64,000 nt of DNA, from contig DATJVN010000118.1 of assembly GCA_035501755.1 (NCBI GenBank), forward strand, positions 2,424 through 66,423, given 5' to 3'. A program made the position numbers and the translations under genes. The DNA comes from Bryobacteraceae bacterium. GTDB taxonomy: Bacteria; Acidobacteriota; Terriglobia; Bryobacterales; Bryobacteraceae. Below the pieces are notes generated by a model. It was not told the origin of the DNA, did not search any database, and saw nothing but the letters and a program-made list of their open reading frames with translations. Positions 1-64,000 of this stretch are shown here, one piece after another. How positions within the stretch are numbered: the first letter of the stretch is position 1; each line of letters begins with the position of its first letter.

Positions 1-1659
1 ACGACGCCGCTGTGGATGTCCGATAGCAAGCACCTGATCTTCATGCGCCGGCCGGGATTGCCGTTCGGACAGGAGTCGCTGGGGCTGGGCGCGGCGAGCA
101 GCGCGTCTTACGCTCCGCCCGGCCAGGCGCCGCCGGCTGGACGCGGAGGACGTGGTGGTCGCGGCCAGGCTGCACCCGCGCCAAGCGCTCCGGTCAACAA
201 CACGCCCGGCATCATGCGATCGGTCTTCCGCGGCGATTACAGCATCGAGTTCTACAAGGCCGACGTCGCTAGCGGTGAAGCGCAGGAGGTGTGGCACAAT
301 CAGCCCAACGATCCGATTGTCATGAACCCCTCCAATCTTCATCTGGCGGGCGATCGGTTGATTTTTGAATACATCGCGCCGGGAACCGGACGCGGCGGAA
401 GAGGCGGACGCGGAGCCTTTGGTGGCCGGGGCGCGAACGTACCCGAAACCCCGCTGACTCCCGAGCAGGACAAGGTTGCGAAAGACGAATGGGATCGTTA
501 TTACGTGCTCAGCGTGACTGACGCTTCCGCGCGCCCGGTCCTGCTGACTACCACCGACGGCCTGATCGAGAATCAGACTTCTGTTGCGCTTTCGGCCGAC
601 GAAAAAACTTTTTATTACTGCACCAACGCCAACGATATCGAGCGGCGCCACATCTGGACCGTGCCGGTCACAGGCGGCACACCGGTGCAGGTGAGCACCG
701 GCGAAGGCGTGGAGACATCTCCAGCTCCGCTCGCCTCCGGAAAATATCTCGCGACGCTGAGCGCGGATTGGAACATGCCGCAATCGGTGGGCGTATGGAA
801 GCTCGCCAAAGGACCGGCCGCCGCCGCATCGCCGCAGAAAATCGTATTCCCTACGTCCATGCCCGGATTTCCGAAGGACCTGCACGTCAAACCGGAAATT
901 GTCCTCACCAAGGCAGACGATGGGCTCGAGATCCACAATCAACTATTTCTGCCCAAGGACCTGAAACCCGGCGAGCGCCGCCCTGCCATCGTCTTCGTGC
1001 ACGGCGGGCCGATCCGGCAGATGATGCCGGCCTATCATTACATGCAGTTCTATCATTGGGCCTACGGCATCAATCAGTGGCTGGCGAACCAGGGCTACAT
1101 CGTGATGTCGATCAACTACCGGCTGGGCGTGGGCTATGGCCACTCGTTCCAGTACGCGGCCAAGGGAGGAGTTCAGGGCAACAGCGAATATCAGGATGTC
1201 GTGGCGGGCGGCAAATATTTGCAGACCCGCGCCGACGTCGATCCCAACCGCATCGGCATCTGGGGACTGTCGTATGGCGGCCTGCTCACGTCGGAGGCCC
1301 TGGCGCGCAATTCCGATATTTTTAAAGCCGGCGTCGATCTCGCGGGTGTGCACCTGGAAGGCAATTCGCTCGATGCCTCCACGGTCTCCTATCAATCCTC
1401 GGCGATCAGCGCGATCGACAAGTGGAAGTCGCCGGTGCTGCTGGTGCAGGGCGACGACGACCGTAATGTGGCGTTCCTACAGACCGTCGGGCTGGTGCAA
1501 CTGCTGCGCCAGCGCGACGTGTACTACGAGCTGATCGTTTTTCCGGACGATGTGCACGAGTCGCTATTGCACAGCCGCTGGCTGTACACGCTGGGCCGGA
1601 TGGATACTTTCCTACACCGGTTCCTGGCGGAGAAAGCGGCCGGGTCGAACAACAACTGA
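1..1659 (+). CDS. S9 family serine peptidase (prolyl oligopeptidase / dipeptidyl aminopeptidase type), 5'-partial
   Basis: Frame is open from nt 1 (TTPLW precedes the Met at 16), so the gene starts upstream of the window. C-terminal alpha/beta-hydrolase block has nucleophile elbow GLSYGG, then GDDDRNV and PDDVHE, consistent with a Ser-Asp-His triad. N-terminal part is propeller/TolB-like. Confidence 0.85.
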   Translation, partial: TTPLWMSDSKHLIFMRRPGLPFGQESLGLGAASSASYAPPGQAPPAGRGGRGGRGQAAPAPSAPVNNTPGIMRSVFRGDYSIEFYKADVASGEAQEVWHNQPNDPIVMNPSNLHLAGDRLIFEYIAPGTGRGGRGGRGAFGGRGANVPETPLTPEQDKVAKDEWDRYYVLSVTDASARPVLLTTTDGLIENQTSVALSADEKTFYYCTNANDIERRHIWTVPVTGGTPVQVSTGEGVETSPAPLASGKYLATLSADWNMPQSVGVWKLAKGPAAAASPQKIVFPTSMPGFPKDLHVKPEIVLTKADDGLEIHNQLFLPKDLKPGERRPAIVFVHGGPIRQMMPAYHYMQFYHWAYGINQWLANQGYIVMSINYRLGVGYGHSFQYAAKGGVQGNSEYQDVVAGGKYLQTRADVDPNRIGIWGLSYGGLLTSEALARNSDIFKAGVDLAGVHLEGNSLDASTVSYQSSAISAIDKWKSPVLLVQGDDDRNVAFLQTVGLVQLLRQRDVYYELIVFPDDVHESLLHSRWLYTLGRMDTFLHRFLAEKAAGSNNN

Positions 1660-1680
1660 TCGGTTTCGCGCACGGACTGA

Positions 1681-2616
1681 TCACCCGATCGTCACTTCTT
1701 CCGGCTTTTTGTCGTCGCGGAGCCCCAGAAACACCGGTTGGCGGAGCTTTCGATCCGCGGTCCATTCCTCGAAGGCGACCTGTGCGATCAGCTTCGGCGC
1801 GACATAAGTGACATTTTTTTCGCGCGGCGGATCGGCGACGGCCGCCGATTTTCGCGCCAGCGGCTGGAGCGCCCCATACAGTCGCGCGAGCCATTGTTCG
1901 TTGAAACCCGTGCCCACCTTGCCCACGTAGCGCAGCGTCCCGTCATCGTAAGCGCCGAGCAGCAGGGAGCCCAGATATTTCCGCGAACCCGCCGGCGCCG
2001 TGTATCCCACGATAATGAACTCGTCTTCCTGGTGAACTTTGACCTTCAACCATTCTTTAGAGCGCCCCTCTATATACGGCGCGGCTTGGTTTTTCGCCAC
2101 AACGCCTTCGAGACCTCGCCGCCGCGCGATATCGAACGCCTTCAGGCCGTCCGTGGCGAGAATCGCGGAAGCGAACAGAGTCGCCGCGCGATCGCGCGAG
2201 CCGATCGTTTGTTCCACCGCTGCGCGGCGTGCACGGAGCGGCTCACCGCGCAGGTCGGCTCCATCGAGGTACAAGCAATCGAATACCGCGTACGTGGGTT
2301 CAGTCTGGAGATTCTGGAGAAGCTGGAAGCGCGAAATTCCTTTCCGGTCGAACGCCACGGCTTCGCCATCGAGCAGTACAGTGCGCGGCTTGAGTTGCGC
2401 GACGGCCCTAGCGATCGCGGCGAAAGTATGGGTCCGGTCCTTCGCGTTGCGCGACAACAGCGTCACTCTCGCGCCTTCCTTGTACGCCAGGATGCGATAG
2501 CCGTCGTACTTTTCCTCGTACACCCAACCGTCGCGATGAAACGGCTGGCGCACCAGCGTCGCCAGCATCGGCTGAGCGCGGAAGGGAATGCGGTCGGAGG
2601 CCATCGATTGCCTCAT
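1681..2616 (-). CDS. ATP-dependent DNA ligase (stand-alone LigC / LigD-ligase-domain type)
   Basis: 311-aa ORF with adenylation motif EEKYDGYR (KxDG), LLDGEAVAF, EGVVAK and EWLKVK nucleotidyltransferase motifs. No Ku or primase domain adjacent. Confidence 0.88.
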   Translation of the reverse strand: MRQSMASDRIPFRAQPMLATLVRQPFHRDGWVYEEKYDGYRILAYKEGARVTLLSRNAKDRTHTFAAIARAVAQLKPRTVLLDGEAVAFDRKGISRFQLLQNLQTEPTYAVFDCLYLDGADLRGEPLRARRAAVEQTIGSRDRAATLFASAILATDGLKAFDIARRRGLEGVVAKNQAAPYIEGRSKEWLKVKVHQEDEFIIVGYTAPAGSRKYLGSLLLGAYDDGTLRYVGKVGTGFNEQWLARLYGALQPLARKSAAVADPPREKNVTYVAPKLIAQVAFEEWTADRKLRQPVFLGLRDDKKPEEVTIG

Positions 2617-2712
2617 TCTATCGCCGGTTCAGTTGCTCGGCCTCACATTGACGCGAAGCGGTCCATGGTTCGCCTTTCCAAACAGGCGACTTTCAGGCGA
2701 GTGGTCGCGCCG

Positions 2713-3480
2713 TCAGCTCTTCTTCCCCCCGAAACGGTAGCCGAGGATCATCTTTACAATCAGGTGGTCCGTGCTGCGCGTTGCGCCGATGCCGACGCCG
2801 AAATTGAATTCCCAGTTCGGCGACAGGTTCAGGTCGAAATCGGGAAAGAACTGGTGCTCCTCAAGCGGCACCGGAAAAAATCCGGTGAAGGGGCCCACCA
2901 CGCCGTAATATTCGAAGCCCGCGTTCACCACCTTGGTGACGTCATAGCCCACCTTCACATCCGGAGAAAACACCCAGCCGTCGCCGACCGAGAGCCCGTG
3001 AAACGACCGGTCAAACGTGGGATTGAACGCCATGTACCAGCGCCCAAGCTGCTTGTCGACAATCGGCCGCACTTCGAGCGTCCAGGTGTCGGTGGAATAA
3101 GCCGCCCGCTGGTAGCCAAATTCGAAGGAGATGCTCGCCCCCACCGGCCATTTCCAGGATTCCGGCGCGCGCACCCGCGGGCGAATATGATCGCCTACCC
3201 ATTGCCAGCCGTAATTGTCCGGACCGACGGCCGTAAAAATGTACCAGCCGATCTCGAACCAGTCGTTGATGCCGTGCGTGATCTCCACGGTTTCGTGCAA
3301 CTGGTGCTCGGTGGGAGCCACGCCGTCGATCACGCTCTTCACCCCTTCGAAGGTGAAATTGCTATGCAGCTCCACCATGGTTGCGCCGGGGGCGAGGGTT
3401 TCAGAAGGATAAACCTGAATTTCGTAGCTGCCCTGCGCGAACACGCCAGGCGCGATCAGGAGAAGCAGCCAGGGTTTCAT
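2713..3480 (-). CDS. Putative outer-membrane beta-barrel protein (secreted, function unknown)
   Basis: Signal peptide MKPWLLLLIAPGVFAQG, alternating aromatic/hydrophilic beta-strand pattern throughout, C-terminal ...ILGYRF aromatic terminus before a short basic tail. Confidence 0.5.
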   Translation of the reverse strand: MKPWLLLLIAPGVFAQGSYEIQVYPSETLAPGATMVELHSNFTFEGVKSVIDGVAPTEHQLHETVEITHGINDWFEIGWYIFTAVGPDNYGWQWVGDHIRPRVRAPESWKWPVGASISFEFGYQRAAYSTDTWTLEVRPIVDKQLGRWYMAFNPTFDRSFHGLSVGDGWVFSPDVKVGYDVTKVVNAGFEYYGVVGPFTGFFPVPLEEHQFFPDFDLNLSPNWEFNFGVGIGATRSTDHLIVKMILGYRFGGKKS

Positions 3481-3492
3481 TCGAGCGAAGGA

Positions 3493-3984
3493 TCAGCGTA
3501 CCACGGATCTGGCGCGATGTTCTTTATATGCCGCGCGCACGCCCGCGATCTGCTTCACGTGATTCTCGGCGTGTTCGGCGATGAGGCGTGTGAGATCGAG
3601 CAGGCTCATTTTTCCACGAGTGGTGTGCGTCCCCGCGCGCGCGAAGGCGGATTCGGGCAGATCCTTGATGACCTGGAAATTCGACTGCCGCAATACGCGA
3701 AACAGCTCCAGCGCCTGCGATATTTTGCGCTTTTCGTAATCGAGCTTCTCGGCCCACGCGTTCTGATCCCACGCGGGCAGCGTGGGATTATCCTCGGCGA
3801 TAATCTGGCGCAGCCGCATCGCGGCAGCGGCCTCGGCATCGGCGAGATGGCACACGATCTGGCGCACGCTCCATTTATTTTCGGGCTTGAAATCGAGCTC
3901 GGGACCGGCGGCGCCGGTGGTCGCGACAGCCAGCAGTTCCGGCCCGCGGCGGAATCTTTCCAGGAGATCGGTGAATTCGCTCAT
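3493..3984 (-). CDS. DinB family (DinB_2 four-helix) protein
   Basis: 163 aa with WSVRQIVCHLADAE ... IAEHAENHVKQI pattern (His-containing helices) typical of the DinB/YfiT-like superfamily. Confidence 0.8.
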   Translation of the reverse strand: MSEFTDLLERFRRGPELLAVATTGAAGPELDFKPENKWSVRQIVCHLADAEAAAAMRLRQIIAEDNPTLPAWDQNAWAEKLDYEKRKISQALELFRVLRQSNFQVIKDLPESAFARAGTHTTRGKMSLLDLTRLIAEHAENHVKQIAGVRAAYKEHRARSVVR

Positions 3985-4086
3985 TTAGTAATAGTCGGCG
4001 CAGGACATGTAGTAACCGCACTGTTCGCAGACGAGCTTGCATTTGAGCTCGGTGAGGCGGCGGGAGCAGACGGGACAATAAAGCAT
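3985..4086 (-). CDS. 33-aa zinc-ribbon micro-protein (below ORF-track cutoff)
   Basis: Manual translation: MLYCPVCSRRLTELKCKLVCEQCGYYMSCADYY. It has CPVC ... CEQC cysteine pairs. Its TAA (3987-3985) directly abuts the ATG (3984-3982) of the DinB-family gene, suggesting coupling. Confidence 0.4.
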   Translation of the reverse strand: MLYCPVCSRRLTELKCKLVCEQCGYYMSCADYY

Positions 4087-4409
4087 CGGCTCGGATTGGT
4101 CGCGTTTGACGAGTTCCTGCTGGGAGTCCACGAAGGAATTTTATCGCACTGCGGCTGCAGACGCCGCGACTCCTATCAGCGCGGCCAGGGACCGATGAGC
4201 GGGATGTCGCCTTTCTCCGTCGCGATAGTCGCGGGCGGCGGCCGATCGGCGGGGCAGCCGTTATCGTGGTCGTCCGGGTATTCGCGTTGCCAAAGCCGGC
4301 AGACCGCGGCGCGGAGCTTTCGGTTGTTCATCGCAGTCAGCAGCCGGCGCTGCTCGAGTTCAGAGAGCCTCTGCCACCACCATTCGGCGCTCCGGCTCGC
4401 TGTTGCCGC

Positions 4410-5159
4410 TCATGCGCTCGCGACATCATGAGCGGAGCAGCAGAAGTATCCGCTGTCATGAAGGTGGGACCGGTCTGAATCGGACAATGTCTCCCAGCAC
4501 TCATCTTGGCCGAGGCCGCTCAACAGAAGCAGCTCGCGGCAAGCCGGCACGCGAACGCCGGGACTCGGGTGCCGGGCCAAACCGCGTTCCAGTTTGACAA
4601 TCCTCCACAAATCGAGTGCATTGCCCGGGTCGCTGTAGCGGAAATATGGATACGTGATACGGGTTGAAGAGTCGGCGCTGGCGATCCACCAATTCATCAG
4701 CGCGACCCTCTCCCACAGCGGCTGCGAGTCATTGAGCGGCAGGCGATCATGCCGACCGGTGGTGACGGGGAAAATACTTCGCCACCAGTCCCGGACGACG
4801 TGGTATCTTCCGCTTTCCCTTCGAACAAGAAACAGATCGCGTTCGCCTTCACGAGTAGAATTCCAATCGCCGGATGTCCCATCCGTCCAAAAGATCTCGT
4901 ACACATCAATGGCTGGACGCGACTCCGTGCCGCGCAAGACAGTCTCGATGCGAACCTCGCGCCGCAAAATCTTCCAGTATTTGGCCATTCCTGGATCATT
5001 GTTAGTTACCAGCCGGAAAAAGGGCCACCGCTCCAAGCTCTGCTGCTGGATGACGCCGATGAATACCAGGTCCGATCGCTGCAACATTGCGTCCGAAGAC
5101 ATGGTAGGCGAGAAAACGAGCCTGGGCCCGCATTCGCATAACAGGAGCAATCCGAGCAT
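4410..5159 (-). CDS. Hypothetical protein in a lower-GC islet
   Basis: Long ORF (track 4410..5324). Start chosen at the Met before hydrophobic MLGLLLLCEC, because upstream starts would overlap the toxin gene. No family motif recognised. Composition visibly less GC-rich than neighbours. Confidence 0.45.
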   Translation of the reverse strand: MLGLLLLCECGPRLVFSPTMSSDAMLQRSDLVFIGVIQQQSLERWPFFRLVTNNDPGMAKYWKILRREVRIETVLRGTESRPAIDVYEIFWTDGTSGDWNSTREGERDLFLVRRESGRYHVVRDWWRSIFPVTTGRHDRLPLNDSQPLWERVALMNWWIASADSSTRITYPYFRYSDPGNALDLWRIVKLERGLARHPSPGVRVPACRELLLLSGLGQDECWETLSDSDRSHLHDSGYFCCSAHDVASA

Positions 5160-5223
5160 AAGAGCGGGTCGCACTGTGGATTGGAACCCGCGAACGCGGC
5201 CTAGGTTCCCTACCGAAGGCTCG

Positions 5224-5460
5224 TTACTTCTTGGGATGTGCCTGGATCTCATGCAGGAGATACGTATCGCCAGCGATCGTGAAATAGAATCGCCAGGAGT
5301 CGTTGACGCGCGCCTGCCAGACATTGCCGCTCTTCAATCGGAGCGACGGATGGCGTGGGTCTTCGAGCAGGAGGACGGATTGTTTGTCAAACGCTCGCTG
5401 GACAAGGGCCGGAGCTTTCCGATAACTCCGCAGGAAGTGTGGCGAGAATTCAACCTTCAT
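5224..5460 (-). CDS. Type II toxin, RelE/ParE superfamily
   Basis: 78 aa, MKVEFSPHFLRSYRKAP...WQARVNDSWRFYFTIAGDTYLLHEIQAHPKK, the typical RelE/ParE-like size and C-terminal pattern. Start overlaps the antitoxin stop by 11 nt. Confidence 0.75.
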   Translation of the reverse strand: MKVEFSPHFLRSYRKAPALVQRAFDKQSVLLLEDPRHPSLRLKSGNVWQARVNDSWRFYFTIAGDTYLLHEIQAHPKK

Positions 5461-5740
5461 CGCGCCGGGCGTTTCTTGGTCGGCGCTTGGCGGTCCGCGC
5501 CTCCTTATGCAGCGCCTTGAGGAAGGCCTGGTGGGTCCGGAAGGGACCGTAGCCTTTGCCGGCTTGGAATTCAGCAATGCTTTGCGCGATACCACGATCG
5601 ACAACCGTCTTCGGCTCGAAAACAATCTTGCCGTTCTCGGCGCGAGCTTCGAGTATGTCGCCCACCTCGATCCCGATCTCGTCGCGCACACGCTGCGGTA
5701 TCACCACTTGAAATTTGTTCTTGACGGCTACGATGGGCAT
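5450..5740 (-). CDS. Type II antitoxin, AbrB/MazE/SpoVT-type DNA-binding domain
   Basis: 96 aa starting MPIVAVKNKFQVVIPQRVRDEIGIEVGDILEARAENGKIVFEP (looped-hinge-helix swapped-hairpin motif). It is only the 3' end of the 740-aa shadow ORF 5450..7672. Confidence 0.8.
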   Translation of the reverse strand: MPIVAVKNKFQVVIPQRVRDEIGIEVGDILEARAENGKIVFEPKTVVDRGIAQSIAEFQAGKGYGPFRTHQAFLKALHKEARTAKRRPRNARRDEG

Positions 5741-5749
5741 AAAGACAAC

Positions 5750-5766
5750 AGTTGAACTATTCAACT
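5750..5766. promoter_or_regulatory. Candidate antitoxin operator (perfect 7-3-7 palindrome)
   Basis: AGTTGAA-CTA-TTCAACT lies 10 nt upstream of the antitoxin ATG (5740), the position where type II TA autoregulatory operators usually sit. Confidence 0.45.
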
Positions 5767-5851
5767 TTAGTTTAGCAGGCGGCTCGAAACCCTTCCCGCG
5801 TATCAGCCGTTCCTTCGCAGGACATATAATGACCCTAGCGGCTCCAACCCC

Positions 5852-7681
5852 ATGCAATCCAAAACGTTTTTTCTCACCCTCGCGCTCGCATCTCTTTGCG
5901 TAGCGCAGTCCCGGCAATGGGACCATCCCATGCGGCAGGCCGTGCGCGGCGACCATGGCGCCGTCGCGGCCGGTAGCGAATACGCGACCGAAGCCGGGAT
6001 GCGCACCTATTATCGCGGCGGAAACGCCGTCGATGCGGGCGTCGCCGCGATGTTCGCTGCTTCCGTCACCGAGTTCTCCCACTTCGGGATGGGCGGCGAA
6101 GCGCCGATTCTCATCCGCACCAAGGAGGGGAAAGTTTATGCGATCGCCGGCGTGGGGCCCATGCCCAAGCTCGCCAGTGCGGACATGTTCCGTAACCGCC
6201 CGCTCAAAATCGGCGAGCTTTTTGAAACCGAGCCCGGCGGGTTGAAGCACATCATCCCCGTCGCCGGAATCATGCCCGCGCTGGTGCCCGGCATGGTCGA
6301 CGCCGGCCTGGTCGCGCTGCGCGATTTCGGTACGAAATCCTTCCATGAGATCGCCGAGCCGGCTGTCGAACTGGCCGACGGCTTCGCCATCGACGCGATG
6401 CGCGCCGATAGCATCGCCGCCAGCCGCCAGTTTTTCGAATTGTGGCCCACCTCGATGGCGCATTTCATGCCCAACGGGCACATGCCTCGCGTCGGCGACA
6501 TTTTCCGCCAGCCCGACCTCGCCCGCACGCTGCGCGGCATGATTGAAGCCGAGAAAAAAGCGCTCGCCGCGGGCGCCAGCCGCCAGGGCGGCATCGACGC
6601 CGTGCGCAATTATTTTTATCGCGGCGAAATCGCGCGTAAAATCGACGCCTTCATGAAAGCCAACGGCGGCCTGCTGCGCTATGAAGACATGGCCGCGTTC
6701 AAGCTCGAGCCCGAAGAGCCGGTGATGGGCACCTATCACGGCTATAAAGTTTATAAACCCGGCTTCTGGAGCCAGGGCCCCGCGATGATCGAAACGCTCA
6801 ACATCATGGAAGCGTTCGAAGGCCGCTCGCCGCCGCTCAATTCGGCCGAATATATTCACCGGTTGACTGAAGCGCTGAAGCTCGCCTACGCCGATCGCGA
6901 CACCTATTACGGCGATCCCAAATTCAATCACATTCCGTCCGACGTTCTGCTCTCGAAAGAATACGGCCTGGAGCGCCGCAAGCTGATCACCGAGCATGCG
7001 TCGATGGATTTCATCCCCGGCACCATTCATGGAAAAACCGGCCACCACCCCACCGAGAGCCCCATGGCGCACATCAAGATCGACGACGCACTGATGGCCA
7101 AGGACACCACCTGCGTGGACGCGATCGATAAGGACGGGATCGTATTTTCGGCGACACCCTCGGGCGCGTGGATGCCCAGCGTGATCGCCGGCGACACCGG
7201 AATTCCGCTGACCGAGCGCGCGCAGCAGTTCGTCCTGACGCCGGGAAATCCGAACGAGCTCGCCGGAGGGAAACGCCCCCGCGTCACGCTCAGCCCTACC
7301 ATCGTCACCCTCCCCGACGGCCGCCCGTTCCTGGCCATGTCGACTCCCGGCGGCGACAACCAGGATCAGGCGCTGATCCAGGTTTTCTTCAACGTGATCG
7401 ATTTCAATTTGAATGCGCAGAACGCAGTGGAGGCTCCGCGGTTTCAGACCCGGCACCTGGTGTCGAGCTTCGATAATCATGCCTGGAGCCGCGGCGATTT
7501 GATTCTCGACGAGCGCATCCCCGGCGCGGTTGCCAATGAACTGGCTGAGCGAGGCCATCACGTGAGCTCGTGCTCGCGCTGGTCCAACGGGGCGTGCCCG
7601 GTGTTGATCAAAGTTCTGCCCAGCGGAATTCTGGAAGCGGGCGCGGACCCGTTCTACGACCGCTCGGCGCATGCGTGGTGA
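5852..7681 (+). CDS. ggt: Gamma-glutamyltransferase
   Basis: 609 aa with signal peptide MQSKTFFLTLALASLCVAQS. GGT-family blocks including the autoprocessing/nucleophile region KDTTCVDAIDKDG and C-terminal PGGDNQDQA / EAGADP motifs. Confidence 0.92.
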   Translation: MQSKTFFLTLALASLCVAQSRQWDHPMRQAVRGDHGAVAAGSEYATEAGMRTYYRGGNAVDAGVAAMFAASVTEFSHFGMGGEAPILIRTKEGKVYAIAGVGPMPKLASADMFRNRPLKIGELFETEPGGLKHIIPVAGIMPALVPGMVDAGLVALRDFGTKSFHEIAEPAVELADGFAIDAMRADSIAASRQFFELWPTSMAHFMPNGHMPRVGDIFRQPDLARTLRGMIEAEKKALAAGASRQGGIDAVRNYFYRGEIARKIDAFMKANGGLLRYEDMAAFKLEPEEPVMGTYHGYKVYKPGFWSQGPAMIETLNIMEAFEGRSPPLNSAEYIHRLTEALKLAYADRDTYYGDPKFNHIPSDVLLSKEYGLERRKLITEHASMDFIPGTIHGKTGHHPTESPMAHIKIDDALMAKDTTCVDAIDKDGIVFSATPSGAWMPSVIAGDTGIPLTERAQQFVLTPGNPNELAGGKRPRVTLSPTIVTLPDGRPFLAMSTPGGDNQDQALIQVFFNVIDFNLNAQNAVEAPRFQTRHLVSSFDNHAWSRGDLILDERIPGAVANELAERGHHVSSCSRWSNGACPVLIKVLPSGILEAGADPFYDRSAHAW

Positions 7682-7682
7682 G

Positions 7683-8202
7683 CAGTTCGTAGTTCATGGT
7701 CCGTAGTCCGTAGTTAGGGCCTGCCAATCGAGGCGCGCCTAAACTCCTGGTAGCGGGCGAAGCTGGCCGTCCGGCGAATCAATGTGGCAAGATGCGCTCG
7801 AAGACGTCTGACCCCTTCCGTCTTAGCGTACCCGAGGCGGCCGGCGATTTCGAAAAGCGTGTCAAGTTCGTACATGGAACCGACTGCGATCTGGATGAAC
7901 CTGGCGAACTCGCCCGGACTGCCGCGTCCGGCGCCCTCGGCGATGTTGGTTGGAACCGATATGGCGGCTCGCCGCACCTGGCTCGTTAAGCCGTACACCT
8001 CTTCGCGCGGCCAGCCGCGTGTCGAACGGTACGCATCTTCGACGAGTGAGATCGCGGCGCGCCAAATCTCAAGGCTGGAAACGCTGCGTGGCGCCATGAT
8101 TATATGTGCTCGAATCCGCGGAGAGTTCTCTGAGAATCCGTCCGCTCTCCGCATGAATCGCGAACCCCGAACTACGAACCACGGACCACGAACCACGAAC
8201 TG
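7683..8202 (-). mobile_element. rRNA-IVS-like cassette: four-helix-bundle gene bracketed by 33-nt inverted repeats
   Basis: 7683-7715 CAGTTCGTAGTTCATGGTCCGTAGTCCGTAGTT versus reverse complement of 8170-8202 CAGTTCGTGGTTCGTGGTCCGTGGTTCGTAGTT: 29/33 identical, and all 4 differences are transitions. Arms are tandem GTYCGTR heptamers. The cassette fills the ggt-stop to DUF72-start gap to within 1-2 nt. Confidence 0.6.
7714..8097 (-). CDS. Four-helix-bundle protein (23S rRNA intervening-sequence protein family)
   Basis: EIWRAAISLVEDAYRSTRGWPREEVYGLTSQVRRAAISVPTNIAEGAGRGSPGEFARFIQIAVGSMYELDT matches the family signature (...RAA.SI..NIAEG..R....E...FL.IA.GS..E..). Start moved to Met42 of the track ORF, because the first 41 codons translate the right repeat arm. 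Confidence 0.85.
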   Translation of the reverse strand: MAPRSVSSLEIWRAAISLVEDAYRSTRGWPREEVYGLTSQVRRAAISVPTNIAEGAGRGSPGEFARFIQIAVGSMYELDTLFEIAGRLGYAKTEGVRRLRAHLATLIRRTASFARYQEFRRASIGRP

Positions 8203-8203
8203 A

Positions 8204-9136
8204 GTGCTCCCCCTCTTCACCCCCGACTTCGACCGCGACGGCCTCGCCGCACGTTTGCGCTCGCTCGCCGCGGAAAAAATCTGGATTGGCGCCAGCTCGT
8301 GGAAATATGAAGGCTGGCTTGGACAGATCTACTCCCGCGACCGTTATCTTTCACGCGGCAAATTTTCCGAAAAGCGCTTCAACGCGGAATGTCTGGCAGA
8401 ATACGCCGAAACATTCCCCGTGGTCTGCGGAGATTTTTCCTTTTATCAGTTCCCGTCGCCGGAGTTCTGGAAAAAATTGTTCGCTTCGGCGCCGGCTTCG
8501 TTGCGCTTCGCACTGAAGGTTCCCGAGGAAGTCACCTGCGAGACTTTCCCGAAGCAGCCGCGTTACGGATCGCGCGCCGGACAGCGGAACGAATCCTTCC
8601 TGAACTCCGACGCACTTCAGTCGTTGTTCCTCGATCCGCTCACCCCCTACGCCGCGCGCGTCTCGCCGCTGATCTTCGAATTCGGCGCGCGATCCACGCC
8701 GCCCATCGCGTTCATCGACCGTCTGGACGCCTTTTTCGACGCGCTCCCCGGAACCTTCCGCTACGCGGTCGAGATTCGCAACCGCGAATTTCTCGCCCCG
8801 CGGTATTTCGACTCGCTCCGCGCGCACTCGGTCGCGCACGTCTTCAATTCCTGGACGCGCATGCCGCCTCTGTCGCACCAGTTCGCCATCGAAGCCGCCT
8901 TCACCGCCGATTTCTCCGTCACGCGCGCGCTGCTTCGGCCAGGCCGCGCGTATGAAGACGCGGTCAAAATGTTTTCGCCTTACGATAAAATCCTCGACGA
9001 AAATCCGGAAGTCCGAGAGTCGCTGCGCGCGCTGATCCGCCGCATGCGCGAGGAACGCCGCGCCGCTTACATCTTCGTCAACAACCGCCTGGAAGGAAAC
9101 GCGCCGGAAACGATTCGCGCCGTCATCGCCGAATGA
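8204..9136 (+). CDS. DUF72 (UPF0759) family protein
   Basis: 310 aa with GTG start. WIGASSWKYEGWLGQIYS N-terminal block and overall TIM-barrel-like DUF72 pattern. ATGA overlap with hrpB. Confidence 0.8.
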   Translation: MLPLFTPDFDRDGLAARLRSLAAEKIWIGASSWKYEGWLGQIYSRDRYLSRGKFSEKRFNAECLAEYAETFPVVCGDFSFYQFPSPEFWKKLFASAPASLRFALKVPEEVTCETFPKQPRYGSRAGQRNESFLNSDALQSLFLDPLTPYAARVSPLIFEFGARSTPPIAFIDRLDAFFDALPGTFRYAVEIRNREFLAPRYFDSLRAHSVAHVFNSWTRMPPLSHQFAIEAAFTADFSVTRALLRPGRAYEDAVKMFSPYDKILDENPEVRESLRALIRRMREERRAAYIFVNNRLEGNAPETIRAVIAE

Positions 9137-11355
9137 AGCTGCCCATCGACGATCTTCTGCCGCAAATCCGCGCCGAATTGCGCCGCTCGAAGCGCCTGGT
9201 GATCGAAGCGCCGCCTGGCGCGGGTAAGACCACGCGCGTGCCTCCCGCGCTGCTCGAATTCGGCGGCGTGATCGTTCTCGAGCCGCGCCGCATCGCCGCG
9301 CGCATGGCCGCGCGCCGCGTCGCCTCCGAGCTTGGCGAGCGCGTCGGCGAAACCACCGGCTACCAGGTCCGTTTCGAAGACATGAGCGGACCCAAAACGC
9401 GTCTGCGATTTCTCACCGAAGGCGTCCTCACGCGGCGCCTGCTCTCCGACCCCGGGTTGCGCGGCGTCGCTACGGTGGTCCTGGACGAATTTCACGAGCG
9501 CCATCTCGACACCGATCTCGCGCTCGCGCTTTTGAAGCGCCGCGATCTGCGCTTGGTGGTCATGTCCGCCACGCTCGACTCCGCCCCCGTCGCGCGCTAC
9601 CTCGATGGCTGCGCCATCCTGCGCTCGGAAGGCCGGCTGCACCCTCTGCGCATCGACTACACCCCGCATTCCCCCGCGCCGCTTGAAGAGCAGGTCGCCG
9701 CCGCACTCGAGCGGCTGGTCAAGGAACGTCTGGATGGCGACGTGCTTGTCTTTCTTCCCGGCGCCGCCGAAATTCGCCGCGCTGCGCGCGCCGTGGAGCG
9801 TTTCGGCCTGCTCACGCTTCCGCTTCACGGCGATCTTTCGCCTGCCGAGCAGGATCGCGCCGTCGCGCCCGCCGATCGCCCCAAAGTGATTCTCTCCACC
9901 AATATCGCCGAAAGCTCCATCACCATCGAGGGCGTCACCGCGGTCATCGACAGCGGCCTCGCTCGCGTGGCCGTCGATTCGCCCTGGACCGGCCTTCCCT
10001 CGCTGAACGTTCAGCGCATCAGCCAGTCTTCGGCCGTGCAGCGCGCCGGCCGCGCCGGACGTCTGCGGCCCGGACGCGTCATCCGGCTTTATACCGCCGA
10101 CGATTTTCATCGGCGCCCGCTCTCCGATCCGCCCGAAATCCTGCGCCGCGAGCTTTCACACATCGTGCTGCAACTCCGCGCCATGAAAACCGATTCGCTC
10201 GATTGGCTCACGCCTCCGCCCAAAGCCTCGCTCGATGCCGCGACCGCGCTGCTCGACCGGATCGGCGCGACTCCGGAGATGGCCGCTTTGCCTGTTCCGC
10301 CGCGCCTCGCAAAGCTGCTCATCGAGGGCGCTCGTCGCGGCGTTCCTGCCAAAAGCTGCGCCATCGCCGCGGTTCTCAGCGCGGGCGAGCGTAGCTCCTC
10401 CGATCTGCTCACCCTCGCCGAATCCGACTGGCAGCCGCACACGCGCCGCATCTTCGACCAGCTTCGCCGCATCTTTCCCGGTCCCGACCGCGGCGCCGAC
10501 GCCGATGCCCTTCAGGCCGTGCTCGCCGCTTTTCCTGATCGCGTCGCGCGCCATCGCCGCTCCGGCGATCTGCTCATTTCCTCCGGCGGCTCCGCCCGGT
10601 TCCCCGATTGCCGCGCCGAATTTCTCATCGCCGTCGATATCGAAGAACGTCGCGACCGCGGCCTGCCGCTGGTCCGCCTCGCCGCGCCCATCGAGCCCGA
10701 ATGGCTGCTCGACCGCGCCTTCGAATCGACCGCGCTTGAATGGAATCGCGACGCCGAGCGCGTCGACCAGGTCACCGCCCTCATGTACGACCAGATCGTC
10801 ATCGAGGAAACGCGCTTTCCCGCGCCGCCCGGCCCGGACGCCGAGCGCATTCTTTTCGAACACGCGCTCGAATCCGGCATCGACCGCTTCATCGATCGCG
10901 AAGAGCTGGACCAGATCCGCTCCCGCGCGGCATTTGCCGGCATCGCCATCGACGAGTGCCGCGGGCTCACCGAGCTGTGCCGCGGAAAAACCTCTTTCCG
11001 CGAGATTGCCGGCCTCGCCGATGCTCTGCGCCCGCCCCATCTCGATCGCCTCGCGCCCGAACGCGTTCGTCTTCCCGGCGGCCGCGCCGTCAAAGTGCAT
11101 TATGAAGCCGGCAAGCCGCCCTGGATCGAATCGCGCTTGCAGGATTTTTTCGGCCTCTCCGAGACGCCGCGAGTGGCGAACACGCCGGTCGTGATCCATC
11201 TGCTCGCGCCCAATCGCCGGCCCGTCCAGGTCACCTCCGATCTCGCCGGATTCTGGCAGCGCCTCTATCCGCAGGTCCGCCGCGAGCTGGCGCGGCGCTA
11301 CCCCAAACACAAGTGGCCCGAGGATCCGCTGCGCGTCACTCCAGCCGCCGGTTGA
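9133..11355 (+). CDS. hrpB: ATP-dependent RNA helicase HrpB (DEAH box)
   Basis: N-terminus LPIDDLLPQIRAELRRSKRLVIEAPPGAGKTTRVP (Walker A), LDEFHERH (DEAH-type box), SATLD, TNIAESSITIEG, QRAGRAGR motifs and an HrpB-type C-terminal domain. Confidence 0.9.
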   Translation: MKLPIDDLLPQIRAELRRSKRLVIEAPPGAGKTTRVPPALLEFGGVIVLEPRRIAARMAARRVASELGERVGETTGYQVRFEDMSGPKTRLRFLTEGVLTRRLLSDPGLRGVATVVLDEFHERHLDTDLALALLKRRDLRLVVMSATLDSAPVARYLDGCAILRSEGRLHPLRIDYTPHSPAPLEEQVAAALERLVKERLDGDVLVFLPGAAEIRRAARAVERFGLLTLPLHGDLSPAEQDRAVAPADRPKVILSTNIAESSITIEGVTAVIDSGLARVAVDSPWTGLPSLNVQRISQSSAVQRAGRAGRLRPGRVIRLYTADDFHRRPLSDPPEILRRELSHIVLQLRAMKTDSLDWLTPPPKASLDAATALLDRIGATPEMAALPVPPRLAKLLIEGARRGVPAKSCAIAAVLSAGERSSSDLLTLAESDWQPHTRRIFDQLRRIFPGPDRGADADALQAVLAAFPDRVARHRRSGDLLISSGGSARFPDCRAEFLIAVDIEERRDRGLPLVRLAAPIEPEWLLDRAFESTALEWNRDAERVDQVTALMYDQIVIEETRFPAPPGPDAERILFEHALESGIDRFIDREELDQIRSRAAFAGIAIDECRGLTELCRGKTSFREIAGLADALRPPHLDRLAPERVRLPGGRAVKVHYEAGKPPWIESRLQDFFGLSETPRVANTPVVIHLLAPNRRPVQVTSDLAGFWQRLYPQVRRELARRYPKHKWPEDPLRVTPAAG

Positions 11356-12217
11356 CCGCCAGCGCCACAATCGCCACCAGGCTCACGCCCATGCCCGCCG
11401 CCGCGTCGGCCGCGTAGTGATAGCGGCCGTATACCGTCGCGATCGCCACCAGGACGCCGTAAGTGGCCATCCCGATGGCGAACCGCGGGCGGTCCGGAAT
11501 CGACGCCGCCAGTCCCCACGCGGCTGAAAACGTCGAGGAAACGTGTGCGCTCGGAAATACGCTCGAGTGGATCGCGTATCCGCCCAAAATCCACAGATTG
11601 AAGGTGCGAAAAATGGTGACCACGTGCGGAAGATCGAAACGCGGGAAAATGATGCGCGGCGGCTCGGACAGAAAAAACGGAAAGAGCGCGTAGGCGGCCA
11701 ACGTCCCCGCCAGGTACGCAACCCAGAACCGGTTGATCGAGGCGCGCCGATGGTTCAGAAACACGATCGCGACGCTCACCGCCGCCACCGCGTACACCAG
11801 CATGTAGCTCACCTCCAGCAGCGACGGCAGCACCGGCCCGGCGGACTCGATCGCGGCGCGCAGATGAACCGAATCGAGCAGGCGCCGGTCCCACCCGATC
11901 CACACTCGCTCCAGATGATTGTCGCGCGAGGTCGGAGTGAACCAATCCATCTCGCGATACGCCGCCAGCGCGAACGCCATCGGAAAAATGTCGCGCAGCA
12001 CCGACTTCGACCGCGCCAGCACGATGACGACGGTGGCGACCACCCCCGCGAATATCCACGCCTTCGCTGGTGGAAAATAAAATCCCGCCAGCACCGCGAC
12101 ATAAACGAAATATACAATGACGAGCCACTCGGAGGAGCGCAGGCGGGGCACCTGCCCATTGTCGCGTAAAATGTTTGTTCCGCCAGGTGACCATCTCGCG
12201 GACCGATCGTCTATCAT
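11336..12217 (-). CDS. PAP2 superfamily phosphatase, integral membrane
   Basis: Multiple TM segments. PAP2 motifs FPSAHVSSTFSAAWG and YGRYHYAADAAAGMG. Start uncertain: Met at 12217 chosen so it does not overlap the divergent permease start at 12238. A downstream non-ATG start is possible. Confidence 0.7.
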   Translation of the reverse strand: MIDDRSARWSPGGTNILRDNGQVPRLRSSEWLVIVYFVYVAVLAGFYFPPAKAWIFAGVVATVVIVLARSKSVLRDIFPMAFALAAYREMDWFTPTSRDNHLERVWIGWDRRLLDSVHLRAAIESAGPVLPSLLEVSYMLVYAVAAVSVAIVFLNHRRASINRFWVAYLAGTLAAYALFPFFLSEPPRIIFPRFDLPHVVTIFRTFNLWILGGYAIHSSVFPSAHVSSTFSAAWGLAASIPDRPRFAIGMATYGVLVAIATVYGRYHYAADAAAGMGVSLVAIVALAVNRRLE

Positions 12218-12237
12218 GGGCGAAAACGAGGTGAGGG

Positions 12238-14697
12238 ATGGCTTTTCTCCATTCGATCCGCTTCGCATTGCGTTCGCTTGCACGCACCAAGGGGCTGGCG
12301 ATCGCCGTGGTGCTCACGCTCGCGCTCGGCGTCGGCGCCAACGCGGCGATCTTCGCGCTGGTGCGCGGCGTGCTCCTGCGTCCGCTGGTCAATCGCGACG
12401 AAAACCGGCTCATCTACATCCGCCAAAGCGCGCTCGGCATCGGCGTTGAGAACGCCACTTTCTCTGTCCCCGAGATCCAGGACCTGCGCTCCAGCGTCAA
12501 AACCATCGGCGAGTTCGGCGATTTCTCCACCATCGGCTTCGAAATGGTCGGACTCGGCGAGCCGCGCGAGGTGCGCGCTGGCGTGGTGGGAGGGTCGTAT
12601 TTCGAGGTTATGGGTCTCCGCCCCGTGCTCGGACGCCTGCTCGATGCGCGCGACGATGGCCCGCAAGCCGCCGGCGCCATTGTCCTGACCTACCGATTCT
12701 GGAAATCAGCGCTCCAGGGCGACCCCTCGGTGATCGGCAAGACCGTGCGCGTCGAGAGTTTTGGGCCGGCGCGCGTCGCGACCGTCGTTGGCGTGCTGGA
12801 GCCCTCGGTTCCCTATCCCGCCGACACCGAGATTATCGCCAACGTAGTCACCAGCCCGCATCATCTTTCCGCGACCATGGTCACCGGCCGCGTCCATCGC
12901 ATGACCGAATTGTTCGGACGTCTCGCGCCCGGCGCGACGCTCGGGCAGGCCCGCGCCGAGCTCGAAGCAGCCCATGGCGCGATCCTGAAGGAGCATCCCG
13001 AAGCTTACTCGCCCGGCGCCCATTTCCATATCGAGGCACGCCGGCTGCGCGACCAGATCACCTCGCGCGCGAAAACCATCCTATGGGTGCTCATGGGCGC
13101 GTCGCTGCTGGTGTTCGTGATCGCCTGCTCCAACGTCGCCAACCTGATTCTCGCCCGTACGATGCGCCGCGAAGCCGAGCTTTCGATCCGCGCCGCGCTG
13201 GGCGCGAGCGCCGCCACGCTGCGTCGGACGCTGCTCGCCGAAAGCCTGCTGCTGTGTGGCGCGGGCGCGGCGCTCGGGGTTCTCAGCGCGCGACCGATGG
13301 TCGCCATGCTGGCGCGCTATGCCTCGCGATTCTCCGTCCGCGCTCTCGACCTCACGGTGGATTCCAGCATGCTGTGGGTCGGCGCCGCGCTTGCGGTGGT
13401 CGCGGCATTTCTGCTCGCCTACGTGCCGCGGCTCCCTTCGGCCGATTCCTCCAACGGCTACGGCCTCTCGACCAGCGGAATCCGCGCCACTGGAACCGCC
13501 ACACGGCGTCAACGCATCTTCGCGATCACCCAGATCGCTGCGTCCTTCGTCCTGCTGGCCGGCGCCGCCATGCTCATCAACACACTGCTGACGCTTCAGG
13601 CTGCCCAATCCGGCTTCGATCTCGATCACGTCCTGGCTGTGAACGTGCCCCCGATGTCGTACGGCCGCACGCCCGAGCAGGTGAGCGCGTTCTATAAGGA
13701 AGCCGTGCGCCGCATTGCTGAGCTGCCGGGCGTGGAGCGCGTCGCAATGGGCACCGTGGTCCCCTGGCGCGACGCCGGAAACTATCCGGAGTTCGAGTTT
13801 TCCCCCGACGGCCACGTGCCGGCGCGGGGCGAGGAGAATCCTCGCGCGCGTTTCCGCTCAGTCTCGCCCGGCTTCTTTGCCGCGTTGGGCGTCCCGCTGC
13901 TCGAAGGCCGCGACTTCACCGATGCCGACCGCAAAGGCTCCGAGATGGTGGTGATCGTCAGCCAGACCCTCGCCCAACGCATGTTCCCCCGCCGGGACGC
14001 GCTCAATCGCCGCATCCTGTGGACCGATCCGGTCATGAAATTTATCGACGTCAGCGCGGCGCCGCGCCGCATCGTCGGCGTGGTCGCCGACATGGACGAC
14101 GAGCGCGTCTCCCCCGGTCCAGCAATGACGATCTATCATCCCGTCGAGCAGGAAATGGGTGGTGGCCGGCTGTTCGTCCACGCCGGTTCGAACCCCTACG
14201 CGCTGGTCTCGCCGGTCACCCGCATCATTCGCGGAATGTCGGCCGACCAGGTGGTGGAGCGCGCCGCGACGCTGGCCGATATTCGCGCCGAGGTCCTGAC
14301 CCCCGACCGCCTGAACGCGATCGTGTTCGGTGGATTTGCTGCAGTCGCCCTGGCGATCGCCGTGGTCGGCGTCGCGGGCGTCCTCGCGTTTTCGGTCAGT
14401 GGGCGAACGCGCGAGTTCGGAATCCGCCTCGCCGTCGGATCCCAGCCTCGCCAGCTTTTGGCGGGCGTGGTCGCCGAGGGCGCGGCCATCACGCTCACCG
14501 GGATCGCCGCCGGAGCGCTGTGCGGATTTGCCCTGGCGCAGCTCGCCTCGCGCTATGTCCGCGATCTGCGCATGCCCGGCGCGATCGCGGTTACCGCTTC
14601 GGCCGGCGTGCTCCTGGCTGCCGCGATGATCGCGTCAGTGCTTCCCGCCGCCCGCGCCGCACGTGTTGACGTGATGCAGGCGCTGCGCGCCGAGTGA
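12238..14697 (+). CDS. ADOP family duplicated permease (MacB/FtsX-like ABC permease, no adjacent ATPase)
   Basis: 819 aa. N-terminus MAFLHSIRFALRSLARTKGLAIAVVLTLALGVGANAAIFALVRGVLLRPL is typical of acidobacterial duplicated orphan permeases. Two FtsX-like 4-TM modules separated by periplasmic MacB-like domains. SD GGTGAGGG precedes the ATG. Confidence 0.85.
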   Translation: MAFLHSIRFALRSLARTKGLAIAVVLTLALGVGANAAIFALVRGVLLRPLVNRDENRLIYIRQSALGIGVENATFSVPEIQDLRSSVKTIGEFGDFSTIGFEMVGLGEPREVRAGVVGGSYFEVMGLRPVLGRLLDARDDGPQAAGAIVLTYRFWKSALQGDPSVIGKTVRVESFGPARVATVVGVLEPSVPYPADTEIIANVVTSPHHLSATMVTGRVHRMTELFGRLAPGATLGQARAELEAAHGAILKEHPEAYSPGAHFHIEARRLRDQITSRAKTILWVLMGASLLVFVIACSNVANLILARTMRREAELSIRAALGASAATLRRTLLAESLLLCGAGAALGVLSARPMVAMLARYASRFSVRALDLTVDSSMLWVGAALAVVAAFLLAYVPRLPSADSSNGYGLSTSGIRATGTATRRQRIFAITQIAASFVLLAGAAMLINTLLTLQAAQSGFDLDHVLAVNVPPMSYGRTPEQVSAFYKEAVRRIAELPGVERVAMGTVVPWRDAGNYPEFEFSPDGHVPARGEENPRARFRSVSPGFFAALGVPLLEGRDFTDADRKGSEMVVIVSQTLAQRMFPRRDALNRRILWTDPVMKFIDVSAAPRRIVGVVADMDDERVSPGPAMTIYHPVEQEMGGGRLFVHAGSNPYALVSPVTRIIRGMSADQVVERAATLADIRAEVLTPDRLNAIVFGGFAAVALAIAVVGVAGVLAFSVSGRTREFGIRLAVGSQPRQLLAGVVAEGAAITLTGIAAGALCGFALAQLASRYVRDLRMPGAIAVTASAGVLLAAAMIASVLPAARAARVDVMQALRAE

Positions 14698-14784
14698 CCG
14701 TCAAAAGAACCGATGAGCCGGCACACGCTTCAGCGTGCCGCGTCGGCACCCTCGAAAACAGCGCCAGCTTGTGGACAGCTGGGT

Positions 14785-14833
14785 TTTGCCGGCTGTCTTC
14801 GTCTGAACTTTGAACGACCAGACAGCCGGCAAA
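14785..14833. terminator. Hairpin between convergent genes (14-bp stem)
   Basis: TTTGCCGGCTGTCT (14785-14798) pairs perfectly with AGACAGCCGGCAAA (14820-14833), with a 21-nt loop. No free U-tract on either strand, so intrinsic-terminator function is uncertain. Confidence 0.35.
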
Positions 14834-14905
14834 GACCGACCGGCTGTCCCGCAGCTGCGACGCTCTTTCATGCATTTCGTGTCCACCAGCAGGATATGGA
14901 AACGC

Positions 14906-16573
14906 TCATTGCTCATGCGCCATGGCTCCCTGTGCAGACGGAAGGGTGAAGTAGAACGTCGCACCCTGATCTTTTTGCGACTCGACCCAGATCCGCCCGC
15001 CATAGCGATCGACCACGCGCTGGCAGATGGCCAGACCGATCCCTGTGCCTGGAATTGAGGGGCCGTGTAGCCGTTTGAACACGCCAAAAATGTGCTGATG
15101 GAACTCCGGTTCGATGCCGATCCCGTTGTCCGCTACAGCCACGCGCCACCCGTGGTCCTCGTTGATTGCGCAAACATGGATGTGAAGCGGCTGGTGGCTG
15201 CGATATTTGATCGCGTTGCTCAGCAGATTTTGGAACAGCTCGATAAAGTGCGGCTCGTGCCCTTGAAGCGTCGGCAATGAATCGCTGACGATCGTTGCAT
15301 GGCATTCTTCAATGTCGGAAAGGCAGTTCTCCACCGCCTTGCGAAACGCGGCGTTGAGATCGGCGACCGTCGAAGCTTCGGGCTCGCCATCCCCAATCAA
15401 TCGCGCATAGGCCAGGAGGCCGGTCAGGAGCTGTTGCATCCGGTTCGTACCTTCGGTGATAAAACGGACACAGGTGGATGCCTCCTCGTCGAGGGGATTC
15501 ATGTAACCCCTGACCAGGAGCTGCGAGTACATCGCGATCATTCGCAGCGGCTCCCGCAGATCATGACTGGCCGCAAATACGAAGTGCTTCAGATCCTGAT
15601 TGGCGCGCGCGAGGTGCAGATTGGCTTTTCGCAGGTGCTGCTTTTGCTGTATGTACTCGGTGATGTCCGTGACCACTGCGATCCACCCGTCAACGCGCTG
15701 GTCGTGAGCGCGTGTGGGGACGTAAACGGCGTTGATCCACCGGCTGCCGGCGCTGAGAAAATGCACTTGCTTTGTGTAATCGACCTTCTCGCCCGCAAGC
15801 ACCCGCTCCATGTAAGGTCGAATCTCCTCGAATCCCTGTGCGCCGATCACGTCCAGAATGGAGCGCCCCTCGATTTCCTCCTTTGGCCGCTGGAGCCAAC
15901 CCGCATAGGCTTGGCTCACCCAGACGTAGCGCAGATCGCGACTGCAGCGGGTTACGGCGGCAGCCATATTCTCCGTGATCATTTCGAGCTGCTGTTTCGC
16001 GCCGAGAAGCTCTTCCTTCGCGTCAACCCGTTCGATCAAGTCCGCGGCCTGTGCAGCAAGCAGGCTGACCAGCCGCAGATCGCGCTCATTCCGGCGAGTG
16101 GGCGTTCTGAAATGCGTCGAAAACATTCCGAGCAGGCGGCCGCCGCGCGTGATGATCGGCGTTGACTGAACCGCGCGGGCGCCGGCTCTGAGCATGACCC
16201 CTAAGGCCGGCGTTCCCCTGAAAATCGGGCTTTGCTCCACATCTTCGACAAACACCTGTTGGCGGTTGTGCATCGCCGCTCCGCAGGCGCCCTCCTCGCC
16301 GGTGACGTGATCGAAAAAGTCGAGGAAATCCTCGGAAAAGCCGTGCTGGCACGCGATCCGCAACGCTCCGTTGCCGTCGAGGAGCTGAACATTGCCCATA
16401 TCGGCATGCATGATCGCCTCCGCCACGGTGAGAGTTTCATCCAGCAAGGCGTGCACGTGCGTGGTTTGGAGCACGCGCGTGGCAAATTCATGAAGGCGAT
16501 TCAAGCCCGCTATCTCGTCAGCAAGTTGTTGTTCTCGCTCGGGCTCGGGTTGATTTGACCGCATCGGCTCCAT
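14906..16573 (-). CDS. Sensor histidine kinase with GAF and PAS domains
   Basis: N-terminal GAF-like region, central PAS, HisKA box FVFAASHDLREPLR, and HATPase_c motifs (NLLSNAIKY, DNGIGI, GTGIGLAIC). Confidence 0.85.
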   Translation of the reverse strand: MEPMRSNQPEPEREQQLADEIAGLNRLHEFATRVLQTTHVHALLDETLTVAEAIMHADMGNVQLLDGNGALRIACQHGFSEDFLDFFDHVTGEEGACGAAMHNRQQVFVEDVEQSPIFRGTPALGVMLRAGARAVQSTPIITRGGRLLGMFSTHFRTPTRRNERDLRLVSLLAAQAADLIERVDAKEELLGAKQQLEMITENMAAAVTRCSRDLRYVWVSQAYAGWLQRPKEEIEGRSILDVIGAQGFEEIRPYMERVLAGEKVDYTKQVHFLSAGSRWINAVYVPTRAHDQRVDGWIAVVTDITEYIQQKQHLRKANLHLARANQDLKHFVFAASHDLREPLRMIAMYSQLLVRGYMNPLDEEASTCVRFITEGTNRMQQLLTGLLAYARLIGDGEPEASTVADLNAAFRKAVENCLSDIEECHATIVSDSLPTLQGHEPHFIELFQNLLSNAIKYRSHQPLHIHVCAINEDHGWRVAVADNGIGIEPEFHQHIFGVFKRLHGPSIPGTGIGLAICQRVVDRYGGRIWVESQKDQGATFYFTLPSAQGAMAHEQ

Positions 16574-16654
16574 CGAATTCTTCCCATTTTTCCGTCAGAC
16601 AAACGCTCGCAGGATGTTACCAAAAACGAGAGGCCGCAAACCAGGGCCCGATTG

Positions 16655-17731
16655 CTAACGCCGCGCGCGCCAACGCTTCCAGTCCTGCTCGACTGACTTC
16701 ACCATGGCCAACGCAGCCTGTTGCAACCAGTTCGCGCGGCGCGTGCGCAGGTCCGCTTCAAGCGACCGCGCTTCTCGCGTGCCCAGGTGCACGTTGGCCG
16801 TCTCGAATCCCATCGCATGCAGCAGCCGCGCGGCGTCGTGTTTGGTGGGAAGCGACGCCATCTCGACGCGCGAACAATCCGGCGCCAGCCTCCGCACGAT
16901 CCACTGCCCGCGCAGCTTCACGAAGGGGTCGGGACAGCGCCGTGAACGATCGAGCGCCTCCTGGTAGTGAATCTCGCTGCGCCGGCTGCGCCGCGGATGC
17001 GCGAAATACCAGGCCGAGTCGGTCAGCTCCTTGGCTTCGCGCGCGATACTGCCGTGCCAGTCCGCCAGCGCGACGAAGCGCCGCCGCCCCAGGCTGCCGA
17101 GGCCGCTCACGCGGTGCGCCAGGCGGTATTTCAAATCGCGATCCGGAAGCATTCGCCGCAGCGCCTTTTCCGCGCTCCCCGGAACGCGGCCCTTCCAGGT
17201 GCGCAGGGCCTTCATCTTGTCCCAGAACGCTTCGGGCATCTTCAGACGCTCCACGGCCATTTGTCGCAGCGCGGGGTGATGCTCGGCCAGGACGAAAGCT
17301 TTGCCTCCACAGGAGAGCCCGTCGCGATAGCCCGCAAGAATCGCGCGCGAGGCACGCTCCGGCGTGATGTCCAGATGATCCCCCGCAATGGCCAGGTGCG
17401 CGCTGGCCGCCAGGCGCACCAAATCGATTGTGTACGGCATCCAGCAGGCCTCGTCGAAATCGTTGATACCCCAGATCAGCCGTCCTTCCATGTCGCGCCA
17501 GGTCCCGAAATTCTCCACGTGCAGATCGCCCACCGCGAGCGTCAGGGGAGCCGCGGCCGATTCCGGCGCGTCCTGCTGCCAGGTCTGCGCCCATCGATAA
17601 AACGTCGCGCGCAGAAACGGAAACGGCCCGTCCGACATCAGCGCGTGCTTGCGCTCCAGGTCGGCGCGGATCAGCGGAATCCGCTCGCCCAGCCAGGCTT
17701 CATATTTTTCGGTCGAAGTGATGATATCCAT
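16655..17731 (-). CDS. DUF2252 family protein
   Basis: 358 aa with FPFLRATFYRW and VGDLHVENFGTW blocks characteristic of DUF2252. Confidence 0.75.
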   Translation of the reverse strand: MDIITSTEKYEAWLGERIPLIRADLERKHALMSDGPFPFLRATFYRWAQTWQQDAPESAAAPLTLAVGDLHVENFGTWRDMEGRLIWGINDFDEACWMPYTIDLVRLAASAHLAIAGDHLDITPERASRAILAGYRDGLSCGGKAFVLAEHHPALRQMAVERLKMPEAFWDKMKALRTWKGRVPGSAEKALRRMLPDRDLKYRLAHRVSGLGSLGRRRFVALADWHGSIAREAKELTDSAWYFAHPRRSRRSEIHYQEALDRSRRCPDPFVKLRGQWIVRRLAPDCSRVEMASLPTKHDAARLLHAMGFETANVHLGTREARSLEADLRTRRANWLQQAALAMVKSVEQDWKRWRARR

Positions 17732-17772
17732 TCATCAAGCCGAAATTCTATGAACGCTATACTAACGCTTTC

Positions 17773-18792
17773 ATGAGATTTCTGCCGCTCCTGTTCGCCG
17801 TCTCCGCTGCGCTCGCCCAGCCCCAGCTCGATTTTCTTAATCACGGCCGCCCCGTGCTCGATGCGCACAACTGCTATCCCTACGATGGCCGTTGGGCAGA
17901 CCGCATCGACCGCGCCCTTGCCTCCGGTTTCCCCGTGTCCATCGAGCAGGATATCGCCTGGGCTAATGGACGGCCCGTAGTCACCCACACCTCGAAGACC
18001 ACCGGCGCGGAGCCCACGCTGCGCGAATATTTTTTCGAACGCGTGCGCCCCATCGTGGAACAAGCCCTGAAGAAAAACGATCGCGCGAGCTGGCCCATCC
18101 TCATCCTGCACTTCGATTTCAAATCGCTCGAACCCGAAACCCTTCGCGGAGTCTGGCAACTGCTCGGCGAGTACGAATCCTGGATCACCACGGCGCCGCA
18201 GACGTCCGATCCGCATGTTGTGGCGCCGCTCGACCGCAAACCAATCCTGGCGATCACCGAAGACGCCGACATCCAGGAGCAAATCTTCTTTCGCGATCTG
18301 AAGCCCGGCGAGCGCCTGCGCGTTTTCGGCTCGGCGCAAACCGGCGCGATCGAGGCGAAATCACGGGAAGAGCGCGCACACCTGCTCGCCACGCTTCCGC
18401 CCGAAAGACTGCTCCCGGATCCTCCCACCAACTTCCGCCGGTGGTGGAACAACTCCTGGTTCGAGGTCGAGGAAGGCGGCCAGACCAGGGCCGGTGACTG
18501 GACTCCGGCCGACGGCGCGCGCCTCGGCGCCCTGGTCGCCCGCGCGCATCGCCTGGGATACTGGATTCGCTTCTACACGCTAGACGGCTTCAGCGAATCG
18601 GAAAATCGCGGTTGGGATCAGGGCTACAATTTCGGGTCGCTCGATGCCGTGAAGCTGCGCTGGAATGCCGCGCTCGATGCCGGCGTCGATTTCATCGCCA
18701 CCGATCAGTATGAGGACCTGGCCGCGCTGATACGCTCACGCGCGCGTCAGCACGTAGCCGCGGACCATCCACGCCACCAGCGCGACAAATAG
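17773..18792 (+). CDS. Secreted PLC-like phosphodiesterase (PI-PLC X / GDPD superfamily), tentative
   Basis: Signal peptide MRFLPLLFAVSAALAQP. Early DAHNCYPY (AHN.Y-type catalytic His region) and C-terminal GVDFIATDQYEDL resemble TIM-barrel phosphodiesterases. Confidence 0.5.
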   Translation: MRFLPLLFAVSAALAQPQLDFLNHGRPVLDAHNCYPYDGRWADRIDRALASGFPVSIEQDIAWANGRPVVTHTSKTTGAEPTLREYFFERVRPIVEQALKKNDRASWPILILHFDFKSLEPETLRGVWQLLGEYESWITTAPQTSDPHVVAPLDRKPILAITEDADIQEQIFFRDLKPGERLRVFGSAQTGAIEAKSREERAHLLATLPPERLLPDPPTNFRRWWNNSWFEVEEGGQTRAGDWTPADGARLGALVARAHRLGYWIRFYTLDGFSESENRGWDQGYNFGSLDAVKLRWNAALDAGVDFIATDQYEDLAALIRSRARQHVAADHPRHQRDK

Positions 18793-18948
18793 CAGCGCCA
18801 GCGTGCTCCACGGCGCGAAGGGGCAGATGGAATGATAGCCCAGGTCGTTCATCTTGGCGGCGGAAAACGGAATCAGCGTCAGAAGGGCGATGATCACGAA
18901 GGTGATCGCGACTCCAAACAGGGCGTTGGCGGCTTGATCTCTGGACAT
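18736..18948 (-). CDS. Small two-TM membrane protein (hypothetical)
   Basis: 70 aa with two hydrophobic segments (FGVAITFVIIALLTLIPF, WSTLALLFVALVAWMV). No family recognised. Confidence 0.35.
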   Translation of the reverse strand: MSRDQAANALFGVAITFVIIALLTLIPFSAAKMNDLGYHSICPFAPWSTLALLFVALVAWMVRGYVLTRA

Positions 18949-18973
18949 TGAGCTCGACCTCTATAATACAAGT

Positions 18974-19213
18974 GTGAAATTCCGCGAGTATCTCCCGCTC
19001 GCACTTGCCGTCCTCGCTCTTCTCGTGGCCATCGCGCAAACCGTGCATCCCTTCGGCTTCCGGGTGCATCCGCTGCTGCTGGTGATCGTCGCCGCGCTCC
19101 TGCTGTTGCGGCACCTGATGCGGCGCCAGCACCAGAATCGCGAAGAGCTGCTGAAATCCATCCCGCGCCAGCCGCTGGGCCTCGAAGAGCACGATCATCG
19201 GACCAGCGAGTAG
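18974..19213 (+). CDS. Small two-TM membrane protein with charged tail (hypothetical)
   Basis: 79 aa with GTG start. Hydrophobic segments LPLALAVLALLVAIA and LLLVIVAALLLL followed by a basic/acidic tail. Confidence 0.35.
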   Translation: MKFREYLPLALAVLALLVAIAQTVHPFGFRVHPLLLVIVAALLLLRHLMRRQHQNREELLKSIPRQPLGLEEHDHRTSE

Positions 19214-19818
19214 CCCGCATAAATCACGCCGTTGTCGAGGCCGGGGTTGAAATCGGTGGTTCCGGCGTTGGAAATGTGCACAAACTTGTATCCCAGGGTG
19301 ATTTTTTTGAAACGCACGCCCGCGCCGAGGATCACCAGGAAATTCAAACCCGTGGCGTCGATCTGGTTTTCCGGAACCGGCTCGGTGGAGGCGATCAGTC
19401 CCAGGCCGAAATCGAGAAACGGATGCAGCCTGCGTCGCCGCGCGAACTCGAAGCTTCCGCCGAGGGGCGTGATTCCGAATCCGTAGACCGCGTGCGGCGG
19501 CGTTCGGACCTCGATTGACGTCGGGGGCAAACCCGCAATCCCGAAGTAAGAAATCGTCGCCGGCTGCAACACGATCGCCGCCGGCATCGCCCCCGCCGTG
19601 AAGCTCACCGAGACATGCTCGAAATCCCGGCAGCGATAGCTGTAATCGATCCCCGCCAGCACGAAGCGCCGGTTCGAATCGGTTCCGATGAGCGTCGGGG
19701 AATATGGCGAATATCCGGCGAAAAACTGAAAATCGTTGCGCGGTCCTGAAACGGAAGGGCACAATCCCGCTCGCGCGTAGCCGGAAAACAACGCCAACGC
19801 GACCATCGCCCGACGCAT
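19195..19818 (-). CDS. Acyloxyacyl hydrolase / lipid A 3-O-deacylase (PagL-like) outer-membrane protein
   Basis: Signal peptide, beta-barrel pattern, and the PagL-type catalytic motif FVHISNAG (His-x-Ser) near the C-terminus. Confidence 0.7.
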   Translation of the reverse strand: MRRAMVALALFSGYARAGLCPSVSGPRNDFQFFAGYSPYSPTLIGTDSNRRFVLAGIDYSYRCRDFEHVSVSFTAGAMPAAIVLQPATISYFGIAGLPPTSIEVRTPPHAVYGFGITPLGGSFEFARRRRLHPFLDFGLGLIASTEPVPENQIDATGLNFLVILGAGVRFKKITLGYKFVHISNAGTTDFNPGLDNGVIYAGYSLVR

Positions 19819-19914
19819 CGATTCCAGTGTACGATTTGTGTGAAAGAGGATCCGCGCGCGCGCAGCGACCGCCTTTGAAATGCTCTACAATTAACTCTCG
19901 GGGAATCAGGCTGA

Positions 19915-21657
19915 GTGGGCGCGAACGCGGGTGAGCGGATACGTTTCGGAGATTTCGAGTTCGATCCGCAGGCTACCAGGCTCTTCCGCGATGGCCGGCG
20001 CGCCGCCATTCAGCCGCAGCCCTTGCGGGTTCTCGCGCTACTCCTCGAGCGTCCCGGGGAAATCATTTCCCGTGAAGAACTGCGCGAGCGGATCTGGGGC
20101 AGCTCGGCATTCGTGGAATTCGACCTTGGCCTCAACTACTGCATTCGTCAAATCCGCGTAGCGCTGCGCGACGACGCCGCGAAGCCAGCGTATATCGAAA
20201 CGCTGCCGCGCCAAGGCTATCGCTTCATCGGCGCGGTCTCGGCCAAGGGTCGGCCGCCCTCGCCGGCTCGGGCAGAATTGCCTCTCAGGCCGCCGAAGAG
20301 TTGTCCGTCGATTGCCGTGCTGCCTTTTACGAACCTCAGCCCGAAGGACGAGCAACAGTACTTCGGGGATGGCTTGGCCGAGGAGATTATCACTGCGCTG
20401 GCGAAACTGCCGGAATTGCTGGTGGCCGGCCGGACGTCTTCTTTCTTTTTCCGTGACAAGGATGCGGACCTGAACGACATCGCCAGACACCTCAACGTCG
20501 AATACATTCTTGAAGGAAGCATTCGCCGCGAAGGAAATCGGACACGCGTCACCGCGCAGCTCATTAAGGCTGCGGATGGATTCCATGTGTGGTCGGAGCG
20601 TTACGACCGGCGGATCACGGACATTTTCGCGATTCAGGATGAAATCACCGGCGCGATTACCGAGGCCCTCCGGCTTAAGCTTTCGTTGACGCCGTCGCGG
20701 CCGCGCCGCCGCGTGCCGAACTTGCGTGCGTATGAGGCGTTTCTCGAGGGCCGGCACCACCTGCTGGTTGACTCAAGGCCCGAATCACTCGAACGGGGAA
20801 AGGCTTTGCTGGAGCGTGCGGTGAAATTGGATCCAACATTGGCGCTTGCCTACAGCGTTCTGGGAGTTTACTACACGCGGCAGGCGGGCGCAGGTGCGAT
20901 TCCCGCGCGCGAAGCTCTGGCTCTGGCGCGCAAGGCCGAGCAGGCGGCCCTGCGCCTGGACGAATCGCTGCCCGAAGCACACGGGATGATGGCGGCGTGC
21001 GCCGGCATGGACTACAACTGGTCCGAGGCGGAACGGCATTGGCGTCTGGCGCTGGAACGCGAACCCTTGCCGCCAGACGTGCTTTTCTGGTACGGAAACC
21101 ACTACCTGCTGCCGATTGGACGCGCAAGCGATGCCGTCGAAGTGGAAACCAAGGTTCTGGAGGCCGATACCATGAACCTGCTGTACCGCCGGCTGTACGC
21201 CATGGCGCTCCAACACGCTGGATCCTGGGCCGAAGCGGAAGAGGAACTGCGGCAGATTCTGGAAGTCGACGAGAACTCGCCGACCCTGAGCATGCTCGGC
21301 CTGATCTGCGCCCGGACGGGGCGGTTCGAAGAAGCCCTGGCCATGACGGAACGGGCCTATGCCCTGCTGCCGCGATCGAATCCGCTGGCCGGACAACTGG
21401 CCGCGCTGCTGTCTCGCGGTTGTGATGAAAACCGTGCCTCCGCGCTGATCGATCATCTCAGGTCGGGGGAAGCGCCTGGGGCTTCCGTCGGCCTGGCGGT
21501 GTTTCACGCGATGCGCGGCGAGTTCGACCAGTCGGCGCTATGGACAGAGCGGGCGATCGAGGAGCGCTTCCCGCTCTTAATTGCGAATGTCGGTCCGCTG
21601 ATCCGAACGGCGCCGCAGTGGCCCGCGTTGGCGAAGCGCATGCATCTGCCGAGGTGA
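19915..21657 (+). CDS. CadC/OmpR-type winged-helix transcriptional regulator with TolB-like and TPR regions
   Basis: N-terminal FGDFEFDPQATRLFRDGRRAAIQPQPLRVLALLLERPGEIISREELRERIW...ETLPRQGYRF (trans_reg_C), followed by SIAVLPFTNLS (TolB-like) and TPR-like helical repeats. GTG start. Confidence 0.75.
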   Translation: MGANAGERIRFGDFEFDPQATRLFRDGRRAAIQPQPLRVLALLLERPGEIISREELRERIWGSSAFVEFDLGLNYCIRQIRVALRDDAAKPAYIETLPRQGYRFIGAVSAKGRPPSPARAELPLRPPKSCPSIAVLPFTNLSPKDEQQYFGDGLAEEIITALAKLPELLVAGRTSSFFFRDKDADLNDIARHLNVEYILEGSIRREGNRTRVTAQLIKAADGFHVWSERYDRRITDIFAIQDEITGAITEALRLKLSLTPSRPRRRVPNLRAYEAFLEGRHHLLVDSRPESLERGKALLERAVKLDPTLALAYSVLGVYYTRQAGAGAIPAREALALARKAEQAALRLDESLPEAHGMMAACAGMDYNWSEAERHWRLALEREPLPPDVLFWYGNHYLLPIGRASDAVEVETKVLEADTMNLLYRRLYAMALQHAGSWAEAEEELRQILEVDENSPTLSMLGLICARTGRFEEALAMTERAYALLPRSNPLAGQLAALLSRGCDENRASALIDHLRSGEAPGASVGLAVFHAMRGEFDQSALWTERAIEERFPLLIANVGPLIRTAPQWPALAKRMHLPR

Positions 21658-21705
21658 TGGATCCGGTGTGGAGCTTCGGCGTGGATCGGCCGGCACGATG
21701 CCTCG

Positions 21706-23028
21706 TTAGTTGTGCCCTTTCCCGGGCGTCAGCCCCGATCCCGCCGGACCGGGCAGGGATGCAGTCGTGGTCACGAACGGTCCCACCACCGAGGAGCATC
21801 CCATGGCTCCCGGACCTCCCGGGCATCCCCAGAAATTCACGGTCGCATTGATCACGCCGGTGCCCAGGTTCACCACTCCGGCGGTTTGCACGTCCAAATC
21901 ATTCATGTGCATCTCGATCGCTCCCACGGCGTGCATGTCGACACCGTCCGCTTCATCGGTGATCGTGTTTCCGGCGATCATCGTCCCCCACACGTCAGCG
22001 ACGGAGTAGATGTTGATTCCGGTGGTGCCCGGCGTCGCCGCGTCGGCCGTATCCGCGCCGTTCCCCGAGATCGTGTTGCCGATGATCATGGTGTCGTTGA
22101 GATTGACGCCTGGCGCTCCGGCTGGAGCGGCGTGATTATGGATGCTGACCCCGGGATGCCCGTTGTTGCGCAAAATGTTTCCGATCACGCGATTCGCGAA
22201 GTTCTGATTTCCCGGGCCGGGCGCGAAAATGCCCACGCCGGCGCCCCCGCCGGGCAAACTTCCTCCGTTATTGGAAGAATTGTTGTTGGCGACGGTGTTG
22301 TTGAAAACCCCATAGGGGAGTTTGGACGCCGCTTGCGGAGAGGGCGGGTGCGAAGCGAGCGTAATCCCGCAATCGTAAGGATTGTCATGCACGCTATTGC
22401 CCGTGATCATGTTGTTGTAGGTCTGGCCGGTTTCATCGCTCAACAGAATGCCACCCGAGTTGAGATCCACCGTGTTTCCCGCGACAGTCGCGTGGTCCAC
22501 TCCCATCAGATGAATTCCTTCACCGCAATCCTCGCTCTCGCTGGTTTCAAAAAGCGGCAGACCAGGGCAAGCGGCGCCGGTGACGTTCAAGCTTTGATTG
22601 TTGCCAGTCACATGATTTGCGGAGATCGTTAAATACGAAGCGTTGGTGACCAGAATCCCTTCGAAATTCGCGTTCATGATGGTCAGGCCGGTAATCAGCC
22701 CGCCCAGCAGCCCGGGATTATCCAGCCCGTCGACGTAAATGCCGTTCGGCTGGCCTTTCGCGTTGATGATGGTCGCGTCGGCTCCTGCGCCCACCAGGGA
22801 CAGCGGCTTGGTCACCACGACGCCTTCGGTGTACGAACCCGGTCCGATATTGATCGTGTCGCCAGCGTTGGCGGCGGACACCGCGGCGCCGATGGTCGCG
22901 GAGCACCCCGAACTGCCGCCCGGATTTACGCACAATGTCGCGGCAATCGCGGGAACTGACAGAACCATGACTCCCAACATCGGGACAAGAGTTGAGGTGA
23001 GAAATGACGTCCTTCGCGTGTCACGCAT
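21706..23028 (-). CDS. Secreted right-handed parallel beta-helix repeat protein (NosD/pectate-lyase-fold like)
   Basis: Start at MRDTRRTSFLTSTLVPMLGVMVLSVPAIA (signal peptide). Repeated I.GN.I..N / G-rich beta-helix rungs throughout. ATGCGTGA overlap with the upstream small ORF. Confidence 0.8.
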   Translation of the reverse strand: MRDTRRTSFLTSTLVPMLGVMVLSVPAIAATLCVNPGGSSGCSATIGAAVSAANAGDTINIGPGSYTEGVVVTKPLSLVGAGADATIINAKGQPNGIYVDGLDNPGLLGGLITGLTIMNANFEGILVTNASYLTISANHVTGNNQSLNVTGAACPGLPLFETSESEDCGEGIHLMGVDHATVAGNTVDLNSGGILLSDETGQTYNNMITGNSVHDNPYDCGITLASHPPSPQAASKLPYGVFNNTVANNNSSNNGGSLPGGGAGVGIFAPGPGNQNFANRVIGNILRNNGHPGVSIHNHAAPAGAPGVNLNDTMIIGNTISGNGADTADAATPGTTGINIYSVADVWGTMIAGNTITDEADGVDMHAVGAIEMHMNDLDVQTAGVVNLGTGVINATVNFWGCPGGPGAMGCSSVVGPFVTTTASLPGPAGSGLTPGKGHN

Positions 23029-23290
23029 CGAGATTTTCCTTTCGATTATGAAGTGATGACCAGATTCTGACTTCCGGGACTCCACAGGCAGTCGACGGGT
23101 TCGGGATAAGGCCCCCCGGTTCGGCCTGAAGGCAGGGTTGTGTAACCGGTGTGCAAAACAACACGATGTGCTGCGAGACCAGCGTGGAAGCCGGACCCGC
23201 CACCGCGACTGCGTGTGCTGTCGACGGCGTCACCAGTGTGGGGGCAAGTAAAGCGGCGCTCAAAGGAATCACGCTCTTGCGAAGCCTCAT
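23021..23290 (-). CDS. Small secreted Cys-containing protein (hypothetical, 89 aa)
   Basis: MRLRKSVIPLSAALLAPTLVTPSTAHA signal peptide, with a roughly 62-aa mature part containing 3 Cys. Its TGA overlaps the ATG of the beta-helix gene by 8 nt (ATGCGTGA), which argues for real translation. Confidence 0.45.
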   Translation of the reverse strand: MRLRKSVIPLSAALLAPTLVTPSTAHAVAVAGPASTLVSQHIVLFCTPVTQPCLQAEPGGLIPNPSTACGVPEVRIWSSLHNRKENLDA

Positions 23291-23419
23291 TGGAACTCTC
23301 TCAAACTCGATAGTGTGCCATCGAATGCTGAAGTTCCACCTGAGCATCGCCTGAATTTCTCCTCATGTCGTATGAGGAGCGCGTGTGGGCCACGCTTGAC
23401 GCCGATGGGTCAACAGTCG

Positions 23420-23443
23420 GCATGCATCGGCGTGCATCCGCGG
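23420..23443. repeat. REP-like repeat fragment (variant arm)
   Basis: GCATGCATCGGCGTGCATCCGCGG. The 13-mer CGTGCATCCGCGG is identical to 52842-52854. Lies just downstream of the radical SAM stop. Confidence 0.4.
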
Positions 23444-23463
23444 GTATTTTTCATCAGCCGGGG

Positions 23464-24657
23464 CTACGGCTCCTTCACGCAGCAGCCGTGGCACGCCGTC
23501 CCGCTCGCGCACCCGGCATGTTCTCCGGCGTGCCGGTGCGCCCGCCGGTTGTGGACCTGATCGGTGTGCGGCTGATAGTCACAGAACGGATCTTCTTCGA
23601 GCGCGTCGCCCGTCGCGGCGAACGCCCGCGCGCGCGACCCTCCACAGATGGCGTGATATTCGCAGTACCCGCAACGTCCTTTGAACTGCGTGGGATCGTG
23701 CAGCATGCGGAAGATCTCCGAATCGCGGTACACGTCCGCGAGGCGGTCCGTACGCACGTTGCCCGCCACCAGCGGCAGGAATCCCGCCGGGCAGATGTCG
23801 CCGGTGTTCGATACGAACACGATTCCGTGCCCGTCGCGGATGCCGAAGCTGCGGTATGCGCCGCTGCGCTTGATTTGCTCGCCGGTCATCCCCTCGCTGC
23901 GCATCTTTTCGAGCGCGTAGCGGCGATAATGCGGCGCTTCGGTCGTCGCCACGATGAACGGAGCCACGCGCGCCGTTTCATACACCCAGCGCATCAGTTC
24001 GCGCGTCTGCGCGTCGTGCATGGGTTCGAGCACTTTTCCACGTCCCACCGAGATCAGGAAGAACAGGCTCCAGCGCGCGATGTCGTATTGCTTGAGCAGC
24101 TCGTAAATCGCGGGAGCGTCCTCTGCCGTCTCGGCCGATGCGAGCGTGTTCACCTGCACCGGGATCTCCAACTCCTTTGCCCATTGCAACGCGAGCATGG
24201 TGCGCGCGAACGTTCCCGGCACGCCGCGAATCGAATCGTGCCGCTCCGGGGTCGAGCCGTCCAGGCTCAAGCCCAGCGCGTCCACGCCGTGCGCTCTCAG
24301 CCGCATCAGCACTTCTTTGTTCAGCATCGCCGTTGCGGCCGGCGTGATCGACACCCCGATCCCCAGCCGCTGCGCTTCCTCGATCAACAAATACAAATCC
24401 GGACGATTCAACGGATCGCCCCCGGTGAGGATCAATTGCGGATAGGGCTCGCCGAACTCGGGAATCTGGTTCAAAAACGCGACGCTTTCCTGGAAAGTCA
24501 GCTCGTTGGGGTGCGGATTGGGCATCGCCGTGGCGCGGCAGTGCCGGCAGGCGAGCGCGCAGGATTGGGTCATTTCCCAATAAATGTTGAGAGGCGTCTG
24601 CGCGTAATCGCGCGGCACGCGATGCGAAGTACCTGCGATGTGAGTGAGTTGCGGCAT
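23464..24657 (-). CDS. Radical SAM/SPASM domain protein (function unknown)
   Basis: CALACRHC (CxxxCxxC) cluster after WEMTQS. GGDPL, SLDG, and a C-terminal SPASM-type Cys cluster (CPAG...GRCGYCEYHAICGGSRARA). Start at Met19 of the track ORF (24711 also possible). Unusual His/Cys-rich C-terminal tail. Confidence 0.85.
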   Translation of the reverse strand: MPQLTHIAGTSHRVPRDYAQTPLNIYWEMTQSCALACRHCRATAMPNPHPNELTFQESVAFLNQIPEFGEPYPQLILTGGDPLNRPDLYLLIEEAQRLGIGVSITPAATAMLNKEVLMRLRAHGVDALGLSLDGSTPERHDSIRGVPGTFARTMLALQWAKELEIPVQVNTLASAETAEDAPAIYELLKQYDIARWSLFFLISVGRGKVLEPMHDAQTRELMRWVYETARVAPFIVATTEAPHYRRYALEKMRSEGMTGEQIKRSGAYRSFGIRDGHGIVFVSNTGDICPAGFLPLVAGNVRTDRLADVYRDSEIFRMLHDPTQFKGRCGYCEYHAICGGSRARAFAATGDALEEDPFCDYQPHTDQVHNRRAHRHAGEHAGCASGTACHGCCVKEP

Positions 24658-24719
24658 GACGCCCGGGAATAATGCAGATGGATGGCCAGGCCGGATCCGG
24701 TCTGCTAGCATCGGGAATC

Positions 24720-25694
24720 ATGCGGGTGTTCGTGTTTCTGGCGGTGGCGGCGCTGGCGCAGTGCCGACAGCTTGAAATTTTCTTCATCGATACCGAAGGC
24801 GGTCAGGCGACGCTGATCGTTTCGCCTTCCGGCCAGTCCCTGCTGATCGGCGCCGGCTGGACCGATTTCAGCGGACGCGACGCGGATCGCATCGCCGACG
24901 CAGCCAAACGCGCGCACGTCAAGAAAATCGACGCGGTGTTGATCACCGATCATCATCGCGAAAACGAGGGCGGCGTCCCCAACCTGCTGGAACGCTTCAC
25001 GGTCGGCACGTTTTACGATCCTGGACCGAGCGTCGAGACCGCGCATGACCACCAGCGCACCTACAAGGCTTATGAGGAGGCGATGGCGAAGCAGCATCGC
25101 GAGGTGGTCAAGCCGGGCGACAAAATTCCCATCAAGGGCATTGAGGTGACCGTGGTGGTCGCAGGCGGCGCGCACATCGCGGACGGCGGTGAGCCTAATC
25201 CGTTCTGCGCGGGAATCGAGCCGCGCGCCGGGGAAAACGCCGAGGAGGCCAGATCGGCCGGGGTGGTGGTCGAATACGGCAGATTCCGCTTCGCCGATCT
25301 GGGCGATCTCACCTGGAACAAGGAGCTGGCATTGCTGTGCCCGCAGAACCGGATCGGCCGCGTCGATCTGTACCTGGCTTCGCGCCACGGCGGGGTGACA
25401 TCCAAGGCGATTTACGGGCTGGCGCCGCGCGTGGTGATCCTCGACAACGGCCCGCGCACCGGCGCCGATCCGGAAGCCTGGAAAACGCTCAACGCTTCGC
25501 CGCGGCTGGACGATTTGTGGCAGCTCCACTTCGCGCTCGCGGGCGAAAAGGAGACCAACGCTTCCGATACGCTGATCGCCAATCTTGACGAGCATTGCGC
25601 GGGCGTATCGTTGAACGTTTCAGCCCAGGAGAACGGGTCCTTCACGGTATTCAACCCGCGAAACAAGTTTTCCAAAAGCTATAACGCTCAATAG
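24720..25694 (+). CDS. Secreted MBL-fold (ComEC C-terminal-like) hydrolase, non-canonical metal motif
   Basis: Signal peptide MRVFVFLAVAALAQC. FFIDTEGGQATLI ... IDAVLITDHHRENEGG resembles the beta-lactamase-fold HxHxDH region but is degenerate. Confidence 0.65.
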   Translation: MRVFVFLAVAALAQCRQLEIFFIDTEGGQATLIVSPSGQSLLIGAGWTDFSGRDADRIADAAKRAHVKKIDAVLITDHHRENEGGVPNLLERFTVGTFYDPGPSVETAHDHQRTYKAYEEAMAKQHREVVKPGDKIPIKGIEVTVVVAGGAHIADGGEPNPFCAGIEPRAGENAEEARSAGVVVEYGRFRFADLGDLTWNKELALLCPQNRIGRVDLYLASRHGGVTSKAIYGLAPRVVILDNGPRTGADPEAWKTLNASPRLDDLWQLHFALAGEKETNASDTLIANLDEHCAGVSLNVSAQENGSFTVFNPRNKFSKSYNAQ

Positions 25695-25736
25695 GTTACC
25701 TTTTGGCGCGACAATACGTCTAGATTTCACACCCCT

Positions 25737-27107
25737 ATGCGTTCACTCATCCTGGCTGCTTTGTTTGCGGCGGTAAACGCCACGGCGCAGTATAAAGCCG
25801 TTAATCCGCAGGTTTCGAAGATCGTTTCCGAGGTTTCCCAGGACCGGATCACCGAGACGCTCAAGAAGCTCGAAAGCTTCGGAACGCGCAACATCTATTC
25901 GTCGCAGGACGACCCGAACCGAGGCATCGGCGCGGCGCGGAAATGGATCTACGAGCAGTTCCGCAGCTACAGCCCGCGCCTGGAGGTCAGCTACGATCAG
26001 TATCGGCTCAAGAAGGATACCTCGCGCGGATCGCGCATTCCGGAGGACGTCGATCTGTACAACGTGGTCGCGGTGCTGCCCGGCACCACGAATAAGGAAG
26101 AGCGGGTGCTGATCAGCGGGCACTACGACTCGATCAATCTGGGCCGGCCGGCGGGATCGCCTCCGCCCGAACCCGGCGCCCCGCCCGTTCCGCGCGATCC
26201 CAATGTCGACGCGCCCGGAGTGACCGACGACGGGAGCGGGGTGGCATGCGTGATGGAGCTCGCGCGCGTGATGAGTCAGTATCAGTTCGAAAAAACGCTG
26301 GTGTTCATCGCCTTCGCCGGTGAAGAAGAAGGTCTGCTCGGCTCCACGCTGTACGCGGAGAAAGCCCGGTCGCTCGATCAGAAAATCGAGGCGGTGCTGA
26401 ACAACGATATTATCGGCAGCGACGTGGGCGGCGACGGCCGCACCGAAAACCGCCGCGTGAACATTTTCAGCGAAGATCCCATCGATTCGCCCTCCCGCGA
26501 AATCGCCCGCTACGCGCGCGAAATCTCCGAGCGCTATTTTCCGGCGATGACCGTCGATCCGGTGTTTCGCGCGGACCGCTTCGGCCGCGGCGGCGATCAC
26601 ACACCCTTCAACCTGGAGGGTTTCGCCGCAGTACGCATTTCGACGCCGGTGGAGAATTTCGCCAACCAGCATTCGCTGACTGACACGTTCGCCAATACAT
26701 CGCCGGGTTACATCGCCGAGGTGACGAAAGTGAACGGAGCGGTGGCGGCCTCGCTCGCCTGGGCGCCCAAAGCGCCGCTGACCACAGAAATGGTGGAGCG
26801 CAACGGCCGCAAAGTTCCCACCCTGATGCTGACGCGCGGCAAGAGCCGCTACGACGCGGCGCTCAAATGGAAACAGGAGAATCCGGAGCCGGACCTGGCC
26901 GGCTACGTGATCATGATGCGCCGCACCACCTCTCCTTTTTGGGAGCGCGAAATCTACGTGGGCAATGTCGACCAGTACACGCTGCCGGATGTTTCCATCG
27001 ACGAGGTGGTGTTCGGCGTGAAGGCCGTCGACAAGGACGGCAACGAGAGCCTCACCGCGCCCTATGTCCAGCCCCCACGGCAGAAGCGCAAGCTCGAGAC
27101 GTATTAA
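25737..27107 (+). CDS. M28 family metallo-aminopeptidase with C-terminal Fn3-like domain
   Basis: Signal peptide. M28 metal-ligand blocks LISGHYDS, GVTDDGSGVA, FAGEEEGLLGS, and GGDHTPF. Confidence 0.85.
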   Translation: MRSLILAALFAAVNATAQYKAVNPQVSKIVSEVSQDRITETLKKLESFGTRNIYSSQDDPNRGIGAARKWIYEQFRSYSPRLEVSYDQYRLKKDTSRGSRIPEDVDLYNVVAVLPGTTNKEERVLISGHYDSINLGRPAGSPPPEPGAPPVPRDPNVDAPGVTDDGSGVACVMELARVMSQYQFEKTLVFIAFAGEEEGLLGSTLYAEKARSLDQKIEAVLNNDIIGSDVGGDGRTENRRVNIFSEDPIDSPSREIARYAREISERYFPAMTVDPVFRADRFGRGGDHTPFNLEGFAAVRISTPVENFANQHSLTDTFANTSPGYIAEVTKVNGAVAASLAWAPKAPLTTEMVERNGRKVPTLMLTRGKSRYDAALKWKQENPEPDLAGYVIMMRRTTSPFWEREIYVGNVDQYTLPDVSIDEVVFGVKAVDKDGNESLTAPYVQPPRQKRKLETY

Positions 27108-27149
27108 CCCTCGCCTTATCGCTGTATCTAAAACATTTCATTCATAAAT

Positions 27150-27183
27150 TGTCATTTGACAGGCGTGCTGTTTCGGGCATAAT
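27150..27183 (+). promoter_or_regulatory. Candidate sigma-70 promoter with overlapping palindromic operator upstream of imuA
   Basis: TTGACA (27156-27161), a 16-nt spacer, then CATAAT (27178-27183). Palindrome TGTCA-TT-TGACA (27150-27161) overlaps the -35. ATG of imuA is at 27211. Confidence 0.5.
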
Positions 27184-27210
27184 CTGAAGGCGAAGAAAAG
27201 GCGTAAGTAG

Positions 27211-27813
27211 ATGTTTGCCCCCGCGCTCGGCTGGCGCACCGATCTCGAACCGGAAACCCTCCCGGCGGCCATCGACTGCCCGCGCGGACGGATCACCGAA
27301 GTCCTCGGCGCGCGATCGAGCGGGCGAACCACGGTCCTGCATTCGGTTCTGGCCGCATCCACGGGACGGGGCGAGTTCGCGGTCCTGATCGATACCAACG
27401 ACGGGTTCGACCCGTGCTCGGCCGCGGCGGCGGGGGTGAAGCTCGAAAAATTGATCTGGATCCGCTGCTCGGGCAATGTCGAGCACGCCATGCGCGCGGC
27501 GGACATGATGATTCACGCGGGCGGATTCGGGGTGGTCGCGGTGGATCTGGCCGAGGCCGCCGATTCGGGGCTGCGGCGCATTCCGGCGACCACGTGGTTC
27601 CGCTGGCGGCGCGCGGTGGAATCTTCGAAGACGGTACTGCTGGTGGTCGCGCGCGCGCCGCTGGCGAAATCCTGCTCGGCTCTGATCGTGGAACTGTGCA
27701 GAAAGCGGGCGATTTTTTCCGGCAACCTGCTGCGCGCGGCCGAATACGAAATCGCGCGGCGGAAGCCGGTGGGAAAAGATCTCGGAGAGCTGCGTTGCGC
27801 AGCCACAGGCTAA
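27211..27813 (+). CDS. imuA: ImuA (RecA-fold, SulA-like) translesion mutagenesis protein
   Basis: GRITEVLGARSSGRTTVLHSVLAAST...AVLIDTNDGFDPCSAAAAGVKLEKLIWIRC pattern, and position as the first gene of an imuA-imuB-dnaE2 cassette. Confidence 0.8.
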   Translation: MFAPALGWRTDLEPETLPAAIDCPRGRITEVLGARSSGRTTVLHSVLAASTGRGEFAVLIDTNDGFDPCSAAAAGVKLEKLIWIRCSGNVEHAMRAADMMIHAGGFGVVAVDLAEAADSGLRRIPATTWFRWRRAVESSKTVLLVVARAPLAKSCSALIVELCRKRAIFSGNLLRAAEYEIARRKPVGKDLGELRCAATG

Positions 27814-27817
27814 TGGC

Positions 27818-28948
27818 ATGTATGCCTGCATCCATTCCGATGACGCGGGAGAGCTGGCGCGGTCGTTTTCTCCGTTCGTGGAGATGATCGACGCGCGCAC
27901 GGCTGTTTTTTCGATCACTGCGCGGCAGATCACGGCGATCCGACGGCTGAAGCGTGCCGCGATCGCCTCGACCATCGATGCCGCGGTACTGGCCGCGCGG
28001 CACTTTGATGGATTTACGACCATCGCTCCTGGCGATGAGTCGCGCGTGCTGGGCACGCTGTCAATCGATGCGCTGCCGCCCGATCCGGAAATTTTCGAGA
28101 CGCTGGAAATGTGGGGTATCCGAACGCTCGCCGATCTGGCGCGACTGCCGGAAAACGGAATCGTGGAGAGGCTGGGCGAGCGTGGGCTGCGGCAGTATCG
28201 CCTGGCTCGCGGCGCGCTCGACCGGCCGCTCCAACCCGAACCCATTGAAGTTACCTACGAAGAGTGTGCCGAGTTCGACCATCCGCTGGAGCTCGCCGAG
28301 CCGGTGCTGCTGGTGATCGGGCGATTTTTGAACGAGTTGTGCGGGCGGCTGGATCGCCGGTCGGTTTCGGCGGGGGCGTTGAATCTGATGTTGAACCGTA
28401 CGGAGCGCACGCTGCGGCTTCCCTTCCCCACGCGCGATTCGAAATTTTTATTGAAGCTGGTGCAGCACGATCTCGAAGCGCACAAACCGGATGCGCCGGT
28501 CGAAAAAATCCGGGTTGCCATTGTTCCGGCCGAATCCAGGCGCGTGCAGCACGATCTGTTCGAGCCGTCGGCGCCGGAGCCGGAAAAGCTGGAGCTGACG
28601 CTCGGAAAGATTCGCGCGCTGGTGGGCGAGAGAAATGTGAAAACGCCGGAGCTGCGCGACACGCACCGTCCGGGGTGGTCGGTTTCAGACATGCGCCTGG
28701 CGTTCCGCTATTTCCGGCCGCCGATGGAGGCGCGCGTGGAGACCGAAGGCGGCGTTCCGAAACAGATTTCGACCCGCGTGTTTCGCGGAAAAATCGCCCA
28801 AACCGCGGGGCCGTGGCGGTCGAGCGGGGATTGGTGGAGAGAAGACGCGTGGAATCGCGACGAGTGGGACATCGCGGTGGCCGATGGCGCGCTGTACCGC
28901 ATTTATCGCGCCCCGGCGGGGTGGTTCGTGGAAGGAATTTATGACTGA
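27818..28948 (+). CDS. imuB: ImuB (Y-family polymerase-like, catalytically inactive type)
   Basis: MYACIH... N-terminus typical of ImuB, Y-family-like fold pattern, and position between imuA and dnaE2. Confidence 0.75.
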   Translation: MYACIHSDDAGELARSFSPFVEMIDARTAVFSITARQITAIRRLKRAAIASTIDAAVLAARHFDGFTTIAPGDESRVLGTLSIDALPPDPEIFETLEMWGIRTLADLARLPENGIVERLGERGLRQYRLARGALDRPLQPEPIEVTYEECAEFDHPLELAEPVLLVIGRFLNELCGRLDRRSVSAGALNLMLNRTERTLRLPFPTRDSKFLLKLVQHDLEAHKPDAPVEKIRVAIVPAESRRVQHDLFEPSAPEPEKLELTLGKIRALVGERNVKTPELRDTHRPGWSVSDMRLAFRYFRPPMEARVETEGGVPKQISTRVFRGKIAQTAGPWRSSGDWWREDAWNRDEWDIAVADGALYRIYRAPAGWFVEGIYD

Positions 28949-28949
28949 T

Positions 28950-29001
28950 AGCCGCGAATGAACGCAAAAGTTGGCGTGAATGAACGTGAGCGAACGTGAA
29001 T
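28950..29001. repeat. REP-like repeat, half element (3 degenerate GAATGAACG units)
   Basis: AGCCGCGAATGAACGCAAAAGTTGGCGTGAATGAACGTGAGCGAACGTGAATT. The first 20 nt match the left arm of the 55106 palindrome at 18/20. Contains the GTG start of dnaE2 (28996). Confidence 0.55.
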
Positions 29002-32000
29002 TATGTAGAGTTTCATGCCCGGTCCGCTTTTAGCTTCCTGGAAGCGGCTTCGCTACCCGAGGATCTGGTCCAGCGTTGCGCCGACCTGGGGCACGCGGCG
29101 GTCGCGCTGATGGATCGCGACAATCTGTGCGGCGCGCCGCGGTTTTATATGGCCGCGAAAAAGCTGGGGATGAAAGCGCATCTGGGCGCGGAGATCACCG
29201 GAACTGACGGCGATTTTTATCCCCTGCTCGCGGAAAATCGTACGGGGTATCAGAACCTGTGCCGGCTGATCACCTCCATGAAATTGCGCGCTCCCAAAGG
29301 CGAAGCCGCGGCGTCATTTGGGGAGCTGCGCGAATTTTCCGAAGGGCTGGTGTGTCTGACTGGCGAGGGTCCGCCAGTGCGTGCGCGATTTGAAAAACTG
29401 GTGAATCTTTTCGGGAGTCGCAACGTTTATGCCGAGCTTCAGCGCCACTTTCATCGCGACGAAGAGGCTCGCAATCAGGCCGTGATCGAGCTGGCGCGAT
29501 CGATGAAGCTGCCCATCCTCGCCACCAACGGCGTGCGCCACGCGACGCCGGAGGAGCGCGAGCTGTTCGACGCGCTCACCGCGGTCCGGCATAAGACTAC
29601 CGTGATGGAAGCGGGAAAATTTCTGGCGCGAAATTCGGAGCGGCACGTCAAAACTCCGCGCAAAATGGAGCGGCTGTTCGGCGATGTTCCCGAAGCCATC
29701 GCGGAAACGGCGGAGCTGTCGCGGCGGCTCGATTTCACGCTCGCCGATCTGGGCTATGAATTTCCCAAATATCCCGTCCCGCCGGATGAAACCATCCATT
29801 CCTTCCTGCGCAAGCGGACCGAGGAAGGCGCGCGCCGGCGCTACGTGCCTTATCACGACAAAGCGCGCGCGCAGATCGAAAAAGAACTCGCGCTCATCGA
29901 AAAATTGAATTTGGGCGGATATTTTCTGATCGTCTGGGACCTGGTCGAGTTCTGCCGGCGCGAAGGAATCCTGGTGCAGGGCCGCGGATCGGCGGCTAAC
30001 AGCGCGGTGTGTTATTCGCTGGGGATCACGGCCGTGGATCCCGTCGCGATGGATCTGCTGTTCGAGCGCTTTTTATCCGAGGAGCGCGGCGAATGGCCGG
30101 ATATCGACCTCGACCTGCCCAGCGGCGATCAGCGCGAGCGCGTGATTCAGTATGTGTATCAGCGCTACGGCCAGCGCGGCGCCGCGATGACCGCCAACGT
30201 GATCACCTATCGCGGCCGGAGCGCGGCGCGCGATATCGGCAAGGCGCTGGGCTTCGACGAAGCATCGCTTTCGCGCCTCTCTTCGCTGGTGGCGACGTGG
30301 GGATGGAAAGATCCGCGCGATACAGCCGTAAACCAGTTCACGCAGGCTGGCTTTGATTTAAACCATCAGCGCATCAAACGTTTTTTGGATTTATATGTCG
30401 CCGTGCAGAATCTGCCGCGGCATCTCGGCCAGCATTCCGGCGGCATGGTGATCTGCCAGGGGCAGCTCGATGCCGTAGTGCCGCTCGAACCGGCGACCAT
30501 GCCGGGCCGCGTGGTCATTCAATGGGACAAAGATGATTGCGCCGATCTCGGCCTGATCAAAGTGGATCTGCTGGGGCTGGGAATGATGGCGGTGCTCGAG
30601 GAATCTCTCCAATTGATTCGGGAGCATTACCGCGAAGAGGTCGACCTGGCGCATCTTCCGCAGGACGACTCCGCGGTTTACCAGGCATTGCAGCGCGCCG
30701 ACACCATCGGCATGTTTCAGGTGGAAAGCCGCGCGCAGATGTCCTGCCTGCCGCGGCTGAAGCCCAAAAAATTCTACGACATTGTTGTTCAGGTGGCGAT
30801 TATCCGGCCCGGCCCGATCGTTGGCAAGATGATGCATCCATATTTAAACCGCCGGCAGGGGTTCGAGGAAGCCGCGTGCTTGCATCCGTCGCTCGAAAGC
30901 GTTTTAAAGCGAACGCTCGGCGTGCCGCTGTTTCAGGAGCAGCTATTGCGCATCGCCATGATCGCGGCGGACTTCACGGGCGGGGAAGCGGAGGAATTGC
31001 GGCGCGCCATGGGATTCAAGCGCTCGGAGGCGCGCATGCGGGAGATCGAGGGACGGCTGCGCTCGGGGATGACGGCGAACGGAATTGTCGGCGACACGCA
31101 GGATCGCATCGTGCAATCGATCACCTCGTTCGCGCTGTACGGGTTTCCGGAATCGCACGCGGCGAGCTTCGCGCTGATCGCCTATTCGAGCGCGTATCTC
31201 AAATGCCATTACCTGGCTGCGTTCACTGCGGCGATCCTGAATCAGCAGCCCATGGGTTTTTATCATCCCGCGACGCTGGTGAAGGACGCGCAGCGCCACG
31301 GATTGCATTTTCGTCCGGTGGACGTAATGCACTCGCAGTGGAACTGCACCATCGAAGACTGTTCGGGTGAAAAGGGGGACAGACTACTCTGTCCCCAGAC
31401 GCACATTGCCGATTCCCCGATGCACGGTCGGAGTGGACAGAGCTGTCTGTCCCCTTTTTCACAGAGACGCGAAGCGCTCGAGCTGCGCCTCGGATTCAGC
31501 TACGTGCGCGGATTACGGCGCGAGCCGGCGGATGCGATCGTCGAGCGGCGGCCTTTTTCTTCGATCGACGATCTCGCAGCTCGCGTTCCGGAACTGCGCA
31601 AGGATGAACTGCGGATGCTGGCGGAAATCGGCGCGTTGAACGGCCTGGCATCGGGTCATCGGCGCGACGCGCTGTGGCAATCCGAACGCGCCGTTCGCCC
31701 GGCGGGTCCGCTACTCGATCAGGATTCTGTGCCACAAGTCTCTCCGCTCGTCATGATGACCGCGCCCGAGCGCATCCGCGCCGATTTCTACGGCACCGGT
31801 CTCACCATCGGCTCGCATCCCATGCGGCTGTATCGCGAGAAGCTGCGCGCTCTGGGAATTTTGTCCTCGGCCGATTTGCAACGCGTGCCGCATGGTCGCC
31901 TGGTGCGCGTGGCAGGATGCGTCATCTGCCGCCAGCGCCCCGGAACGGCCAATGGATTCCTTTTCTTAAGCCTCGAAGATGAAACCGGCATCACCAACGC

Positions 32001-32172
32001 GATCGTCGAGCCGGAAAAATTCGACTGCCATCGCGAAACGCTGGTACGCGCTCCGTACCTGATCGTCGAAGGGATTGTACAAAACCAGCAGGGCGCGATT
32101 TCCCTCAAGCTGCGCGATGTGGAGCCGCTCGCGCTCGACGTAATCGCTGTCCCGTCGCACGATTTCAGTTGA
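28996..32172 (+). CDS. dnaE2: Error-prone DNA polymerase III alpha-like subunit DnaE2
   Basis: 1058 aa. PHP domain start NYVEFHARSAFSFLEAASLPEDL, polymerase core (GRGSAANSAVCY, DIDLD, FQVESR), and a C-terminal OB fold. Third gene of the imuA-imuB-dnaE2 cassette. Confidence 0.92.
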   Translation: MNYVEFHARSAFSFLEAASLPEDLVQRCADLGHAAVALMDRDNLCGAPRFYMAAKKLGMKAHLGAEITGTDGDFYPLLAENRTGYQNLCRLITSMKLRAPKGEAAASFGELREFSEGLVCLTGEGPPVRARFEKLVNLFGSRNVYAELQRHFHRDEEARNQAVIELARSMKLPILATNGVRHATPEERELFDALTAVRHKTTVMEAGKFLARNSERHVKTPRKMERLFGDVPEAIAETAELSRRLDFTLADLGYEFPKYPVPPDETIHSFLRKRTEEGARRRYVPYHDKARAQIEKELALIEKLNLGGYFLIVWDLVEFCRREGILVQGRGSAANSAVCYSLGITAVDPVAMDLLFERFLSEERGEWPDIDLDLPSGDQRERVIQYVYQRYGQRGAAMTANVITYRGRSAARDIGKALGFDEASLSRLSSLVATWGWKDPRDTAVNQFTQAGFDLNHQRIKRFLDLYVAVQNLPRHLGQHSGGMVICQGQLDAVVPLEPATMPGRVVIQWDKDDCADLGLIKVDLLGLGMMAVLEESLQLIREHYREEVDLAHLPQDDSAVYQALQRADTIGMFQVESRAQMSCLPRLKPKKFYDIVVQVAIIRPGPIVGKMMHPYLNRRQGFEEAACLHPSLESVLKRTLGVPLFQEQLLRIAMIAADFTGGEAEELRRAMGFKRSEARMREIEGRLRSGMTANGIVGDTQDRIVQSITSFALYGFPESHAASFALIAYSSAYLKCHYLAAFTAAILNQQPMGFYHPATLVKDAQRHGLHFRPVDVMHSQWNCTIEDCSGEKGDRLLCPQTHIADSPMHGRSGQSCLSPFSQRREALELRLGFSYVRGLRREPADAIVERRPFSSIDDLAARVPELRKDELRMLAEIGALNGLASGHRRDALWQSERAVRPAGPLLDQDSVPQVSPLVMMTAPERIRADFYGTGLTIGSHPMRLYREKLRALGILSSADLQRVPHGRLVRVAGCVICRQRPGTANGFLFLSLEDETGITNAIVEPEKFDCHRETLVRAPYLIVEGIVQNQQGAISLKLRDVEPLALDVIAVPSHDFS
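31367..31462. mobile_element. 96-nt nested-palindrome (MITE-like) element inserted in frame in dnaE2
   Basis: Terminal inverted repeats GTGAAAAGGGGGACAGA (31367-31383) and TCTGTCCCCTTTTTCAC (31446-31462) match at 16/17. Each end is itself a hairpin (GGGGACAGA-CTAC-TCTGTCCCC; GGACAGA-GCTG-TCTGTCC). Length 96 = 32 codons. Confidence 0.6.
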
Positions 32173-32264
32173 TGCATCATGAAGTCGTGTCAGAGAAGAT
32201 TCTATACATGAGGGCGATCTGAAACGGATATTTCAAAACCAGTGATGTTATCCTCCAAGAAAGC

Positions 32265-34826
32265 ATGCGGCCGATTCTTGTTCTCATCCCGCTCGCCGCT
32301 CTGAACGCTCAAGTACATACACCTGATTTCAACTCCAATGCGGCCGCCGCTTATGAATCCCTTTTGCGGCTGCGCACCACCGCGACCGTACTGCACATCA
32401 CCGCCCATCCCGACGATGAGGACGGCTCGCTGCTCACCTGGCTCGCCCGGGCGCAGGGGGTTCGCACGGGACTGCTAACGCTCACGCGAGGAGAAGGCGG
32501 CGCGAATCTCATCGGGCCGGAATTGTTCGACGCGCTCGGCCTGCTGCGCACGGAGGAACTGCTGGCCGCCGATGGCTATTACGGCGTCGATCAATTCTTC
32601 ACCCGCGCTGCCGATTTCGGATTTTCCAAGCGCGTGGATGAGACTTTCGACCATTGGGACAAGGAAATCGTCCTGCGCGACTGCGTGCGCGTCGTGCGCC
32701 TGTACCGGCCCGACGTCATCATCTCGCGCTTCGCGGGAGACCCTCGCGACGGCCACGGGAATCACCAGGCCGCCGGGGTACTCAGCGCGGAAGTGTTCCA
32801 AGCCGCGGCCGATCCCAATCTTTTCCCGGAACAGTTTCGCGAAGGCCTGCGACCCTGGGCGGTGAAGAAGTTGTATCGCAGCACCCGGCCCGCCGACGCC
32901 GGTGCGCTTCGCGTGGACACCGGCGTTTACGACCCGCAAATCGGAATGTCCTACGCGCAGATCGCCGCGGCCGGATTGCGGCTTCAGCGCTCTCAAGGAG
33001 CCGGGCGCCGCGTTCTGCCTGGTCCCGCGATCTCCGCGCTGGCGCTTATTGCGACCGCTGCGGGCGGAAAGCCCGCGCAGGAATCCACCATCTTCGACGG
33101 TCTGGACACGACGCTGCGCGGCCTGGCCGAGCTTGCGCCGGCGCTGCATCTCGATCCCGCCCTGGCGGAAATTGAAAAGGACGTCACGCGCGCGATCGAA
33201 GAGTTCGACGCGCGCGATCCGTCGCGCGTGCTGGAGCCGCACATCGTTCCCGCGCTGCGCAATCTGCGTGCGGTCATCCGCAACGTCAGCGATTCGCAAG
33301 TGGATCCCGATCTGAAATACGATCTCCTCTTCCGCCTGCGCAACAAAGAAGACGAGTTCATGCGCGCGGGCAACCTGTTGGCGGCCATCTCGCTCGAAGT
33401 CGCGGCCGCGACGACAGGACAGGTGATTCCGGGCGAGAAATTCGCTATCACGTCCACCATCACCAACCGCTCGCTCACGCGGATCGAGAACGTCGAGCTG
33501 GGCTTGAGCGTCCGCGGCGGGATCGAGTTTTCCTCCAAGCCCGGCCAGTGCGACGTGCTTGGCGATAACCAGCGCTGCGCGCAGCAGTTCGAAGTCGCCA
33601 TCCGCGACGACGCAACGTACACGCGCCCGTATTTTTCGCGCAAGGATCCGTATCGTGATGACGTCTATCAAATCGACGCTCCGCAATATGCCAACCTGCC
33701 CTTCGCGCCTTCGGAAATCACCGGCACGGCGACGTATAGCGTAGCCGGGGTGCGCTTCAACATTACGCGGCCAGCGCGGAACGCCGATCTGCGGCCCGTG
33801 TCGATCGCGCCCGCCGTCAGTGTCGCACTCGCGCCGCGCGCGAGCATCATGCCGGTGTCGCGCCGGCCGGTTTCGACCGAAGCGCAGGCCGAAATCTTCA
33901 GCAACGTCGAAGGACCGGCGGATGTGAAAGTCCGCCTGGAGCTTCCCCAAGGGTGGACGTCGAATCCGGCGGAGGCGCAAATCCATTTCACGCACGCGGG
34001 CGAGGTTCAGGACGCGGGATTTCGCGTCACGGCGCCGCAGATCGCCGCGCGGCGCTACGAATTGAAAGCGGTCGCCGAGTACGCGGGCCGGGAGTACCGC
34101 GAAGGCTATGAGACCATCGCGCACCCGGATCTGGAGCCGCGCGAGCTCTATCGCGCCGCCCAGTCTGCCCGCACCGGTGTCGACGTACGCGTCGCGCCGA
34201 ATCTCAAAATCGGCTACATCATGGGAACCGGCGACCAGGTCCCGGCCGCGCTGGATGCGCTGGGTATCAAGACGCAGCTTCTTTCCCCTGAAGATCTCGC
34301 GAGAGAGAATCTGGCGCCGTTCGATGCGATCGTGGTGGGCATTCGCGCTTCCGCGGTTCGTCCTGACTATGCGGAGCACAACGTACGCCTGCTGGAGTAC
34401 GTGAAGAACGGCGGCAATCTGATCGTCGAATATCAGACGCCGGAGTTCGATGCGTTTCCCTACGGTCCGTATCCTTTCAAAATGGGCGCTCGCGCGGAGG
34501 AAGTCAGCGAAGAGGATGCGAAGGTTACGATTCTCGATCCGCTGAATCCGGTCTTCAACTCGCCCAACAAAATCACGGCGGCCGATTTCGAGGGTTGGGT
34601 GGAAGAGCGCGGCTCGAAGTTCATGACAGAGTGGGACGCCCGCTACAAACCGCTGGCCGAATCGCACGATCGCGACCAGGCGCCGCAGCGCGGCGGTTTT
34701 CTCGAGGCGCATTACGGAAAGGGCACGTTCACCTATGTCGCCTACGCCCTGTATCGCCAGTTGCCTGCCGGCGTTCCCGGAGCATATCGGCTGCTGGCGA
34801 ACCTGGTGAGTCGGGGAAAGAAATGA
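32265..34826 (+). CDS. PIG-L/LmbE family deacetylase with large C-terminal extension
   Basis: Signal-like N-terminus. LmbE motif LHITAHPDDEDGS and later HGNHQAAG. Long C-terminal region ending in a ThuA/DUF4159-like (GATase1-like) segment. Confidence 0.75.
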   Translation: MRPILVLIPLAALNAQVHTPDFNSNAAAAYESLLRLRTTATVLHITAHPDDEDGSLLTWLARAQGVRTGLLTLTRGEGGANLIGPELFDALGLLRTEELLAADGYYGVDQFFTRAADFGFSKRVDETFDHWDKEIVLRDCVRVVRLYRPDVIISRFAGDPRDGHGNHQAAGVLSAEVFQAAADPNLFPEQFREGLRPWAVKKLYRSTRPADAGALRVDTGVYDPQIGMSYAQIAAAGLRLQRSQGAGRRVLPGPAISALALIATAAGGKPAQESTIFDGLDTTLRGLAELAPALHLDPALAEIEKDVTRAIEEFDARDPSRVLEPHIVPALRNLRAVIRNVSDSQVDPDLKYDLLFRLRNKEDEFMRAGNLLAAISLEVAAATTGQVIPGEKFAITSTITNRSLTRIENVELGLSVRGGIEFSSKPGQCDVLGDNQRCAQQFEVAIRDDATYTRPYFSRKDPYRDDVYQIDAPQYANLPFAPSEITGTATYSVAGVRFNITRPARNADLRPVSIAPAVSVALAPRASIMPVSRRPVSTEAQAEIFSNVEGPADVKVRLELPQGWTSNPAEAQIHFTHAGEVQDAGFRVTAPQIAARRYELKAVAEYAGREYREGYETIAHPDLEPRELYRAAQSARTGVDVRVAPNLKIGYIMGTGDQVPAALDALGIKTQLLSPEDLARENLAPFDAIVVGIRASAVRPDYAEHNVRLLEYVKNGGNLIVEYQTPEFDAFPYGPYPFKMGARAEEVSEEDAKVTILDPLNPVFNSPNKITAADFEGWVEERGSKFMTEWDARYKPLAESHDRDQAPQRGGFLEAHYGKGTFTYVAYALYRQLPAGVPGAYRLLANLVSRGKK

Positions 34827-35900
34827 TTGGCGGCTGAAAGAATTTCCGCGGCGCGCGCGGTTGCGTTTCGGGTGCTCGAGCGGGTTCACTCCGGCGGATT
34901 CGCGTCCGATTTGCTGCGACAGGAATCACGCGATCTCGATCCCCGCGACGCTGCGCTGGCGGAGACGATCGTGATGGGCTCGCTGCGCTATCAGTCCCAG
35001 CTTGACTTCCTGATCGCCCATTATTCCGGCCGCAGCCAGCGCCTCGATCCGGAAGTTCGCATCGCGCTGCGCATGGGAATCTATCAGGTCCGCTATCTCG
35101 ACCGGATTCCCGCGCATGCCGCGGTTGCCGAATCGGTCGAGCTGGTCAAACGCGCGCGCAAGCGATCCGCTGCATCGCTGGTCAATGCGGTCCTGCGAAA
35201 AGTGGATCGCGAAGCCGTCGACTGGCCGGACCGGGCCACCGCGCTGAGCATTCCGCCGTGGATGCTCGAACGCTGGGGCCGGCGCTATGGCGCGGAGGCG
35301 GCGGAAAAGATCGCCGGCGCGGCGCTCCAGGAGCCGGAAGCCTTCGTGAATCCTGCGACCGGCCGAATGCAGGACATCGGCGCGCAGTCCATTGTTCCGC
35401 TGCTCGCGATCGAACCCGGCATGACCGTTCTCGATCTCTGCGCCGCGCCCGGAAACAAGACGGCGCAGGCGATCGCGGCCGGAGCTCGCGTGATCGCCTG
35501 CGATATCTCGCTCGCGCGGCTCGCCTCGGTGCCCGGCGATCGCCTGGTCCTTGATGCCGCCGAAGCGCTTCCGTTCGGCGCAAAGTTCGATCGGATTCTG
35601 ATTGACGCGCCGTGCTCCGGCACGGGCACGCTGGCGCGGAACCCCGAGATCAAATGGCGCCTGAAGCCGGAGGATCTCGCCGATTTTCAGTCGCGGCAGC
35701 GAAAAATTCTGGGGCGGGCGCTCGAGTTTCTGAGCCCCAGCGGCCTGCTCGTCTACGCGACGTGTTCGCTCGAACCCGAGGAAAACGAAGAGGTCGTTGC
35801 AGCGTATTCGCCTCGCAAAACCCACCTGCGTCTGCCCGGCCGCGACCCTGGTGACGGCTTCTTCGCGGCGGTGATCAGGAAAGGCGGCCGATCCGCATGA
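34827..35900 (+). CDS. RsmB/NOP-family rRNA cytosine-C5 methyltransferase (NusB-like N-terminus)
   Basis: TTG start directly after the upstream stop. DLCAAPGNKT (SAM motif I), IDAPCSGTGTLARNPEIKWR and YATCSLEPEENE catalytic-Cys motifs. Confidence 0.8.
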   Translation: MAAERISAARAVAFRVLERVHSGGFASDLLRQESRDLDPRDAALAETIVMGSLRYQSQLDFLIAHYSGRSQRLDPEVRIALRMGIYQVRYLDRIPAHAAVAESVELVKRARKRSAASLVNAVLRKVDREAVDWPDRATALSIPPWMLERWGRRYGAEAAEKIAGAALQEPEAFVNPATGRMQDIGAQSIVPLLAIEPGMTVLDLCAAPGNKTAQAIAAGARVIACDISLARLASVPGDRLVLDAAEALPFGAKFDRILIDAPCSGTGTLARNPEIKWRLKPEDLADFQSRQRKILGRALEFLSPSGLLVYATCSLEPEENEEVVAAYSPRKTHLRLPGRDPGDGFFAAVIRKGGRSA

Positions 35901-35921
35901 TATGCTCGCGAGTAGGGACGT

Positions 35922-36776
35922 ATGCGGCTGCTGTCATCCTGGTACAAGTTGGGCGTCGGCGTCGCGTTCCTCACCACCCTCTACGCCTTCCAGAAACCGT
36001 TTCGGGTTTACGAGAGCATGGAGGCGTACGATGACATTCCGCTGCCGCCCGATTATCGCGAACCGTCGGAGTGGGTGGAAGCGCGCCTGATGTATCCTCC
36101 GCATCCGCAGGCGCGATTCACCCGCATGTTCCGATGGGGCGCTCCCCGCGATTGGGCGCACGAGGGCGGAACGAGCTGGACGCAGGATTACCCGCGCGCG
36201 GACCGGCACTTCGCCATGGCCGTGCGGCGGCTCACGCGGATCAACGTTCGCTCCGTTGAGCAACCCGTCAATCTGGACGATGGAGACGACGTGTTCAATT
36301 GGCCCTGGCTGGTCGCGGGCGAGATGGGCGACTGGAAGCTCACGCAGGCCCAGGCCGACAAGCTGCGCGATTTTCTGCTGCGCGGTGGATTCCTGATGCT
36401 CGACGATTTCTGGGGGCCTGAGGAATATAACCGGTTTTACGAGAGCATGGCACGCGTTTTCCCGGATCGTCCGGTGGTCGACATCGACAACGCCGATCCC
36501 ATCTTTCACACGGTCTACGATCTCGACAAACGCTACCAGGTTCTTGGCGAGTGGGCTTTGCGCGGAGGCGGGTACATGAACTATCGCGCGGCGGGCACTA
36601 CGGCGCACTGGCTGGGCATTTACGACGATCACAAGCGCCTGATGGTGACGATCTCCTTCAACTCCGATATCGGCGATTCATGGGAGTGGGCCGACGATCC
36701 ATACTATCCGGAGAAATATTCCGCCCTGGGCATGCGCATCGGCGTGAACGACGTCGTCTACGCGATGACGCATTAG
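35922..36776 (+). CDS. DUF4159 domain protein
   Basis: N-terminal TM, then WTQDYPRADRHF ... FNWPWLVAGEMGDWKLTQAQADKLRDFLLRGGFLMLDDFWG, as recalled for DUF4159. Confidence 0.6.
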   Translation: MRLLSSWYKLGVGVAFLTTLYAFQKPFRVYESMEAYDDIPLPPDYREPSEWVEARLMYPPHPQARFTRMFRWGAPRDWAHEGGTSWTQDYPRADRHFAMAVRRLTRINVRSVEQPVNLDDGDDVFNWPWLVAGEMGDWKLTQAQADKLRDFLLRGGFLMLDDFWGPEEYNRFYESMARVFPDRPVVDIDNADPIFHTVYDLDKRYQVLGEWALRGGGYMNYRAAGTTAHWLGIYDDHKRLMVTISFNSDIGDSWEWADDPYYPEKYSALGMRIGVNDVVYAMTH

Positions 36777-36814
36777 CGGGGACTGGGAACTGGGTACCGG
36801 GGATTGCGCATCGG

Positions 36815-38134
36815 TCACTTGCCGATACAGAACGTCGAAAAAATCCGGTTCAGAATATCGTCCGCGGTGGTTGCTCCCGTGATCGCGTCGAGCGGCCGCA
36901 GTGCGGAATACAAATCGAGCAGCAGCATCTCATGCGGAATCCCGGCCGAGGCCGCCCTCCGCGCCTGATCCAGAGCTTCGCGCGATTCTTTCAATAATTG
37001 TTCCTGGCGCAGGCTGGTGATGAATCCGCCCTCCTGCTCGATGCGCCCGCGCGGGGCAAGGGTATCGAGAATCGCGCGCCGCAGCCCGGCGATTCCTCCG
37101 CCGGTGAGCGCCGAAACCGGCATCGCCTCACTGTTGCGCACGCCGACGTCGCACTTGTTCCCCACGATCAGACGCCGGCCACGCACCCGGTCGATCAGTG
37201 TTTGATCGGCCGCGAGCGGGTCTTGTGAAACATCGATGACGATGAGCGTCAGGTCGGCGTCCGCCATCATGCGATAGCTGCGCTCGATTCCCAGGCTTTC
37301 CACCAGGTCCTGTCCCTCGCGTATTCCCGCGGTGTCGACGAATTTCACGGGAATGCCCTCAAGCGACGCTGTCTCGGAAACCAGATCGCGCGTGGTCCCG
37401 GGAATTTCCGTCACGATGGCGCGATCCTGTTCGAGCAGGCGGTTGAATAAACTGCTCTTGCCCACGTTGGGCCGTCCCACGATGGCCAGCGTGAATCCTT
37501 CGTGCACCAGTTTTCCGTAGGCGAAGCTCGCGATCAGGTCATTCAGCGCCGCGAAAACGGGATCCACGCGCCGCAGAATCTCCGCCGTGGGCGCGACGCT
37601 GATATCGTCTTCGGCGAAATCGATTCCGGCCTCGAGCAGCGCGATCAGCTCGAGCAGTTGATCCTTCACCGGCTTCAGCCGCCGCGAAACCGACCCCTCC
37701 GCCTGCTGCGCCGCGACCTTGGCCTGGTATAGCGTGGTCGCGTTTATCAGGTCGCGAATGGCTTCGGCGCGGGGCAGGTCGATGCGGCCATTGACGAAGG
37801 CGCGCAGCGTGAATTCGCCCGGCTCGGCCAGGCGCGCGCCGGCCGAGCAAGCCTGTTCGAGCGCGTGGCGCAACACCACCGGCGAGCCGTGACACGAAAT
37901 CTCGATCACGTCTTCCGCGGTGTAGGATTTCGGCGCCGCGAACCACGTCACCAGAACGCGCGGATCGGCGTCGGGCAGTTCCGCAAGCGTGGCGACGCGC
38001 GGCTGGACTTCGCCATGGATGCGAAGAATTTTGTGGGCGATGGCGCGCGCATCGGGTCCGGAAAGGCGAACGATCCCGATTCCTCCGCACCCTGGCGGCG
38101 TAGAGATCGCGGCGATAGTGTCCTTCAACTGCAT
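36815..38134 (-). CDS. mnmE: tRNA uridine-5-carboxymethylaminomethyl modification GTPase MnmE
   Basis: [12 protein letters not shown]-terminus, G-domain [12 protein letters not shown] / DTAGIR / NKCD, and the C-terminal FCIGK motif. Confidence 0.93.
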
Positions 38135-38141
38135 AACGATG

Positions 38142-38203
38142 GCCGCGAATAAACGCGGATGAACGCAATCACGAATTCGTGTTCATTTGCGTTCATTCGC
38201 GGC
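38142..38203. repeat. REP-like imperfect palindrome between jag and mnmE
   Basis: GCCGCGAATAAACGCGGATGAACGCAATCACGAATTC / GAATTCGTGTTCATTTGCGTTCATTCGCGGC, centred on GAATTC. Same family as 55106-55175. Confidence 0.7.
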
Positions 38204-38210
38204 TAAAGAT

Positions 38211-38819
38211 TTATCGGCGTCTGGGCCGGCGATCGCGATCGCGGTCGCGGCCGAAGGGCCTCCTGGGGCGATCGTCTTCCGGGCGGGGACGCGGCGGAAG
38301 AATCGGCTCGGGCAGCGTCTTCATATCGGAGGGCACCACCACCACCTGGCGGATCGGACCCAGGCCAACGCTCTCGCTGCGCACCTCGGTCTGGTCGCGC
38401 AGCGCCAGATGAATGATGCGCCGCTCACGACTGTTCATGGGGCTGAAGTGGAACGGAACGCGCGTTTTCTTGACACGCTCGGCCGCGGCAAGCGCGCTCA
38501 TGCGCAGTTCTTCGATGCGCAGCACGCGGTAATCGTTGGCGTCGAAACAAATGCGCGAATGCTCGTCGGGCGACATCCCCAGAGCTTCCATGGTCAACTG
38601 CTCGAGCGCCAGCAGCAGCTCGGCTTTGTTGGCCAGCAGCAGATCGACGTCGCTGCCGCTGAAGCGCACCAGGATGTCGGGATTTTCGAAATCGGGATGC
38701 GGTGTTTCGCCTTTGGAAACCGAGTAGTCCAGCTTGAAGCCGCTCAGCTTGAAAACGGTGTCGAGAAACTGTTCCACGCGCGGACCGGCCTCGGCCACCG
38801 TATACTTCTTGTCTGCCAA
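38211..38819 (-). CDS. jag: Jag/KhpB-type RNA-binding protein (KH + R3H domains)
   Basis: Conserved position after yidC. R3H region FHFSPMNSRERRIIHLALRD. No ATG available, so TTG at 38819 is proposed (2 nt after the yidC stop). Arg/Asp-rich tail RDRDRDRRPRRR. Confidence 0.7.
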   Translation of the reverse strand: MADKKYTVAEAGPRVEQFLDTVFKLSGFKLDYSVSKGETPHPDFENPDILVRFSGSDVDLLLANKAELLLALEQLTMEALGMSPDEHSRICFDANDYRVLRIEELRMSALAAAERVKKTRVPFHFSPMNSRERRIIHLALRDQTEVRSESVGLGPIRQVVVVPSDMKTLPEPILPPRPRPEDDRPRRPFGRDRDRDRRPRRR

Positions 38820-38821
38820 AC

Positions 38822-40489
38822 CTATCGTTTCCTTTTCGGAGCCGGCTTCACATCCACCACCGCGGGAGGCGGCGCGCTGCCCCGATTCATCGCCCACTGC
38901 ATCGCGATTGCCACCAGATTGCTGGTTAAGTAGTATAACACCAGTCCCGAAGGCAGATAGTAAAACATGTAGCCGAAAATCAGCGGCATGAAGTACATCA
39001 TCTTTTGCTGCGAAGGATCGGCGCCGGGCGTCGGCGTCATCTTCTGCGATAAGAACTGCGTGACTACCATGAGCACCGGCAACAGGTGGATGGGCAACGT
39101 TTCGGCCTGCGAAAGGTCCTTCACCCACAACCAGCTCGCGCCGCGCATTTCGATGGAAACGCTCAGCACTCGCCAGAAGGCGTACAGGAACGGGAGCTGG
39201 ATCAGCATGGGGAAGCATCCGCCCATCGGATTGACGCCTTCCTTCTTGTACAGCTCCATGATCTCGGCGTTCTGATCGGCCTTCTTGGGGTCGCGCAGGC
39301 CGATACCCTTGTATTTGTCGTTGATGGCCTTGATCTGCGGCTGCAGCCGCTGCATCTTCTTCGCCGATTTCAGACTCGAAATGCGCAAGGGGAAGAGCAG
39401 CAGGTTGATGGCGACGGTCACCAGCACGATTGCCCAGCCCCAGTTGCCCACGCCGTGATCGGCGGTCCAGTTGACCACCAGGAACAGCGGTTTGGCGAGT
39501 ACCTCGAACCATCCCCAATCGATCAACTGCTCCAGCTTCGGATCGACTTTCTTGAGCAGGTCGGTGTCCTTCGGCCCGACGAACAGCTTCATCACGTTGA
39601 CGCCCTGGCCGCCGACCCCGACGCCCACCTGCTGCACTTCCTTGTTGTCGGGTCCGGGAACGGCGTCGGAATACGTGGTCACCTCGATCGGGGAACGCCC
39701 GCCCGGCAGGAACACCGCGGCGAAATATTTGTCCTCGACTCCGGCGAAGGAGTCGCGATCGGTCGCCATGACCGGCCCATTCTTGGCGGTTTTCACGTCG
39801 TTCTGGACCAGCTTGGAATTTTCCAGGTTGTAGTACACGGCGCGCTGATCGCTCGCGGGATTAGTCACCGTCTCATCGCCGAAGCCTCCGCGCCATTCGA
39901 TCGAGTGCGCCACCGGCACGCCGTTTTCGAGCACCTGCGTATTGACCGTCACCAGGTAGCTGTCCTTGGTGAAGTTGAGCACCTTCTTCACATCCACGCG
40001 GCCGTCGGAGTATTCAAACGTCAGGTCCAGCCCGTCGCCGATGCGATTGAGCGTGTACAGTCCGGAGTTGGCGTTGGCCTCCTCGTCGGACTTGAAGGAA
40101 AGCGAGAACGGCGCGGGCACTTTTCCAAGCGCGGCCTGATCCACCAGGTCGAGCGGCTTGCCGTTGTGATCCTTGTACGCTTTGAGCGTCCAGTTTTTCA
40201 CCATCGCGCCTCGATTGGAAAACACCACGTGATAAAAATCAGTATCGACCGTGGCGGTCTGTTCGTCGGCGGCTTCAATCTTGGCCGTGGTTTCCGCGGA
40301 AGCAGCGGGCTTCACCGGAACCGGCTTGGGCGCTTCCGCCTCTTTCACCGGCTGGGTGGCTTTCACCGATGACGCGGCGGGTGTGGGAGGGGGTTTATAA
40401 AAATACTGCGTGCCGAACAGCACCAGCCCCATCAGCAGAAACGCGAGCAGCAGCCGCGTTTCCATCGAAAGTTCTTTTTTCTCTTCCAT
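38822..40489 (-). CDS. yidC: Membrane protein insertase YidC
   Basis: 555 aa. N-terminal TM, large periplasmic P1 domain, and conserved C-terminal 5-TM core (GCFPMLIQLPFLYAFW, MMYFMPLIFGYMFYYLPSGLVLYY). Confidence 0.93.
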   Translation of the reverse strand: MEEKKELSMETRLLLAFLLMGLVLFGTQYFYKPPPTPAASSVKATQPVKEAEAPKPVPVKPAASAETTAKIEAADEQTATVDTDFYHVVFSNRGAMVKNWTLKAYKDHNGKPLDLVDQAALGKVPAPFSLSFKSDEEANANSGLYTLNRIGDGLDLTFEYSDGRVDVKKVLNFTKDSYLVTVNTQVLENGVPVAHSIEWRGGFGDETVTNPASDQRAVYYNLENSKLVQNDVKTAKNGPVMATDRDSFAGVEDKYFAAVFLPGGRSPIEVTTYSDAVPGPDNKEVQQVGVGVGGQGVNVMKLFVGPKDTDLLKKVDPKLEQLIDWGWFEVLAKPLFLVVNWTADHGVGNWGWAIVLVTVAINLLLFPLRISSLKSAKKMQRLQPQIKAINDKYKGIGLRDPKKADQNAEIMELYKKEGVNPMGGCFPMLIQLPFLYAFWRVLSVSIEMRGASWLWVKDLSQAETLPIHLLPVLMVVTQFLSQKMTPTPGADPSQQKMMYFMPLIFGYMFYYLPSGLVLYYLTSNLVAIAMQWAMNRGSAPPPAVVDVKPAPKRKR

Positions 40490-40502
40490 GGATGCTACTT
40501 AC

Positions 40503-40712
40503 TTACCGGACCGGATCAAACCCTCCTGCATGAAACGGGTGGCACTTTACCAATCGTCGGATTCCCATCCACACTCCACGCGCGACGCCGTGTTTCTCGA
40601 TCGCCTGCATCATATATTCGGAGCAGGTGGGGTGAAAGCGGCACGCCGACGGCAGCAGCGGCGAAATCCATCGCTTATACATACGCAAAACGGCCAGCGT
40701 CAGTGCCCGCAT
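40503..40712 (-). CDS. yidD: Membrane protein insertion efficiency factor YidD
   Basis: 69 aa with [31 protein letters not shown], the hallmark YidD motif. Confidence 0.9.
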
Positions 40713-41056
40713 TTTTCGATCACCTTTCGCATGGCCTCCTCAATTTCCACAAACGGCGCGCCGATCGCCGCGCGGCGCGGATTGACGACGATGTCCCACC
40801 CTGCGCCGAACTCGCCGCGATGCAGCCGAAACGCTTCGCGCAGCCGGCGCTTGATCCGGTTGCGAACCACGGCCGGGCCCAGCGCGCGCGGCGCCGTGAG
40901 TCCCAGGCGCGCGCCCTCCCGCCCGTCCTTTCGACGCAGGCAGAACGCCGCGAACATCGGAGTCGAAACGCGGATACCGTGGTCATAGACGGTGCGGAAG
41001 TCGCCGGAGCGCAGGATCCGCGACGCTCGCGGAAACGCGAATTCAGATTTTGGCAG
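40700..41056 (-). CDS. rnpA: Ribonuclease P protein component RnpA (start codon unresolved)
   Basis: Track ORF starts at the Met at 40957, but the same frame upstream encodes [28 protein letters not shown], the conserved RnpA N-terminus. No ATG/GTG/TTG lies between the in-frame TGA (41086-41084) and 40957. CTG at 41056 taken provisionally. Confidence 0.65.
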
Positions 41057-41213
41057 ATCGGACGGCTCTCTCGTCGCTGACCGTCAGTTTATGACGGCCG
41101 CGGGCGCGCCGGCGCGAGAGCACCGCGCGTCCATCCTTCGATTTCATTCGCGCCCGGAACCCATGCGTCTTGGCGCGCTTTCGATTGTTCGGCTGAAATG
41201 TGCGTTTAGGCAT
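41043..41213 (-). CDS. rpmH: 50S ribosomal protein L34
   Basis: Manual translation: [56 protein letters not shown] (56 aa, below the track cutoff). Canonical L34 signature and conserved position upstream of rnpA. Confidence 0.85.
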
Positions 41214-41303
41214 TGTTTGGAATCAACCTTGATTAACCAGGCGAGCGAAGCGCACCCGTGGCGTTCGTCAACTTCGACGGTCGACTTCATTATAACAAAT
41301 CGA

Positions 41304-42842
41304 TCAGGCGTGGGCCGATTGCGGCGCGCCCAGCGCCTCGAGCGCCGCCTTTTCCATGACCGCCCGCGGCGCCGTTTGCTCCGTCCAGGTCTCGAATTGC
41401 CGGCAGGCCTGCTCGATAAACATCTCGATCCCCGGGATTACCGCCGCTCCCTGCGACCGGGCCTTGCGCGCGAGCATGGTTTCGAGCGGATTGTAAACCG
41501 TATCGAATACCAGCTTGGCCGGAATCCGGTCCTCGAAGAAACACTGCTCGGTCTTGGGGAACATTCCCAGCGGAGTGGCGTGAATCAGGATATCGAACGT
41601 CCGCGCTTCGGCCTGTTCGCGCGAAAGCGCCTCGGCGCCACAGGCTTTCGCGAGGGCGCGAATGCGATCGGGATTACGGCCGGTGATGGCGAGCTGCGCG
41701 CCCGCTTCGGCGAGCGCGAACGCCGCACCGCGCGCCGCGCCTCCATTGCCCGCGATCAGCACCGTCGCCTTGGACAATCGAATGCGCCGCTCCAGCGGGA
41801 TTTTGATTCCACACACGTCGGTATTGGTTCCACGCCACTTGCCGCCCCTGCGCCACACCGTGTTGACCGCGCCGATGCGCCGGGCCAGCGGATCGATCAC
41901 GTCCAGATAGCGGAGAATCTTCTGCTTGTGCGGAATGGTGACGCTGAACCCGGCGAGCGGAAGTTTTTCCGCCAGCACCAGAAAATCCTTCAACTGCACC
42001 GAATGCACCAGGAAGGGCAGATACACGGCGTCGGCGCGGCGCGCCTGAAACGCGCGATTGTGAACCGCGGGCGAGATCGAATGCCGCACCGGGTCCGCGA
42101 TGACGCCGTAGATGCGCGCGTCGCGCGTGAATTTTTCCACGCGGTACAGATGCCGGAGCTGATGCGCGCTCACCTGCCCGGCTGCCGTTCCCGCGGCTGC
42201 GGTGGGCGCGGCGTAGGTGTACAAACCGCCGATCGCGGTCGAAAGCACGCGCGTGGCGAATCCCATTTCGCCCATGGCGATCAGCACCATGGGGATCTTG
42301 GGATGCGCGCGCGCCATCGACAGAATGCGAAAGTTATCCGAAGGCTTGCGAGCCGTGGTGACGATTTTGTAGCCGTCGGCGTTGATGCGCGACATTCGCC
42401 GCAGGATCGAATCGAGCGCGGGCGTTCCCCCGTAATTGTGATACGACAGCAGAACGTAGGCGTGCGCGCGCAGGCCTTCGATGCGGTCGGCGCAGTTCTC
42501 CGCGCTCTCAATCTCGATGTCGATGGCCCGGGCGCCCGCCCCGATGGCCGCGTCCAGAGTCTGCACCTGCTGCTCCACGCTGCCGTTGAATTTTCCGTGG
42601 TTCTGATGACGCCGGCACGTCGCCATGATGGTGCAATCGGAGTGGCGCGCCAGAAACTTTCGAATGGCCCCGACGCCCTGCTCCGGAGCCGGAAGATAAT
42701 CGATGCGGACCTCGAAAAACCGCTCCCCGGCGTCGTATTCGCGGCGAGCGTGGGCGAGCAGAGTCTCGACGTCGGGAAATCCGAGCGCGATGCAAATTCG
42801 GGGCAGTGAGATCCGCTGCGGCATTCGGCGCCTGAACAGCAT
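41304..42842 (-). CDS. aroDE: Bifunctional type I 3-dehydroquinate dehydratase / shikimate 5-dehydrogenase
   Basis: N-terminal AroD type I blocks (EVRIDYL, SYHNY, KIVTTA, IAMGEMG) fused to AroE blocks (YGVIADPVRHSISPAVHN, GAGGAARG Rossmann motif). Start uncertain (Met at 42842 or 42824; the track start at 42920 is less likely). Confidence 0.85.
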   Translation of the reverse strand: MLFRRRMPQRISLPRICIALGFPDVETLLAHARREYDAGERFFEVRIDYLPAPEQGVGAIRKFLARHSDCTIMATCRRHQNHGKFNGSVEQQVQTLDAAIGAGARAIDIEIESAENCADRIEGLRAHAYVLLSYHNYGGTPALDSILRRMSRINADGYKIVTTARKPSDNFRILSMARAHPKIPMVLIAMGEMGFATRVLSTAIGGLYTYAAPTAAAGTAAGQVSAHQLRHLYRVEKFTRDARIYGVIADPVRHSISPAVHNRAFQARRADAVYLPFLVHSVQLKDFLVLAEKLPLAGFSVTIPHKQKILRYLDVIDPLARRIGAVNTVWRRGGKWRGTNTDVCGIKIPLERRIRLSKATVLIAGNGGAARGAAFALAEAGAQLAITGRNPDRIRALAKACGAEALSREQAEARTFDILIHATPLGMFPKTEQCFFEDRIPAKLVFDTVYNPLETMLARKARSQGAAVIPGIEMFIEQACRQFETWTEQTAPRAVMEKAALEALGAPQSAHA

Positions 42843-43070
42843 ACCACAGGCTTGTCGATGGCTAAGCCGGAAGTAACGTGATAAACACGAGCACTGAAAC
42901 GTTTCCGTGGGCGGGCACATCTTCTGATGTTCTTTCCCAAAATCGGGAGGAAATCGACCTACAGGTTACGCGAAGCCGTGTGGCCGTAGTAGTATAGTTG
43001 GACGAGTCGCGTAGCCGCGTCGGAGGGCCGCGCGGGTGATTGCATTTAACGCGAAGGAGGGCGCTCCCGC

Positions 43071-43676
43071 ATGTGGAACCGCCGCAAAGAAGAAGAGATT
43101 ACGCCGCCCAAGCCGGCGTCGGCCGCGCCGCCGGCTCCATCCGTGCTTGCGAAGGAGGGAATACCGATGTCAACGCTTCCAGGACGCTCCAGCGAGCCTC
43201 ACGTCGAACCGCATCGCGGAGGACAAGCCGTGCTCGGGAAATCGGTCATCGTCAAGGGGCAGATTTTCAGCCGCGAGGATCTGACCATCGACGGTGAAGT
43301 GGAAGGCACGGTGGAACTCCAGGAGCACCGGCTCACTGTCGGGCCCAACGGCAAGGTCGTCGCCAGCATCAAGGCGCGCGAGGTCGTGGTGCTGGGGACC
43401 ATCCACGGTAACGTCGAGACCACCGACAGGCTCGAGATCCGCAAGGAAGCCAAGCTGGTGGGCGATATCCGCACCGCGCGCATCGTGATCGAAGACGGAG
43501 CGTATTTCAAGGGCAACATCGATATCATTCGCGCCGACGCGCCCAAGCCGCAGCCCGCGCTGGCGCCCAAACACCAGCCCGTAGCGGCCGCGACCGCGCA
43601 GGCATTACCCGCGGCGGCAGCGCCCGCACCAGCCTCGCCCGTGCTCGCAGCAGGAGCCGGCGATCGCAAGCATTAG
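43071..43676 (+). CDS. Bactofilin (polymer-forming cytoskeletal protein) with Pro/Ala-rich termini
   Basis: Central beta-helical DUF583 repeats (VKGQIFSREDLTIDGEVEGTVE...VVVLGTIHGNVETTDRLEIRKEAKLVGDIRTARIVIEDGAYFKGNIDI). SD GAAGGAGGG precedes the ATG. Confidence 0.85.
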   Translation: MWNRRKEEEITPPKPASAAPPAPSVLAKEGIPMSTLPGRSSEPHVEPHRGGQAVLGKSVIVKGQIFSREDLTIDGEVEGTVELQEHRLTVGPNGKVVASIKAREVVVLGTIHGNVETTDRLEIRKEAKLVGDIRTARIVIEDGAYFKGNIDIIRADAPKPQPALAPKHQPVAAATAQALPAAAAPAPASPVLAAGAGDRKH

Positions 43677-43680
43677 CAGG

Positions 43681-44295
43681 GTGACCGCAAAATCCGCAAA
43701 CCTCGACTCCGCGCTACAGACGCGCCACAGCCACGGCCTCGACCAGTTCTGCTCATCTCTCGAAGACCGCCCCGGTATGTCGATCCTCGACCTGGCCGGC
43801 GCCAATCAGGGCACCATCAGCTTTCTCACCAACTACGGCCATCGTCTCTATTCCGACGATTTCGTCCACCAGCTGGATGACTGTTTTGGCGACGGCGATT
43901 TCTACGAGAACCAGACGAATCCATTGAAAGTCGGGAAATTTCTGGACACCGCGCTGGGCTTTCCCGATCGCATTTTCGACGGCGCGCTGGTGTGGGACAC
44001 GCTTCAGTTCCTCACTCCCTCGCTGCTCGAAATCGTAGTGGGAAAACTGAATCGCGTGTTGCGCCCGGGTTCCTCAATGCTCGCGTTTTTCCATGCCGAG
44101 GAGCGCGTCGAGACCATCCCCACGTATTCTTATCGCATCAGCGACCACCGCACCATCTCGCTGCAATCGCGCGGCCGCAGAAAGCCGGCGCAGTTCTTCA
44201 ATAACCGGAGCCTGGAAAAGCTGTTCCGCGAGTTCGATTCCGTGAAATTTTTCCTCACTCGCGATCACCTGCGCGAAGTGATCGTAAGGCGTTAG
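43681..44295 (+). CDS. Putative class I SAM-dependent methyltransferase-fold protein
   Basis: GTG start. ILDLAGANQG (degenerate motif I) and VWDTLQFL...LNRVLRPGSSMLAF pattern. Weak assignment. Confidence 0.5.
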   Translation: MTAKSANLDSALQTRHSHGLDQFCSSLEDRPGMSILDLAGANQGTISFLTNYGHRLYSDDFVHQLDDCFGDGDFYENQTNPLKVGKFLDTALGFPDRIFDGALVWDTLQFLTPSLLEIVVGKLNRVLRPGSSMLAFFHAEERVETIPTYSYRISDHRTISLQSRGRRKPAQFFNNRSLEKLFREFDSVKFFLTRDHLREVIVRR

Positions 44296-44393
44296 TGGTT
44301 GGTCGCCCGCCGGCGCCTGGGACCTCCCGGCGCTCTAAGGTAAGCTGAATATTCGTGCCGTCCGGCCGCGCCGGCCAACCACGAACTACGAAT
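44291..44393. repeat. Imperfect long hairpin built from the same CACGAAC/TACGAAC heptamer family as the 7683/8202 arms
   Basis: GTTAGTGGTTGGTCG (44291-) can pair with CGGCCAACCACGAAC (-44386), with 1 mismatch and 1 wobble in the plus-strand RNA. CCACGAACTACGAA upstream of lysS shares 9-10-nt strings with 8170-8202. Confidence 0.35.
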
Positions 44394-44397
44394 CGAA

Positions 44398-45831
44398 ATG
44401 TCCCTTGAAGACGATCTTCTATCGCAGCGTCTGCGGCGTGTCCGCGAAATTGAGGCGCTCGGGTTCCGGCCCTATGGCCAGCGCTTCGATTTCACGCATA
44501 CCATCCCCGGCATTCTTTCTGAATATGGCTCGAAAACCGCCGACGAGCTCGCCGGCAAACCGCAAGTCCGCATCGCCGGCCGCGTCGCGACCATCCGCCT
44601 GATGGGCAAAGCCGGTTTCATGCACCTGACCCAATCCGGCGAGCGCCTCCAGGTCTACGTTCGCAAGGACGCCGTTTCGGAAAACGAATTCAAGCTTTTT
44701 CAAATGCTCGAAGCCGGCGATATCGTCGGCGCAGAGGGTTATCTCTTCCGAACGCGCACGGGTGAGCTCAGCGTTCACGCCGAAAGACTCACCTTCCTCT
44801 CAAAAACGCTGCTGAATATGCCCGAAAAATGGCACGGACTCGAGGACGTCGAAATCCGCTACCGCCAGCGTTACCTCGACCTGATCGCCAATCCTGAATC
44901 GCGCAAGATTTTTCTGACCCGCGCGAAGATCATCGCGTCGCTGCGCCGCGTGCTCGAATCGCACGGATTCGTCGAGGTGGAGACGCCCATGATGCAGCCG
45001 CTTTACGGCGGCGCCACCGCGCGACCCTTCGTCACGCACCACAACACGCTCGACATGGACCTGTACCTGCGGATCGCGCCGGAATTGTATTTGAAGCGCC
45101 TGATCGTGGGCGGACTGGAGCGCGTTTACGAGATCAACCGCAACTTCCGCAACGAAGGCATCTCCACACAGCACAATCCCGAGTTCACCATGCTGGAGTT
45201 CTACCAGGCCTACACCGATTATCACGGCATGATGGACCTTTCCTGCGAGCTGCTGCGCGAAGCTGCGATCGCGGCCACCGGCTCGACTTCGGTCGAGTAT
45301 CAGGGCGTGACGCTCGATTTCGCCAATATCCGGCGCCTGCGCATTCGTGACGCGGTTGGCGACCCATCGCTCAAGGGCCTCGCGCTGATGGAAGCTTTCG
45401 AGCGCAATGTCGAGCCCACGCTGGTGCAGCCCAGCATCGTTTACGAATATCCGGTCGAGGTCTCGCCGCTTTCGAAAAACAACGAGCAGGACCCCGCCTT
45501 CGTCGACCGCTTCGAAATCTACGCGGCGGGCATGGAGCTCGGCAACGCCTATACCGAGCTCAACGATCCGCGCGAGCAGCGCCGGCGCTTTGAAATGCAG
45601 GTCGCCATGCGGGAAGCCGGCGATCAGGAAGCGCACCAGATGGACGAAGACTATCTGCGGGCGATGTCTTACGGCATGCCGCCCACCGGCGGCGAAGGCA
45701 TCGGCATCGACCGCCTCACCATGCTGCTGACCGGCTCGAAATCCATCCGCGATGTCATCCTGTTTCCGCTGCTGCGCCCGGAGGGCGAGATCGGACTCGC
45801 CCGAAAATTGCGCGATCTCGAAAACGAGTGA
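44398..45831 (+). CDS. lysS: Lysine--tRNA ligase (class II)
   Basis: N-terminal OB anticodon-binding domain and class II motifs ([11 protein letters not shown], ...[33 protein letters not shown]). Confidence 0.93.
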
Positions 45832-45837
45832 GAAAAA

Positions 45838-46839
45838 TCACTCCTTGGGAAACACGATCGGCAGTGCCACGTCCGCGGTGAACATGCAGCGCGCGTTATG
45901 GCCGCACAGCGGCACCACGGTCACCTTGTGCTGCGCGCCAAACTTCTGATTCACGTACTTCGCGAACGCCTCCCCGCGCGCCAGCCGCGTAGGTCCCTGC
46001 GCCATGGCCGGACAGGATGAATCGAACCCTCCCAGCGGAAGAATATCGATTTCGCCCAGCAGATACGTCACCGGCCGCGCGGCGAGTTGCCTTTTCAGCT
46101 GCTCGTCGGTAAGACTCGCAGTGTAACCGGTGCGGTCTTCCAGCCCGTAAGGCCAGTGATCGAATGTCGTGCAGTTGCGCGAGTCGCGGAAGGGCTGAAA
46201 TGCGCTCGCTTCCGCGTTGGGACGCGTCGCGTCGAGATACGCGTAGCTCGACGGGTTTGCGACCACGTAGGTCACCGCGACATCCAGCGTATCGTGTACC
46301 TTGTTGCCCATCTCGTAGCGTGTGACAAACTGGCCGCCGGCCGAGTGCCCCGCCACCACGATCGCCTGGAGATTCGGAAACACGTCCTTGCGCGCCAGTT
46401 TCTTGAGAATCTGGTCCATGAAATCGTACGAGGTGAGCTTGTTGTCGCTCAACGACGTTCCCCCGGAGCGCCAGCTGTCGCCATTGCAACTCCAGTTCAC
46501 TTCGTTCGTTGCGAGATTGTCGCGACAGCCGCGGCCGTCGCTCGAGGCAAAGCGCGGCGCGATCACAATAGTGTCGTCAAGCGCGCCGCCCAGAAACGCC
46601 GATGCGACCGCGGTGCGGAAATAATTGTCCGCGTCGCGGCCCGCGCCGTGTACCATGATGAACGCGCGCCGGATCCCCGCGTTCCGCGTCTCCATCGGAT
46701 AGGTGCGGTAGATCAGCGACCGCGCCGCGCCGCCGAGCGAAATCCACTCTGTGCATCCCGAGGTCGAAATGCACGCTTCCGCGTGGACCCCCGCTTCGAG
46801 CGCGGCGCAAAGCCAGAAGGCGCAGACCATTCGCAACAT
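45838..46839 (-). CDS. Secreted alpha/beta hydrolase
   Basis: Signal peptide MLRMVCAFWLCAALEAGVHA. HGAGRDADNYF and nucleophile elbow GHSAGGQF. Confidence 0.7.
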   Translation of the reverse strand: MLRMVCAFWLCAALEAGVHAEACISTSGCTEWISLGGAARSLIYRTYPMETRNAGIRRAFIMVHGAGRDADNYFRTAVASAFLGGALDDTIVIAPRFASSDGRGCRDNLATNEVNWSCNGDSWRSGGTSLSDNKLTSYDFMDQILKKLARKDVFPNLQAIVVAGHSAGGQFVTRYEMGNKVHDTLDVAVTYVVANPSSYAYLDATRPNAEASAFQPFRDSRNCTTFDHWPYGLEDRTGYTASLTDEQLKRQLAARPVTYLLGEIDILPLGGFDSSCPAMAQGPTRLARGEAFAKYVNQKFGAQHKVTVVPLCGHNARCMFTADVALPIVFPKE

Positions 46840-46854
46840 TTCACGAGAATAGCA

Positions 46855-47487
46855 TCAGTGATGCGGCCGCCGCCCCGCGCCCACCAGCTCTCCCAGGTCG
46901 TCCACCTTGATTCCTTCGACGCCGCTTCCGGCAAGCTGCTCGGTGATGAACCACACCTCAAATTCATTGGTGCGCAGCACGTTGGAGATCAGCACGTCGT
47001 TGGTTCCCTGGTCACCGTTTTCCGCGCTCGCCTCGGCTGCTTCGCGCGTCTCCTCGATAATCGTCCCGTGCGCCTCGAGCAGGCGGAACAACTGCACCGT
47101 GGCGTCTTCGCGTCCGCGCGGAGGACGCTCCAGCCGCGTGGTCTCGGCGACATCGTGCGCCATGGCAATCGCCACGCCGCCCAGAGTCTGAATGCGCTCC
47201 GCCAGCAAGTCCACCAGCTCCACCTGTTCGCCGTAATGTTTGTCGAACAACAGGTGAAGCTGGTAAAAGGTCGGCCCGGAGACCTGCCAATGATGCTTCT
47301 TGTACATGTCGCGAAGCGTCATGGTGTCGGCCAGGATCTGGTTGAGCTTCTCGCAATTTGTGACGCGCACCTTTTCGTCGAGCGAAATGGCGCGGTTCAC
47401 CACTGTTCCGAAGCGTTGAAACTCGCGCCGCGCGCCGTTGTGCGGCGCGGCGTTTGAGGACGTGTGTTCGGCAGTCTTCTGCTTCAT
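46855..47487 (-). CDS. dps: Dps family DNA-protection/ferritin-like protein
   Basis: MYKKHHWQVSGPTFYQLHLLFDKHYGEQVELVDLLAERIQTLGG is the Dps ferroxidase-site signature. Start ambiguous (ATG 47487, TTG 47508 or GTG 47523). Confidence 0.8.
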   Translation of the reverse strand: MKQKTAEHTSSNAAPHNGARREFQRFGTVVNRAISLDEKVRVTNCEKLNQILADTMTLRDMYKKHHWQVSGPTFYQLHLLFDKHYGEQVELVDLLAERIQTLGGVAIAMAHDVAETTRLERPPRGREDATVQLFRLLEAHGTIIEETREAAEASAENGDQGTNDVLISNVLRTNEFEVWFITEQLAGSGVEGIKVDDLGELVGAGRRPHH

Positions 47488-47565
47488 GCGGATTAGATCC
47501 GCCGGCAACGCCCCCGGTTGCACGATTTTGAGGCGGTGCTGCTAGACTATCCGAAAGGAGCAAAC

Positions 47566-48090
47566 ATGACACGAGCCGTTGGAGTCTGTGTAGCAGGAAT
47601 TTTCGCCGCCGCCGGGATCTTCGCGGCCAATTCCGTCAAAGTCGAGCTGAAGAACGCCCAGGGCCAGAGCGTGGGGACTGCGACGATCACCGAAAACAAA
47701 GGGGGATCGGGAGTTACCGTCCGGCTCGACCTGAAAAATCTGCCGCCGGGCGAACACGCCCTGCACTTCCATCAGAACGCCAAATGCGAGCCGCCCGGAT
47801 TCACCACCGCCGGCGGCCACTTCAATCCGGATGGCGCGCATCATGGCGTGGACAATCCGCAGAGCCCCAAACCGCACGCCGGCGACATGCCCAACTTCAC
47901 CGTCGGTCCTAAGGGAACCGTGAAAACCACCATCAGCGATCCGCGCGTGAATCTCGGCTCGGATTCGCACTCGCTGTATTCGAATGGCGGGACGGCGCTG
48001 ATGATTCATGCCAAGCCGGACGACCTGAAATCCGACCCGTCGGGCAATGCCGGCGACCGCATCGCCTGCGGAACGATTACAAAACCGTGA
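47566..48090 (+). CDS. sodC: Periplasmic Cu,Zn superoxide dismutase
   Basis: SD AAAGGAG precedes the ATG at 47566. Signal peptide. [26 protein letters not shown], and [18 protein letters not shown] metal-ligand blocks. Confidence 0.9.
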
Positions 48091-48110
48091 CAACGGCGTT
48101 GTAGCTCGAG

Positions 48111-48743
48111 CTACCCGCCGCCGAGAATCTCCACAATCATCGCGCGCTGTTCGTCCAGAAATTGCCCGAGTGGCGCGAAGGTCCAGAGTTGATTGTTGAC
48201 GCGAACGCGCACCGCGTGATGATCGGTTCCGTAAGATTTCGCCGATTCCACCTCCGTGATTTCCTTGCGGCTCACCCGGAACCGGTGCGCGGAATTCCAC
48301 GACTTGTACTCGACGCTGTCGCGCGCGACGTAGAGCCAGCCGTCGCACAGCGCCGTAAAATCTCCCCCGCCGTGATCGTGCGCGACATGGAAGGTCGCGT
48401 CGCCGCCGTGGGCGAGCGATCGCTGGAAATTCTCCTTCGCCTCCGGCCACCTCAGAAAGTTGTACAGATACACCTGCGCCTTCAGGTTGTACGCTTGCCA
48501 GGCGTTCGGATCCATGCGGACAGCCTTGTCGAGCACGGCAATCTCGTCCGGGTAGGCATGCTTCTGATCGAGCTGGAGCGCCTGTTGGATGATCGCGTCG
48601 TAATCGCGCGACGCAGCGGTTTGCTGCGAGCGAGCACCGCTCGGTCCGGCGGGACCGGGGACCGGCAATTTGATCAGGAAAGTCGCCAGAACCCCTATGG
48701 CGACCGCTCCGCCAGCGATCCATAGCCAACTATTCAGGCTCAT
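48111..48743 (-). CDS. Membrane-anchored protein with TPR-like segment (hypothetical)
   Basis: Start at MSLNSWLWIAGGAVAIGVLATFLI (TM anchor). TPR-like AWQAYNLKAQVYLYNFLRWPEAKENFQRSL. Unassigned C-terminal domain. Last gene downstream of the FHA operon. Confidence 0.5.
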   Translation of the reverse strand: MSLNSWLWIAGGAVAIGVLATFLIKLPVPGPAGPSGARSQQTAASRDYDAIIQQALQLDQKHAYPDEIAVLDKAVRMDPNAWQAYNLKAQVYLYNFLRWPEAKENFQRSLAHGGDATFHVAHDHGGGDFTALCDGWLYVARDSVEYKSWNSAHRFRVSRKEITEVESAKSYGTDHHAVRVRVNNQLWTFAPLGQFLDEQRAMIVEILGGG

Positions 48744-48832
48744 TCCCTTGTTCACCGGCTGCGCGATCGCGGTGGCCGCGGGCAATCGCTCTGCATGCAC
48801 CCGACGCAGATTTTCGCGACGTTCATCCCGCG

Positions 48833-50053
48833 CTACTCCATACGGACTTCAAACTGGTTGTGCAGATCGCCGACGTAGAAGCGATCGCCCGGCCGCAATT
48901 CGCGTGGTTGCCCGGGAACCAGGCGCTCGCCGCTCGCGATGTAAGTTCCGTTCGTCGATCCGAGATCCTCGAGCACGAATGCAACCCTGGCCGCATCCCA
49001 GCGAATGGAGCAGTGGCGCTTGGAAACGGCGTCGGATTCGGGTCCGAAAACGAGATTGACAGCGGACTGATCGCGTCCCATCACGCTCGCGCACGCATCC
49101 ACCGGAATCGACGCGCCGGCGTATTGTCCGGCAAGCCCGCGTAGCGCCGGTTTGGTTGGAACGGGAACGGCCGGCGCAATCGGATACGGCGCTTGCGGTT
49201 GATAGGCCGGGCGTCGCTGCGTCAGCACGCGCGCCACCTGATCGCGCGTATTCTTGCGCGTCGCCAGCAGCGCCAGCGTGACCAGAATCCCGAAGCCGAT
49301 CCATCCGGTGCCGTGCGGAAGATGGAATCCACCGCTGTCGCCCGGCGGTGGTCGCTGCTGCCCGCCGCCCTGCTGCCCTCCGCTTTCTTGCGCGCCCGGG
49401 CCGCTGCATGCCGCACTGGCGACGTTCGCCCGGACTCCCGTTTTCGAAAATCCCGCGCTCAGCGAATCCACCACGAAGGCGAGTTGCGTTCCGTTCTCCA
49501 CCACCATGTTGAATCCGATCACATCGCCGCATGCATCGAACATGGCGCTGCCTTTTTCCACTGAATCCGCCGTCGCGCTGGCTTTGATCACCCTCAGCGG
49601 AACCTTTTCCGCCTTCACCATGTCCCGAAGCTGGCCCTCCTTCACCGCGGGATCGCCCTTGTCCGGAAACTGGATCGTGAAAACGGGCTGGCCCTTCTGG
49701 ACCAGGTTCGCCGGGACCAGCGTCACGCCGGAACTACGCGCTTCGCCGCTGATTTCAAGAATCACCATGTCGCCGTCGCCCGACCACGCCACCTGCGACT
49801 TCACGTCCTTATCGCCGGTATGCACGAATGGCGTTTTCTGCTCGCCCGCATCCGTTTTGTTGCAGCAGGCCGCGTAGGTCACCACGTGCTTGGAATCGAC
49901 GATGAAGCCTCCGGCGAGCGAAACGGCCTTCATCTTCCCACCGTCAGGAATGGCGCCATAGACCTCCACGCTCATGTCGAGCATCCGTTGCGTGGCTGGC
50001 TGCGACATCGCTACCCCGGTTGTGGCAACGAGAATACCCAGGACTGACTTCAT
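48833..50053 (-). CDS. Bitopic membrane protein: periplasmic trypsin-fold-like domain, TM, cytoplasmic FHA domain
   Basis: Start MKSVLGILVATTGVAMS at 50053 (ATGA overlap with the PP2C stop). TM is WIGFGILVTLALLAT. C-terminal FHA signature GRDQSAVNLVF....VSKRHCSI......FVLEDLGSTNGTYI. Confidence 0.8.
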   Translation of the reverse strand: MKSVLGILVATTGVAMSQPATQRMLDMSVEVYGAIPDGGKMKAVSLAGGFIVDSKHVVTYAACCNKTDAGEQKTPFVHTGDKDVKSQVAWSGDGDMVILEISGEARSSGVTLVPANLVQKGQPVFTIQFPDKGDPAVKEGQLRDMVKAEKVPLRVIKASATADSVEKGSAMFDACGDVIGFNMVVENGTQLAFVVDSLSAGFSKTGVRANVASAACSGPGAQESGGQQGGGQQRPPPGDSGGFHLPHGTGWIGFGILVTLALLATRKNTRDQVARVLTQRRPAYQPQAPYPIAPAVPVPTKPALRGLAGQYAGASIPVDACASVMGRDQSAVNLVFGPESDAVSKRHCSIRWDAARVAFVLEDLGSTNGTYIASGERLVPGQPRELRPGDRFYVGDLHNQFEVRME

Positions 50054-51162
50054 GGCTTTCCCGTGTGCGATGAAGGCGCCTGCGACGGCGGCAGCGCCGG
50101 AGTTCCGCCCGCGGGATTGGAAGGTGCCTCGCGGCGCAGTGCCGGCAGATCGATTCCCTTCGAGGAGTCCGACGGCGCCGCGGCCGACGAGGAACGGACG
50201 TGCGTCGCGTACCACCACGCCGCGGTGACGGCTACGATCAGTACCAGCGCGATTGCCAGTAGCCACCGCGAACCCGATCGCGAAGGCGGAGTCTGCACCG
50301 CCGCGTGCTCGCCCGACGGCCATTCGATCGCCGGCTGCGATGCGACCGGCCCCAAAACCGGGTCGAAACTCTCGCGCCGCATCGTCACGGTCCCGCCGAA
50401 GGAATCCGTCGCCGTCACCGAGAGCACCGTCACGTTGTCCTGATATTCGCGCCTGTGGGCGATGGTCTGCGACACCAGGATCTCCGGCCAGCTCTGCGGG
50501 TCGCCCGACAGGCACGCGCGAATCTCCTCGGGCTGCATGGTCTTGAACATCCCGTCGCTTGCCAGCAGGACCGTGTCGCCGTCGTGCAGCGGATACGGCT
50601 CCGTATTGAAATCAATCTCCTCCAGAGTTTCGCTTCCGATGTAGCTGGTGAGCGAGTCGCGTTCCGGATGCGCCTGCGCGTCCTCGCGCGACATGGTCCC
50701 CCGCGTGACCGCCGCGTCCAAAACGTTGGCGAAGATGTGCGGACGGTTGAGCATGCGGAACTCGCCCGGCGCGCACAGGAAAATGCCGCTGTCGCCGACC
50801 GAAATGAAATATAAGGACCGCTCGTGCAGCGCCACCGCCACCAGCGTCGTGCCCACGCTGTCCTTCAGTCCGAGCCTTTGGGCCAGCGCGACCACCTGAG
50901 CGTTCGCTTCCCGCAGGCTGCGTTGGAGCGCCGCCGGAACCTTTTCATCCGGAGCTTTTCCCTGGTACGCTTCCAGAAACGCGCGCACCGCCGTGCGACT
51001 GGCCTCGTCTCCGAACTCCATCCCTCCCATGCCGTCGCACACGATGGCCACGAATCCGCCGTGCGAAAGGAAGGCTTCGTCATTGGGATCGGAAAATCCA
51101 AACGAGTCCTGCTGCGAGTGCCGCGCTCCGATGTGTTGGGCGTTGCCTGGCAAAAACCGCAT
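50050..51162 (-). CDS. PP2C-family Ser/Thr phosphatase with C-terminal TM anchor
   Basis: RHSQQDSF, AIVCDGMGGMEFGDEAS, SVGDSG, and LLASDG motifs. TM RWLLAIALVLIVAVTAAWWYA followed by a Pro/Ser-rich tail. Confidence 0.85.
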   Translation of the reverse strand: MRFLPGNAQHIGARHSQQDSFGFSDPNDEAFLSHGGFVAIVCDGMGGMEFGDEASRTAVRAFLEAYQGKAPDEKVPAALQRSLREANAQVVALAQRLGLKDSVGTTLVAVALHERSLYFISVGDSGIFLCAPGEFRMLNRPHIFANVLDAAVTRGTMSREDAQAHPERDSLTSYIGSETLEEIDFNTEPYPLHDGDTVLLASDGMFKTMQPEEIRACLSGDPQSWPEILVSQTIAHRREYQDNVTVLSVTATDSFGGTVTMRRESFDPVLGPVASQPAIEWPSGEHAAVQTPPSRSGSRWLLAIALVLIVAVTAAWWYATHVRSSSAAAPSDSSKGIDLPALRREAPSNPAGGTPALPPSQAPSSHTGKP

Positions 51163-51165
51163 GGT

Positions 51166-51357
51166 CTAATTCTCCGCGTCCGCCCAGGAATATTTTCTGC
51201 CGCAGAACGGCGCCAGCACCAGCCTGGTTTTTCCAACCTCCAGCATTTCGGCGCCCTTTATCTGCGTGTCAGCCAGAAGCGTGCACCACGGACATCCGGT
51301 ATGCTTCACCGGATCGTAACCATACCCCGCCGGGCAGCAGATCATCTTGTCGGCCAT
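51166..51357 (-). CDS. Small zinc-ribbon-like protein, first gene of the PP2C/FHA operon
   Basis: MADKMICCPAGYGYDPVKHTGCPWC... (63 aa). ATG preceded by a strong SD, GGGAGGAGGGG. Stop lies 3 nt before the PP2C start. Confidence 0.5.
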   Translation of the reverse strand: MADKMICCPAGYGYDPVKHTGCPWCTLLADTQIKGAEMLEVGKTRLVLAPFCGRKYSWADAEN

Positions 51358-51371
51358 CCCCTCCTCCCGCC

Positions 51372-52838
51372 TCAATCGATCGCCGGAAAATCTATCTTAC
51401 TAGGCCCTTCGAGTCCCAGCGTCGTCGAAACTTCCAGAAAATCCGCCGGGTACCGGGCCATCTCATATTTCATCGCGTACCGGAGGCGGCCGGCGTCCAA
51501 TCGCGCGAGGCCGAACTCGCCCCTTTCTGGCACGCATTCGAGTACGGCGGGAACGCGCAGGCCATATTGTTGGATCAAGAAACAAATATCTCCGGTCTCA
51601 AGCGCGTATTTTCCGGCGAGTGCGCGGGCCTCAGCCCGTAAATTCTCCATCGCCTCCGCCGAGTTGCCATTCAGCGGGGTTTCCGCCGTTACGTGAACGC
51701 CGCGCAGCTCGGCGACCGCCAGGTCCGCGGCTTCCTCGCACATCGCACGATAAGTGGTGAATTTCCCTCCCGTGATGCGCAGCACGCCTTCGGAATCGAA
51801 AAAAATACGATACTCACGCGTAGCCCGCGTCGCCGACCCGCCGGTCACCAGCAGCGGCCGCAGCGAACTGAACGCCGCCACCGGCTCGATCGACGCGCTC
51901 GCAGGAAAAACGCGCTCGGCCATCGAGCGCAAATAGCTGACCTCATCATTCGAAATCTTCACGTCATCCGGCGAGCCGGGATGATCCACGTCCGTCGTGC
52001 CGATGAGCGTCCGGTCATTACGCTCGCCCCACGGAATGAAAAAAAGAATTCGGCCGTTTTCATCGAAATACGCGATCGCGTGATCGCTCGCATTCAGCCG
52101 CGGGAGTACGATATGCGATCCGCGCACCAGCCGCGGCGAAGGATCGCGCGCCCACGGCCCGGTCGCGTCGACGATTACTTTCGCGCGCGCCTCGAACGTT
52201 TCCTTCGCGATCCGGTCGTGCAGCTCGACAGAATCGCGCGTGCGCCGTCCTGCCGCGACGTAGTTCGCGCACACCGCGCCGTTCGACTGGGCCTCGAAAA
52301 TGTTTTCGAGCACCAGACGTGCCGAGCGGACCTGCGCGTCGTAATATTCCGCCGCCGCGGTCATACGCGGCAACCCCAGTCCCGGCTCCATTTTCCGCAC
52401 CTGATCGAGCCCCAACCTCCGATGTCGTGGAAAGCCCCCGCCGAAACGGTCGTAAAGCGTCAATCCGAGGTTGTAATAAGCTTCGCGAAGAAAACCTTCG
52501 AGCGGCAGAAGAAACGGCAGCGGCTCGACCAGATGCGGCGCGATGCGCAGCAGCGTCGCGCGTTCTTCTAACGCTTCGCGCACCAGGTGAAAATCGAATT
52601 GCTTCAGATATCGCAACCCGCCGTGAATCAGGTGCGAATTTTTTCCGCTGGTGCCCGAGGAAAAATGCTTGCGCTCGACCAGCGCGACGTTGAGCGCCCG
52701 CCCCGCGACTTTCGCCCGCAATGCCAGGTCGCGTGCAAGCCCGGCGCCATTGATCCCGCCGCCGATGATCAGAACATCGAATGTTTCTCCGCGCAGGCGT
52801 TCTAAATTGTGGCCGCGACTGAACAGGGATTCGTTCAT
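51372..52838 (-). CDS. glpD: FAD-dependent glycerol-3-phosphate dehydrogenase/oxidase
   Basis: FDVLIIGGGINGAGLARDLA dinucleotide-binding motif. GTSGKNSHLIHGGLRYL. GlpD-type C-terminal domain. Confidence 0.88.
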   Translation of the reverse strand: MNESLFSRGHNLERLRGETFDVLIIGGGINGAGLARDLALRAKVAGRALNVALVERKHFSSGTSGKNSHLIHGGLRYLKQFDFHLVREALEERATLLRIAPHLVEPLPFLLPLEGFLREAYYNLGLTLYDRFGGGFPRHRRLGLDQVRKMEPGLGLPRMTAAAEYYDAQVRSARLVLENIFEAQSNGAVCANYVAAGRRTRDSVELHDRIAKETFEARAKVIVDATGPWARDPSPRLVRGSHIVLPRLNASDHAIAYFDENGRILFFIPWGERNDRTLIGTTDVDHPGSPDDVKISNDEVSYLRSMAERVFPASASIEPVAAFSSLRPLLVTGGSATRATREYRIFFDSEGVLRITGGKFTTYRAMCEEAADLAVAELRGVHVTAETPLNGNSAEAMENLRAEARALAGKYALETGDICFLIQQYGLRVPAVLECVPERGEFGLARLDAGRLRYAMKYEMARYPADFLEVSTTLGLEGPSKIDFPAID

Positions 52839-52855
52839 TCGCGTGCATCCGCGGC
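52811..52855. repeat. REP-like imperfect palindrome overlapping the glpD start
   Basis: GGCCGCGACTGAACAGGGATTCGTTCATTCGCGTGCATCCGCGGC. Outer GCCGCG/CGCGGC arms and the family core TTCATTCGCG. Covers the first 9 glpD codons and the 16-nt gap to the MFS gene. Confidence 0.45.
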
Positions 52856-54060
52856 TAAATTTTACGCCGTTCGAGGTTGGGCAGAAACGCCGCGAGCAAT
52901 CCGATCGCGGGCAGGAATGCGCACACGTGGTACACGGTCTCGACGCTGGTTGCGTCCGCCAGCTTGCCCAGCATCGCCGCTCCCAAGCCGCCCATCCCGA
53001 ACGCGAGACCGAAAAATAGTCCTGAAACGACGCCGATGCGCCCTGGAAAGAGCTCCTGCGCGTAGACGATAATCGCCGGAAAGGCGGAGGCCAGCATTAA
53101 GCCGACGACCACGCTCAGAGCGGCTGTCCAAAACAGATTCGCGTACGGCAACAGCAGCGTGAACGGGAGCGGGCCCAGAATCGACCACCAGATCACGCGT
53201 TTTCTGCCAATCCGGTCCCCCACGGGACCGCCAAAAAATGTTCCGGCGGCCACCGCGGCCAGAAAGATGAACAGGTGAAGCTGCGCGCTGCGCACTGTCA
53301 GATGAAATTTGCTCATCAGGAAAAAGATGAAATACGTATTCAAGCTCGCCAGGTAAAAGAATTTCGAAAACACCAGCGAGATCAGCACCGTCAGGGCGAC
53401 CGCGGCCTTCGCGTTCGACACTCCCGAAACCGGCGCCGCGTGCTTCACCGCCGCGTGCGCCACGCGATGCGCTTTGTACCACCCCCCGACCCGCGCCAGG
53501 ATCAGCATCGCCAGCAGCGCGACCGCGGAAAACCATCCGATGCTGCGCTGCCCCTGCGGCAGCACCACGAAGGCGGCCATCAGCGGACCCAGCGCCGTTC
53601 CCGCGTTGCCGCCCACCTGAAACAGCGATTGCGCCATCCCGTGCTGCCCGCCCGAAGCCATCCGCGCCACGCGCGACGATTCCGGGTGAAACACGCTCGA
53701 TCCCATCCCCACCAGCGCCACCGAGGCCAGCACCACCGCGTAGGTCGGCGCGTGCGAAATCAGCAGCAGCCCGCTCAGCGTGAACCCCATCCCGATCGAG
53801 AGCGAATACGGCATGGGACGCCGGTCCGTGAACCATCCCACCAGCGGCTGCAACAGCGACGCGGTGAGCTGCGAGGTCAGCGTGATCAGTCCGATCTGTC
53901 CGAAATCGAGATGATAGGTGGTCTTCAGGATCGGATACACCGCGGGAATCAGCGACTGCATGGTGTCGTTCAGCAGGTGACACACGCTGAGCGCGCCCAG
54001 AACGCGGAACACCGCGCGCTGTTCGCCGCCCGCGACCTCGAGTGTGGATGCGCTCGCCAA
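52855..54060 (-). CDS. MFS transporter, Fsr (fosmidomycin-resistance) type
   Basis: 12-TM pattern. N-terminal LGALSVCHLLNDTMQSLIPAVYPILK typical of the Fsr subfamily. TTG start at 54060 (a downstream GTG is possible). Confidence 0.85.
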   Translation of the reverse strand: MASASTLEVAGGEQRAVFRVLGALSVCHLLNDTMQSLIPAVYPILKTTYHLDFGQIGLITLTSQLTASLLQPLVGWFTDRRPMPYSLSIGMGFTLSGLLLISHAPTYAVVLASVALVGMGSSVFHPESSRVARMASGGQHGMAQSLFQVGGNAGTALGPLMAAFVVLPQGQRSIGWFSAVALLAMLILARVGGWYKAHRVAHAAVKHAAPVSGVSNAKAAVALTVLISLVFSKFFYLASLNTYFIFFLMSKFHLTVRSAQLHLFIFLAAVAAGTFFGGPVGDRIGRKRVIWWSILGPLPFTLLLPYANLFWTAALSVVVGLMLASAFPAIIVYAQELFPGRIGVVSGLFFGLAFGMGGLGAAMLGKLADATSVETVYHVCAFLPAIGLLAAFLPNLERRKI

Positions 54061-54191
54061 CCCCAGGAACCCTTCATCCAGTCTAGCCCGAATGCGTGCC
54101 TACGCCCGTTTCTTCCAGCGCGGTTGCGCGCCCTCGCGCTGCAAGGCTCTCTCCGCGCGTGCAAGTCGCGCATTTTCGGCGGCATGCGTCC

Positions 54192-54207
54192 TGGAGTGCC
54201 GATTGCA
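54192..54207 (+). promoter_or_regulatory. Candidate sigma-54 (-24/-12) promoter of the USP gene
   Basis: TGGAGTG-CCGA-TTGCA has GG and GC at the canonical 10-nt spacing, and the -12 element TTGCA is perfect. SD GGAGG at 54221 and ATG at 54234 fit a short leader. Confidence 0.5.
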
Positions 54208-54233
54208 CTTCTCACGGGCAGGAGGCGCGCTGT

Positions 54234-55100
54234 ATGCTCAACTTCCGCCACATTCTTTTTCCTATCGACTTTTCCGACCGCACTTGCGCGGCGGTGCCAT
54301 TTGTCGATGCATTCGCCAAACGATTCGGATCGAAAATCACCGTGCTCAGCGTCGCTCAGCCGTTCTGGTACACCGGCATGGGCGATCCGGGAGGACCGGT
54401 GGTGATCGACACCGACGAAATTTTGCGCGAGCTCGAAACGCGTCTTTCCGGAACGCTGGTGAAGGAGTTTGCGCATCTGGAAGTGGAGCGCGTGGCCGAG
54501 CTGGGCGACCCTGCTCAAGTCATCGTGGATTTCGCTCGCGACAACAAAGTCGATCTCATTATGATGCCCACGCACGGCTACGGTCCGTTTCGAAGCCTGC
54601 TGCTCGGCTCGGTCACCGCGAAAGTGCTGCATGACGCCGAGTGTCCCGTGTGGACCGCGGCGCACGTCGAGGATGCGCCGGTGCGCGACCATTCGAACAC
54701 GCGCTCGGTGCTGTGCGCGGTGGACGGCACTCCCCGCAGCATCGAGCTGATGAAGTGGGCCTCCACACTCGCCTCCGATCTCGGCGCCGGCCTGCGCCTG
54801 GTTCACGTGATCGCCGGCATGGAGGCCGGTCCCGCGCGCCAGATGGATCGCCAGTTCGAAGAGGACCTGCGCCTGGAATCCCGCAAGATGATCGAGGAGC
54901 AGCAGAAAGAGGCCGGTATTGAGGCGCCGTTATGCGTGACCGTCGGAAACATCCCCGCGGGCGTCCGCGAAGAGGCGCGGCGCCACGGCGCCCACCTGGT
55001 GGTGATCGGCCGCGGCGTGATGCATGAAACCCTGGGCCGCTTGCGCACCCATTCCTACGGCATCATCCGCCAGTCGCCTTGCCCGGTCTTGAGCGTGTAG
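54234..55100 (+). CDS. Tandem universal stress protein (two UspA domains)
   Basis: Start MLNFRHILFPIDFSD after SD AGGAGG. Two USP repeats, each with a G..GxGxxxxxLLGSV-like ATP-binding motif (HGYGPFRSLLLGSVT; IGRGVMHETLGRL). Confidence 0.85.
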   Translation: MLNFRHILFPIDFSDRTCAAVPFVDAFAKRFGSKITVLSVAQPFWYTGMGDPGGPVVIDTDEILRELETRLSGTLVKEFAHLEVERVAELGDPAQVIVDFARDNKVDLIMMPTHGYGPFRSLLLGSVTAKVLHDAECPVWTAAHVEDAPVRDHSNTRSVLCAVDGTPRSIELMKWASTLASDLGAGLRLVHVIAGMEAGPARQMDRQFEEDLRLESRKMIEEQQKEAGIEAPLCVTVGNIPAGVREEARRHGAHLVVIGRGVMHETLGRLRTHSYGIIRQSPCPVLSV

Positions 55101-55105
55101 TGTTC

Positions 55106-55175
55106 AGCCGCGAATGAATGCAAAGGAACGCGAATTCTTAACCGGATTCGCGTTCCTTTGCGTTGATTCGCGGCT
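55106..55175. repeat. REP-like palindrome (30-nt arms, 2 mismatches) between convergent genes; likely bidirectional terminator
   Basis: AGCCGCGAATGAATGCAAAGGAACGCGAAT - TCTTAACCGG - ATTCGCGTTCCTTTGCGTTGATTCGCGGCT. Lies between the USP stop (55100) and the activator stop (55174). Confidence 0.75.
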
Positions 55176-56556
55176 ATAAATTGTGCTTCTTGAGCTTGTA
55201 GCGCAGCGCGTCGCGGCCGATTCTCAACAGGCGCGCCGCCTGGGACTGGTTTCCGCCCGCGGCTTCGAGCGCGCGGATGATCAGCAGGCGCTCCTGCTCT
55301 TCGAGCGTTCCCACGCTCGGCTCGGGCGGCGGCGGAAGCGCGGCCGCGCCTTCAGCTCCCGGACCGGTCGAATGCAGATACGCCGGCAGATCCTGGACGT
55401 CGATCATGTCGCCCATGGCCATCATGCACGCGTGGCCGATCACGTTTTCCAGTTCCCGCACATTGCCCGGCCAGGAGTGTAGCGACAGCAGAATCTGCGC
55501 GCGATGCGTCAGTCCGTGGATCTCCTTGCCGTACTGGGTGGCGAATTTCGTTACGAAGTGGCGCTCCAGCAGCGGCAGGTCTTCCTTGCGCTCGGCCAGC
55601 CGCGGCACGTGGATTTCGACCATCGAGAGCCGGTAGTACAAATCCTCGCGAAAGGTTTTTTCGGCGATGGCCTGCCGCAGATCGCGATTGGTGGCGGCGA
55701 TCACGCGCACGTCCACGCGCTTGGCCGTCAGCGATCCCACGCGCTGCACCTCCTGATTTTGCAGGACGCGCAGGAGCTTGGCCTGCGTGGCGAGCGGCAT
55801 GTCGCCGATTTCGTCCAGGAACAGGGTCCCGCCGTGCGCGTGCTCGAACAGTCCCGCCTTGTCGTGCGTGGCTCCCGTGAAGGAGCCCTTCACGTGACCG
55901 AACAGCTCGCTTTCAAACAGCGTTTCGACCACGGCCGAGCAATTCAACACCACGTAGCGGCCCGAAGCCGCCGGACTGAGTTTGTGCAGCGCCTGCGCGA
56001 TCAGATCCTTGCCCGTGCCGGTCTCGCCGGTGATCAACATGGCGCGATAATGCGGCCCCACGCGCCGGATCTTGGAGAACATCTCCCACATGAGCGGGCT
56101 GCGCCCCACGATGCCCTCAAACTCCGCGCTCTGCAACAGCTCGTCTTCCAGCTGCAGCGCGCGCTGGCGGCGCCGCGCATCCTCCACCAGTTTCCCGATG
56201 CGCTCGCGCAGCGCGGCGATCGATACCGGCTTGTTCAGATAATCCGACGCGCCTTTCTTGATCGCTTCCACCGCCGATTCGGTGGAGTAATGCGCGGTCA
56301 TCAGGATCACGTCGATGGACGGATCGAACTCCATGGTCCGCTCCAGCACTTCGAGGCCGCTCATGTGCGGCATCACCAGATCGGTGAGCACGATCTGCGG
56401 ACGGCGGTCGTGAATCAGGTCGATTCCGGTTTCCGGGTCGGACGCGGTCAGGATTTCGACGCCGGATTGCGCGAGCGCGGTGGAGAGCATCTCCAAACTG
56501 CCGGCGTTGTCGTCGATGATCAGCAGCGATATTGCGGGTTTAGCGGCGGCAGTCAT
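55174..56556 (-). CDS. Sigma-54-dependent response regulator (NtrC family: REC + AAA+ + Fis HTH)
   Basis: Receiver (LIIDDN...DLVMP), AAA+ [15 protein letters not shown], the GAFTGA-loop variant GSFTGA, and a C-terminal [25 protein letters not shown]. Confidence 0.92.
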
Positions 56557-56915
56557 TTGAGTAGACGTTCGACCTCCTGTCGAAGGCTGACCAGGCGGAT
56601 CGGTTTGGTGATATAGCCGGTGAATCCCAGCGCCATGGCGCGCTCGCGATCCCCTTGCATCGCGCTCGCGGTCAAAGCGACCACCGGGGTCGCCGCGAAA
56701 TGCGCATCGCGGCGCAATTGTTCGATTACGCCGAATCCGTCGATTTCGGGCATGTGCAGGTCGAGGATGATCAGGTCGGGCGAGACTTCCTGCGCCTTGC
56801 GCAGCGCTTCCGGACCGTCGCTCGCCTCGACGACCGTGTAGCCCGCGTTTTCAAGCACGGTACGCACCAGCTCGCGGCCCGTCGCCTTGTCGTCTGCAAT
56901 GAGAATGGTCTTCAT
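56553..56915 (-). CDS. Single-domain CheY-like response regulator
   Basis: 120 aa, [17 protein letters not shown]...[14 protein letters not shown]...ALTASAM...KPI. ATGA-type overlaps on both sides. Confidence 0.88.
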
Positions 56916-58480
56916 CCCTTGTTCGCCTGTTCTGCGTTGATTGCCACCGGGAGGCTGAAGGTGAACCGGCTGCCCTTTCCAGGCTCGCTTTCCACCCAGA
57001 TACGTCCTCCGTGCTCTTCCACCAGGCGGCGCGTGATCGCCAGGCCGAGCCCGGTACCCTCGCGCACTCCCTTGGTCGTATTGCCGACCTGGTAAAACTT
57101 GTCGAACACCGTCTCGTGCTCCTGTTTGGGGATTCCGATTCCGGTGTCGCTCACTGAGATCTCGAAACACCCGTTGCGGATCGCCGCTTCGACACGCACT
57201 CGCCCGCCTTCCGGCGTGAACTTCACGGCATTGCTCAGCAGGTTCAGCAGGATCTGCTTGAAGCGCAGCCGGTCGGCGAAGACGGCCTGGTTCACCGCGA
57301 TCTGGGTCTCCATGGAGAGCACTTTCGCCTCGCCGCGCGGGCGGATGGACGTCAGCACTTCCTCGACTGCTGTCGCCACGTCGAACACCTCGCGCCGCAA
57401 CTCCAGGCGCCCCGCCTCGATCTTGCTCAGGTCGAGCACGTCATTGATCAATTCGAGCAGGTGCAGCGAATCCTTGTGGATGTGTTCGATAAACCGCCTC
57501 TGCTTGTCGTTGAGCGGACCTTCAAGCTGCTCGCCGAGCAACTCGGAAAACCCGATGATGGTATGCAGCGGCGTGCGAAGCTCGTGGCTCATGCTGGCCA
57601 GGAACTCGCTTTTCAGGCGATCGGCGCGCTCCACTTCCCGGTTGCGCGCTTCCAGCTCGCGATTGGTGGCCGAAAGCGCGCGCGTGTATTTGTCCTGAAT
57701 GGCGCGGATGCGATCCTCGGCGTGCTTGCGCTCGGTGATGTCGCGGATGATGGCCGTGACGCGGAATCCTTCCTCCGATTTCACCGGGCTCAGGCTGATT
57801 TCCACCGGGAAACGCGTCCCGTCGCGGCGTTGCCCCTCAAGCGACAGTCCGCTGCCCATGGCGCGCGTCTGCGGATGATTCCAGTAATGCGCGCGATGAT
57901 GAGTGTGCGCCGGGCGAACCGCGTCGGGGATCAGCACTTCCACGGACTGGCCCAACAGTTCCGCACGGGCGTAGCCGAACAGCTTCTCCGTGACGCGGTT
58001 CAACAGCACGATGCGGCCATCCTGATCGACCTCGATGATCGCGTCCGGCGCCGCTTCGAGCAGTTCCCGAAAGCGGCGTTCGCTTTTCACTTCCGTGCGG
58101 GCGTCCCGCTCCTGTTGCTTCAACTCGTGCACCTGACGCTCCATCGCTTTCCGCTCGGTGATATCGTCCAGGATCGCGAGTGTCCCGTGCGCATTCCCTT
58201 CGGCGTCCTGCCAAGGCGCGAGCCGCACCTCAAGTTGGACCCATTCCCCGCTCTTTCGGCGTAGCCGCACATTTTCGGCTTGTTCAAAAGAATGCAATTG
58301 CCATTCCATCGGAGGCGTCTCGGCGAGCGCCTCCTCTTCGGTCCATCCGAAGATTCTTTGAGCCCCGCGGTTCCATAACTGGATGCGGCCCGATTCATCG
58401 AAAGCTATGATTCCTGAGGGCGAAGCGTCCAGCAGAGCACGCAGCACCTGGACCGGATGTTTTGCAGGCATCGGAACCAC
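56912..58480 (-). CDS. PAS-PAS sensor histidine kinase
   Basis: Two PAS domains, coiled-coil linker, His[17 protein letters not shown], and HATPase_c ([24 protein letters not shown]). GTG start at 58480 or ATG at 58471. Confidence 0.88.
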
Positions 58481-58540
58481 CGTTTTACCATAAATCGGTT
58501 ATGCCACCCGGCAGATGGGTTTGGTGCGTCAAATCGCCCA

Positions 58541-58589
58541 ACAAAAAGCCCGTGGGGCGCGGAGGAAACTCCGCCCTGAGCCCCACGGG
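58541..58589 (-). terminator. Rho-independent terminator downstream of the cytochrome gene
   Basis: Minus strand reads CCCGTGGGGC-TCAGG-GCGGAG-TTTC-CTCCGC-GCCCCACGGG followed by CTTTTTGTTG. This is an extended GC-rich stem with a U-tract. Confidence 0.6.
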
Positions 58590-58736
58590 ATGGGACTTTC
58601 GCCCCCACAACATGCTGACGCTCACCCTTCGTCAGCACGTGTGATCTCGCTGGATCCCTTGTCTCTGGAAGGCGCCGGGCTGTAACCCAGCGCCTTCACA
58701 ATTAGCAGTGCAACTGAAACGCCACTCAAGGCGATC

Positions 58737-60887
58737 TCAGTATTGCGCGTGCACCTGGTCAACCGCATAGGCTGCGCCGGAGCCATGGCACACGTTGCAA
58801 GCCTCGCCGAGCGAGGTCGTATTCGATAGGGTATGGGCTGCCGTCGCGATATCCATGTGGCAGCCGGTACAGGCCGAGCTGAACGGCTGAATCGGATTGA
58901 TCGGTCCTTGCGGATCGGTCACCGGATTCAATCCAGTAAGAGCTAAATCGTTCTGTTCGCTCGAATTGACGTGGCACACCGAGCAGATGGCCAGGTTGGT
59001 CGCCTCGCCCGAAGGACTCAGCACCGGGAACAGAATCTGGCTGAAATTTTCCACGCTTCCGCCAAAACCGATCACGATGTACGGCCGGTTCGCCGGCTGG
59101 TTCAGGCCGTAGTGGATGCGGTGCACCAGCAGGTTGAAGTTGATGCCCTGGTCGGGTTGCGTGTTGTAAGGTTTCGGCCCGGAGGGACGTTGCGAAACGT
59201 CCGTGTTCGATGGATTGTGGCAGAACACGCAGTACTCCGTGTTATTGCGCAGCCCGCCGTGCTCGGAAATGAATTGATGGCACGTGTTGCAATTGGTCAA
59301 CGCGATCACGGTGCGCCGCGGAGCCACAGCCGACCCGTCCACCGAGAAGTAGCTCACCGGATTCGGCGTGCCGTATTCGATCCCGGTCTGCACCGTCTGG
59401 CCGTTGACCAGCTCGGGCACGGTATCGGTTCGCCGCGCCTCGATGCCCACTGCGAACGTGCCCGTCGCGCCGGCAGGAACCTGGTGCGTCATGGTGTACT
59501 GGCAGTTGCCGTTGTTATCGCAGGTAGCGCCCGTCGTCATGCTCTCGGTCACGTAACCGGGTGTAGTTACGCCGCTGCCGAAACTGGTAGTTCCGTAGTC
59601 CGTGGTCGGACCGGTCATCGTCACCGAAAGGGATAACCCAGACAGCGAGAGCGGAACGGCCGCGCCCGCGCTGTTCAACAACGTAAAGGAAATCGTCGGT
59701 GACTTGCCGGCCGATCCGTTGGCGACGTTGGTGATCTTCACAGTCAGGCCTTGCAGCAGGCTTGAATTGATCGGAACCACGTGCGCACCCAGAATCGAAG
59801 CGTCGAAATCCATCTCGCCTTGCGGGATATGACAGTTGGCGCACTCCGTGTCGGTGGTCTGGATGCCTCCGGGGTGGTTGGCACCCGTAGCGAAGTTCAC
59901 ATCGTCATGACACGAGCCGCAGGCGGCGCGCGACGGTTCCAGCATGAACGCCTTGGCTTGCGCCGCGCCCGTGGTCTGCTGATGACACACTTCGCAATTG
60001 CGAGGATCTTTCACATTTCCATCCAGCGGGAAAATCACGGTCGAAAAGTTGAACGTCCCAAAGGAGTTGATCGCCGGGATGTATTGCCCTCCCGCGACCA
60101 CGCTCGGCAGGTTCTGCCCCATGTGGATCTTGTGGTAAAACACCTTCGCATCGAGAGTATCGCCGGTATTGGGATCGACGTTCTGCGGCGTGTGACACAG
60201 CACGCACATATTCAAGCCGCGGCGCGATCCGCCGTGCGCCGAAAGCTCGTTATGGCACTGGTTGCAGCTCGCAGTTTCGATCACATCGCGCGTTACCGTA
60301 ACCTTCGCCCCGTTGGGCACGAAATTGTACGTCGCGCTGGCGTAGTCGGTGGGGAAGTTGTAGGCCGTCAAGTTGCGAGAGCCGTAGATCCCGATGGTGT
60401 GGGTCGCGGTCACGTCAAATCCCGTGGGAGCCTTGGTGTGGAACACGTATTGGTATTGCCCCGGACCTATGGAAGTGCTAGTCCCGCCCGAATCCGCGCC
60501 GGGCTGATTGGTGGACGCGATCACAGTCCCCGTTGCGACCTTAGTCGTATAAGCCGTGTACTGCTCTTGCCCACTTGGAATGGTCGCCGCGATGAAGCTC
60601 ACGCTGATCGTGCCGGGCGTTTGCACCCCCGCCGAATCCAGAGGCAAACCAGTGGGATCCGTGAGAGTATACGTGGTCGTAATCGTGCCGTCATTGGCGA
60701 TCGCGGCCGAGTTAATGGTGATCGTCAGGCCCGGGCTGACGTATTCCACCGATTGGGGGTCCGCGTAATAAGCTTTCTGATGTATGTTATAAGGTTTTTG
60801 CGGTGCGCTGGAGAGGCCGAGCGCCAAGACGAGCACCGCCAGGGCTGCCCGCGAGATTGTATGGAACGAATTCTTTAAAGTCCTCAT
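58737..60887 (-). CDS. Decaheme c-type cytochrome, OmcA/MtrC-like four-domain architecture
   Basis: Ten CXXCH motifs in a 5+5 arrangement (CNQCH, CVLCH, CEVCH, CGSCH, CANCH / CNTCH, CVFCH, CSVCH, CTGCH, CNVCH). Each pentaheme block is preceded by a heme-free beta-rich segment of roughly 150-200 aa. Signal peptide from Met16 of the track ORF. Confidence 0.88.
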   Translation of the reverse strand: MRTLKNSFHTISRAALAVLVLALGLSSAPQKPYNIHQKAYYADPQSVEYVSPGLTITINSAAIANDGTITTTYTLTDPTGLPLDSAGVQTPGTISVSFIAATIPSGQEQYTAYTTKVATGTVIASTNQPGADSGGTSTSIGPGQYQYVFHTKAPTGFDVTATHTIGIYGSRNLTAYNFPTDYASATYNFVPNGAKVTVTRDVIETASCNQCHNELSAHGGSRRGLNMCVLCHTPQNVDPNTGDTLDAKVFYHKIHMGQNLPSVVAGGQYIPAINSFGTFNFSTVIFPLDGNVKDPRNCEVCHQQTTGAAQAKAFMLEPSRAACGSCHDDVNFATGANHPGGIQTTDTECANCHIPQGEMDFDASILGAHVVPINSSLLQGLTVKITNVANGSAGKSPTISFTLLNSAGAAVPLSLSGLSLSVTMTGPTTDYGTTSFGSGVTTPGYVTESMTTGATCDNNGNCQYTMTHQVPAGATGTFAVGIEARRTDTVPELVNGQTVQTGIEYGTPNPVSYFSVDGSAVAPRRTVIALTNCNTCHQFISEHGGLRNNTEYCVFCHNPSNTDVSQRPSGPKPYNTQPDQGINFNLLVHRIHYGLNQPANRPYIVIGFGGSVENFSQILFPVLSPSGEATNLAICSVCHVNSSEQNDLALTGLNPVTDPQGPINPIQPFSSACTGCHMDIATAAHTLSNTTSLGEACNVCHGSGAAYAVDQVHAQY

Positions 60888-60915
60888 TGCAGGATGACAC
60901 TCCCGCGCCCCACAT

Positions 60916-60931
60916 CGCACGGAGCGCGCCA
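60916..60931 (-). promoter_or_regulatory. Candidate sigma-54 (-24/-12) promoter of the decaheme cytochrome gene
   Basis: Minus strand reads TGGCGCG-CTCC-GTGCG, with GG/GC at canonical spacing (9/12 consensus positions), about 30 nt upstream of the ATG (60887). Palindrome CACCCA-TGCGAT-TGGGTG (60984-61001) lies about 55-85 nt further upstream. Confidence 0.4.
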
Positions 60932-61045
60932 CTCTATAAGTCCATTATTTTGAGGAGTTTTTCTTCGTGTCCGCGAAAAATCCCACCCATGCGATTGGGT
61001 GAAAACACACAGTGGGTCAAATGACCCCGATTTTTTTGTGAACGT

Positions 61046-62011
61046 TTGCTAATACAGAAGCATCTATTTCGCGACGTGAACATCACCACTCAGACGCCGC
61101 CCCGCGCGGTGATCCTTGCGGGGGGCGAAGGAATACGCCTGCGCCCGCTGACCCGCCTGATCTGCGGCGATTCCCGGCCCAAACAATTCTGTCCGCTGTT
61201 CGGCGGCGAGACGCTGCTCAAACGAACCCGGACCCGGCTGCGCAAGGCGATCGCGCCCGAGCACACCTTTTTTGCGGTGACCCGATCGCACCGGCGTTAC
61301 TACGCCCGCGAGCTGGCCGACGTCGAGCGCCGCCGCATTCTGGCTCAACCCGAGAATAAGGGAACGGCCCCGGCGATCGCCTATGGAGCGCTGCGCGTTC
61401 TTCACGACGATCGCAACGCTCTGGTCGCATTCATCCCCGCCGACCATTATTACGACGACGACCAGCCCTTTGTCGAAGCGCTGGACCAGGGATTCACGAC
61501 CGCCGCGCGAAATCCGGATTCAGTAGTCCTGCTGGGCGCCGAGCCGGATCGCGCCGAGACCGAATACGGATGGATCGAGCCGGCGGATGCGCCCGGCGAT
61601 TCAAAGGCGGTGGCCTGTTTCTGGGAAAAGCCGGCGCCCGGGCATGCCACGGATCTGCTGCGCCGCGGCTGCCTGTGGAACACGTTTGTCATGGTCGGCC
61701 GCGCGGCGGCTTTTCGCAATCTTCTGCATTTCGCCGTGCCCGGGCTCTTGAGCAGGTTTGAAAGCGCCCTGGACGGCAAACCCGCGCTCGAGCCCGACCT
61801 GGCGCGCCACCTGTATCGCGGGTTTCCCTGCATCGACTTCTCGCACCAGGTTCTCGCGCTTTCGACGGAGCGCCTGCTGGTGGTTAAGCTTGCCGGCACG
61901 AGTTGGAGCGACCTGGGAAAGCCCGAGCGCGTGATGGAAACGTTCGAACGCGCCGGAATCCGTCCTCAATGGGACAGCGCGCCGCTGCACTCCAAAAAAG
62001 CCATCGCGTAG
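61046..62011 (+). CDS. Sugar-phosphate nucleotidyltransferase (mannose-1-phosphate guanylyltransferase-like)
   Basis: AVILAGGEGIRLRPLT...PKQFCPL N-terminal NTP-transferase signature. TTG start (a downstream GTG is possible). Confidence 0.75.
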   Translation: MLIQKHLFRDVNITTQTPPRAVILAGGEGIRLRPLTRLICGDSRPKQFCPLFGGETLLKRTRTRLRKAIAPEHTFFAVTRSHRRYYARELADVERRRILAQPENKGTAPAIAYGALRVLHDDRNALVAFIPADHYYDDDQPFVEALDQGFTTAARNPDSVVLLGAEPDRAETEYGWIEPADAPGDSKAVACFWEKPAPGHATDLLRRGCLWNTFVMVGRAAAFRNLLHFAVPGLLSRFESALDGKPALEPDLARHLYRGFPCIDFSHQVLALSTERLLVVKLAGTSWSDLGKPERVMETFERAGIRPQWDSAPLHSKKAIA

Positions 62012-62013
62012 AA

Positions 62014-63279
62014 TTAAACGATCTCGATCGAAACCGGAATGTCGCCGCCCGAAGTGCGGATCAGCATGGTGACATTTCCCTTGCGCTTTCGATGGGGCAG
62101 ATAGAACGAATATTCGTACTTGAGCACCACCGGATCCTTGAACTCGATCTGCACGATCTCGGCCTGACGGCCCTGAAGATGGAAGGATACCTCGCCGGGC
62201 TTCTCGATTCCTTCCAGCGTCACCTTGACTCCTCCGGTCTCGATACGATACTTGGAGCCGATGTGGATCGCGTCGGTAACGTCGACGATCGCGGGGTGCA
62301 TTTCGAAGGGCACGATTTCGATCGCGTGAACGCCGCTTGCGCCTTCAAGGCTTATTTCGGTTCTGCCCGCTGGAACGGCGGCGGGAACGCGGGCGTTCAA
62401 CTGCGCTCCACCGTTTTCGCCGACCGGCGAAAGATAACAACCGTGCGTGCGGACGTCTCCGAACGCGATGCGGAGGTCGCTCAAGCCTGCGTCTTCCGGC
62501 ATTCCGGTGGTCCATAGGCTGACCACGGCGTCGAAGCCGCACTGCGGCACGCGCCGGTCCGCGCCTGACGAGATGGTCACGTCCTTCACGGAGACCCGCG
62601 AAAAATCGCGCGGCTGCGCGGCGGACGGCTTGCGCCACACAGTCCACATGTATTGAGTTTCGAGTCCCCAGACGGCCACCAGGGGAAAATCGTTCTCCGC
62701 GGAGAACGCGAGCATTTCCGCGCTCGAAAAATGGCAGCCGGTCCAGGTTTCGGCCTCGCGCTCGATCTCGGTGGCCATCGGAGGCGTGCCGCGAAGCTGC
62801 GCGCATAGGATTCCGCCGGGTTTCAGCACGCGACGCGCCTCGCGCATGTAATTGAGCACCACATCGCGGCTGGGAATGTGCTGGAAGACCGTGTAGGAAT
62901 AGACGAAATCGAAGCGCCCCTCGGGGAACATCGACAGGCTCGAATCCGGCGTGACGTGGACGCACGCGCCGGCGACGAAGCGGAGATTTTCACGCGCGAG
63001 CGCGGCCATTTGCTCGGAGATGTCGACGCCGTGGATTTCGGCGAAATTGTGGGCGAGCGCGCCCATCAGCCGGCCCGGTCCGCAGCCGATTTCGAGCGCA
63101 CATCGCGCCTCGGACGGCGGAAGGCGGCTCAGCTCCGCTTCGATGGTGCGGACGGTATCGGACGCGCTCGAAAAGAAATCGGCGCTCGATTGGTTGCGGC
63201 GAGCAAAGCCGGCATAGAAGTAAGCATCCTCGCGAGCGCGCCGGTCCCAGTCCCGGCGCATGCGCTCGATGATGTTCAT
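62014..63279 (-). CDS. Class I SAM-dependent methyltransferase with C-terminal beta-rich domain
   Basis: ALEIGCGPGRLMGALA (motif I), VDISEQM, FDFVYSYTVFQHI, and LKPGGIL. Confidence 0.7.
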   Translation of the reverse strand: MNIIERMRRDWDRRAREDAYFYAGFARRNQSSADFFSSASDTVRTIEAELSRLPPSEARCALEIGCGPGRLMGALAHNFAEIHGVDISEQMAALARENLRFVAGACVHVTPDSSLSMFPEGRFDFVYSYTVFQHIPSRDVVLNYMREARRVLKPGGILCAQLRGTPPMATEIEREAETWTGCHFSSAEMLAFSAENDFPLVAVWGLETQYMWTVWRKPSAAQPRDFSRVSVKDVTISSGADRRVPQCGFDAVVSLWTTGMPEDAGLSDLRIAFGDVRTHGCYLSPVGENGGAQLNARVPAAVPAGRTEISLEGASGVHAIEIVPFEMHPAIVDVTDAIHIGSKYRIETGGVKVTLEGIEKPGEVSFHLQGRQAEIVQIEFKDPVVLKYEYSFYLPHRKRKGNVTMLIRTSGGDIPVSIEIV

Positions 63280-63313
63280 CGTTTTTATTTTAGGGTCTGA
63301 CCTGAGCTGAGCG

Positions 63314-64000
63314 TCATCGCCCGCTTCCGATTCGAGCCGCGGGCGTCAGGCGGCGGACGAAGCCGGACCAGCTCATCACGCGTGCCCACTCCGCGCAATA
63401 ACGCAGCGCCGATCCGCGGTTCATCCAGAGTCCCACGGGAAGACTTTCGAGATAGCTCCGGATGGAAGGATGGAACGGCTCGAAAAACTGGTCGCGGCGA
63501 TCGGCGCGATAACACAGGTAGCAGTAGATCCACTGAAATGGAACGTAGGAATAATGCCTGCGCAGAATGCGAAACGTTTCGCGAAAAACGGCCTCGCGCT
63601 GACCGAGCGATTTGTTTTCGCGATGCATTCGGGATTCGGCGAGAGCCGCGTCGATGCGATGGAAGCGGCACTTTTTCGCCATGCGCATCCACAGTTCGTA
63701 ATCGAAGGTGAGATGCAGCGAGGGGTCCATGAGGCCGGCGCGCTCGAAAGCGTCGCGGCGGAGGAAGCTGGCGGGCTGGCAGATGAAGCACTCGCGGGCG
63801 AGCAGCGCAGGATCGAAATCGCGGACCGGATAGGGCGCGATGCGCGCGCCCGATTCGTCGATCCAGTACGCGCCGCCGTAAATGACGTCGGCATCGAAGG
63901 ATTTCACGACCGTGGAAATCGCGCCGGGAAGAAGCACGTCGTCGGCGTTGAGATACGTGAAAATGTCGCCGCGGGTGAGGGCGAAGCCGCGATTGATGGC
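63314..64000 (-). CDS. Family 2 glycosyltransferase, 5'-partial (continues beyond the window)
   Basis: Frame stays open upstream of the track start. 63938-64000 encodes AINRGFALTRGDIFTYLNADD, the GT2 DxD region. Confidence 0.8.
   Translation of the reverse strand, partial: AINRGFALTRGDIFTYLNADDVLLPGAISTVVKSFDADVIYGGAYWIDESGARIAPYPVRDFDPALLARECFICQPASFLRRDAFERAGLMDPSLHLTFDYELWMRMAKKCRFHRIDAALAESRMHRENKSLGQREAVFRETFRILRRHYSYVPFQWIYCYLCYRADRRDQFFEPFHPSIRSYLESLPVGLWMNRGSALRYCAEWARVMSWSGFVRRLTPAARIGSGR

Follow-up and report, generated by a model that had tools for sequence, protein, structure and literature searches.

Between two genes of an operon in the 64,000-nt stretch of Bryobacteraceae DNA analysed here (the window), a 520-bp segment enclosed by inverted heptamer arrays is strongly supported as a discrete insertion. 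The segment lies at the junction of a gamma-glutamyltranspeptidase gene (ggt) and a DUF72 gene, and it is probably a selfish cassette of the type known as intervening sequences (IVSs) in ribosomal RNA, with arms that would loop the cassette out of transcripts. The same design was found around PF05635 genes in about 80 species from at least nine phyla and, given this spread, looks like a widespread selfish cassette rather than an ordinary gene. Such a class of heptamer-armed cassettes is apparently undescribed.

The host genes lie on the plus strand, with ggt at 5852-7681 (TGA stop at 7679-7681) followed by DUF72 (YecE-like) at 8204-9136 and the hrpB helicase gene at 9133-11355. Because DUF72 overlaps hrpB, ggt-DUF72-hrpB is a tightly coupled operon. 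Besides ggt, DUF72 and HrpB, the neighbours include a MazE-like gene, and no integrase was found among these neighbour genes. The ggt stop ends at 7681 and the left arm begins at 7683, while the right arm ends at 8202 and the DUF72 GTG start codon is at 8204 (four relatives have ATG in its place). These boundaries match the 2-nt and 1-nt spacing from which the first-pass annotation had proposed a discrete insertion, a proposal that held up when the junction was compared with that of relatives. Four Bryobacteraceae relatives (L091-L094) have empty sites, ..TGGTGAATGCT.., where the DUF72 start codon and the ggt stop overlap. At the identical junction, other relatives have a different cassette, with 52-70% protein identity and other heptamers. 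Relative to L090, the closest of those with a different cassette, a flank identity of about 94% collapses precisely across 7684-8204, and the breaks relative to the alternative-cassette relatives are sharp (7683/7684 and 8204/8205). The inserted, replaceable segment is thus delimited as 7684-8204.

Divergence in situ was rejected as the origin of the L090 cassette, because the cassette's synonymous sites are saturated when L090 is compared with the window (pS = 0.83, with dN = 0.44), whereas the flanking genes have a dS of only 0.30-0.46 and a dN of 0.02-0.045. Five occupied alleles were found at the identical ggt/DUF72 junction. Their arms are of two types, GTTCGTG-like or GGGGAGT-like, distributed in conflict with the flank phylogeny; one of the alleles, L095, is a truncated pseudogene. 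Some junctions show short direct repeats (AG, TGA, GAA), but these are inconsistent across the five alleles, and a consistent target-site duplication was not established among them. As the cassette protein also has no known nuclease or recombinase fold, mobility can be read only from the presence/absence pattern and the incongruence of the alleles.

By direct reading, the left arm (7683-7715) is CAGTTCGTAGTTCATGGTCCGTAGTCCGTAGTT and the reverse complement of the right arm (8170-8202) is CAGTTCGTGGTTCGTGGTCCGTGGTTCGTAGTT. They match at 29 of 33 positions and the four differences are all transitions (three A/G and one C/T), as had been described in the first-pass annotation, along with the tandem GTYCGTR heptamers that make up the arms. 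A repeat search lengthened the inverted repeat to 37 nt (7683-7719 and 8166-8202), and TRF identified period-7 arrays at 7684-7714 (4.4 copies, GTYCGTR when read on the plus strand) and 8161-8200 (5.7 copies), the sole period-7 arrays of more than four copies in the 64-kb window. Within 2 kb of the cassette the arms are the only notable repeats, and all seven matches to (GTYCGTR)x3 with up to three mismatches fall inside them (0.05 expected). Their alignment score was 56, compared to a control maximum of 30. In the transcript of the cassette gene, which reads from the minus strand, the right arm is the 5' arm and the left arm the 3' arm. The four differences become G-U pairs in minus-strand RNA and A-C mismatches in plus-strand RNA, and the calculated stem energies agree with this (-77.4 kcal/mol for the minus-strand arm duplex versus -56.4 for the plus strand), as does the fold of the whole region (z = -5.6 on the minus strand, z = -3.5 on the plus strand). 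Searches against Rfam at gathering thresholds gave no rRNA and no other family in the whole window, and the arms and hairpins matched no family in 20 related loci (gathering thresholds) or in positions 7400-8500 (permissive thresholds). A scan of 7500-8400 for intrinsic terminators, with a GC-rich hairpin followed by a T-tract, found none.

The only ORF of the cassette (minus strand, 7714-8097, 127 amino acids) encodes a predicted four-helix-bundle protein of the S23p/Avd-like family, matching PF05635 (E = 1.1e-30, 106.4 bits, cut-off 33.8) and TIGR02436 (E = 2.8e-30, 104.7 bits, cut-off 24). The closest solved structure is the homopentamer of Xanthomonas XCC0516 (PDB 2gsc, E = 6e-27). The window protein keeps all invariant columns of a 36-sequence alignment, including YGLTSQxRRAAxSVPxNIAEG, and the family motif has been published as GxxRxxxSxxxNxxE (PMC3936711). 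Wherever dN/dS of the cassette protein could be measured it was 0.06-0.13, which indicates purifying selection. Two features add to the first-pass annotation: the TAA stop of the gene (7714-7716) falls within the left arm, and between the right arm and the ATG is a 68-nt 5' leader (minus strand, 8098-8165) with its own predicted 8-bp hairpin, in which 8118-8125 pairs with 8145-8152. No recognisable sigma-70-type promoter was found in a scan around the cassette. The ORF had no match in the padloc and phrogs libraries, nor did its protein in a tblastn search of phage records, and Pfam and NCBIfam gave only PF05635 and TIGR02436. Neither the cassette nor the sequence beside it has a domain of a transposase, HUH nuclease or recombinase. 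Membership of the HEPN superfamily was considered and rejected, as the family is absent from the HEPN survey (PMC3710099).

We surveyed the family at 83 loci, the genome set being the 80 loci most similar to the query. Inverted heptamer arrays surround the gene in 67 of the 83 loci across many phyla, with array sequences that are lineage-specific. In these 67 the arm score exceeded the 95th percentile of a cross-locus control, and in 45 of the 83 it exceeded the control maximum. Of the strong tandem signals, 19 of the 22 in 5' flanks and 14 of the 15 in 3' flanks had period 7 (4 of 240 segments in controls), and G outnumbered C in the leading arm at 60 of 67 loci. The heptamers change together on both sides of the cassette and differ from lineage to lineage, a pattern of concerted change; no consensus common to the lineages was found beyond base composition (3.56 bits, against a null of 3.49 ± 0.28). 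Five near-identical copies (P0001, L001-L005) have identical arms and therefore carry no covariation information. Stop codons in all three frames were present in 34% of inward-reading arms but in 12% of outward-reading arms and 11% of shuffles matched for composition, which is moderate support only, and the idea that arms serve as three-frame stop-codon placers was rejected as a general rule.

Between protein-coding genes is the usual habitat of the PF05635 family, and the rRNA copies are a minority habitat. The cassette is separated from the upstream stop by a median of 4 nt and from the downstream start by a median of 8 nt. Based on heuristic ORF calls, the cassette is co-directional with both neighbours at 52 of about 59 loci; the antisense orientation in the window is rare (1 of about 59). 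Junctions in housekeeping operons recur across phyla, including accB|accC, mutA|mutB, fadB|fadA and sdhA|sdhB, and the fadB|fadA position is occupied in three Bacteroidota families. A JGI annotation that implied a carB-splitting insertion was set aside, as the flanks in L013, L019 and L047 are, by eye, the two subunits of methylmalonyl-CoA mutase.

The same heptamers also occur as hairpins that enclose no ORF, and these are far commoner than the ORF-bearing form. Among 80 metagenomic loci with (GTYCGTR)x3, the gene was present in just two, while 22 had short hairpins of the same polarity and two had the partner array on the other side. These ORF-less hairpins are intergenic and abut gene ends. 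Near cassettes, arrays of the cassette's own heptamer were about 20 times more frequent than in controls. Over-represented intergenic heptamer repeats are known from cyanobacteria as STRR sequences (Mazel 1990). Others have been published from Beggiatoaceae (TAACTGA, PMC4679880), and from Xanthomonas (GGGAATC) and Nostoc (GGGGAYT) (PMC4692102). Like the cassette arms, the published repeats are tandem 7-nt units within tens of nucleotides of gene ends and are often convergent inverted pairs. In one case the two coincide, since the arm adjoining XCC0516 (L034) is in the published Xanthomonas list as one of 186 genome-wide GGGAATC arrays (PMC4692102 and its supplement). The published studies treat G-quadruplexes, slippage and regulation with no tie to PF05635 or rRNA IVSs, and we found no published link between heptamer arrays and PF05635.

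Among known systems the closest resemblance is to the ORF-bearing 23S rRNA IVSs of Leptospira, Coxiella and Brucella (Ralph and McClelland 1993; PMC4990558). The Coxiella IVS has a 28-bp terminal stem with tandem GACAGAT heptamers upstream of its S23p ORF, heptamer copy number varies between strains, and RNase III cuts have been mapped within the stem (PMC4990558). Cassette and IVS have in common the PF05635/S23p protein, terminal inverted repeats that enclose the ORF in a stem of about 28-37 bp, tandem-heptamer arms of varying copy number, and a sporadic, horizontally patterned distribution. The ORF-in-a-stem likeness noted in the first-pass annotation is therefore supported, and extends to the Coxiella-like heptamer arms. 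The IVSs are located in helix 9, 25 or 45 of 23S rRNA, whereas the cassette is located between ggt and DUF72, antisense to both, and RNase III excision is established for the rRNA IVS and putative for the window cassette.

The arrangement also recalls REPIN/RAYT systems, in which a single-copy gene lies between inverted short repeats and the lineage-specific repeat is dispersed intergenically as many gene-less hairpins. Unlike those systems, the cassette encodes a four-helix bundle without the HUH (IS200/IS605-type) nuclease motif, and its repeat is a tandem-heptamer array rather than a fixed palindrome; a functional link between protein and repeat is one that we infer. Neisseria Correia elements and enterobacterial ERIC sequences are likewise small intergenic insertions with inverted ends that occur within operons, are co-transcribed with host genes and form long RNA hairpins processed by RNase III or RNase E. 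Unlike the cassette, whose ends are lineage-specific heptamer arrays around an ORF, these elements contain no ORF, and their sequences are conserved and their target duplications defined. By the criteria for transposons and MITEs, the cassette has terminal inverted repeats but encodes no transposase or recombinase. Avd, the accessory protein of diversity-generating retroelements, has a homologous pentameric four-helix-bundle fold (PDB 4DWL) and acts by nucleic-acid binding together with a partner enzyme (PMC10053308). In contrast to Avd loci, no reverse transcriptase, template repeat or variable repeat is near the cassette, and the gene stands alone between ggt and DUF72.

On either transcribed strand, pairing between the G/T-rich leading arm and the C/A-rich trailing arm would probably form a helix of about 30-37 bp. 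In host mRNA this helix would loop out the cassette, leaving the ggt stop and the DUF72 start no more than about 3 nt apart. RNase III cuts long duplexes of this kind in rRNA IVSs, and it may cleave the cassette stem as well. Together, looping and cutting would do the operon almost no harm and still allow the cassette gene to be expressed, at most loci presumably by read-through from the operon, though not at the window site. The most likely ligand of the PF05635 protein is the heptamer array, as RNA or DNA, and the protein may act in trans on the more numerous ORF-less hairpins, much as an autonomous element serves its miniature derivatives.

The first-pass annotation went further and took the wobble-compatible differences as a sign of selection on minus-strand RNA, and one may accordingly suppose that the helix is selected specifically in cassette-sense RNA, with the module excised or moving via that one transcript. 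At this site there is some encouragement for such a view: the four differences are wobble-compatible on the minus strand only, with the energy difference given above, in all five site alleles the cassette-sense strand forms the more stable duplex, and deamination tied to transcription of the host operon would give the opposite bias. The 5/5 result is weak evidence, and the five alleles represent just two or three independent arm lineages. Across the 67 loci with clear arms, G-U outnumbered A-C on the sense strand in 24 and the reverse held in 22, mismatches totalled 75 sense-favouring and 68 antisense-favouring, and the more stable duplex was on the sense strand in 29 loci and on the antisense strand in 32, so strand-specific wobble was rejected as a family rule. 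The window is the second most sense-biased of these loci, with equally strong opposite bias in L046, L027, L068 and L016. Mismatch direction clusters within loci (p = 0.002), as expected if one variant heptamer is amplified, and mismatches inside one locus, including the four in the window, are therefore not independent events. Simple selection on one RNA would be expected to produce a G-U/A-C bias, which is lacking, and selection on the cassette-sense transcript specifically is improbable. Strand symmetry is just as compatible with inverted repeats at the DNA level whose arms stay alike through concerted evolution, by slippage or template switching. The arms may accordingly be terminal inverted repeats or hairpin recombination sites of a purely DNA-level element, transposon- or REPIN/RAYT-like, with the PF05635 protein as a DNA-binding mobiliser and RNA pairing as a by-product. 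The presence/absence polymorphism and allele replacement at one site, the many ORF-less hairpins with the same heptamers, the fixed polarity in which a G-rich array reads inwards on both strands, and the differing heptamer copy number of Coxiella strains all agree with this. Set against them are the absence of transposase, HUH nuclease and recombinase domains noted above, the lack of any consistent target-site duplication, cassettes at orthologous junctions that look old and vertically inherited (dS saturated), and the experimentally shown RNase III cleavage of the homologous rRNA stem (PMC4990558), which leave a DNA-only element unlikely, if the strongest of the alternatives.

Other observations could point to a benefit to the host, in which the hairpin and small protein would tune flanking-gene expression, mRNA stability or translational coupling as an intercistronic regulator. 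Junctions often lie between subunit genes of one complex or pathway at positions conserved across families (fadB|fadA, mutA|mutB, accB|accC), the arms adjoin stop and start codons, the protein is under purifying selection, and Xanthomonas repeat-bearing intergenic regions are unusually stable (PMC4692102). Yet the operon of close relatives works without the cassette, the occupied junctions are functionally unrelated, the L095 allele is a pseudogene, and cassette types have been swapped at one site independently of host lineage. We regard a regulatory role as having little likelihood, about as little as selection on a single RNA. That this is an ordinary small gene beside a chance inverted repeat or terminator-like hairpins has in its favour only that intergenic hairpins are common; the arm score far above the control maximum, the seven pattern matches against 0.05 expected, the lack of a T-tract terminator and the recurrence of the architecture in 67 of 83 loci have already refuted it. 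The IVS-type selfish cassette thus remains the reading we favour.

This locus joins three literatures, on rRNA IVSs, the excess of heptamer repeats in bacteria, and Avd-like four-helix-bundle proteins, and we found no paper linking them. More tentatively, and with somewhat less than even confidence, we suggest that PF05635 pentamers and lineage-specific heptamer hairpins form one widespread, unrecognised class of element, in which gene-bearing cassettes are autonomous and ORF-less hairpins non-autonomous. The autonomous cassettes would occupy either rRNA helices or the stop/start junctions of housekeeping operons. ORF-bearing rRNA IVSs have been known since 1993, and, if true, this one class would account for their puzzling origin. 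It would also explain the excess of intergenic heptamers, such as GGGAATC in Xanthomonas and STRR-like repeats in cyanobacteria, as well as the scattered "four helix bundle protein" genes in operons and cas loci, and would imply a mechanism of maintenance or mobility that uses no known transposase. The locus is also a reason for caution in taking the presence of a PF05635 gene within a cas or metabolic operon as functional association with that operon. Xanthomonas campestris offers a tractable test system, since a crystal structure is available for XCC0516, its gene is located between bccP and accC, and its arm heptamer is that of the 186 mapped GGGAATC arrays.

The inserted segment between ggt and DUF72 is bounded by arms that are inverted repeats, as the first-pass annotation had described. 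Read directly, 7683-7715 and the reverse complement of 8170-8202 are identical at 29 of 33 positions, and all four differences are transitions (three A/G and one C/T), which become G-U or U-G pairs in the minus-strand RNA and A-C mismatches in the plus-strand RNA. A repeat search extended the inverted repeat to 37 nt (7683-7719 and 8166-8202). TRF placed period-7 arrays at 7684-7714 (4.4 copies) and 8161-8200 (5.7 copies), with no further period-7 array of more than four copies elsewhere in the 64-kb window. The proposed GTYCGTR unit also held up, with seven matches to (GTYCGTR)x3 at up to three mismatches, all in the two arms, where 0.05 were expected by chance. When both strands were folded, the arms-only duplex reached -77.4 kcal/mol on the minus strand versus -56.4 kcal/mol on the plus strand, and the whole-region fold gave z scores of -5.6 and -3.5, respectively.

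The enclosed gene (7714-8097, minus strand) encodes a 127-aa protein that matches PF05635 (E = 1.1e-30) and also TIGR02436, and whose nearest solved structure is the Xanthomonas XCC0516 homopentamer (PDB 2gsc). Its stop codon lies inside one arm, and a 68-nt leader with its own small hairpin separates its ATG from the other. The ggt stop ends at 7681 and DUF72 starts at 8204, a position corroborated by an ATG in four relatives. An identical DUF72 protein bears source names that place the host in Bryobacteraceae (Acidobacteriota). Just upstream of ggt is a likely type II toxin-antitoxin pair (5224-5740, minus strand), consisting of a MazE/AbrB-type antitoxin ORF of about 96 aa (approximately 5450-5740, minus strand; PF04014, E = 3.8e-9) followed by an overlapping 78-aa ORF (approximately 5224-5460, minus strand) that looks RelE/ParE-like by eye and had no Pfam match.

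The cassette had been read as a discrete insertion, and relatives bear this out. Four of them (L091-L094; DUF72 81-82% identical) lack it, and in these the TGA of ggt and the GTG of DUF72 share bases (..GCCTGGTGAATGCTTCG..), a layout classically associated with translational coupling. In the long-contig assemblies L092, L093 and L094, ggt and/or hrpB were called as several fragments, probably due to assembly indel errors and not to real pseudogenes; both genes are intact in L091. Four other relatives (L090, L095, L096 and L097) carry a PF05635 gene at exactly the same junction, antisense to the operon in all, like the window. L090 and the window share about 94% flank identity up to TGGTGAGC| on the left, resuming at |TGCTCCCCC on the right, and everything in between differs, with GGGGAGT-type heptamers in the arms of L090 and a cassette protein only 58% identical to the window's. 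The window instead shares GTTCGTG-type arms with L097 (cassette proteins 63% identical), and L090 shares GGGGAGT/GGGCAGT arms with L096 (70% identical). These similarities conflict with the flank phylogeny, in which the window groups with L090 (GGT 96%, DUF72 91%) and L096 groups with L097 and the empty L091. Between the window and L090, synonymous sites are saturated in the cassette (pS = 0.83; dN = 0.44), compared to dS = 0.30-0.46 and dN = 0.02-0.045 in the flanking genes. Due to this saturation and the conflict with the flanks, the two cassettes are not simple orthologues but were swapped or separately inserted. Two old cassette lineages and an empty allele coexist at this junction. In L095 (1961-2400) the cassette ORF is shortened to 87 aa, with the N-terminal half gone and GTTTGTA-type heptamer arms retained; this copy may represent a stage in the decay of an ORF-bearing cassette into an ORF-less hairpin.

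A profile search with one genome per species confirmed 596 homologues. The best-scoring 80, which are not a random sample, came from Acidobacteriota, Bacteroidota, Chloroflexota, Planctomycetota, Cyanobacteriota, Pseudomonadota, Nitrospirota, Bipolaricaulota, Verrucomicrobiota and one archaeon. Arms were detected by aligning the 130-nt 5′ flank to the reverse complement of the 3′ flank, scoring both kinds of transition alike, and in these tandem repeats the register of the alignment is ambiguous. The arm alignment exceeded the 95th percentile of a cross-locus control at 67 of 83 loci and the control maximum at 45; at least two low scorers (Xanthomonas L034 and Luteimonas L043) do possess arms, their start codon having been placed too far upstream in the test. 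Strong tandem signals had period 7 in 19 of 22 5′ flanks and 14 of 15 3′ flanks (4 of 240 control segments). The heptamer is lineage-specific (e.g., GGTAGGT, GTGATGA, GGGAGTC, AATGGTG, GAGTGTG and TAAGACT), and no consensus beyond base composition was found across lineages. Polarity is constant, with the inward-read (5′ to 3′) arm G-rich and C-poor at 60 of 67 loci, and is the same on both strands because the arms are inverted repeats. At apparently orthologous junctions heptamers differ with both arms changed together, as in accB-accC (GGGAATC in Xanthomonas, GTGATTC in Luteimonas) and fadB-fadA (three different units in Flavobacterium, Cyclobacteriaceae and Daejeonella). The dN/dS of the PF05635 protein was 0.06-0.13 wherever dS was measurable, which points to purifying selection. 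Cyanobacterial plasmids have the same arrangement, for example with GGGTGTG arms on Nostoc punctiforme pNPUN01. On Nostoc sp. PCC 7120 plasmid alpha (L219, 3776-4126), a clear CTCTGCC x5 array lies downstream of the four-helix-bundle gene. Upstream there is no matching array, but a transposase gene at a distance of about 550 bp, and an IS insertion may have removed the 5′ arm.

Neighboring genes and orientations come from a simple heuristic based on ORFs and GC3, by which the cassette gene is co-directional with both neighbors at 52 of the approximately 59 loci where both were callable; the antisense orientation in the window is the rare case. By the same heuristic calls, the median gap was 4 nt from upstream stop to arm (IQR -3 to 12) and 8 nt from arm to downstream start (IQR 2 to 18), both within ±20 nt at 34 of 52 loci. 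Neighbors are typically subunits or successive enzymes of one pathway, the junctions seen being those between the methylmalonyl-CoA mutase small and large subunits (Bacteroidota, Chloroflexota), fadB and fadA, fadA and fadE, accB and accC (Xanthomonadaceae, Planctomycetota), sdhA and sdhB, panB and rluA, and an ABC-transporter ATPase and permease. One 3.6-kb metagenomic contig (L174, 1500-3580) has two PF05635 cassettes at successive junctions of one operon, with different heptamers (GTGACCA-type and GTGCGTG/TTCGTGG-type). Genes annotated 23S_rRNA_IVP occur between cmr genes of cas loci (PMC3936711), which fits the junction-insertion pattern, and a CRISPR function need not follow. In Xanthomonas vasicola (L034, 2465-2925) and Luteimonas (L043), accB and accC flank a gene of the crystallized XCC0516 type. 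The heptamer array runs across the annotated start of this gene, whose translation probably begins farther downstream, and the accC ATG directly follows the 3′ arm.

The main inference of the first-pass annotation, selection on an RNA helix of one strand, fails as a family rule. Clear-arm loci have 75 mismatches that are G-U on the sense strand versus 68 that are A-C; by locus, transition mismatches favor the sense strand in 24 and the antisense in 22; the arms-only duplex is more stable on the sense strand in 29 and the antisense in 32; and full-flank folds are split (32/67). Between loci, mismatch direction shows over-dispersion (simulated p = 0.002), as slippage copying of one variant heptamer would produce, so the four differences in the window did not arise independently of one another. 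In sense bias the window ranks second of all loci, and equally strong antisense-biased loci exist. At ggt-DUF72 alone the idea is kept alive, since in all five alleles, representing only two to three arm lineages, it is the cassette-sense strand that forms the more stable duplex. The arms could instead be inverted repeats at the DNA level whose likeness is maintained by concerted evolution. Absence of a family-wide strand bias fits this as well as it fits selection on both orientations, and the DNA-level explanation therefore retains substantial weight.

Heptamer arrays also occur without the gene. A metagenome scan for (GTYCGTR)x3 found at least 120 loci, and among the 80 examined only 2 encoded a PF05635 protein. 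Short hairpins were present at 22 of the 80, in which a G-rich array is followed, after a 10-190-nt loop, by the complementary array; the partner was on the opposite side of the G-rich array at only 2. These hairpins are intergenic and tight against gene ends, and no Rfam family matched them. In L119 (760-870), an ORF-less hairpin lies between two co-directional genes, its first heptamer providing the upstream stop (TAG) and the downstream ATG following a few nt past the last. In L133 (reverse strand, array from about 1901 as oriented), the unit shifts within one long array from GTCCGTA to GTCAGTG to GTCAGTGA-type with the complementary arm changing likewise, a visible example of heptamer identity drifting and then being amplified. 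In Xanthomonas campestris, the array GGGAATCGGGAGTGGAGAATCGGGAATC lies 6 nt past bccP (XCC0517) and extends over the start annotated for XCC0516. This array is listed as #15 among the 186 GGGAATC arrays that Rehm et al. catalogued across the genome (PMC4692102, supplement); they also reported 70 convergent pairs and arrays near ORF ends, with the PF05635 family unmentioned (PMC4692102). Arrays of the cassette's own heptamer recurred elsewhere in about 4.5 kb of flank, with 12 clusters at 5 of 44 loci (about 0.6 expected). Cassettes relate to ORF-less hairpins as autonomous elements do to their miniature derivatives, or as the RAYT gene does to REPINs, and we infer a functional link between protein and repeats.

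The likeness to 23S rRNA intervening sequences proposed from the window is matched by that of Coxiella burnetii, which encodes an S23p protein of the PF05635 family, has a terminal stem (28 bp) and carries heptamers upstream of the ORF (three tandem GACAGAT and a degenerate fourth), the copy number of which differs among strains (PMC4990558). It is cut by recombinant RNase III, with in vivo ends at mid-stem (PMC4990558). Since S23p ORF, stem and heptamers all correspond, the heptamer-arm-plus-ORF module found in rRNA and the one found between protein-coding genes are one and the same.

The anatomy, the insertion and the evolutionary pattern are observed, and we infer the mechanism as follows. 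The arms would pair in any transcript holding both; in the usual co-directional case this would be the operon mRNA, from which the promoterless gene would be expressed as well. For the antisense cassette in the window, no sigma-70-type promoter was found. The 30-37-bp duplex would bring the upstream stop and downstream start together (in the window the ggt stop is 2 nt and the DUF72 start 1 nt from the helix), mimicking the overlapping stop and start of the empty site. Such duplexes are standard substrates of RNase III, and for the rRNA version this has been demonstrated. Stop triplets are abundant in the leading arm, with all three frames closed in 34% of inward-reading arms versus 11% of composition-matched shuffles, possibly explaining the G-rich-first polarity. 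A second possible explanation of this polarity is that the C-rich arm, being transcribed last, would never be exposed as single-stranded, Rho-attracting RNA.

Related literature comprises the Coxiella paper, papers on DGRs noting Avd homology, cas-locus surveys listing the domain and three heptamer-repeat papers. In the full texts searched, which include few subscription journals, heptamer-array inverted repeats were linked neither to free-standing PF05635 genes nor to operon junctions. The window locus is an IVS-type cassette outside rRNA, and the family-wide pattern has a fair chance of representing an unrecognized class of element.

Follow-up and report, generated by a model that had tools for sequence, protein, structure and literature searches.

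A double-hairpin repeat of a dispersed Acidobacteria family lies in frame in the error-prone polymerase gene dnaE2, probably as a tolerated passenger

The window, that is the whole stretch of 64,000 nucleotides analysed here, comes from a Bryobacteraceae bacterium (Acidobacteriota) and carries a palindromic repeat within a coding sequence. Judged from its domains and neighbours, the host of the repeat is DnaE2/ImuC in an imuA-imuB-dnaE2 cassette. The features of the locus are as follows.

27211-27813, plus strand: imuA-like gene, 200 aa, RecA-like (Pfam RecA, E = 1.8e-14)
27818-28948, plus strand: imuB-like gene, 376 aa, with a Y-family polymerase C-terminal domain (Pfam IMS_C, E = 2e-4)
28996-32172, plus strand: dnaE2, error-prone DNA polymerase, 1058 aa, intact (from Pfam domains and homologue names)
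31357-31366, plus strand: left-side extra codons (DCS.), without counterpart in the filled site of L125 and in short-loop orthologues (pairwise alignment)
31367-31462, no strand assigned: core double-hairpin palindromic repeat, 96 nt, in frame within dnaE2
31367-31394, no strand assigned: left terminal inverted repeat, 28 nt, 89%, made up of an A-run (31370-31373) and the left hairpin module
31375-31396, no strand assigned: left hairpin GGGGACAGA-CTAC-TCTGTCCCC, a perfect 9-bp stem with its loop at 31384-31387
31397-31434, no strand assigned: variable spacer separating the two hairpin modules, weakly conserved family-wide
31435-31462, no strand assigned: right terminal inverted repeat, consisting of the hairpin GGACAGA-GCTG-TCTGTCC (31435-31452), CC, T5 (31455-31459) and CAC
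31463-31479, plus strand: right-side extra codons (QRREAL), without counterpart in L125 and in short-loop orthologues (pairwise alignment)

The encoded polymerase has the Pfam set PHP, DNA_pol3_alpha, DNA_pol3_finger, HHH_6 and OB fold, its homologues carry the name error-prone DNA polymerase, and its palm aspartates (D369, D371 and D524) fall in invariant columns. The position of the imuB-like gene matches that in L001, L002 and L125. Across the insert the reading frame of ORF 28996-32172 runs from WNCTIEDCS through GEKGDRLLCPQTHIADSPMHGRSGQSCLSPFS (residues 791-822) to QRREALELRLGFSYVRGL with no stop codon, which agrees with the original prediction of 32 in-frame codons; the element is nonetheless not codon-aligned, as position 31367 is the second base of a GGT codon.

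The palindromic architecture is as had been proposed. The 17-nt termini, GTGAAAAGGGGGACAGA (31367-31383) and TCTGTCCCCTTTTTCAC (31446-31462), are complementary at 16 of 17 positions, and the inverted repeat grows to 28 nt (31367-31394 and 31435-31462, 89% complementary) across a gap of 40 nt. Each terminus also forms a hairpin of its own: the left arms (31375-31383 and 31388-31396) pair over 9 bp with no mismatch around the loop CTAC, and the right arms (31435-31441 and 31446-31452) pair perfectly over 7 bp, or over 10 nt at 90%, around the loop GCTG. The hairpin units, A5 plus hairpin and hairpin plus T5, are 22 nt in size. By sequence criterion, the shape of an intrinsic terminator (a GC-rich stem-loop, then a T-run) is present in the element: a terminator-like site is predicted on the plus strand at 31435-31452 with the tail CCTTTTTCAC, and its mirror image lies at the left end on the minus strand, where the hairpin is followed by the T-run CTTTT. 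Within the window, GGGGACAGA occurs 4 times against 0.36 expected and the hairpin pattern twice against 0.14 expected. The 111-nt region folds at -56.6 kcal/mol as RNA (z = -6.0) and at -29.3 kcal/mol as DNA (z = -5.0), and in neither case did any shuffle equal it. The minimum-energy RNA fold pairs both ends of the element, so that the two inverted units form one larger hairpin.

In pairwise alignment the window copy exceeds the orthologous copy of L125 by 15 nt per side. A left-flank CTGTTCGG and a right-flank GAGA.CGAAG.GCTC are common to the window copy and the copy L013, and the extra flanking codons on both sides may be outer portions of the inserted element. Rfam gave no match at gathering score, whether for the region or for the window as a whole; the only models to score, far under threshold, were generic microRNA ones of hairpin type. 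An intein, an intron, a CRISPR repeat and a programmed frameshift site were considered and dropped, features of none of them being present.

The element belongs to a previously undescribed and very sharply conserved double-hairpin family of Bryobacteraceae and other Terriglobia. An nhmmer search with the window element recovered at least 104 non-redundant copies, i.e. at least 103 besides the window's own, in related Acidobacteria genomes, with a modal length of 95-99 nt; the existence of such copies elsewhere had been anticipated in the original prediction. Homology to the other copies spans query positions ~30-126, equivalent to 31366-31462, so that its limits all but coincide with 31367 and 31462. 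Public genomes contain the exact hairpin pattern in at least 120 stretches, most of them from Terriglobia/Bryobacteraceae, and among the matches listed about 100 stretches are in Acidobacteriota assemblies, with many per genome. The family consensus of ~95 nt reads A5, hairpin GGGGACAGA-CTAC-TCTGTCCCC, a spacer of ~38 nt, hairpin GTGGACAGA-GCGG-TCTGTCCCC and T5. When 61 copies were aligned, both hairpin modules proved invariant or nearly so, the spacer was variable and the terminal inverted repeat was kept. The best family match among the matches listed, L114 in assembly JOPF219 (E = 2e-20), likewise has a spacer resembling that of the window copy.

Most copies lie outside genes. By crude gene calls, ~73 of the 87 classifiable copies are intergenic and adjacent to gene ends (43 between tandem, 19 between convergent and 11 between divergent genes; 62/73 tandem or convergent), and the genic share is only ~5%. 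In their shape, the intergenic copies look like bidirectional intrinsic terminators and may act as such. Direct repeats flanking the copies are of chance length (4-6 nt) in most cases, with 16 nt at L106 and 18 nt at L112. By-eye inspection of the ORFs between paired copies revealed housekeeping-like genes and no evident transposase, and no transposase partner, RAYT included, or parent insertion sequence with matching ends came to light in the 8-kb pieces around the hits. The outer inverted repeats vary from one subfamily to another, and several subfamilies end in CTAG. This motif is the target of IS630, which offers no more than a lead.

In the protein, the insert takes the place of a beta-hairpin turn just upstream of the helix-hairpin-helix (HhH) motif. 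The corresponding position lies between residues 879 and 885 of Thermus aquaticus Pol III alpha and between residues 827 and 830 of the E. coli alpha subunit. The AlphaFold model has strands at 785-788 and 828-831 on either side of residues 793-824, for which pLDDT is 28-41, against values above 90 in the adjoining blocks; in the model the 32 residues of the insert (~39-40 with its flanks) thus form a disordered loop at the surface. It had been suggested that the insert precedes the HhH region. It does lie upstream of the HhH motif itself, but inside the Pfam HHH_6 match (769-890). A further suggestion, that other DnaE2 proteins have only a short linker here, is true of most, the site being 3 residues long in 56/113 homologues. 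It fails for 14/120, in which 20 or more unrelated residues are added, because the site is the top indel hotspot of DnaE2, with at least 8 extra residues in 43 of the 120 closest homologues. The same loop holds tandem heptamers, (GTGGCCA/GTGGTCA)x4, in L002 and heptamer arrays, (GGGGACA)n, (GTGGCCA)n and (AGAGGCC)n, in L123.

The element itself is rare at this position. Among the 120 closest DnaE2 homologues only the window protein carries it, the other 119 lacking it, and no homologous residues turned up there in distant orthologues. The DnaE2 of JOPF219 (P0002), 88% identical and 1026 aa long (1058 - 32), is without the element at the site; this nearest genome has near-identical copies at other loci and none in dnaE2. 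The polarity of the change is therefore one of insertion into dnaE2. L125, whose gene shares 92.4% nucleotide identity, has the orthologous site filled as well, and the same insert occurs in four more database entries of the protein (ENA, NCBI and JGI assemblies).

Searches for an empty allele of the exact site in metagenomes gave no match with a first pattern and, with a second one built from flanking sequence common to the window and L125 around a 0-30 nt gap, a single chance match in a ruvC-like gene. Since no such allele was found in these pattern searches, a target-site duplication and the exact ends of the element are not proven. At the peptide level, a three-sequence profile compared with 1.84 billion representatives (50% clustering) returned 11 matches, mostly short spurious ORFs; an insert-bearing DnaE2 can escape such a search because an insert-free protein represents its 50% cluster. 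A 40-aa profile matched only two tiny ORFs and missed the window protein itself (word index).

Selection on the host gene is strong. The dN/dS of dnaE2 is 0.074 against L125 (dS 0.29) and 0.077 against L002, and for the insert it is ~0.8 (window versus L125). The sequence comparison places the insertion before the split of the window and L125 lineages, at a synonymous divergence of ~0.29. Strong purifying selection has acted on the gene ever since, so most likely the protein works and the insert is a passenger that it tolerates. The insert does not evolve evenly: window and L125 differ at 2/58 positions in the hairpin modules and at 8/36 in the centre, the spacer being near the neutral rate (P = 1e-5 for the modules against a neutral rate of 0.25; Fisher P = 0.006). 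Within the insert, residues are conserved where the hairpin arms encode them, and intergenic copies conserve these arms as well. That the arms are kept points either to constraint at the DNA/RNA level or to gene conversion by other copies, and their conservation within the gene means that this copy is possibly not a purely neutral passenger.

Taken together, the evidence makes it very probable that the insert is a non-autonomous, high-copy REPIN- or MITE-like double hairpin, carried in frame in dnaE2 as a tolerated passenger and not as an exapted protein module. The normal setting of the family would be between genes near their ends, with two hairpins, the first of them GC-rich, set apart by a spacer and bounded by an A-run on one side and a T-run on the other. 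One copy would have inserted into dnaE2 at the codons for a beta-hairpin tip just upstream of the DNA-binding HhH motif. Because its entry frame has no stop codon, it would be translated as part of DnaE2, presumably as a disordered 32-residue surface loop. The insertion would have preceded the separation of the two lineages, with the polymerase gene under purifying selection thereafter, and the spacer-encoded peptide would be drifting, unconstrained, at the neutral rate. The original prediction of a MITE/REP-type element that was tolerated or exapted thus holds as regards the dispersed family and the tolerance (dN/dS 0.07 for the gene), and exaptation as a protein part finds no support in the values for the insert (dN/dS ~0.8, pLDDT <50).

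L105 carries one copy at a second site in dnaE2 and another at the 3' end of imuA, and L110 carries one in imuB. These two other genomes contribute three imu-cassette copies among the 103 other copies listed, against ~0.07 expected by our arithmetic from a cassette length of 5 kb and a genome size of several Mb. A UvrD-like helicase harbours a fourth copy in frame. A bias of REPs toward repair genes has already been pointed out (Di Nocera et al., 2013, PMC3733652); the bias toward repair and error-prone polymerase genes, unexplained since 2013, is here replicated independently in a new phylum. It could be that the imuA-imuB-dnaE2 cassette is a preferred place of landing or retention for palindromic repeats, for a functional reason beyond tolerance, though we regard this as unlikely. 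Selection might then keep the hairpins as attenuators within the gene, holding down expression of the error-prone polymerase, or, alternatively, insertion might favour sites linked to the operon's being repressed and damage-induced. Besides the cassette and helicase copies, the arms in dnaE2, which change far more slowly than neutral, speak for this reading.

A related idea, to which we give slightly less weight still, is that the window copy has itself been exapted at the nucleic-acid level, its hairpins and sense U-run attenuating transcription, stalling ribosomes or setting mRNA stability and so throttling the polymerase in an SOS operon. The conservation of the in-gene arms far below the neutral rate, the very stable fold with its sense-strand terminator-like site (31435-31462), the excess in the cassettes of L105 and L110 and the published repair-gene bias would all fit such a role. 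However, gene conversion by other copies can explain the arms, and an intragenic terminator is normally suppressed by coupled translation. Moreover, the dnaE2 insertions of the window/L125 lineage and of L105 occupy the two loops in which the protein best tolerates indels, as simple tolerance predicts, and the loop filled in the window is filled by unrelated repeats in other lineages.

Exaptation of the peptide, with the 32-residue loop conferring a new property on DnaE2 such as a contact with DNA, the clamp or ImuB, is very unlikely. The loop does adjoin the DNA-binding HhH motif and its frame has been preserved across a split of dS 0.29. Yet dN/dS is ~0.8 for the insert, against 0.07 for the gene, and pLDDT stays below 50 along its whole length; the element is absent from 119/120 closest homologues, unrelated sequences including heptamer arrays sit at the site in other lineages, and the conserved residues are exactly the arm-encoded ones, the arms being conserved in intergenic copies too. 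Formation of the palindrome in place, by slippage or duplication at a repeat-prone site, might be suspected from the heptamer arrays in the same loop of L002 and L123, where GGGGACA resembles a hairpin arm, but it is effectively refuted by the dispersed family, with more than 100 copies of the same modules and spacing at unrelated loci in many genomes (E down to 2e-20) and a spacer in L114 similar to that of the window copy. Finally, that a repeat here misled the assembly into a chimera, or the sequencing into an artefact, is hardly credible: repeats do interrupt these assemblies, family copies lying at contig ends in L029, L038, L058 and L070, but here both flanks are collinear with dnaE2 and independent assemblies carry the insert, in four further database entries plus the diverged orthologue, which refutes this reading.

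The preferred reading of a tolerated passenger has some wider interest. It provides a dated case in which two lineages share an insertion, the polymerase is strongly selected and the arms rather than the peptide are conserved. Two DnaE2 loops take nearly anything (other palindromic elements, heptamer arrays, tandem peptide repeats), which may be useful for enzyme engineering or tagging. In addition, the family belongs to Bryobacteraceae and other Terriglobia, which are abundant, poorly studied soil bacteria.

In-frame palindromic repeats in genes, dnaE2 included, are a known phenomenon; the family and the phylum are new here. Intragenic REPs have been described in frame in dnaE2, uvrD, recBCD and uvrABC, those in dnaE2 being found in Opitutus terrae (Oter_4053, residues 934-971) and Sphingomonas wittichii (Swit_1119, residues 166-246) (Di Nocera, De Gregorio & Rocco, 2013, BMC Genomics 14:522, PMC3733652). 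The published REPs differ from ours in phylum, sequence and insertion site within DnaE2. The likeness to REPs and REPINs is nevertheless close: short GC-rich hairpin units, an inverted doublet of ~100 nt that can form one long hairpin, tens of copies per genome, mostly just 3' of genes, and occasional in-frame copies in repair or replication genes, UvrD-type helicases included. A REP unit is an imperfect palindrome of 20-40 nt, high-copy and extragenic; the units here are of 22 nt, and ~73/87 copies are intergenic. The terminal GTAG/CGTC tag of REPs is, however, absent; instead CTAC/GTAG forms the left-hairpin loop, the right loop is GCGG and the flanks are A5/T5.

The element also recalls the Rickettsia palindromic elements (RPEs; Ogata et al., 2000, summarised in PMC10969869 and PMC3733652), which are palindromic repeats of 100-150 nt lying in frame in functional genes and translated, with other copies intergenic. 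Here too the frame is open, purifying selection acts on the host gene, and translation is predicted. Yet RPEs are mostly genic and have a family-conserved peptide, whereas here genes contain only ~5% of the copies and constraint on the peptide is confined to the hairpin arms; the hosts are Rickettsia in the one case and free-living soil Acidobacteria in the other. MITEs such as the Neisseria Correia elements, pneumococcal SPRITE and ERIC share with our family terminal inverted repeats, a length of ~100 nt, a non-coding nature and many copies, as well as subfamilies with different outer inverted repeats and, as in SPRITE, hairpin plus T-run ends resembling rho-independent terminators. MITEs are small, about 50-500 nt; with a 28-nt inverted repeat at 89% in the window copy, a modal length of 95-99 nt and at least 104 dispersed copies, the family resembles them in its ends, size and multiplicity.

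We confirmed that dnaE2 contains a 96-nt nested palindrome in frame (window 31367-31462), whose palindromic structure exceeds chance expectation. Its parts and their genomic setting are as follows.

27211-27813, upstream of dnaE2: imuA-like gene, 200 aa, RecA-like
27818-28948, upstream of dnaE2: imuB-like gene, 376 aa, Pfam IMS_C match
28996-32172, + strand: host ORF, 1058 aa, containing all 96 nt of the element
31367-31383 and 31446-31462: terminal repeats GTGAAAAGGGGGACAGA and TCTGTCCCCTTTTTCAC, complementary at 16/17 (sequence reading)
31367-31394 and 31435-31462: full inverted repeat, 28 nt, 89% (repeat finder)
31375-31396: left hairpin GGGGACAGA-CTAC-TCTGTCCCC, perfect 9-bp stem
31435-31452: right hairpin GGACAGA-GCTG-TCTGTCC, then CC, T5 and CAC

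The 17-nt terminal repeats match their original description exactly in both the sequence reading and the repeat finder, the hairpin at each terminus was verified, and the 96 nt are indeed stop-free in the dnaE2 frame, translating as GEKGDRLLCPQTHIADSPMHGRSGQSCLSPFS. The element's 9-mer occurs four times in the window (0.36 expected) and the hairpin pattern twice (0.14 expected), while the element region has a predicted folding energy of -56.6 kcal/mol (z = -6.0) when modelled as RNA and of -29.3 kcal/mol (z = -5.0) when modelled as DNA. No further element copy was found in the 64-kb window. A different palindrome (55106-55175, 30-nt arms 93% complementary, 10 nt between arms) is placed between convergent ORFs 54096-55100 (+) and 55174-56556 (-), and its arm motif ATTCGCGTTC recurs as a tandem repeat at 38175-38201.

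The locus is an imuA-imuB-dnaE2 mutagenesis cassette. The host ORF has the Pfam domain set of Pol III alpha (PHP, DNA_pol3_alpha, finger, HHH_6 and OB fold), and its best 120 homologues share 67-88% identity, the named ones being error-prone DNA polymerases from Bryobacteraceae, Acidobacteriia or Terriglobia. All residues invariant over 65 homologues are kept, the palm aspartates D369, D371 and D524 among them. Among the best 120 the element's peptide signatures occur in the window protein only, the 32-residue insert being absent from 119/120 in the alignment. The nearest, P0002 (88% identity, assembly JOPF219), has 1026 aa, which is 1058 - 32. Among the listed loci the top-scoring family match to the window copy is L114 (E = 2e-20), whose spacer is similar too; it also comes from JOPF219, from a locus unrelated to dnaE2, and the dnaE2 of this assembly is without the element. 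On these alignments the 96-nt segment is an insertion in dnaE2. An assembly artefact is ruled out: the insert recurs in another four database entries for the protein, which derive from ENA, NCBI and JGI assemblies.

The Pfam HHH_6 match (residues 769-890) encloses the insert. In sequence alignments with solved Pol III alpha structures the insert falls between residues 879 and 885 of the Thermus aquaticus enzyme and between residues 827 and 830 of the E. coli one, in a turn joining two short strands ahead of the G-x-G helix-hairpin-helix motif. AlphaFold2 modelling with 65 homologues (mean pLDDT 75.7) gives residues 793-824 a pLDDT of 28-41, between strands 785-788 and 828-831 and next to blocks exceeding 90. 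The expectation that other DnaE2 proteins have only a short linker here held for most of the 120 homologues, in which the CTIE-to-VRLGFNY gap is 3-4 residues, but not for the 43/120 with at least 8 extra residues (at least 20 in 14/120), and nowhere else in DnaE2 does length vary nearly as much. A weaker second length hotspot lies at residues 883-887 (~31642-31656), where in homologues P0034, P0046, P0048 and P0071 the local HRRDA(S)L peptide motif is repeated in tandem, with ~80 extra residues at maximum. The first hotspot (site of the insert, residues 791-822) holds other repeats in other lineages.

L002 (dnaE2 locus of the closest relative), 3741-3809: (GTGGCCA/GTGGTCA)x4
L123, 3880-4152: GGGGACA, GTGGCCA and AGAGGCC heptamer arrays
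L124: a different REP-like palindrome, three copies
L105, reverse strand 7178-7408: palindrome of GGGGCCA/GGGGCCG heptamers, a ~70-aa insert unrelated to the element
L001 and three more homologues: another palindromic element, AAAAAGGGGGACTGCTTCCGATTTCG...CGAAATCGGCTTGCTGTCCCCCTTTTT

The loop takes many unrelated repeats, as a permissive site would, and site-specific targeting need not be invoked. The heptamer arrays of L002, L123 and L105 are reminiscent of cyanobacterial STRR heptamer repeats. The heptamer GGGGACA is similar to the element's hairpin arm, and the window has a heptamer tandem array of its own, (CGAACCA)x5.7 at 8161-8200, just upstream of ORF 8204-9136.

A pattern scan of one genome per species with GGGGACAGA-N4-TCTGTCCCC matched at least 120 stretches; among these listed matches ~100 are in Acidobacteriota assemblies, where single genomes have many (MFD05512.bin.1.231 at least 23, SMAG_U14871 and SMAG_U6308 13 each, and JOPF219 6). 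Searching the listed scan loci by nhmmer with the window element extended by 30 nt at both ends yielded at least 104 non-redundant family copies, at least 103 of them beyond the window's, with a modal length of 95-99 nt and homology covering query positions ~30 to 126 (window 31366-31462). The consensus left half reads (outer inverted repeat)-TGAAAAA-GGGGACAGA-CTAC-TCTGTCCCC, and after a ~38-nt spacer the right half reads GTGGACAGA-GCGG-TCTGTCCCC-TTTTTCA-(outer inverted repeat). Over a 61-copy alignment both hairpin modules show little or no variation, and the spacer and outer parts are variable; the outer inverted repeats differ between subfamilies with self-complementarity kept, several having CTAG termini. 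By crude gene calls ~73/87 classifiable copies are intergenic, mostly tens of nt from a gene end, between tandem (43), convergent (19) or divergent (11) genes. The order A-run, hairpin, hairpin, T-run is the layout of a predicted bidirectional intrinsic terminator, and a simple terminator scan flags a sense-strand site at 31435-31452. Rfam held no family matching the element, and no published description of the repeat sequence was found in the literature. Two copies on CAWJHX010000006.1 (L106:4572-4686 and L112:6215-6316) are without the left outer inverted repeat. Perfect direct repeats flank them, 16 nt long for L106 and 18 nt for L112; usual target duplications are far shorter. The proposal of a MITE/REP-type element is supported by this dispersed family and by the absence of the insert from other homologues.

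Credible in-frame genic copies number 4/103 others among the listed scan loci; the remaining apparent ones are 5' ORF extensions and really intergenic.

L105:302-416 (CAWJHX010000002.1, Terriglobia MFD03726.bin.1.138): dnaE2, at the second hotspot, ~window residues 883-887
L105:4846-4939: additional copy at the imuA/imuB junction, where it makes up the 3' end of imuA (ORF)
L110:5277-5375 (DATKKV010000016.1, Bryobacteraceae SMAG_U14667): imuB (Pfam IMS), imuA-imuB-dnaE2 order
L005:218-307 (JOPF219): UvrD-type helicase, between UvrD_C segments
L003:1522-1619 (MFD05377.bin.2.160): Wzy_C O-antigen ligase-like membrane protein

The L105 dnaE2 reads ...GALNFIE[KEKGDRLLCPQ...GQSGLSPFS]FHRRDALW, with the element in the same frame as the window's. 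Copies in imu cassettes thus amount to 3/103 against ~0.07 expected for a 5-kb cassette, a small sample with genome sizes assumed at several Mb.

The dnaE2 of L125 (protein P0135, GCA_030042925.1; 92.4% nucleotide identity to the window's) has the element core at the identical site and in the same frame, and the insertion therefore predates their split. The window copy is 15 nt longer per side (31357-31371 and 31464-31478, vs L125:3702-3836), and these extra flanks resemble the outer parts of another family copy, L013. Across the split dnaE2 has dS 0.29 and dN/dS 0.074 (0.077 against L002), so the polymerase most likely stayed functional with the insert. The insert itself shows 8 non-synonymous and 3 synonymous changes (dN/dS ~0.8), with differences at 2/58 positions in the terminal modules vs 8/36 in the centre (P = 1e-5 vs a neutral rate of 0.25; Fisher P = 0.006). 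This pattern suggests that the peptide as such is unconstrained and the hairpin arms constrained; the arms may owe their conservation to selection for DNA or RNA structure, or to gene conversion from other copies. Of the suggestion that the loop was tolerated or exapted, tolerance agrees with the dN/dS of the gene, but an exapted peptide is at odds with that of the insert. With good confidence, the insert is most likely an in-frame passenger that DnaE2 tolerates in its most permissive loop. A regulatory role at the nucleic-acid level, for instance by attenuating the mutagenesis operon, seems improbable. Of the open readings it has the greatest interest, as it would account for the repeated association of the element with the imu cassette.

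The element behaves like a REPIN or MITE. REP superfamilies are recognized by a GTAG/CGTC end tag, which the element lacks because its GTAG is in a loop; no flanking target duplication was demonstrated in family copies, nor a transposase partner for the element. For these reasons it is assigned to no named family and is classed as new within the general REPIN/MITE kind. Di Nocera et al. (PMC3733652) described REPs that read in frame within dnaE2, uvrD, recBCD and uvrABC, and noted the same leaning toward repair genes. The classic case of palindromic repeats in frame is Rickettsia, with its RPEs (PMC10969869).
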